A stretch of DNA of 800 nucleotides, from the NCBI RefSeq assembly GCF_003334255.1, contig NZ_QOWU01000185.1. One strand, 5' to 3'. Origin of the DNA: Escherichia coli (GTDB lineage Bacteria > Pseudomonadota > Gammaproteobacteria > Enterobacterales > Enterobacteriaceae). This document shows positions 1 through 800 of this stretch, in pieces. A program made the position numbers and the translations under genes. The notes beneath the pieces were generated by a model that saw only the letters and a program-made list of their open reading frames with translations, was not told the DNA's origin and did no database searches. Positions within the stretch are counted from its first letter, which is position 1. The number at the start of each line of letters is the position of its first letter.

Positions 1-800
1 CAGGTCTCGCCCAGCGTGGTGTTCACAAAGGTTTTCAGGCCGTTGGGATCTTTCAGTGCATCCAGCCAGTCATAGACTATCTGTACCCAGGTGGTGAACG
101 GACTGTACGCTGTCCAGATATGGAACGTGATGGAGCGCGGCGGCGGAATTTCATTATCCGCGGCGCTGAAAAACGTCAGACCGTCACGGGTCCACATCCC
201 CGTGTTTTCACAGATCCACCGCCCGTTGCTCTGGTCAAGCTCAGACTGATGGATCACGCAGCCATGATGTTCACAGAGGTAGAAAACGCTTTCGGGGCTG
301 TCCTTCTCCCATTTAAGGCCAAAAGGCGTGGATTCATCGCCAAATTTCAGATACTGCTCCTCCCCACAGTGTGGGCAGGGCACATAAAAACGCATGAAAT
401 GCGCCGACTCGTTGGCCGCTTTTTCGATCTGGCAGGTGCCTTTGATTTTAGGCGTCGAGCCGCGAATGGATTTGGGCCATACAGAGCCCTCAATACGTTT
501 ATCCCCAAGCAGGGTTGGCGAACCCTCTTTTTCGACATCCGGTTCGAACGAGGAAAGTTCGTCATAGCAGACCACGTCCACGGATTTTTCACGGTAGTTT
601 TTGGCGGCAGCGCCGCCCAGGCACCAGAAACCCACACCCGATGAAAAGCGTTTCAGCGTGAGGGTATTGTCACGATGTTTACGCCCCAGCCATGGAAAAA
701 GGTCTTTCAGACATGGCACATCCCGAATCGTCGCCTCCACGTGAGACTTCATAAAATCTTCAGCGGCAGAATCCGTGGGCTGAAAAAGCAGACTGTTTCG
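1..800 (-). CDS. terL: Phage terminase large subunit, lambda gpA-like (internal fragment, partial at both ends; roughly residues 99-365 of a ~640-aa protein)
   Basis: Reverse-complement frame starting at window position 800 is open for 266 codons plus 2 trailing bases, with no stop. The translation contains FMKSHVEATIRD, KHRDNTLTLKRF, GFWCLGG, AKNYREKSVDVVCYDEL, EGSPTLLGDKRIEGSVWPKSIRGSTPK, GTCQIE, HFMRFYVPCPHCGEEQYLKFGD, TPFGLKW, SVFYLCEH, TFHIWTAYSPFTTWVQIV and KTFVNTTLGETW, all of which match blocks of lambda gpA as I recall it, in the same order and spacing. Recognition is from memory of the lambda gpA sequence, not a database search. Confidence 0.95.

What the first reader, a model, noticed from the sequence alone, without database searches (positions are those of the whole stretch)
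1..800. Lambdoid phage/prophage DNA-packaging gene: intact-looking terL fragment
The window is fully occupied by a gpA-like terminase large subunit reading frame on the minus strand. It has no stop codons or frameshifts over 266 codons and is clearly homologous to lambda gpA but carries many substitutions, so it is a distinct lambdoid phage rather than lambda itself. This marks the locus as part of a phage or prophage morphogenesis module. An uninterrupted frame suggests the gene has not decayed, although a cryptic prophage cannot be excluded from 800 bp.
Basis: partly seen in the sequence, partly recalled or inferred. Interest (0 to 1): 0.4.

Follow-up and report, generated by a model that had tools for sequence, protein, structure and literature searches.

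The report
Phage 21-like terminase large subunit fragment
The window is an ordinary, well-understood piece of a DNA-packaging motor gene (terminase large subunit) from a lambda-family prophage that is very common in E. coli chromosomes, so it marks a prophage and reveals nothing new.

Summary
The minus strand (nt 800 to 3) is open for all 266 codons, with a chance probability of about 1e-5.

- **Identity:** the fragment is codons 99-364 of a 642-codon gpA-family terminase large subunit (TerL). It hits Pfam GpA_ATPase at 1.6e-40 and PHROG_15 at 6e-153.
- **Closest relatives:** it is 94% identical in protein to phage 21 gp2, 72% to lambda gpA and 98.5% to phage PhiR12_1.
- **Selection:** dN/dS against phage 21 is 0.077.
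- **Source and context:** the DNA is 100% identical to many E. coli chromosomes. In ATCC 25922 it lies in a ~49.5 kb lambdoid prophage between potB and potC, with int/xis, cosN, terS and full head and tail modules.
13 of 5,426 genomes carry the same sequence inside a TerL(1-378)::portal fusion left by a 2,460-bp deletion. The breakpoint is 14 codons beyond the window edge, so 800 nt cannot prove the gene is intact.

This is already known biology and of low interest. The one point worth noting is an invariant four-cysteine motif in the family-specific beta-rich insertion, which the papers I searched do not describe.

The parts
3..800 (-). Internal fragment (codons 99-364 of 642) of the terminase large subunit (TerL, gpA/gp2 family) gene. 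Neither the start nor the stop codon is in the window.
   Evidence: Open frame, 0 stops. 100% identical to the annotated CDS WP_001309424.1. Pfam and PHROG hits. dN/dS 0.077 vs phage 21.
216..794 (-). Stretch matching Pfam GpA_ATPase (PF05876), model positions 59-247 of 247. This is the packaging ATPase core downstream of Walker A.
558..581 (-). Walker B motif plus catalytic glutamate: VDVVCYD-E179 (lambda VDVAGYD-E179).
   Evidence: Sequence match. D80/E81 in window numbering are >=90% conserved in the 15-sequence family alignment. E179 is shown to be the catalytic carboxylate of lambda TerL in PMC6379665.
453..464 (-). R-G-S-T (residues 211-214), the conserved 'STP' segment. I take this to be the coupling (C) motif of terminase ATPases.
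   Evidence: Sequence. T116 is nearly invariant and P117 invariant in alignment A1. The C-motif assignment rests on my own knowledge of the lambda G212S packaging mutant and was not verified in a paper here.
138..380 (-). Family-specific beta-rich insertion in the ATPase domain (equivalent to lambda residues 239-319).
   Evidence: PMC10810279 describes this insertion relative to HK97 TerL. In the model it consists of beta strands at window aa 134-226. Only about 130-163 of the 266 residues align to other TerL structures.
366..377 (-). C240-P-H-C243, the first cysteine pair of a four-cysteine motif.
   Evidence: C142, P143 and C145 (window numbering) are invariant in 15 gpA-family sequences down to 24% identity.
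258..275 (-). C274-E-H-H-G-C279, the second cysteine pair of the four-cysteine motif.
   Evidence: C176 is invariant. Every one of the 15 sequences has a further Cys 2-5 residues downstream: CxxC in most, Cx4C in lambda, 21, this window and one Pseudomonas phage.
3..116 (-). Lid subdomain of the ATPase (W327-D342-T364), including D342 at nt 69-71. Pfam assigns this stretch to the start of its GpA_nuclease model.
   Evidence: Lid boundaries come from Table 1 of PMC6379665. Two helices are predicted at window aa 238-262. Pfam GpA_nuclease positions 3-48 match window aa 225-266.
120..644 (+). 174-codon antisense ORF. Not a gene, but a by-product of codon usage on the sense strand.
   Evidence: It lies in the frame that is codon-for-codon complementary to terL. 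A stop arises there only opposite the sense codons TTA, CTA or TCA, and the sense frame has just one (TCA, nt 642-644), which is exactly where the ORF ends.

Best explanation
The window is an internal 798-nt piece (codons 99-364) of the gene for the large subunit of a cos-type terminase. It belongs to a lambdoid, phage 21-like temperate phage that is resident as a prophage in an E. coli chromosome.

The encoded fragment is most of the N-terminal ASCE packaging ATPase. It includes the strands after Walker A, Walker B with the catalytic Glu179, the GST segment, a family-specific beta-rich insertion carrying four invariant cysteines, and the helical lid subdomain with Asp342. Walker A (K76-T83), the N-terminal TerS-binding segment, the C-terminal cos-cutting nuclease and the portal-binding tail all lie outside the window.

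The mechanism is inferred from lambda and phage 21 biochemistry. TerL bound to TerS recognises cosB and nicks cosN to make 12-nt cohesive ends. It then docks on the portal of an empty prohead and hydrolyses ATP at the site partly encoded here to pump one genome into the head. The gene is most probably intact in the source genome.
For: Shown directly:
- Open frame with P about 1e-5 by chance.
- Pfam GpA_ATPase 1.6e-40 and the start of GpA_nuclease 2.5e-9. PHROG_15 'terminase large subunit' 6.1e-153.
- 94.0% aa identity to phage 21 gp2, 72.2% to lambda gpA and 98.5% to PhiR12_1 TerL.
- dN/dS 0.077 with 65 of 86 differences at third codon positions.
- Walker B/E179, GST and lid D342 are conserved (motif definitions in PMC6379665).
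- Megablast gives 100% DNA identity to at least 30 E. coli chromosomes. 323 records are >=99% identical and 1,924 of 5,426 genomes have a match.

Context:
- In ATCC 25922 and EE72d the full gene is 642 aa and has both Pfam domains. The gene order is terS-terL-W-portal-protease-decoration-capsid-FI-tail.
- The ATCC 25922 prophage is bounded by potB/potC, has integrase and excisionase, and has the cosN 12-mer GGGCGGCGACCT 183 nt upstream of terS.
- 1,908 of 1,940 matching records retain at least 80% of the gene.
Against: The source genome of the window is unknown, so the context is inferred from genomes with identical sequence. The same 800 nt also occur in a truncated TerL::portal fusion in 13 genomes. 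BLAST coverage cannot detect point frameshifts elsewhere in the gene. The ATCC 25922 prophage contains three pseudogenes and its inducibility was not tested. No terminase activity was measured; function rests on homology. A sequence search of the PDB found no solved relative and NCBIfam gave no hit, so structural support comes from a predicted model.
Confidence: 0.95

Rival explanations
1. The window comes from a decayed prophage in which terL is truncated. The specific case is the in-frame TerL(1-378)::portal(last 37 aa) fusion created by a 2,460-bp deletion that removes the nuclease domain, gene W and most of the portal gene. The fragment would then encode a non-functional remnant.
For: FDAARGOS_448 has a 100% identical window but a 415-aa gene abutting the S49 protease gene. 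The breakpoint is mapped to gene nt 1133 / codon 378, 14 codons past the window edge. The tail hits a portal PHROG. The junction is present at 100% identity in 13 genomes.
Against: Only 13 of 5,426 genomes carry the junction, against 323 records with a >=99% identical window. 1,908 of 1,940 matching records keep at least 80% of the gene. Two of the three sampled identical-window hosts are intact, and the third was picked because its annotation differed.
Confidence: 0.05
2. The window comes from a free phage genome (virion DNA or a viral contig), not an integrated prophage. The gene and mechanism are the same, but the element is an active virus.
For: The PhiR12_1, _2, _2_star, _4 and _5 records, deposited as complete phage genomes with laboratory hosts, carry a 96% identical fragment. 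Their TerS is 100% identical and their TerL 98.6% identical to the prophage versions.
Against: No phage record exceeds 96% DNA identity, whereas many E. coli chromosomes are 100% identical. Only 7 of 3,074 matching places are on plasmids.
Confidence: 0.05
3. The 174-codon ORF on the plus strand (nt 120-644) is a real overlapping gene.
For: It is long, and the plus frame has only one stop in 266 codons.
Against: It is the exact codon-complement frame of terL, where stops require the rare sense codons TTA, CTA or TCA. Only one such codon exists. No annotation on that strand appears in any host record. No promoter-like site was found. Substitutions against phage 21 concentrate at terL third positions, which fits constraint on the minus frame only.
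Confidence: 0.01

Closest known systems
Phage 21 gp2 (terminase large subunit; OL657228.1 CDS 709-2637, M81255)
   Same: 94.0% aa and 89.2% DNA identity over the window. Residues 365-600 are 99% identical and the C-terminal 42 residues 100% identical. Length is the same (642 aa), as are all motifs, the gene order and the cosN 12-mer.
   Different: The N-terminal 60 residues (outside the window) are only 50% identical. The partner small subunit is only 31% identical to 21 gp1. The TerS-pairing and cosB specificity therefore probably differ from phage 21.
Lambda gpA (NP_040581.1)
   Same: Same family and architecture: GpA_ATPase plus GpA_nuclease. Walker B VxxYD-E179, GST212-214, the four cysteines, the lid W327/D342/T364 and the cosN sequence are all shared.
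   Different: Only 72.2% aa and 68.4% DNA identity in the window, with synonymous sites saturated. The lambda record gave no megablast match to the window.
Escherichia phage PhiR12_1 and relatives (PV340549-PV340554)
   Same: Nearest deposited phages. TerL is 98.6% identical overall, with 4 aa differences in the window. TerS is 100% identical, and terS-terL-W-portal synteny is the same.
   Different: 96.0% DNA identity, so this is not the same allele. No publication on these phages was found in the library.
HK97, P74-26, D6E, T4 gp17 and Sf6 large terminases (solved structures 6Z6D, 4ZNI, 5OE8, 2O0H, 4IDH)
   Different: 9-14% sequence identity. They lack the ~80-residue beta-rich four-cysteine insertion (about 100 residues of the model are unaligned). 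No sequence-level PDB hit.

Membership tests
gpA-family terminase large subunit (Pfam GpA_ATPase PF05876 + GpA_nuclease PF20454) | Significant match to the GpA_ATPase profile | tested here: met
   Window: i-Evalue 1.6e-40, model positions 59-247 of 247. Full-length host gene: 7.3e-56, positions 4-247.
gpA-family terminase large subunit (Pfam GpA_ATPase PF05876 + GpA_nuclease PF20454) | C-terminal GpA endonuclease domain | tested here: inconclusive
   Only model positions 3-48 of 294 fall in the window (2.5e-9). The domain is complete (1.2e-71) in the identical-window gene of ATCC 25922 but absent in the FDAARGOS_448 fusion. The source genome is unknown.
ASCE P-loop packaging ATPase | Walker B hydrophobic strand ending in Asp, followed by the catalytic Glu | tested here: met
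   VDVVCYD178-E179 at nt 558-581. Conserved in at least 90% of alignment A1. Role defined in PMC6379665.
ASCE P-loop packaging ATPase | Walker A / P-loop with the toggle arginine (lambda K76-S-A-R79-V-G-Y-S83) | not testable with these tools
   It lies 16 codons upstream of the window. It is present as KSARVGYT in the identical-window host gene, but the window itself does not contain it.
ASCE P-loop packaging ATPase | TerL ATPase three-dimensional fold | tested here: met
Lambdoid cos-packaging head module | Gene order terS-terL-W-portal-protease/scaffold-decoration-major capsid-FI | tested here: met
   Seen in ATCC 25922, EE72d and PhiR12_1. This context is inferred for the window from 100% identical hosts.
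Lambdoid cos-packaging head module | cosN cohesive-end sequence upstream of terS | tested here: met
   GGGCGGCGACCT, identical to the lambda and phage 21 12-mers, lies 183 nt upstream of terS at L001 21759-21770 minus strand. It is outside the window.
Phage 21 packaging-specificity type | 21-type N-terminal TerS-binding segment of TerL paired with 21 gp1 and 21 cosB | tested here: not met
   TerL residues 1-60 are 50% identical to 21 gp2, and TerS is 31.4% identical to gp1. The body and C-terminus are 21-type (94-100%). I therefore file it as 21-like TerL and not as a phage 21 terminase.
Integrated prophage | Integrase/excisionase and chromosomal flanks | tested here: met
   In ATCC 25922, int and xis are adjacent to potC, the tail-fibre end is adjacent to potB, and the element is about 49.5 kb. 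att repeats were not searched, and the window's own source is unknown.

The most novel reading that the evidence does not exclude
The four cysteines encoded in the window (C240/C243/C274/C279) are invariant across gpA-family terminases from proteobacterial, cyanobacterial, Wolbachia and Paenibacillus phages. They may form a structural zinc ribbon within the family-specific beta-rich insertion of the packaging ATPase. Such a metal site could be essential for motor assembly or DNA gripping in lambda-type terminases, and the lambda terminase papers I could search do not describe it.
Probability: 0.25. Interest if true: 0.35.

Novelty: already known. Interest (0 to 1): 0.08.

Why it matters
The practical value is limited. 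The fragment reliably flags a lambdoid prophage head module, and roughly a third of complete E. coli genomes carry a relative, some with up to five copies. It therefore works as a prophage marker.

The check also shows that an 800-nt open frame is not proof of gene integrity, because an identical window exists in a deletion-fusion remnant. The only aspect that could feed new work is the invariant four-cysteine motif in the ATPase insertion, which is directly testable in the lambda genetic system.

Tried and rejected
- **PDB sequence search:** no hits, so there is no solved close relative.
- **NCBIfam:** no family. PGAP's name for the gene probably comes from the Pfam models.
- **Single-sequence AlphaFold2 of the full-length protein:** pLDDT 33.7, unusable and discarded.
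- **Rfam at a permissive threshold:** only a DicF match of 20.2 bits against a gathering score of 48, E = 0.09, treated as chance.
- **Repeats:** one 12-nt two-copy direct repeat and no inverted repeats, which is nothing.
- **Promoter scan:** 0 sites. Terminator-like hairpins: 4 against 1.1 +/- 1.2 expected, all minimal 5-7 bp stems inside the coding sequence, judged not meaningful.
- **Plus-strand 174-aa ORF:** explained by codon complementarity.
- **Literature on the PhiR12 phages:** nothing found.
- **Literature on zinc or cysteines in gpA terminases:** nothing relevant. One literature query failed for lack of capacity and one was malformed.
- **Cysteine geometry:** model coordinates are not exposed to the script environment, so Cys-Cys distances could not be measured.
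- **PICI/satellite or GTA origin:** rejected, because the gene sits in a complete lambda-order head-tail module with int/xis.

Full report
**Observation**

Translating the reverse complement from window nt 800 gives 266 codons with no stop. The other five frames contain 1, 9, 9, 10 and 18 stops. With the window's composition (53.5% G+C) the per-codon stop probability is 0.042, so a 266-codon open frame has probability 1.1e-5. In 20,000 shuffles that frame was never open.

**Identity**

- The translation matches Pfam GpA_ATPase (PF05876, i-Evalue 1.6e-40, window residues 3-195, model positions 59-247 of 247) and the first 48 positions of GpA_nuclease (PF20454, 2.5e-9).
- It also matches PHROG_15 'terminase large subunit' at 6.1e-153.
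- Aligned without gaps to reference genes, the fragment is 94.0% identical to phage 21 gp2 and 72.2% identical to lambda gpA, at residues 99-364 in all three.
- At the DNA level it is 89.2% identical to phage 21 gene 2 and 68.4% to lambda A. Lambda was not found by megablast.
- The nearest deposited phages are the PhiR12 series: 96.0% DNA, 98.5% protein, 4 amino-acid differences in the window.
- Against phage 21, 65 of 86 nucleotide differences are at third codon positions and dN/dS is 0.077, the signature of a gene under purifying selection.

**Fold**

**Anatomy within the window** (full-length numbering; window residue = full-length minus 98)

- Walker B plus the catalytic glutamate: VDVVCYD-E179, nt 558-581.
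- GSPT191-194: nt 513-524.
- RGST211-214: nt 453-464.
- C240PHC243: nt 366-377.
- C274EHHGC279: nt 258-275.
- The HIWTAYSP start of the lid: nt 99-122.

Ortiz et al. (PMC6379665) show that Glu179 is the catalytic carboxylate of lambda TerL. They give Walker A as KSAR79VGYS, Walker B as VAGYD-E179, and the proposed lid subdomain as W327-D342-T364. The window therefore begins 16 codons after Walker A and ends exactly at the last lid residue, and D342 is conserved (nt 69-71).

Pfam assigns residues 323 onward to its 'nuclease' model. The lambda literature treats 327-364 as the ATPase lid and places the ATPase domain at 29-366, and the model predicts two helices there. The window therefore encodes essentially only ATPase-domain sequence and none of the catalytic nuclease. 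The C-motif label for GST rests on my own recollection of the lambda G212S mutant and was not verified here.

**Genomic context**

The 800 nt are 100% identical to at least 30 listed E. coli chromosomes. 323 records are at least 99% identical, and 1,924 of 5,426 complete genomes have a match, with up to five places per genome.

In ATCC 25922 the window is codons 99-364 of an intact 642-codon gene. It is flanked by terS upstream and by W, portal, S49 protease, decoration protein, major capsid protein, FI, head-tail joining and the complete lambda-order tail genes downstream. The element is about 49.5 kb. It lies between potB and potC, and has excisionase and integrase next to potC. The full-length protein carries both Pfam domains (GpA_ATPase 7.3e-56, GpA_nuclease 1.2e-71). 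The 12-nt cosN sequence GGGCGGCGACCT, identical to that of lambda and phage 21, lies 183 nt upstream of terS. Strain EE72d shows the same intact arrangement.

**The caveat is real**

Strain FDAARGOS_448 has a 100% identical window, but its gene is 415 codons and abuts the protease gene. Comparison with the intact locus shows TerL residues 1-378 fused in frame to the last 37 residues of the portal protein. The locus is 2,460 bp shorter than the intact one between terL and the protease gene, and lacks the nuclease domain, W and most of the portal gene. The tail hits a portal PHROG. A 300-nt probe across the junction is fully matched in 13 of 5,426 genomes.

The breakpoint is 14 codons beyond the window edge, so the window cannot tell the two states apart. 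By frequency the intact state is strongly favoured: 13 junction carriers against 323 near-identical records, and 1,908 of 1,940 records retain at least 80% of the gene.

**Mechanism**

This part is inferred from the lambda and phage 21 literature summarised in PMC4669245 and PMC6379665. The TerL-TerS holoenzyme binds cosB, nicks cosN and separates the cohesive ends. It then docks on the portal, and the N-terminal ATPase encoded largely by this window drives translocation. The Walker A arginine toggles between Glu179 and the lid acidic residue. None of this was tested for this allele.

**Other features checked**

- The 174-codon plus-strand ORF (nt 120-644) lies in the codon-complement frame. 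There a stop can arise only opposite TTA, CTA or TCA, and the sense frame has a single TCA at nt 642-644. It is an artefact.
- Rfam gives only a sub-threshold DicF match.
- There are no meaningful repeats or promoter-like sites, and only weak hairpins.

**Side observation**

In alignment A1, which spans 15 gpA-family fragments down to 24% identity from phages of Pseudomonas, Ralstonia, Alteromonas, Aeromonas, Rhodobacter, Vibrio, Wolbachia, Synechococcus, Paenibacillus, Serratia and Escherichia, C240, P241, C243 and C274 are invariant. Every sequence also has a fourth cysteine 2-5 residues after the third. In this sample they are better conserved than the Walker B acidic pair.

They lie in the beta-rich insertion (lambda 239-319) that distinguishes lambda TerL from HK97 TerL in PMC10810279, a paper that mentions neither zinc nor cysteine. 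Literature searches found no description of a zinc site in gpA terminases. The library is incomplete, however, and I could not measure the model's Cys geometry. A zinc ribbon is therefore a hypothesis only.

**Verdict**

The gene is best described as a phage 21-like (not lambda-like) TerL with a divergent N-terminus and TerS partner. This is a known gene of a known kind in a very common prophage, so interest is low.

Noticed in passing
L007 (NZ_CP023960.1) 11847-13094, minus strand; breakpoint at gene nt 1133, 14 codons beyond window nt 3: A 2,460-bp deletion creates an in-frame TerL(1-378)::portal(C-terminal 37 aa) fusion and removes the nuclease domain, W and most of the portal gene. The window sequence in these genomes is 100% identical to that in intact genes. 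The junction is present in 13 of 5,426 E. coli genomes.
   Followed up: yes
window 366-377 and 258-275 (minus strand): A four-cysteine motif (CPHC ... CEHHGC) lies inside the family-specific beta-rich insertion of the ATPase domain. Three Cys and the Pro are invariant, and a fourth Cys is always present, in 15 gpA-family sequences down to 24% identity. This may be a zinc ribbon. The lambda terminase papers I searched do not mention it.
   Followed up: partly
L001 21066-21575 (terS) and 20915-21094 (TerL residues 1-60), minus strand; outside the window: The prophage small subunit is only 34% identical to lambda Nu1 and 31% to phage 21 gp1, but 100% identical to PhiR12_1 TerS. The TerL N-terminal 60 residues are only 50-58% identical to 21 and lambda, while the rest of TerL is 89-100% 21-like. 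This looks like a mosaic joint near codon 60 and probably a third TerS/cosB specificity on a 21-type motor.
   Followed up: partly
L001 21759-21770, minus strand: The cosN 12-mer GGGCGGCGACCT, identical to the lambda and phage 21 cohesive ends, lies 183 nt upstream of terS despite the divergent TerS.
   Followed up: partly
window 120-644, plus strand: A 174-codon antisense ORF. The plus frame has a single stop because the sense frame contains only one of the codons TTA, CTA or TCA. It is a codon-usage artefact.
   Followed up: yes
window 3-128 (minus strand): The Pfam GpA_nuclease model begins at residue 323. It therefore overlaps what the lambda literature defines as the ATPase lid subdomain (327-364) and the ATPase domain (29-366). 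The 'nuclease' hit in this window is really lid sequence.
   Followed up: partly
window 589-618, plus strand: A sub-threshold Rfam match to DicF RNA (20.2 bits against a gathering score of 48, E = 0.09). Judged to be chance.
   Followed up: no
L001, L004, L005 (NZ_CP009072.1, about 3951140-4000680): The ATCC 25922 prophage is inserted between potB and potC. It carries cargo and accessory genes (Lom/Ail, IraM, HokD, RelBE, DicB, a SAM methyltransferase) and three pseudogenes (DUF977 internal stop, DUF6645 frameshift, partial YdfR). Whether it is inducible is unknown.
   Followed up: no
E. coli genome search results: Relatives of this terL occur in about 35% of complete E. coli genomes, with up to five copies per genome. 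7-8 of the matching places are on plasmids, which might be phage-plasmids or misassigned replicons.
   Followed up: no

What the first reader, a model, noticed from the sequence alone, without database searches (positions are those of the whole stretch)
1..800. Gene orientation predicts where the informative neighbours lie
Because terL runs from position 800 toward position 1, the N-terminal ~98 codons (including the Walker A motif and the small-subunit interaction region), the terS/Nu1-like gene and the cos or pac packaging site should lie to the right of position 800. The C-terminal nuclease domain, then head-tail connector and portal genes in the lambda order (A, W, B), should lie to the left of position 1. 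Any cargo or accessory genes would be outside this window.
Basis: inference. Interest (0 to 1): 0.3.

Follow-up and report, generated by a model that had tools for sequence, protein, structure and literature searches.

The report
Lambda-type prophage terminase gene, neighbours as predicted

Summary
The minus strand is open across all 800 bases. It encodes residues 99-364 of a 642-aa lambda gpA-type large terminase (Pfam GpA_ATPase 1.6e-40; 94% aa identity to phage 21 gp2, 72% to lambda gpA). The window is 100% identical to many E. coli chromosomes.

I sampled ten such records. In nine, the flanks read cosQ-cosN-cosB-terS-terL-W-portal-protease-decoration-capsid. Exactly 98 terL codons lie right of position 800, including the Walker A motif KSARVGYT at residues 76-83 and the divergent TerS-binding N-terminus. 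Also to the right are a 169-aa Nu1-like terS and the cosN 12-mer GGGCGGCGACCT, about 960 nt beyond position 800. W and portal lie within about 2.6 kb left of position 1.

Two caveats:
- One of the ten records, and 13 of 5,426 genomes overall, carries a 2,460-bp deletion starting 39 nt left of the window. It fuses TerL 1-378 to the portal C-terminus and removes the nuclease domain, W and portal. The window's own source genome is unknown, so this allele cannot be excluded.
- Pfam's nuclease model already begins inside the window, although the published structure-based lambda map places the nuclease domain outside it.

Side note: the neighbouring terS and cosB differ from those of lambda, 21 and N15.

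The parts
1..800 (-). Internal segment of the large terminase gene (terL, lambda gene A / phage 21 gene 2 homologue). It covers codons 99-364 of 642, plus the first 2 nt of codon 365. Both ends of the gene lie outside the window.
   Evidence: Open frame. Pfam GpA_ATPase and GpA_nuclease. PHROG_15. Annotated terL in records with a 100% match. Codon offset. Substitution pattern by codon position.
216..794 (-). Stretch matching Pfam GpA_ATPase (PF05876), protein residues 101-293. This is the C-terminal three-quarters of the packaging ATPase model.
   Evidence: In the full-length protein the model matches residues 48-293.
558..575 (-). Walker B-type motif VVCYDE, residues 174-179. Lambda has VAGYDE at the same numbering. 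The assignment of D178/E179 as Walker B rests on lambda literature recalled from memory and cited only by title in PMC10810279 ref 67.
   Evidence: Motif position. 1:1 residue numbering with lambda.
138..380 (-). Equivalent of the lambda TerL insertion at residues 239-319, a mainly beta-structured insert in the ATPase domain. It holds a four-cysteine cluster, CPHC (residues 240-243, nt 366-377) and CEHHGC (residues 274-279, nt 258-275). A zinc-binding role is my inference and was not tested.
   Evidence: Insertion boundaries from PMC10810279. Motif positions and gap-free mapping to lambda.
3..128 (-). Residues 323-364, where the Pfam GpA_nuclease (PF20454) model begins to match. By the structure-based lambda map this stretch is still the end of the ATPase domain.

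Best explanation
The window is an internal piece of the large terminase gene of a lambda/phage-21-like cos prophage that is widespread in E. coli. It is transcribed from position 800 towards position 1.

The protein is the motor and nuclease subunit of the DNA-packaging enzyme:
- Its N-terminal ~50 residues bind the small subunit TerS.
- Residues ~29-366 form the ATPase that translocates DNA. The window covers residues 99-364 of this domain, including the Walker B motif and the lambda-specific cysteine-bearing insertion.
- Residues ~373-623 form the nuclease that nicks cosN.
- The extreme C-terminus tethers the enzyme to the portal.

Because the late operon is collinear and translationally coupled, the neighbours follow from the orientation. 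In window-equivalent coordinates, to the right lie the terL start (~1094), terS (~1066-1575), cosB, cosN (~1759-1770) and cosQ (~1794-1800). To the left lie the terL stop (~-834), W (~-818 to -1024) and portal (~-1021 to -2613), followed by the rest of the head and tail genes.

Shown here: gene identity, frame, the neighbours in identical records, and the cos sequence. Inferred from the lambda and 21 literature: the biochemical roles of each domain and site.
For: - Coding frame: the open frame is under purifying selection.
- Family matches: Pfam GpA_ATPase and GpA_nuclease and the PHROG terL family.
- Identity to characterised proteins over the window: 94% aa to phage 21 gp2 and 72% to lambda gpA, with no gaps.
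- Occurrence: 100% nucleotide matches in many E. coli chromosomes. 1,924 of 5,426 genomes hold a homologue and 323 records are at least 99% identical.
- Neighbours: nine of ten sampled identical records show terS-terL-W-portal-S49 protease-D-E... on the same strand, with overlaps of 29, 17 and 4 nt, identical to phage 21.
- Collinearity: 1,861 records cover at least 80% of the 4.6-kb cos-to-portal block, against 1,919 that cover the window.
- cos site: cosQ GGGTCCT and cosN GGGCGGCGACCT are present, and the 60 bp to their left are 100% identical to the annotated phage 21 right end.
- Function: PhiR12 phages, deposited as phage genomes with E. coli K-12 MG1655 or E. coli C given as host, carry this module at 96% nucleotide identity (99.4% TerS). 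This suggests the module can still package DNA.
- Domain map: PMC9026076 and PMC10810279. Deviant Walker A in lambda: PMC9410871.
Against: - The source genome of the window is not known. One of ten sampled identical records (13 genomes in all) lacks the terL nuclease domain, W and portal because of a deletion that starts 39 nt left of the window.
- Some ~97%-identical relatives have a frameshifted terL or a terS split by ISEc8. These prophages do decay, so the gene need not be functional in every host.
- No activity was measured, and no solved structure of this family was found by sequence search.
Confidence: 0.93

Rival explanations
1. The window comes from the deletion allele. In that allele terL is truncated 39 nt to the left of position 1 and fused in frame to the last 37 codons of the portal gene. 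The nuclease domain, W and portal are absent, and the next gene to the left is the S49 head protease. The rightward predictions (terS, cos) would still hold. The leftward ones would fail.
For: - L010 (strain FDAARGOS_448) matches the window at 100% and carries the deletion.
- The fusion protein is TerL 1-378 plus portal 494-530, 415 aa in total.
- The junction is present in 13 complete genomes.
Against: - Only 13 genomes carry the junction, against about 1,900 that carry the two halves ~2.5 kb apart.
- About 323 records are at least 99% identical to the window, which gives a prior of roughly 4%.
- Nine of the ten sampled identical records are intact.
Confidence: 0.05
2. The plus-strand ORF at 120-644 (174 aa, the longest complete ORF listed) is a real antisense gene, and the terL reading is secondary.
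For: Plus frame 3 has only one stop in the window and holds a 174-aa ATG ORF.
Against: - This is the codon-aligned antisense frame of terL, where stops can arise only from the sense codons TTA, CTA and TCA, so long ORFs are expected there.
- The terL wobble positions, which carry 65 of the 86 differences from phage 21, are the first codon positions of this ORF. The ORF is therefore not conserved as a protein.
- It has no NCBIfam match.
- Its product is arginine-rich and of low complexity.
- No record annotates it.
Confidence: 0.01

Closest known systems
Phage 21 gene 2 product (large terminase), OL657228.1 / M81255.1
   Same: Both proteins are 642 aa. Identity is 94% aa (250/266) and 89.4% nt over the window, and about 97% aa from residue 61 to the end. 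The gene order cos-1-2-W-portal-C... and the overlaps of 29, 17 and 4 nt are identical. cosQ, cosN and the 60 bp to their left are identical.
   Different: The first ~50 residues of TerL are only about 50% identical. [quoted passage not shown] The packaging specificity is therefore probably not that of phage 21.
Phage lambda gpA (TerL-lambda)
   Same: Same Pfam families. Residue numbering aligns 1:1 without gaps through residue 377. KSARVGY(S/T) lies at 76-83, the Walker B hhhYDE motif at 174-179 and CPHC at 240-243. The order Nu1-A-W-B-C-Nu3-D-E is the same. The cosN 12-mer is the same.
   Different: Identity is 72% aa over the window and 65.5% overall. Nucleotide identity is too low for a megablast hit to lambda proper. 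The TerS DNA-binding domain and the cosB R sites differ.
Escherichia phages PhiR12_1/2/2_star/4/5 (PV340549-PV340554)
   Same: These are the closest deposited phage genomes: 96% nt over the window, 98.6% TerL aa and 99.4% TerS aa. The Nu1-A-W-B order is the same, and cosN lies the same distance upstream of terS.
   Different: There are 32 nucleotide differences in the window. I found no paper on these phages.
Phage N15 / Monarch packaging module (Feiss et al., PMC4669245)
   Same: A lambda-like cos phage group with a TerS specificity distinct from lambda and 21. The Monarch cosB is three-part with an IHF site, as appears to be the case here.
   Different: N15 TerS aligns only to residues 59-164 of this TerS (42.7%). 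It does not align to the N-terminal recognition domain.

Membership tests
Lambda gpA-type large terminase (Pfam PF05876 + PF20454) | GpA_ATPase domain | tested here: met
   The window translation matches at E 1.6e-40. The full-length protein from identical records matches over residues 48-293 at E 7.3e-56.
Lambda gpA-type large terminase (Pfam PF05876 + PF20454) | GpA endonuclease domain C-terminal to the ATPase | tested here: met
   The full-length protein matches over residues 323-601 at E 1.2e-71. Only the first ~45 model positions fall in the window. The domain is absent in the 13-genome deletion allele.
Lambda gpA-type large terminase (Pfam PF05876 + PF20454) | [quoted passage not shown] | tested here: met
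   KSARVGYT lies at residues 76-83, outside the window to the right. VVCYDE lies at residues 174-179, inside the window. Both have the same numbering as lambda. The deviant Walker A of lambda is described in PMC9410871.
Lambda gpA-type large terminase (Pfam PF05876 + PF20454) | ATP-driven DNA translocation and cosN nicking activity | not testable with these tools
   This needs biochemistry. The only indirect support is that PhiR12 phage genomes carrying a 96%-identical module are deposited with E. coli laboratory strains as host.
Lambda-like cos packaging and head module (cos-Nu1-A-W-B-C-Nu3-D-E) | Nu1-like terS immediately upstream of terL and overlapping it | tested here: met
   A 169-aa terS overlaps terL by 29 nt. 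It matches Pfam Phage_Nu1 over residues 49-150 at E 1.4e-18. The N-terminal domain is not matched by the Pfam model.
Lambda-like cos packaging and head module (cos-Nu1-A-W-B-C-Nu3-D-E) | cos site (cosQ, 12-nt cosN, cosB with R sites and an IHF site) upstream of terS | tested here: met
   cosQ GGGTCCT lies 30 nt before cosN. cosN GGGCGGCGACCT lies 195 nt before terS. Repeats CATGTCCGGTT / AACCGGACATG / AAGCCGGACATG lie at +50, +108 and +137, matching the annotated phage 21 R3 and R2 positions (50-65, 107-122) and lying near R1 (150-166). IHF binding was not tested; an A/T-rich stretch lies between the R3-like and R2-like repeats.
Lambda-like cos packaging and head module (cos-Nu1-A-W-B-C-Nu3-D-E) | W and portal (B) directly downstream of terL, followed by the protease/scaffold, decoration and capsid genes | tested here: met
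   Met in nine of ten sampled identical records. Not met in L010, the deletion allele.
Phage 21 packaging specificity (gp1 / cosB-21) | TerS recognition domain and cosB R sequences of phage 21 | tested here: not met
   The 21-type TerS aligns only over residues 64-166, at 39.8%. cosB identity falls to chance level beyond +40.

The most novel reading that the evidence does not exclude
There are two candidates, and both lie outside the window.

(a) The terS and cosB next to this terL may define a lambda-like packaging specificity distinct from the characterised lambda, 21 and N15/Monarch classes. The TerS has a different winged-helix recognition region (VATQTEVARHLSLTDRQLRRLQK...). The cosB repeats have the core CATGTCCGG. 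The TerL N-terminal ~50 residues vary with the terS type. The module is present in about 21% of complete E. coli genomes and, as far as my searches went, has not been studied experimentally.

(b) Much less likely: the in-frame TerL(1-378)::portal(494-530) fusion found in 13 genomes could be retained as a nuclease-less, TerS-binding ATPase that interferes with packaging by related phages.

The probability and interest scores given refer to (a).
Probability: 0.35. Interest if true: 0.25.

Novelty: already known. Interest (0 to 1): 0.07.

Why it matters
It matters little beyond correct annotation. The result shows that a reader working from sequence alone can recognise an 800-bp internal fragment of a lambda-type terL and correctly predict the direction and distance of terS, cos, W and portal.

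Two practical points follow:
- Prophage packaging modules decay. A deletion, frameshifts and an IS insertion were all seen in close relatives, so neighbour predictions should be checked against the real flanks.
- NCBI's name "terminase gpA endonuclease subunit" for the 415-aa deletion product is misleading, because that protein lacks the endonuclease domain.

Tried and rejected
- PDB sequence search with the full-length TerL found nothing at E <= 0.01. This agrees with PMC9410871, which states that the lambda gpA structure is unknown.
- NCBIfam gave no hit for the window protein, the antisense ORF or terS. Pfam and PHROGs were sufficient.
- The Rfam scan of the window found only a sub-threshold DicF match (20.2 bits against a gathering score of 48, E 0.09), which I treat as chance.
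- The antisense 174-aa ORF was considered and rejected (see rival explanations).
- I could not retrieve a paper giving the lambda Walker A and Walker B residue numbers (K76, D178/E179). PMC7416571 and PMC4461450 are not held, and other papers do not give the numbers. These assignments rest on motif identity with lambda plus PMC9410871 and my own recollection.
- I found no paper on the PhiR12 phages.
- I did not test whether the 13 genomes carrying the deletion are clonal.

Full report
**What is in the window**

Reading the 800 bases in all six frames shows a single frame with no stop codon, minus strand frame 1, with 266 codons. The other five frames have 1, 9, 9, 10 and 18 stops. The translation matches Pfam GpA_ATPase (window residues 3-195, E 1.6e-40) and the beginning of GpA_nuclease (residues 225-266, E 2.5e-9). 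It also matches PHROG_15, "terminase large subunit" (E 6e-153).

Differences from relatives concentrate on the third codon position of this frame. That accounts for 65 of 86 differences from phage 21 and 28 of 32 from PhiR12_1. Synonymous codon changes outnumber non-synonymous ones 59:16 and 27:4. The observation that terL runs from position 800 towards position 1 is therefore confirmed and is far beyond chance.

The only other long ORF is at 120-644 on the plus strand (174 aa). It lies in the codon-aligned antisense frame, where long open stretches are expected. Its first codon positions are the terL wobble positions, so it is not conserved as a protein. It has no family match. I reject it. 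No Rfam family reaches threshold.

**Where the sequence occurs**

The window matches many complete E. coli chromosomes at 100% identity. In total 1,924 of 5,426 genomes hold a homologue, and 323 records are at least 99% identical. The nearest deposited phages are the PhiR12 series (96%), followed by phage 21 and 21-like "lambda" isolates (89.4%). Lambda proper is too divergent at the DNA level for megablast. At the protein level it is 72% identical over the window, with no gaps and 1:1 residue numbering. Phage 21 gp2 is 94% identical over the window.

**Testing the predicted neighbours**

I fetched annotated flanks from ten chromosomes that contain the window at 100% identity. I also fetched flanks from phage 21, PhiR12_1 and lambda.

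In nine of the ten chromosomes the same-strand order is terS (169 aa), terL (642 aa), a 68-codon W-like head-tail joining gene, a 530-aa portal, an S49 protease (C), a decoration protein (D) and the major capsid protein (E). In the two long loci this continues with FI, FII, Z, U, V, G, T, H, M and L. The overlaps terS/terL, terL/W and W/portal are 29, 17 and 4 nt, identical to phage 21.

terL starts 294 nt upstream of the window, so the window begins at codon 99.

In window-equivalent coordinates:
- terL start: ~1094
- terS: ~1066-1575
- terL stop: ~-834
- W: ~-818 to -1024
- portal: ~-1021 to -2613

At the population level, 1,861 records cover at least 80% of a 4.6-kb cos-to-portal query, against 1,919 that cover the window. 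About 97% of carriers are therefore collinear.

**The cos site**

The lambda/21 cohesive-end 12-mer GGGCGGCGACCT lies 195 nt upstream of the terS start in every one of these loci. For comparison, lambda nu1 starts at nucleotide 191 and phage 21 gene 1 at nucleotide 189. The 60 bp to the left of cosN, including the annotated cosQ heptamer GGGTCCT, are 100% identical to the phage 21 right end. The first 40 bp to the right are 38/40 identical.

Beyond +40 the cosB region diverges completely from phage 21, but it keeps the same three-part layout:
- CATGTCCGGTT at +50
- its perfect inverted copy AACCGGACATG at +108
- AAGCCGGACATG / CATGACCGGTTT at +137 to +156
- an A/T-rich stretch between the first two

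The phage 21 R3, R2 and R1 sites are annotated at 50-65, 107-122 and 150-166. A cos site, not a pac site, therefore lies about 960-1,000 nt to the right of position 800.

**Domain claims**

Walker A. The full-length protein has KSARVGYT at residues 76-83, identical in numbering to lambda's KSARVGYS. This is outside the window on the right, as predicted. [quoted passage not shown] The specific K76 assignment is from my memory of the Feiss and Rao literature, which I could not retrieve.

Small-subunit interaction region. PMC9026076 describes TerL-lambda as an N-terminal TerS-binding domain, then the motor ATPase, then a C-terminal endonuclease, a coiled coil and a portal tether. In support, TerL residues 1-60 are only 30/60 identical to phage 21 gp2, while residues 61-642 are about 97% identical. 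The switch coincides with a different terS. Some relatives, such as O104:H4 2009EL-2050, match only from terL nucleotide 83 onward and carry a 549-nt terS, the same length as phage 21 gene 1.

Nuclease domain. PMC10810279 gives the lambda ATPase domain as residues 29-366, with an insertion at 239-319, and the nuclease domain as 373-623. Pfam's GpA_nuclease model, however, already aligns from residue 323. By Pfam's boundaries, about 42 nuclease-family residues are inside the window.

Other features inside the window. It holds the Walker B-type VVCYDE (residues 174-179, nt 558-575). It also holds a CPHC...CEHHGC cysteine cluster inside the lambda-specific insertion. A zinc-binding role for that cluster is my inference.

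**The exception**

A clean 2,460-bp deletion begins 39 nt to the left of window position 1. It fuses TerL residues 1-378 in frame to portal residues 494-530, giving a 415-aa protein. The nuclease domain, W and portal are removed, and the S49 protease gene follows directly.

The junction occurs in 13 of 5,426 genomes, all identical at the junction. About 1,900 genomes carry the two halves separately. Against the 323 near-identical records, this gives a prior of roughly 4% that the window comes from this allele.

RefSeq names the product "terminase gpA endonuclease subunit", although it lacks the endonuclease domain. No microhomology is evident at the endpoints.

Other decay was seen in ~97%-identical relatives. 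In strain 1613, terS is split by ISEc8 and terL has a 1-nt insertion at nucleotide 261. In O104:H4 2009EL-2050, terL is frameshifted.

**Side observation on the neighbouring terS**

Its Pfam Phage_Nu1 match covers only residues 49-150. In the phage collection only the five PhiR12 records match at 99% or more. Lambda, N15 and 21-type TerS align only over the C-terminal two-thirds (40-47%). The only full-length matches are about 32-35%, to Aeromonas phages. Together with the distinct cosB repeats, this suggests a packaging specificity different from the characterised lambda, 21 and N15/Monarch classes (PMC4669245).

The module is common: at least 80% of cosB+terS is present in 1,148 of 5,426 genomes. 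This is outside the window and is only an inference from sequence.

**Verdict**

The finding is a correct, textbook inference about a well-known gene family in a well-known gene order. Novelty: already known. Interest: low.

Noticed in passing
L010 4339/4340 (window-equivalent -39 to -2498); compare L008 4340-6799: A 2,460-bp in-frame deletion fuses TerL 1-378 to portal 494-530, giving a 415-aa protein. It removes the nuclease domain, W and most of portal. It occurs in 13 of 5,426 complete E. coli genomes, all identical at the junction. RefSeq names the product 'terminase gpA endonuclease subunit' although the endonuclease domain is gone.
   Followed up: yes
L001 11226-11735 (terS) and 11043-11225 (cosB); window-equivalent ~1066-1758: The TerS is Nu1-like only in residues ~49-169. 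Its N-terminal DNA-binding region matches no characterised lambda, 21 or N15 TerS. cosB carries repeats with the core CATGTCCGG at +50, +108 (inverted) and +137, close to the phage 21 R3/R2/R1 positions. This may be a distinct packaging specificity. The module is present in 1,148 of 5,426 genomes and in the PhiR12 phages.
   Followed up: partly
L001 11707-11890 (terL codons 1-60): The TerL N-terminal ~50 residues are only about 50% identical to phage 21 gp2, while the rest is about 97% identical. The mosaic joint coincides with the switch of terS type, which fits the known TerS-binding specificity domain of gpA.
   Followed up: partly
L004 1753-6609 (strain 1613); L005 2419-4348 (O104:H4 2009EL-2050): In ~97%-identical relatives the packaging module is decaying. 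In strain 1613, terS is split by an ISEc8 (IS66-family) insertion and terL has a 1-nt insertion at nucleotide 261. In the O104:H4 strain, terL has a 1-nt insertion near nucleotide 1510.
   Followed up: partly
L001 3759-4094, 366-521 and 9941-10267; L015 1-169: Accessory genes lie upstream of cos in the prophage: anti-adapter IraM (opposite strand), hokD toxin, and a TonB C-terminal-domain protein between the lysis cassette and cos. The TonB-like gene is also annotated in phage 21 (CPT_21_73).
   Followed up: no
L001 4355-6317 and 7216-7551: In the ATCC 25922 prophage a DUF6645 gene is frameshifted and a YdfR-family gene is truncated. This prophage copy may therefore not be fully intact, even though its packaging and head genes are.
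   Followed up: no
window 589-618 (+): A weak sub-threshold Rfam match to DicF (20.2 bits against a gathering score of 48, E 0.09). I judge it a chance match inside the coding sequence.
   Followed up: yes

What the first reader, a model, noticed from the sequence alone, without database searches (positions are those of the whole stretch)
453..581. Packaging ATPase catalytic motifs conserved (Walker B and GST coupling motif)
On the minus strand, positions 558-581 encode VDVVCYDE. This is the hydrophobic strand ending in the acidic pair Asp-Glu, which corresponds to lambda gpA Asp178/Glu179 (Walker B) under the gap-free alignment that places window residue 1 at lambda Arg99. Positions 453-461 encode GST within IRGSTPK, corresponding to the lambda gpA coupling motif at residues 212-214. 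Retention of both motifs suggests a catalytically competent packaging motor. The Walker A P-loop would sit about 15 codons upstream of the window edge, beyond position 800.
Basis: partly seen in the sequence, partly recalled or inferred. Interest (0 to 1): 0.3.

Follow-up and report, generated by a model that had tools for sequence, protein, structure and literature searches.

The report
Lambda-type terminase ATPase motifs, ordinary prophage gene

Summary
Confirmed and ordinary. The minus strand, frame 1, is open for all 266 codons. It aligns to lambda gpA residues 99-364 with no gaps (72% identity, E 9e-150). Window 581..558 encodes VDVVCYDE, matching lambda 172-179: the Walker B strand VAGYD plus the catalytic Glu179. 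Window 461..453 encodes GST, matching lambda 212-214, the C or "coupling" motif.

The window is 100% identical to prophages in many complete E. coli genomes. There the gene is an intact 642-codon terminase large subunit. It sits behind an intact cosN and a small-subunit gene and ahead of the W, portal, protease, decoration and capsid genes.

Across 99 diverse family members, E179 is invariant, D178 is 98/99, G212 is 91/99 and T214 is 91/99. dN/dS is 0.05-0.08. An AlphaFold2 model (mean pLDDT 94) puts each motif at the end of a core beta-strand. Its best structural matches are the HK97, P74-26 and T4 terminase ATPases.

Caveats are small. Glu179 is strictly the catalytic carboxylate after Walker B, and motif retention alone does not prove activity.

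Side observation: the window also encodes a conserved four-cysteine, zinc-ribbon-like cluster.

The parts
1..800 (-). Internal fragment of a lambda/phage 21-type terminase large subunit gene (gpA/TerL). It covers codons 99-364, plus 2 bases of codon 365 at window positions 2..1.
   Evidence: The frame is open throughout. Pfam GpA_ATPase PF05876 scores E 1.6e-40. Identity to lambda gpA is 72% with no gaps. The window is 100% identical to E. coli prophage gene WP_001309424.1. dN/dS is 0.075 against phage 21 and 0.048 against PhiR12_1.
561..575 (-). Walker B strand VVCYD (residues 174-178). Asp178 is expected to coordinate Mg2+.
   Evidence: It aligns to lambda VAGYD and matches the literature table in PMC6379665. 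D178 is kept in 98/99 family members. The AF2 model has a beta-strand at 174-178.
558..560 (-). Catalytic glutamate, equivalent to lambda Glu179.
   Evidence: It is invariant in 99/99 family members. All changes of lambda Glu179 are lethal, and non-conservative ones abolish ATP hydrolysis (PMC6379665).
576..581 (-).
   Evidence: These columns vary across the family: position 172 is K, V or L, and D173 is kept in 72/99.
492..518 (-). Helix 193-201 of the loop-helix-loop region between Walker B and the C motif. It includes Thr194 (window 513-515), the site of the lambda slow-motor mutation T194M.
   Evidence: The AF2 model has a helix at 193-201. T194M is cited in PMC5737356. Within this stretch L196 (95/99) and R200 (97/99) are highly conserved; G191 (95/99) lies just before it.
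453..461 (-). C motif (the ATPase 'coupling' or sensor-I-like motif) Gly212-Ser213-Thr214, at the end of strand 208-213.
   Evidence: It aligns to lambda GST 212-214. Across the family G is 91/99, S is 83/99 (T in 12), T is 91/99 and P215 is 96/99. The AF2 model has a strand at 208-213. The lambda G212S phenotype is cited.
138..380 (-). Beta-rich insertion in the ATPase domain (residues 239-319). It contains a zinc-ribbon-like Cys cluster: C240-P-H-C243 (window 366-377) and C274-E-H-H-G-C279 (window 258-275).
   Evidence: The insertion is described for lambda TerL relative to HK97 (PMC10810279). C240 and C243 are kept in 99/99 and C274 in 98/99. The fourth Cys is at 277 (81), at 279 (12) or at both (6), and is never absent. 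The family profile's only PDB sequence hits are zinc ribbons: 1qyp at E 0.0023 and L44E at E 0.019.
3..116 (-). ATPase lid subdomain (residues 327-364). It includes Asp342 (window 69-71), the acidic partner proposed for the Walker A 'arginine toggle'.
   Evidence: The lid is defined as W327-D342-T364 in PMC6379665 Table 1. D342 is invariant among the lambda/21 group and is E or D in 81/99 family members. The AF2 model has helices at 336-346 and 350-361. Pfam assigns residues 323-364 to the start of its GpA_nuclease model, which is a domain-boundary discrepancy.

Best explanation
The window is an internal part of an intact, selectively maintained terminase large subunit gene (lambda gpA / phage 21 gp2 type) in a lambdoid E. 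coli prophage. The flagged residues are the core of its packaging ATPase centre. The proposed mechanism is inferred by homology to lambda. A deviant Walker A loop (KSARVGYT, residues 76-83, just upstream of the window) binds the ATP phosphates. Asp178, at the end of the hydrophobic Walker B strand VVCYD, holds Mg2+. Glu179 activates the water molecule that attacks the gamma-phosphate. The Gly212-Ser213-Thr214 C motif, at the end of the next core strand, senses the gamma-phosphate. Together with the intervening loop-helix-loop (Thr194), it couples hydrolysis to DNA translocation. The lid subdomain (327-364, Asp342) closes over the nucleotide through the Arg79 toggle. What is shown here: identity, register, motif conservation, purifying selection, fold and genomic context. 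What is inferred: the enzymatic roles, taken from lambda, T4 and HK97 experiments.
Against: No activity was measured for this allele. Walker A, the nuclease domain and the cos site lie outside the 800-base window, so they are known only from identical or near-identical loci, not from the window's own unknown source. The Walker B strand differs from lambda at two positions (A175V, G176C). These are shared with viable phage 21, and across the family the positions are filled by hydrophobic or small residues. Residue-level superposition on a solved structure could not be obtained. hhalign against HK97 and T4 single sequences aligned only the Q-motif/Walker A stretch, at 0.4% and 6% probability. 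Placement of the motifs in the active site therefore rests on the model's secondary structure and on published alignments. The 'coupling' function of the C motif is only partly supported in the nearest solved homologue, where HK97 T186A has a mild phenotype.
Confidence: 0.93

Rival explanations
1. The gene sits in a cryptic or defective prophage and no longer works as a packaging motor. On this view the motifs are kept only because the gene was acquired recently, not because of selection.
For: The strain 7/2 prophage carries some pseudogenes upstream in the lysis and late region, including truncated DUF1737 and YdfR genes. E. coli carries many defective lambdoid prophages (general knowledge). 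The window alone cannot show that the gene is intact.
Against: The full-length gene is intact in the identical locus. The whole cos-Nu1-A-W-B-C-D-E-FI module is intact. dN/dS of 0.05-0.08 over dS up to 0.49 shows long-term purifying selection on this lineage. Near-identical alleles occur in deposited complete phage genomes with lab hosts.
Confidence: 0.05
2. The DE and GST matches are chance short motifs and are not the ATPase active-site residues.
For: Two- and three-residue motifs are common in proteins. No solved structure of a gpA-family protein exists by sequence search.
Against: Exactly these columns are invariant or nearly so across 99 relatives down to 27% identity, while neighbouring columns vary. 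They sit at the C-terminal ends of consecutive core strands in a pLDDT-94 model whose best matches are terminase ATPases. Mutational data exist for lambda E179 and G212.
Confidence: 0.01
3. The terminase has been co-opted by a satellite, a gene-transfer-agent-like element or a host function, rather than serving a phage.
For: None specific. Terminases are sometimes hijacked or domesticated (general knowledge).
Against: The locus has the full lambda-like lysis and head gene order, with its own cos site and capsid genes. No satellite-like features were seen.
Confidence: 0.01

Closest known systems
Bacteriophage lambda gpA (TerL, NP_040581.1)
   Same: Identity is 72% over residues 99-364 with no gaps. 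The protein has the same Walker A type (KSARVGY[ST]), the same Walker B Asp plus catalytic Glu179, GST 212-214, Thr194, lid Asp342 and CPHC...C cluster. The gene order cos-Nu1-A-W-B is the same.
   Different: The Walker B strand is VVCYD here and VAGYD in lambda. Position 277 is His here and Asn in lambda. Synonymous sites are saturated (pS 0.76). The C-terminal tail differs. cosB and the small-subunit specificity region differ.
Phage 21 gp2 (terminase large subunit, UMO75417.1)
   Same: Identity is 94% in protein (250/266) and 89% in DNA across the window. VDVVCYDE and IRGSTPK are identical, as is the 642-aa length.
   Different: There are 16 substitutions, all outside the motifs. The cosB region upstream differs.
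Escherichia phage PhiR12_1 to PhiR12_5 'terminase DNA packaging protein A'
   Same: Identity is 96% in DNA and 98.5% in protein (262/266). The locus layout and cos region are the same.
   Different: There are four substitutions (D131K, F133S, L145I, T220S), none in a motif.
HK97 TerL (PDB 6Z6D), P74-26 TerL ATPase (4ZNI) and T4 gp17 ATPase (2O0H)
   Different: Sequence identity is only 10-14%, and profile comparison is barely detectable. These proteins have a classical Walker A lysine, where the gpA family has Tyr82 and uses Lys76. They lack the residue 239-319 beta-rich, Cys-containing insertion.

Membership tests
gpA-family terminase large subunit (Pfam PF05876 GpA_ATPase + PF20454 GpA_nuclease) | A significant match to the GpA_ATPase profile. 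| tested here: met
   E 1.6e-40, window protein residues 3-195, model positions 59-247 of 247.
gpA-family terminase large subunit (Pfam PF05876 GpA_ATPase + PF20454 GpA_nuclease) | Collinear homology to the founding member, lambda gpA. | tested here: met
   192/266 identities, 0 gaps, E 9e-150, residues 99-364.
gpA-family terminase large subunit (Pfam PF05876 GpA_ATPase + PF20454 GpA_nuclease) | A deviant Walker A, K76-S-A-R79-V-G-Y-[ST], with the lysine at the start of the loop. | tested here: met
   This lies outside the window. It is present as KSARVGYT 76-83 in the 100%-identical locus L003. K76 is 99/99 and R79 98/99 in the family.
gpA-family terminase large subunit (Pfam PF05876 GpA_ATPase + PF20454 GpA_nuclease) | A Walker B hydrophobic strand ending in Asp, followed by the catalytic Glu. 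| tested here: met
   VVCYD-E at window 575..558. D178 is 98/99 and E179 99/99. The model has a strand at 174-178.
gpA-family terminase large subunit (Pfam PF05876 GpA_ATPase + PF20454 GpA_nuclease) | A C motif G-[ST]-T-P at the end of the following core strand. | tested here: met
   GSTP at window 461..450. G is 91/99, S or T 95/99, T 91/99 and P 96/99. The model has a strand at 208-213.
gpA-family terminase large subunit (Pfam PF05876 GpA_ATPase + PF20454 GpA_nuclease) | A C-terminal RNase H-like endonuclease domain. | tested here: met
gpA-family terminase large subunit (Pfam PF05876 GpA_ATPase + PF20454 GpA_nuclease) | Genomic context: downstream of cos and the small terminase subunit gene, and upstream of the head-tail joining and portal genes. 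| tested here: met
   Annotation of L003. cosN GGGCGGCGACCT is conserved with lambda and phage 21.
gpA-family terminase large subunit (Pfam PF05876 GpA_ATPase + PF20454 GpA_nuclease) | DNA-stimulated ATP hydrolysis, DNA translocation and cos cleavage activity. | not testable with these tools
   This needs biochemistry or genetics. It is inferred from lambda experiments.
ASCE P-loop ATPase, viral terminase fold | The ATPase domain fold superposes on solved TerL ATPase domains. | tested here: met
ASCE P-loop ATPase, viral terminase fold | Residue-level superposition of D178/E179 and T214 on the Walker B and sensor-I residues of a solved structure. | tested here: inconclusive
   The tools return no residue mapping and no model coordinates. 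hhalign against HK97 and T4 sequences aligned only the Q-motif/Walker A region, at 0.4% and 6% probability. Strand-end positions agree with expectation.
Zinc ribbon (side observation) | Two CxxC-type knuckles on beta-hairpins that supply four ligands. | tested here: inconclusive
   The cluster is C240-x2-C243 and C274-x4-C279, where the family consensus is C274-x2-C277. The fourth Cys is never absent in 99 sequences. Zinc-ribbon PDB hits are weak (E 0.0023 and 0.019). Beta-strands flank both knuckles. Metal binding is not testable here.

The most novel reading that the evidence does not exclude
The window also encodes a conserved four-cysteine, zinc-ribbon-like module inside the beta-rich insertion (residues 239-319) of the ATPase domain. 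Its fourth ligand has moved from position 277 to 279 in the lambda/phage 21 clade. I found no description of it in the searchable literature. If it is a real metal site, it could be an uncharacterised structural or DNA- or partner-binding element specific to gpA-type cos terminases. The flagged Walker B and C motifs themselves leave no room for a novel reading.
Probability: 0.3. Interest if true: 0.3.

Novelty: already known. Interest (0 to 1): 0.07.

Why it matters
It matters little beyond correct annotation. The sequence is a common E. coli prophage terminase gene, and its ATPase motifs have been defined and mutated in phage lambda for two decades. The practical value is a validated reading of the window. 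It covers gpA residues 99-364: Walker B with the catalytic Glu, the loop-helix-loop, the C motif, the Cys-rich insertion and the lid. There is also reasonable evidence that the prophage's packaging motor is intact. The one point of wider interest is the conserved four-Cys cluster in gpA-type terminases. It could be tested for metal binding in the well-developed lambda system.

Tried and rejected
(1) Sequence search of the fragment against PDB chains gave no hit. A family profile hit only zinc-ribbon proteins over residues 233-281, not terminases. No gpA-family structure can therefore be reached by sequence.

(2) NCBIfam gave no family for the fragment.

(3) A single-sequence AlphaFold2 run on residues 1-366 was unusable (pLDDT 35). 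It was replaced by an alignment-based full-length model.

(4) hhalign of the family profile against HK97 TerL and T4 gp17 single sequences was meant to give a residue-level mapping of Walker B and the C motif. Only the Q-motif/Walker A stretch aligned, at 0.4% and 6% probability. That register does agree with the published alignment (R79 to T4 R162), but this is not a test of the flagged motifs.

(5) Tsay et al. 2010 (PMC2911301), the primary paper for G212S and T194M, is not held, so I relied on a citing paper.

(6) The plus-strand 174-aa ORF at 120..644 was considered as an alternative gene and rejected. It is antisense to a frame under strong purifying selection, and it is interrupted by a stop in lambda.

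(7) The first word-indexed homologue search returned only close relatives of at least 78% identity. The exhaustive representative search was needed to get diversity.

Full report
**Observation**

The minus strand of the window, read from base 800, is open for all 266 codons. The other five frames have 1-18 stops. By the position ruler, bases 581..558 are GTG GAC GTG GTC TGC TAT GAC GAA = VDVVCYDE. Bases 461..453 are GGC TCG ACG = GST, within IRGSTPK. The coordinates and translations in the finding are exact.

**Register with lambda**

BLASTP against lambda gpA, translated from NC_001416 711-2636, gives one gap-free alignment:
- Window residue 1 is lambda Arg99, and the last complete codon is Thr364.
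- There are 192/266 identities, with E 9e-150.
- VDVVCYDE aligns to lambda VDVAGYDE 172-179, which contains Asp178 and Glu179.
- GST aligns to lambda 212-214.

**Source and context**

The window is 100% identical to chromosomal prophage copies in many complete E. coli genomes. Of the matching records, 323 are at least 99% identical. Relatives of at least 80% identity occur in 1924 of 5426 genomes.

In strain 7/2 (NZ_CP023820) the gene is an intact 642-codon 'phage terminase large subunit family protein', WP_001309424.1. It lies after the lysis genes and a terminase small-subunit gene. It is followed by the head-tail joining, portal, S49 protease, decoration, major capsid and FI genes. About 190 bp upstream of the small-subunit gene lies a cosN sequence (GGGCGGCGACCT plus a conserved right flank). 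It is identical to that of lambda and phage 21, while the cosB region differs.

The closest named phages are:
- The PhiR12 series: 96% DNA identity and 98.5% protein identity over the window.
- Phage 21 gp2: 89% DNA identity and 94% protein identity.

None of their substitutions touch the motifs.

**Walker A**

In the identical locus the loop KSARVGYT occupies residues 76-83. This is the deviant gpA-type Walker A listed for lambda as KSA-R79-VGYS (PMC6379665).

**Is it more than chance?**

Short motifs alone would not be convincing. The fragment contains just one hhhhDE and one G[ST]T. Three lines of evidence make them meaningful.

1. *Family conservation.* An exhaustive search of 1.84 billion representatives found 5774 relatives. 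I aligned 96 full-length representatives with lambda, phage 21 and the query, spanning 27-92% identity to the query. Only six columns are invariant: Q57, K76, E179, C240, C243 and W336. Near-invariant columns include R79 (98/99), D178 (98/99), G212 (91/99), T214 (91/99) and P215 (96/99). S213 is S or T in 95/99. The four positions before D178 vary, filled mostly by hydrophobic or small residues.

2. *Selection.* dN/dS is 0.075 against phage 21 (dS 0.49) and 0.048 against PhiR12_1. Against lambda the synonymous sites are saturated (pS 0.76), yet the motif codons differ only synonymously.

3. *Structure.* A full-length AlphaFold2 model built from the 99-sequence alignment has mean pLDDT 94.2. 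It shows strand 71-76, a loop and helix 82-97, which together form Walker A. Strand 174-178 ends at Asp178, with Glu179 next. Helix 193-201 follows, and strand 208-213 runs into Thr214. Its best matches in the PDB are all large terminases:
   - Foldseek: probability 1.0 for Sf6, HK97, T4, D6E and P74-26.

   This reproduces the published result that the lambda TerL model is closest to HK97 6Z6D (PMC10810279).

**Mechanism**

The mechanism is inferred from homologues. Ortiz et al. showed that lambda Glu179 is the catalytic carboxylate. All changes are lethal, non-conservative ones abolish ATP hydrolysis and translocation, and E179D slows the chemical step. They list the Walker B as VAGYD followed by Glu179. 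They also describe Arg79 toggling between Glu179 and an acidic lid residue; their table defines the lid as W327-D342-T364 (PMC6379665).

The lid and Asp342 also fall within this window, at bases 3-116. The lambda mutations T194M and G212S lie in the region linking Walker B and the C motif and reduce packaging velocity 3-10 fold (PMC5737356, citing Tsay 2010). Thr194 and Gly212 are both retained here.

In HK97, the Walker B residues D153/E154 and the C-motif/sensor-I residue T186 occupy the equivalent strand ends. E154A abolishes activity, while the T186 mutant has only mild effects (PMC9410871). The 'coupling' label should therefore be treated as a working model.

**Verdict on the interpretation**

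- Glu179 is the ASCE catalytic glutamate immediately after the classical Walker B, rather than part of it.
- Competence is inferred rather than shown. The inference rests on an intact gene, an intact cos and head module, purifying selection and near-identical alleles in deposited phage genomes.

Residue-level superposition on a solved structure could not be done. The tools give no coordinates or residue maps, and profile-to-sequence alignments against HK97 and T4 reached only the Q-motif/Walker A stretch, at 0.4% and 6% probability.

**Comparison and novelty**

This is a member of the gpA family (Pfam PF05876 and PF20454, PHROG 15). It is 100% identical to an already annotated RefSeq protein. 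Nothing about the flagged motifs is new, so I rate it already known and of low interest.

**Side observations**

- *Cys cluster.* The window encodes C240-P-H-C243 and C274-E-H-H-G-C279 inside the beta-rich insertion (residues 239-319) that distinguishes lambda TerL from HK97 TerL. Across the family the pattern is CxxC...CxxC. The 12 sequences lacking Cys277 include lambda, phage 21 and this one, and all 12 have Cys279 instead. No sequence lacks both. The family profile's only PDB sequence hits are zinc ribbons: 1qyp at E 0.0023 and ribosomal L44E at E 0.019. I found no mention of zinc or this cluster for gpA in the searchable literature. That library is incomplete, so this is not a claim of novelty.
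- *Intein in distant relatives.* Two distant relatives carry a LAGLIDADG intein inserted within Walker A.
- *Other minor items* are listed separately under noticed in passing.

Noticed in passing
window 258-377 (minus strand); residues C240, C243, C274, C279: There is a conserved zinc-ribbon-like four-Cys cluster in the ATPase-domain insertion. The family consensus is CxxC...CxxC. In the lambda/phage 21/this clade the fourth Cys sits at 279 instead of 277. Across the alignment 81 sequences have C277 only, 12 have C279 only, 6 have both and none lacks both. The family profile's only PDB sequence hits are zinc ribbons (1qyp, E 0.0023). I found no mention of this in the searchable literature.
   Followed up: partly
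window 3-128 (minus strand); residues 323-364: There is a domain-boundary discrepancy. Pfam assigns residues 323-364 to the start of its GpA_nuclease model. The lambda literature and AF2 models treat 327-364 as the ATPase lid subdomain and end the ATPase domain near residue 366.
   Followed up: partly
window 120-644 (plus strand): A 174-aa ATG-started ORF lies antisense to the terminase frame, and plus frame 3 has only one stop in 800 bases. The ORF stays open in the homologous regions of phage 21 and PhiR12_1 but has a stop in lambda. It is most likely a shadow ORF of the strongly constrained opposite frame.
   Followed up: partly
proteins P0144 and P0268 (distant gpA-family relatives, 1005 and 1015 aa); not in the window: An insertion of about 360 aa splits the Walker A loop: KSARVGY | ALALGT...IPTHN | TKM. 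Pfam finds LAGLIDADG and Hom_end homing-endonuclease domains in the insert and a split GpA_ATPase domain. This is an intein that starts with Ala, sitting in the P-loop.
   Followed up: partly
proteins P0001-P0004 (E. coli, 730-742 aa): These are variants of this terminase with an internal duplication starting at residue 255 or 282 and ending at 400 or 390. Their bit scores are higher than the self-match. Whether this is an assembly artefact or a real tandem duplication is undetermined.
   Followed up: no
proteins P0123-P0133 (representative library): These are lambda-like, about 64-73% identical to the query. The homologous part stops at residue 349-539 and is followed by long unrelated tails, for total lengths of 791-1153 aa. 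They may be chimeric contigs or lambda cloning-vector fragments. This was not examined.
   Followed up: no
L003 5026-5240 (E. coli 7/2 prophage, upstream of the small terminase gene): cosN and its right flank (GGGCGGCGACCTCGCGGGTTTTCGCTATTTATGAAAATTTTCCGG) are identical to lambda. The cosB region matches neither lambda nor phage 21 but does match PhiR12_1. This suggests a distinct small-subunit/cosB specificity group.
   Followed up: partly
window 567-572 (minus strand); residues V175, C176: The Walker B strand carries Val-Cys where lambda has Ala-Gly. At position 176 most family members have a bulky hydrophobic residue (I, L, F, Y or M). Lambda's Gly and this clade's Cys are both minority states.
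   Followed up: no

What the first reader, a model, noticed from the sequence alone, without database searches (positions are those of the whole stretch)
33..74. Locally divergent segment near the C-terminal end of the window
The window encodes YDWLDALKDPNGLK here, whereas lambda gpA as I recall it has a more basic stretch at the equivalent place (KDWMKTKGDTGKRK), possibly with a one-residue length difference. The flanking blocks are near-identical. A surface loop or interdomain segment under relaxed or diversifying constraint would behave this way. This relies on my memory of the lambda sequence and is the weakest observation.
Basis: inference. Interest (0 to 1): 0.15.

Follow-up and report, generated by a model that had tools for sequence, protein, structure and literature searches.

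The report
Terminase lid hairpin, phage-21 type
The flagged stretch is the tip of a small two-helix hairpin in the DNA-packaging enzyme of a phage-21-like prophage of E. coli; it really differs from phage lambda at 10 of 14 residues, but this is ordinary lineage divergence on a tolerant protein surface.

Summary
Window 33-74 (minus strand) encodes YDWLDALKDPNGLK, residues 341-354 of a lambda-family large terminase (TerL). Lambda gpA has KDWMKTKGDTGKRK at the same place. Only 4 of 14 residues match, against 72% over the window, and the flanks are identical. There is no length difference.

The window is a phage-21-type TerL from an E. coli prophage. All 21-type relatives carry the same 14 residues, apart from L/V/I at residue 353.

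High-confidence AlphaFold models place the segment at the end of helix 336-346, a 3-residue turn, and the start of helix 350-361. This is the tip of the helical hairpin that Ortiz et al. 2019 proposed as the ATPase lid subdomain (W327-T364). It is not a floppy loop or an interdomain linker; the linker is 362-394. D342, the proposed partner of the Walker-A arginine, and the core-facing residues are kept. Seven of the ten changes fall on exposed or turn positions.

Across 112 distant homologues the segment is of average variability. It is conserved within each lineage, so I see no ongoing relaxed or diversifying selection. Verdict: real, ordinary, already known.

A side observation is unexplained: the lambda-type allele of this spot is a recurrent deletion end point in defective prophages.

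The parts
3..800 (-). Internal part (residues 99-364) of a lambda-family large terminase (TerL, gpA/gp2 type). It runs off both ends of the window.
   Evidence: Single open frame. 98.5% aa identity to phage PhiR12_1 TerL, 94% to phage 21 gp2 and 72% to lambda gpA. 100% nt identity to TerL genes in many E. coli chromosomes. Pfam GpA_ATPase 48-293 and GpA_nuclease 323-601 match the full-length protein.
3..116 (-). Residues 327-364: the region proposed as the ATPase lid subdomain in lambda gpA (W327...D342...T364).
   Evidence: Ortiz et al. 2019, Table 1 (PMC6379665). The AlphaFold model has the last core strand at E321-326, then helices 336-346 and 350-361, then the linker.
33..74 (-). The flagged segment, residues 341-354, YDWLDALKDPNGLK: the tip of the lid helical hairpin, in its 21-type allele.
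   Evidence: Translation. Alignment to lambda KDWMKTKGDTGKRK, 4/14 identical. Identical in phage 21, PhiR12_1, PhiR5_1 and D2.
57..89 (-). Helix A of the hairpin (residues 336-346, WVQIVYDWLDA).
   Evidence: DSSP on the AlphaFold model, with 10-residue block pLDDT 97 (331-340) and 95 (341-350). In the lambda model the helix ends at 344.
69..71 (-). Codon of D342, the acidic lid residue proposed to pair with the Walker-A arginine (R79) in the 'arginine toggle'. It is kept in both alleles.
   Evidence: Table 1 of PMC6379665. The position is E or D in 81 of 107 distant homologues.
48..56 (-). Three-residue turn (347-349, LKD). This is the site where relatives carry insertions.
   Evidence: DSSP. 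47 of 112 family members have up to 7 inserted residues after 346.
12..47 (-). Helix B of the hairpin (residues 350-361, PNGLKTFVNTTL), including the conserved K-T-F-x-N-T-x-L-G-E motif.
   Evidence: DSSP, with 10-residue block pLDDT 95 (341-350) and 97 (351-360). N358 and L361 are at least 90% conserved across 112 sequences.
558..575 (-). Walker B strand and catalytic glutamate (residues 174-179, VVCYDE), which mark the ASCE ATPase core that the lid covers.
   Evidence: E179 is invariant in 112 sequences. E179 is the catalytic carboxylate in lambda (PMC6379665).

Best explanation
The segment encodes the tip of a two-helix hairpin: the end of helix 336-346, the turn 347-349 and the start of helix 350-361. 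This hairpin forms the proposed lid subdomain of the packaging ATPase in a lambda-family large terminase.

The window carries the phage-21-lineage version of the hairpin. Lambda carries the version of a sister lineage that is about 65% identical overall. Since their common ancestor (roughly xD[F/W]LKAKGDPxKLK), each lineage fixed about four or five substitutions here:
- 21 lineage: K345D, K347L, G348K, K352G.
- Lambda lineage: L344M, A346T, P350T, L353R, acquired stepwise.

Most of these fall on solvent-facing or turn positions. The residues that do the lid's work are kept: D342, the aromatic residue at 343, the hydrophobic residue at 344, D349, K354 and the flanking WxAYSP and KTFxNTxLGE motifs. 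The stretch looks like an island only because it sits between two of the most conserved motifs of the family.

Mechanistically (inferred from other terminases, not shown here), the lid closes over the ATP site, its acidic residue trades the Walker-A arginine with the catalytic glutamate, and it touches the neighbouring subunit in the pentameric motor. The hairpin tip tolerates many sequences and net charges.
For: Shown by tools:
- Translation and an ungapped alignment to lambda.
- The closest relatives are 21-type TerL genes and E. coli prophages.
- High-confidence AlphaFold models of both alleles have the same helix-turn-helix.
- The fold matches Sf6, T4, HK97 and P74-26 terminases.
- Family column profiles show conserved core-facing positions (342, 343, 344, 346, 348, 349, 353, 354) alternating with variable polar ones (341, 345, 347, 350-352).
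- Segment entropy is average for the protein.
- The turn is an indel hot spot.
- Net charge of the tip ranges from -4 to +6 in the family, so both +4 and -1 are within range.
- There are only a few allele classes, each conserved within its lineage.
- Lineage painting shows that the segment state always follows the lineage.
- Intermediates on the lambda side (KDYFKTKGDPGKLK, KEFHKTLGDPGKRK) show stepwise change.
- Phage D2 combines a lambda-type ATPase core (58 to about 281) with a 21-type lid.

From the literature: the lambda lid is proposed as W327-D342-T364 (PMC6379665). Several basic lid residues of P74-26 are dispensable for DNA binding (PMC5389665). In ring models the lid contacts the neighbouring core (PMC9410871).
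Against: - The excess of substitutions over what site variability predicts (10 observed, 4.5 expected, pointwise P = 0.003) is the second largest in the protein. Some lineage-specific adaptation cannot be excluded.
- One lambda change (L353R) and one 21-type change (G348K) hit positions that the family usually conserves.
- The lid assignment and the role of D342 rest on a published model, not on a solved lambda structure. No PDB sequence homologue was found.
Confidence: 0.8

Rival explanations
1. Lineage-specific interaction surface. The charge-changed hairpin tip (+4 in lambda, -1 in 21 type) would be co-adapted with a partner and act as an additional specificity or compatibility determinant. 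Candidate partners are the neighbouring TerL subunit, the nuclease domain, TerS, DNA, or a host sensor that recognises terminase.
For: - There is a local excess of substitutions beyond site variability (z = 3.2).
- The net charge differs by five units.
- Tip charge weakly anticorrelates with charge at columns 186, 229 and 195 of the ATPase domain (r = -0.41 to -0.37; the 5% quantile of the shuffled minimum is -0.34).
- Lids contact the adjacent subunit in published ring models.
- Foldseek lists an Avs3-terminase complex, 8dgc, among the structural matches. That such host proteins bind the terminase fold is my background knowledge.
Against: - Columns 186 and 229 are the same residue in lambda and the window, so they do not compensate for this particular change.
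- Phage D2 pairs a 21-type lid with a lambda-type ATPase core.
- Family-wide the tip charge is unconstrained.
- By my recollection of work by Feiss and colleagues, the known lambda/21 terminase specificity domains lie at the extreme N and C termini. The other strong divergence islands lie there too.
Confidence: 0.1
2. One reading: a loop or interdomain segment under currently relaxed or diversifying selection.
For: Low identity to lambda, variable polar positions, and an indel hot spot at the turn.
Against: - The segment is an ordered helical hairpin with pLDDT 91-97 in both models. The true linker is 362-394.
- It is nearly invariant within the 21 class and within the lambda class.
- Family entropy is average.
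Confidence: 0.05
3. A small recombination patch: the 14 codons were imported from a third, more distant terminase lineage into an otherwise lambda-like region.
For: The flanking codons 326-340 are unusually similar to lambda at the nucleotide level (42/45 nt, against 68% overall). The segment codons differ at two or three bases each.
Against: - The whole window is 21-type, not lambda-like. Diagnostic-site painting shows no switch at the segment borders in any of about 100 sequences.
- Outgroups show each lineage contributing about half of the differences, with stepwise intermediates.
- The low synonymous divergence of the flanks rests on few codons, two of which are Trp.
Confidence: 0.03
4. 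Chance clustering of substitutions, with no local cause.
For: After correction for scanning, the signal is weak: P = 0.064 within the window and P = 0.25 protein-wide under the site-variability model.
Against: Six islands of 4/14 identity or less exist where about one is expected, so clustering in the protein is real. The island coincides with a structural element, the hairpin tip and turn.
Confidence: 0.02

Closest known systems
Phage 21 gp2 (large terminase subunit; OL657228, M81255)
   Same: The 14-residue segment and its 42 nt are identical. The window is 94% identical in protein and 89% in DNA. The gene order TerS-TerL-W-portal is the same.
   Different: There are sixteen amino-acid differences elsewhere in the window. 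The window's exact sequence is from E. coli prophages, and the closest isolated phage is PhiR12_1 at 96% nt.
Lambda gpA, proposed ATPase lid subdomain W327-T364 (Ortiz et al. 2019, PMC6379665)
   Same: Same position with no gaps, the same predicted helix-turn-helix, the same D342, W343, D349 and K354, and identical flanks 324-340 and 355-364.
   Different: Ten of 14 residues differ. Net charge is +4 in lambda and -1 here. In the models, lambda's helix A ends two residues earlier and the tip has slightly lower confidence (pLDDT 91 against 95).
Lid subdomains of solved terminases: P74-26 TerL 221-251, T4 gp17 N-subdomain II 314-357, Sf6 gp2 173-210
   Same: Same topological place, after the ASCE core and before the flexible linker to the RNase-H-like nuclease. 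They are helical and carry an acidic residue proposed to pair with the Walker-A arginine. The whole-protein fold matches.
   Different: There is no detectable sequence similarity. The lambda family has a Cys-rich insertion in the ATPase domain. Residue-level structural equivalence of the hairpin tip was not obtained here.

Membership tests
Lambda-family large terminase (Pfam GpA_ATPase PF05876 + GpA_nuclease PF20454) | Significant match to both Pfam models | tested here: met
   PF05876 E = 7.5e-55 (residues 48-293) and PF20454 E = 7.6e-71 (323-601) on the PhiR12_1 protein, which is 98.5% identical to the window. Database relatives of the window carry both families.
Lambda-family large terminase (Pfam GpA_ATPase PF05876 + GpA_nuclease PF20454) | Walker B strand followed by the catalytic glutamate (E179 in lambda) | tested here: met
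   VVCYDE at residues 174-179 lies inside the window. E179 is invariant in 112 homologues.
Lambda-family large terminase (Pfam GpA_ATPase PF05876 + GpA_nuclease PF20454) | Gene order TerS (Nu1) - TerL - head-tail joining W - portal | tested here: met
   E. coli 7/2 locus, 100% identical to the window: terminase small subunit, TerL, head-tail joining protein, portal, S49 peptidase.
Phage-21 lineage of the lambda family (as opposed to the lambda lineage) | Carries the 21-type residue at sites that distinguish 21-type from lambda-type proteins | tested here: met
   94% aa identity to 21 gp2 against 72% to lambda. All 21-class sequences carry the window's residue at the segment's ten diagnostic positions, apart from V or I for L353 in some, and no lambda-class sequence does.
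ATPase lid subdomain of viral terminases | Helical element directly after the last strand of the ASCE core and before the flexible linker to the nuclease domain | tested here: met
   AlphaFold: strand 321-326, helices 336-346 and 350-361, lower-confidence stretch 361-380, nuclease strands from 395. The lambda model has the same layout.
ATPase lid subdomain of viral terminases | Acidic lid residue that pairs with the Walker-A arginine in the apo state | tested here: inconclusive
   D342 is present and the column is acidic in 76% of homologues. Its contact with R79 could not be checked because no coordinates were available, and in lambda it is a proposal from a model.
ATPase lid subdomain of viral terminases | Rotates on ATP binding or hydrolysis and contacts the neighbouring subunit in the ring | not testable with these tools
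   Known for P74-26, Sf6 and HK97 models only.
Interdomain linker / disordered surface loop | No regular secondary structure, low model confidence, protease-sensitive | tested here: not met
   Only 3 of the 14 residues are non-helical, and pLDDT is 95-97.
Hypervariable or diversity-generating region | Many alleles among otherwise closely related sequences | tested here: not met
   One conservative variable site (L/V/I 353) in the 21 class, down to about 87% identity. There are three near-identical variants in the lambda class. No repeat that could serve as a template was found in the window.

The most novel reading that the evidence does not exclude
The hairpin tip of the terminase lid would be a third, so far unrecognised, lineage-specific contact surface of lambda-family terminases, beside the N-terminal TerS-binding and C-terminal portal-binding domains. 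Its charge switch between lambda (+4) and 21 type (-1) would be matched by a partner surface, either on the neighbouring motor subunit or on a host defence sensor. In that case it would limit which terminase modules can be recombined, or which hosts can be escaped.
Probability: 0.08. Interest if true: 0.4.

Novelty: already known. Interest (0 to 1): 0.1.

Why it matters
In itself it matters little. The sequences of lambda gene A and phage 21 gene 2 have long been public, and the difference described is ordinary divergence between two terminase lineages.

The useful by-product is a natural mutagenesis result for the packaging motor. The 21-type enzyme lacks several of the basic residues found in the lambda hairpin tip. 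The family as a whole tolerates net charges from -4 to +6 there. A conserved electrostatic or DNA-binding role for the tip in this family is therefore unlikely. By contrast, D342 and the hydrophobic face are the parts to mutate when testing the lid and arginine-toggle model.

The recurrent deletion end point in the lambda-type allele may deserve a separate look.

Tried and rejected
- **PDB sequence search:** the full-length protein found nothing at E <= 1. Structural placement therefore rests on AlphaFold and Foldseek.
- **NCBIfam:** no match to the 266-aa fragment.
- **RNA families and repeats:** the Rfam scan of both strands gave only a sub-threshold DicF hit (20 bits against a gathering score of 48, E = 0.09, window 589-618), taken as noise. 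No inverted repeats were found, and the one 12-nt direct repeat is likely chance.
- **Mosaic patch:** rejected by diagnostic-site painting.
- **Hypervariable or DGR-type target:** rejected by within-lineage invariance.
- **Compensating charge changes elsewhere:** a few weak anticorrelated columns (186, 229, 195) turned up, but they do not differ between lambda and the window.
- **Solvent accessibility and contacts of D342:** I wanted to measure these, but model coordinates are not exposed by the tools.
- **Within-21-class dN/dS:** not informative, because the available 21-class genes are identical in these 42 nt.
- **Junction follow-up in 5,426 complete E. coli genomes:** each tested junction type is rare or absent there. 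A'::E is in 1 genome. A'::stf had three full-coverage hits, but as two pieces spanning 477 nt for a 300-nt query, so not contiguous. A'::J is in 0 genomes. Prevalence could not be established.

Full report
**What is in the window.** Of the six reading frames, only the minus-strand frame starting at base 800 is open across all 800 bases (266 codons, window 3-800). The other five frames contain stops. No other ORF of 20 codons or more overlaps these bases. An Rfam scan of both strands found nothing above threshold. A repeat search found no inverted repeats and one likely chance 12-nt direct repeat.

**Where it comes from.** The DNA is 100% identical to chromosomal genes annotated as phage terminase large subunit in many E. 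coli genomes. A match exists in 1,924 of 5,426 complete genomes. In E. coli strain 7/2 the gene lies in a prophage with the order lysis genes, terminase small subunit, this gene (642 aa), head-tail joining protein, portal, S49 peptidase. Among isolated phages the best DNA matches are PhiR12_1 (96%) and phage 21 gene 2 (89%). Lambda is too distant for megablast. Pfam finds GpA_ATPase (48-293) and GpA_nuclease (323-601) on the full-length protein. The window is therefore residues 99-364 of a phage-21-type member of the lambda terminase family.

**Checking the observation.**
- I fetched lambda gene A from J02459 and aligned it. Window residues 99-364 align to lambda 99-364 without a gap.
The suspected length difference does not exist.
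- Identity is 4/14 in the segment, 72% over the window and 65% over the full protein. Residues 324-340 and 355-364 are fully identical.
- At the DNA level the window is 68% identical to lambda. Most changed codons in the segment differ at two or three bases.
- Net charge of the segment is +4 in lambda and -1 here.

**Is it more than chance?**
- The segment is the lowest-identity 14-mer in the window. Shuffling the mismatch positions gives a 14-mer this poor in 6.4% of trials.
- In the full-length comparison there are six non-overlapping 14-mers with 4/14 identity or less: 8-21, 340-353, 375-388, 529-542, 611-624 and 628-641. About one is expected, so substitutions are clustered and this is one of several islands.
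- I modelled the chance of a lambda/21 mismatch at each site from that site's variability in 107 distant homologues. The segment should then have 4.5 mismatches and has 10. Pointwise P is 0.003 and z is 3.2, second only to 372-385. A z this high somewhere in the protein arises in 25% of simulations.
- The local excess is therefore real but modest.

**What the segment is structurally.**
- No solved structure is detectable by sequence. A 2022 paper also states that the lambda gpA structure is unknown (PMC9410871).
- An AlphaFold model of the E. coli 7/2 protein, built on 112 homologues, has mean pLDDT 94.8. It shows strand 321-326, helix 336-346, a three-residue turn 347-349 and helix 350-361. 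A less confident stretch follows (pLDDT 84-90 for 361-380), and the nuclease domain strands begin at 395.
- The flagged residues are thus the last six residues of helix A, the turn, and the first five residues of helix B. Block pLDDT there is 95-97.
- A model of lambda gpA has the same layout. Helix A ends at 344 and confidence at the tip is slightly lower at 91.
- Foldseek matches the model to Sf6 gp2, T4 gp17, HK97 TerL and the P74-26 ATPase domain.
- Ortiz et al. 2019 proposed W327-T364 as the lambda ATPase lid subdomain. They proposed D342 as the acidic residue that holds the Walker-A arginine R79 in the apo state, the 'arginine toggle' (PMC6379665, Table 1).
- The segment is therefore the tip of the lid hairpin, not a loop or an interdomain linker. 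The linker is the next island, 362-394, which lies mostly beyond the end of the window.

**Family view.**
- A search of 1.84 billion cluster representatives found 8,202 relatives. I aligned 107 full-length ones with the five named proteins.
- The consensus of the region is V-x-E-F-L-x-A-x-G-D-x-x-x-L-K-T-F-x-N-T-x-L-G-E.
- Conserved and variable columns alternate as expected for amphipathic helices. The conserved or hydrophobic columns are 342 (E/D in 81 of 107), 343 (F/W), 344 (L), 346 (A), 348 (G), 349 (D), 353 (L/M) and 354 (K). Columns 341, 345, 347 and 350-352 are polar and variable.
- Mean entropy of the segment is 2.37, against 2.35 for the whole protein. Of all 14-mers, 47% are at least as variable.
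- The turn is an indel hot spot: 47 of 112 sequences have up to seven extra residues after 346.
- Net charge of the tip ranges from -4 to +6, with mean +0.8 and SD 1.9.
- Of the ten lambda/window differences, seven lie at variable or turn positions. Two are conservative changes at core-facing positions (L/M 344, A/T 346). The last is L353R, where lambda departs from the family.

**Close relatives and direction of change.**
- Among about 100 enterobacterial relatives there are few alleles: YDWLDALKDPNG[L/V/I]K in the 21 class, and KDWMKTKGDTGKRK, KDWLKT... (phi80) and KEWIKT... (Klebsiella) in the lambda class. A handful of intermediates also exist.
- Painting each sequence at the 168 sites that distinguish the two lineages shows two clean classes. 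The segment always follows the class, with no switch at its borders.
- Outgroups suggest an ancestor close to xD[F/W]LKAKGDPxKLK. The 21 lineage changed K345D, K347L, G348K and K352G. The lambda lineage changed L344M, A346T, P350T and L353R.
- The intermediates KDYFKTKGDPGKLK and KEFHKTLGDPGKRK show that the lambda changes accumulated stepwise.
- Lambda versus phi80 shows two synonymous changes and one conservative replacement in these 14 codons.
- This is the pattern of old, fixed lineage differences under purifying selection. It is not the pattern of relaxed or diversifying selection.

**Does the tip need a matching partner?**
- Phage D2 has a mosaic TerL: 21-type residues 1-57, lambda-type 58 to about 281, and 21-type from about 282 to the end. 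It therefore combines a lambda ATPase core with a 21-type lid.
- A scan for charge covariation between the tip and other columns found weak anticorrelation at 186, 229 and 195 (r about -0.4, just beyond the shuffled 5% limit). Columns 186 and 229 carry the same residue in lambda and the window.
- In P74-26, several basic lid residues are dispensable for DNA binding, although R235 matters for ring assembly and ATPase activity (PMC5389665).
- I therefore rate a co-adapted interface as possible but unlikely.

**Verdict.** Its explanation is mundane. It is a phage-21-type allele of the lid hairpin tip of TerL, sitting between two highly conserved motifs. The functionally implicated residues are kept and the changes fall mostly on tolerant surface positions. 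It is already known sequence in a well-studied enzyme family.

**Side observation (not in the window).**
- Many lambda-type TerL entries in the databases are fusions in which gene A breaks off and continues into unrelated sequence. The largest cluster of break points is at residues 349-351, inside the lambda allele of this very segment.
- In four loci read at the DNA level, the A part ends at ...AAAGGGGAT|A(C), which is lambda nt 1757-1759.
- Counting protein-level fusions as well, there are at least eight different partners: two points in E, two in J, tail-fibre genes, gpA's own codon 519, and IS1 insA. Microhomology at the joins I could map to lambda is short; the longest is the 6-nt repeat GGATAC at gpA codon 519.
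- The loci are defective lambda-like prophages in natural isolates.
- None of 38 21-type proteins breaks at 349-351.
- Each junction type is rare or absent among 5,426 complete genomes.
- I have no mechanism for a fixed left end point with variable right end points.

Noticed in passing
Homologous position in lambda-type genes (lambda nt 1757-1759, gpA codons 349-350); loci L012:5047, L013:4047, L015:4047, L017:1151. It corresponds to window 45-50 but is not seen in the window's 21-type allele.: The lambda-type allele of the hairpin tip is a recurrent left end point of deletions in defective lambda-like prophages. A' always ends ...AAAGGGGAT|A(C) and is joined to at least 8 different partners (E twice, J twice, tail-fibre genes, gpA codon 519, IS1 insA) with short microhomology. 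Nine of 67 lambda-type proteins in my sample break at residues 349-353, and none of 38 21-type proteins breaks at 349-351. Each junction type is rare in complete genomes. The mechanism is unknown.
   Followed up: partly
L004:423-2348 (phage D2, OM475427): The phage D2 TerL is a natural mosaic: 21-type residues 1-57, lambda-type 58 to about 281, 21-type from about 282 to the end. A lambda ATPase core therefore sits in a 21-type terminase.
   Followed up: partly
window 258-377 (-), residues 240-279: A Cys-rich insertion in the ATPase domain (C240-P-H-C243 ... C274-E-H-H-G-C279) is predicted as short beta strands. C240, C243 and E179 are the only invariant columns in 112 homologues, and C274 is more than 90% conserved. 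It looks like a zinc ribbon, but I did not test this.
   Followed up: no
window 75-119 (-), codons 326-340: The conserved block just upstream of the segment is 42/45 nt identical to lambda, against 68% for the window. Synonymous divergence there is lower (about 0.2-0.3 of identical codons differ, against 0.5 on average). The numbers are small and two of the codons are Trp.
   Followed up: partly
L008:4820-4861 (residues 372-385 of the full protein, just beyond window base 1): The strongest excess of lambda/21 substitutions in the whole protein (11 observed, 5.2 expected, z = 3.4) lies in the lower-confidence linker between the lid and the nuclease domain.
   Followed up: partly
window 589-618 (+): Sub-threshold Rfam hit to DicF RNA (20 bits against a gathering score of 48, E = 0.09), on the strand opposite the coding frame. 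It is most likely noise.
   Followed up: no
Proteins P0004, P0005, P0012-P0014, P0020, P0023 and others: Many top database 'representatives' of this family are long fusion proteins (800-1150 aa) made of an N-terminal TerL fragment and tail or capsid gene fragments. Family alignments built blindly from such hits would be corrupted, so I filtered them out by length and coverage.
   Followed up: yes
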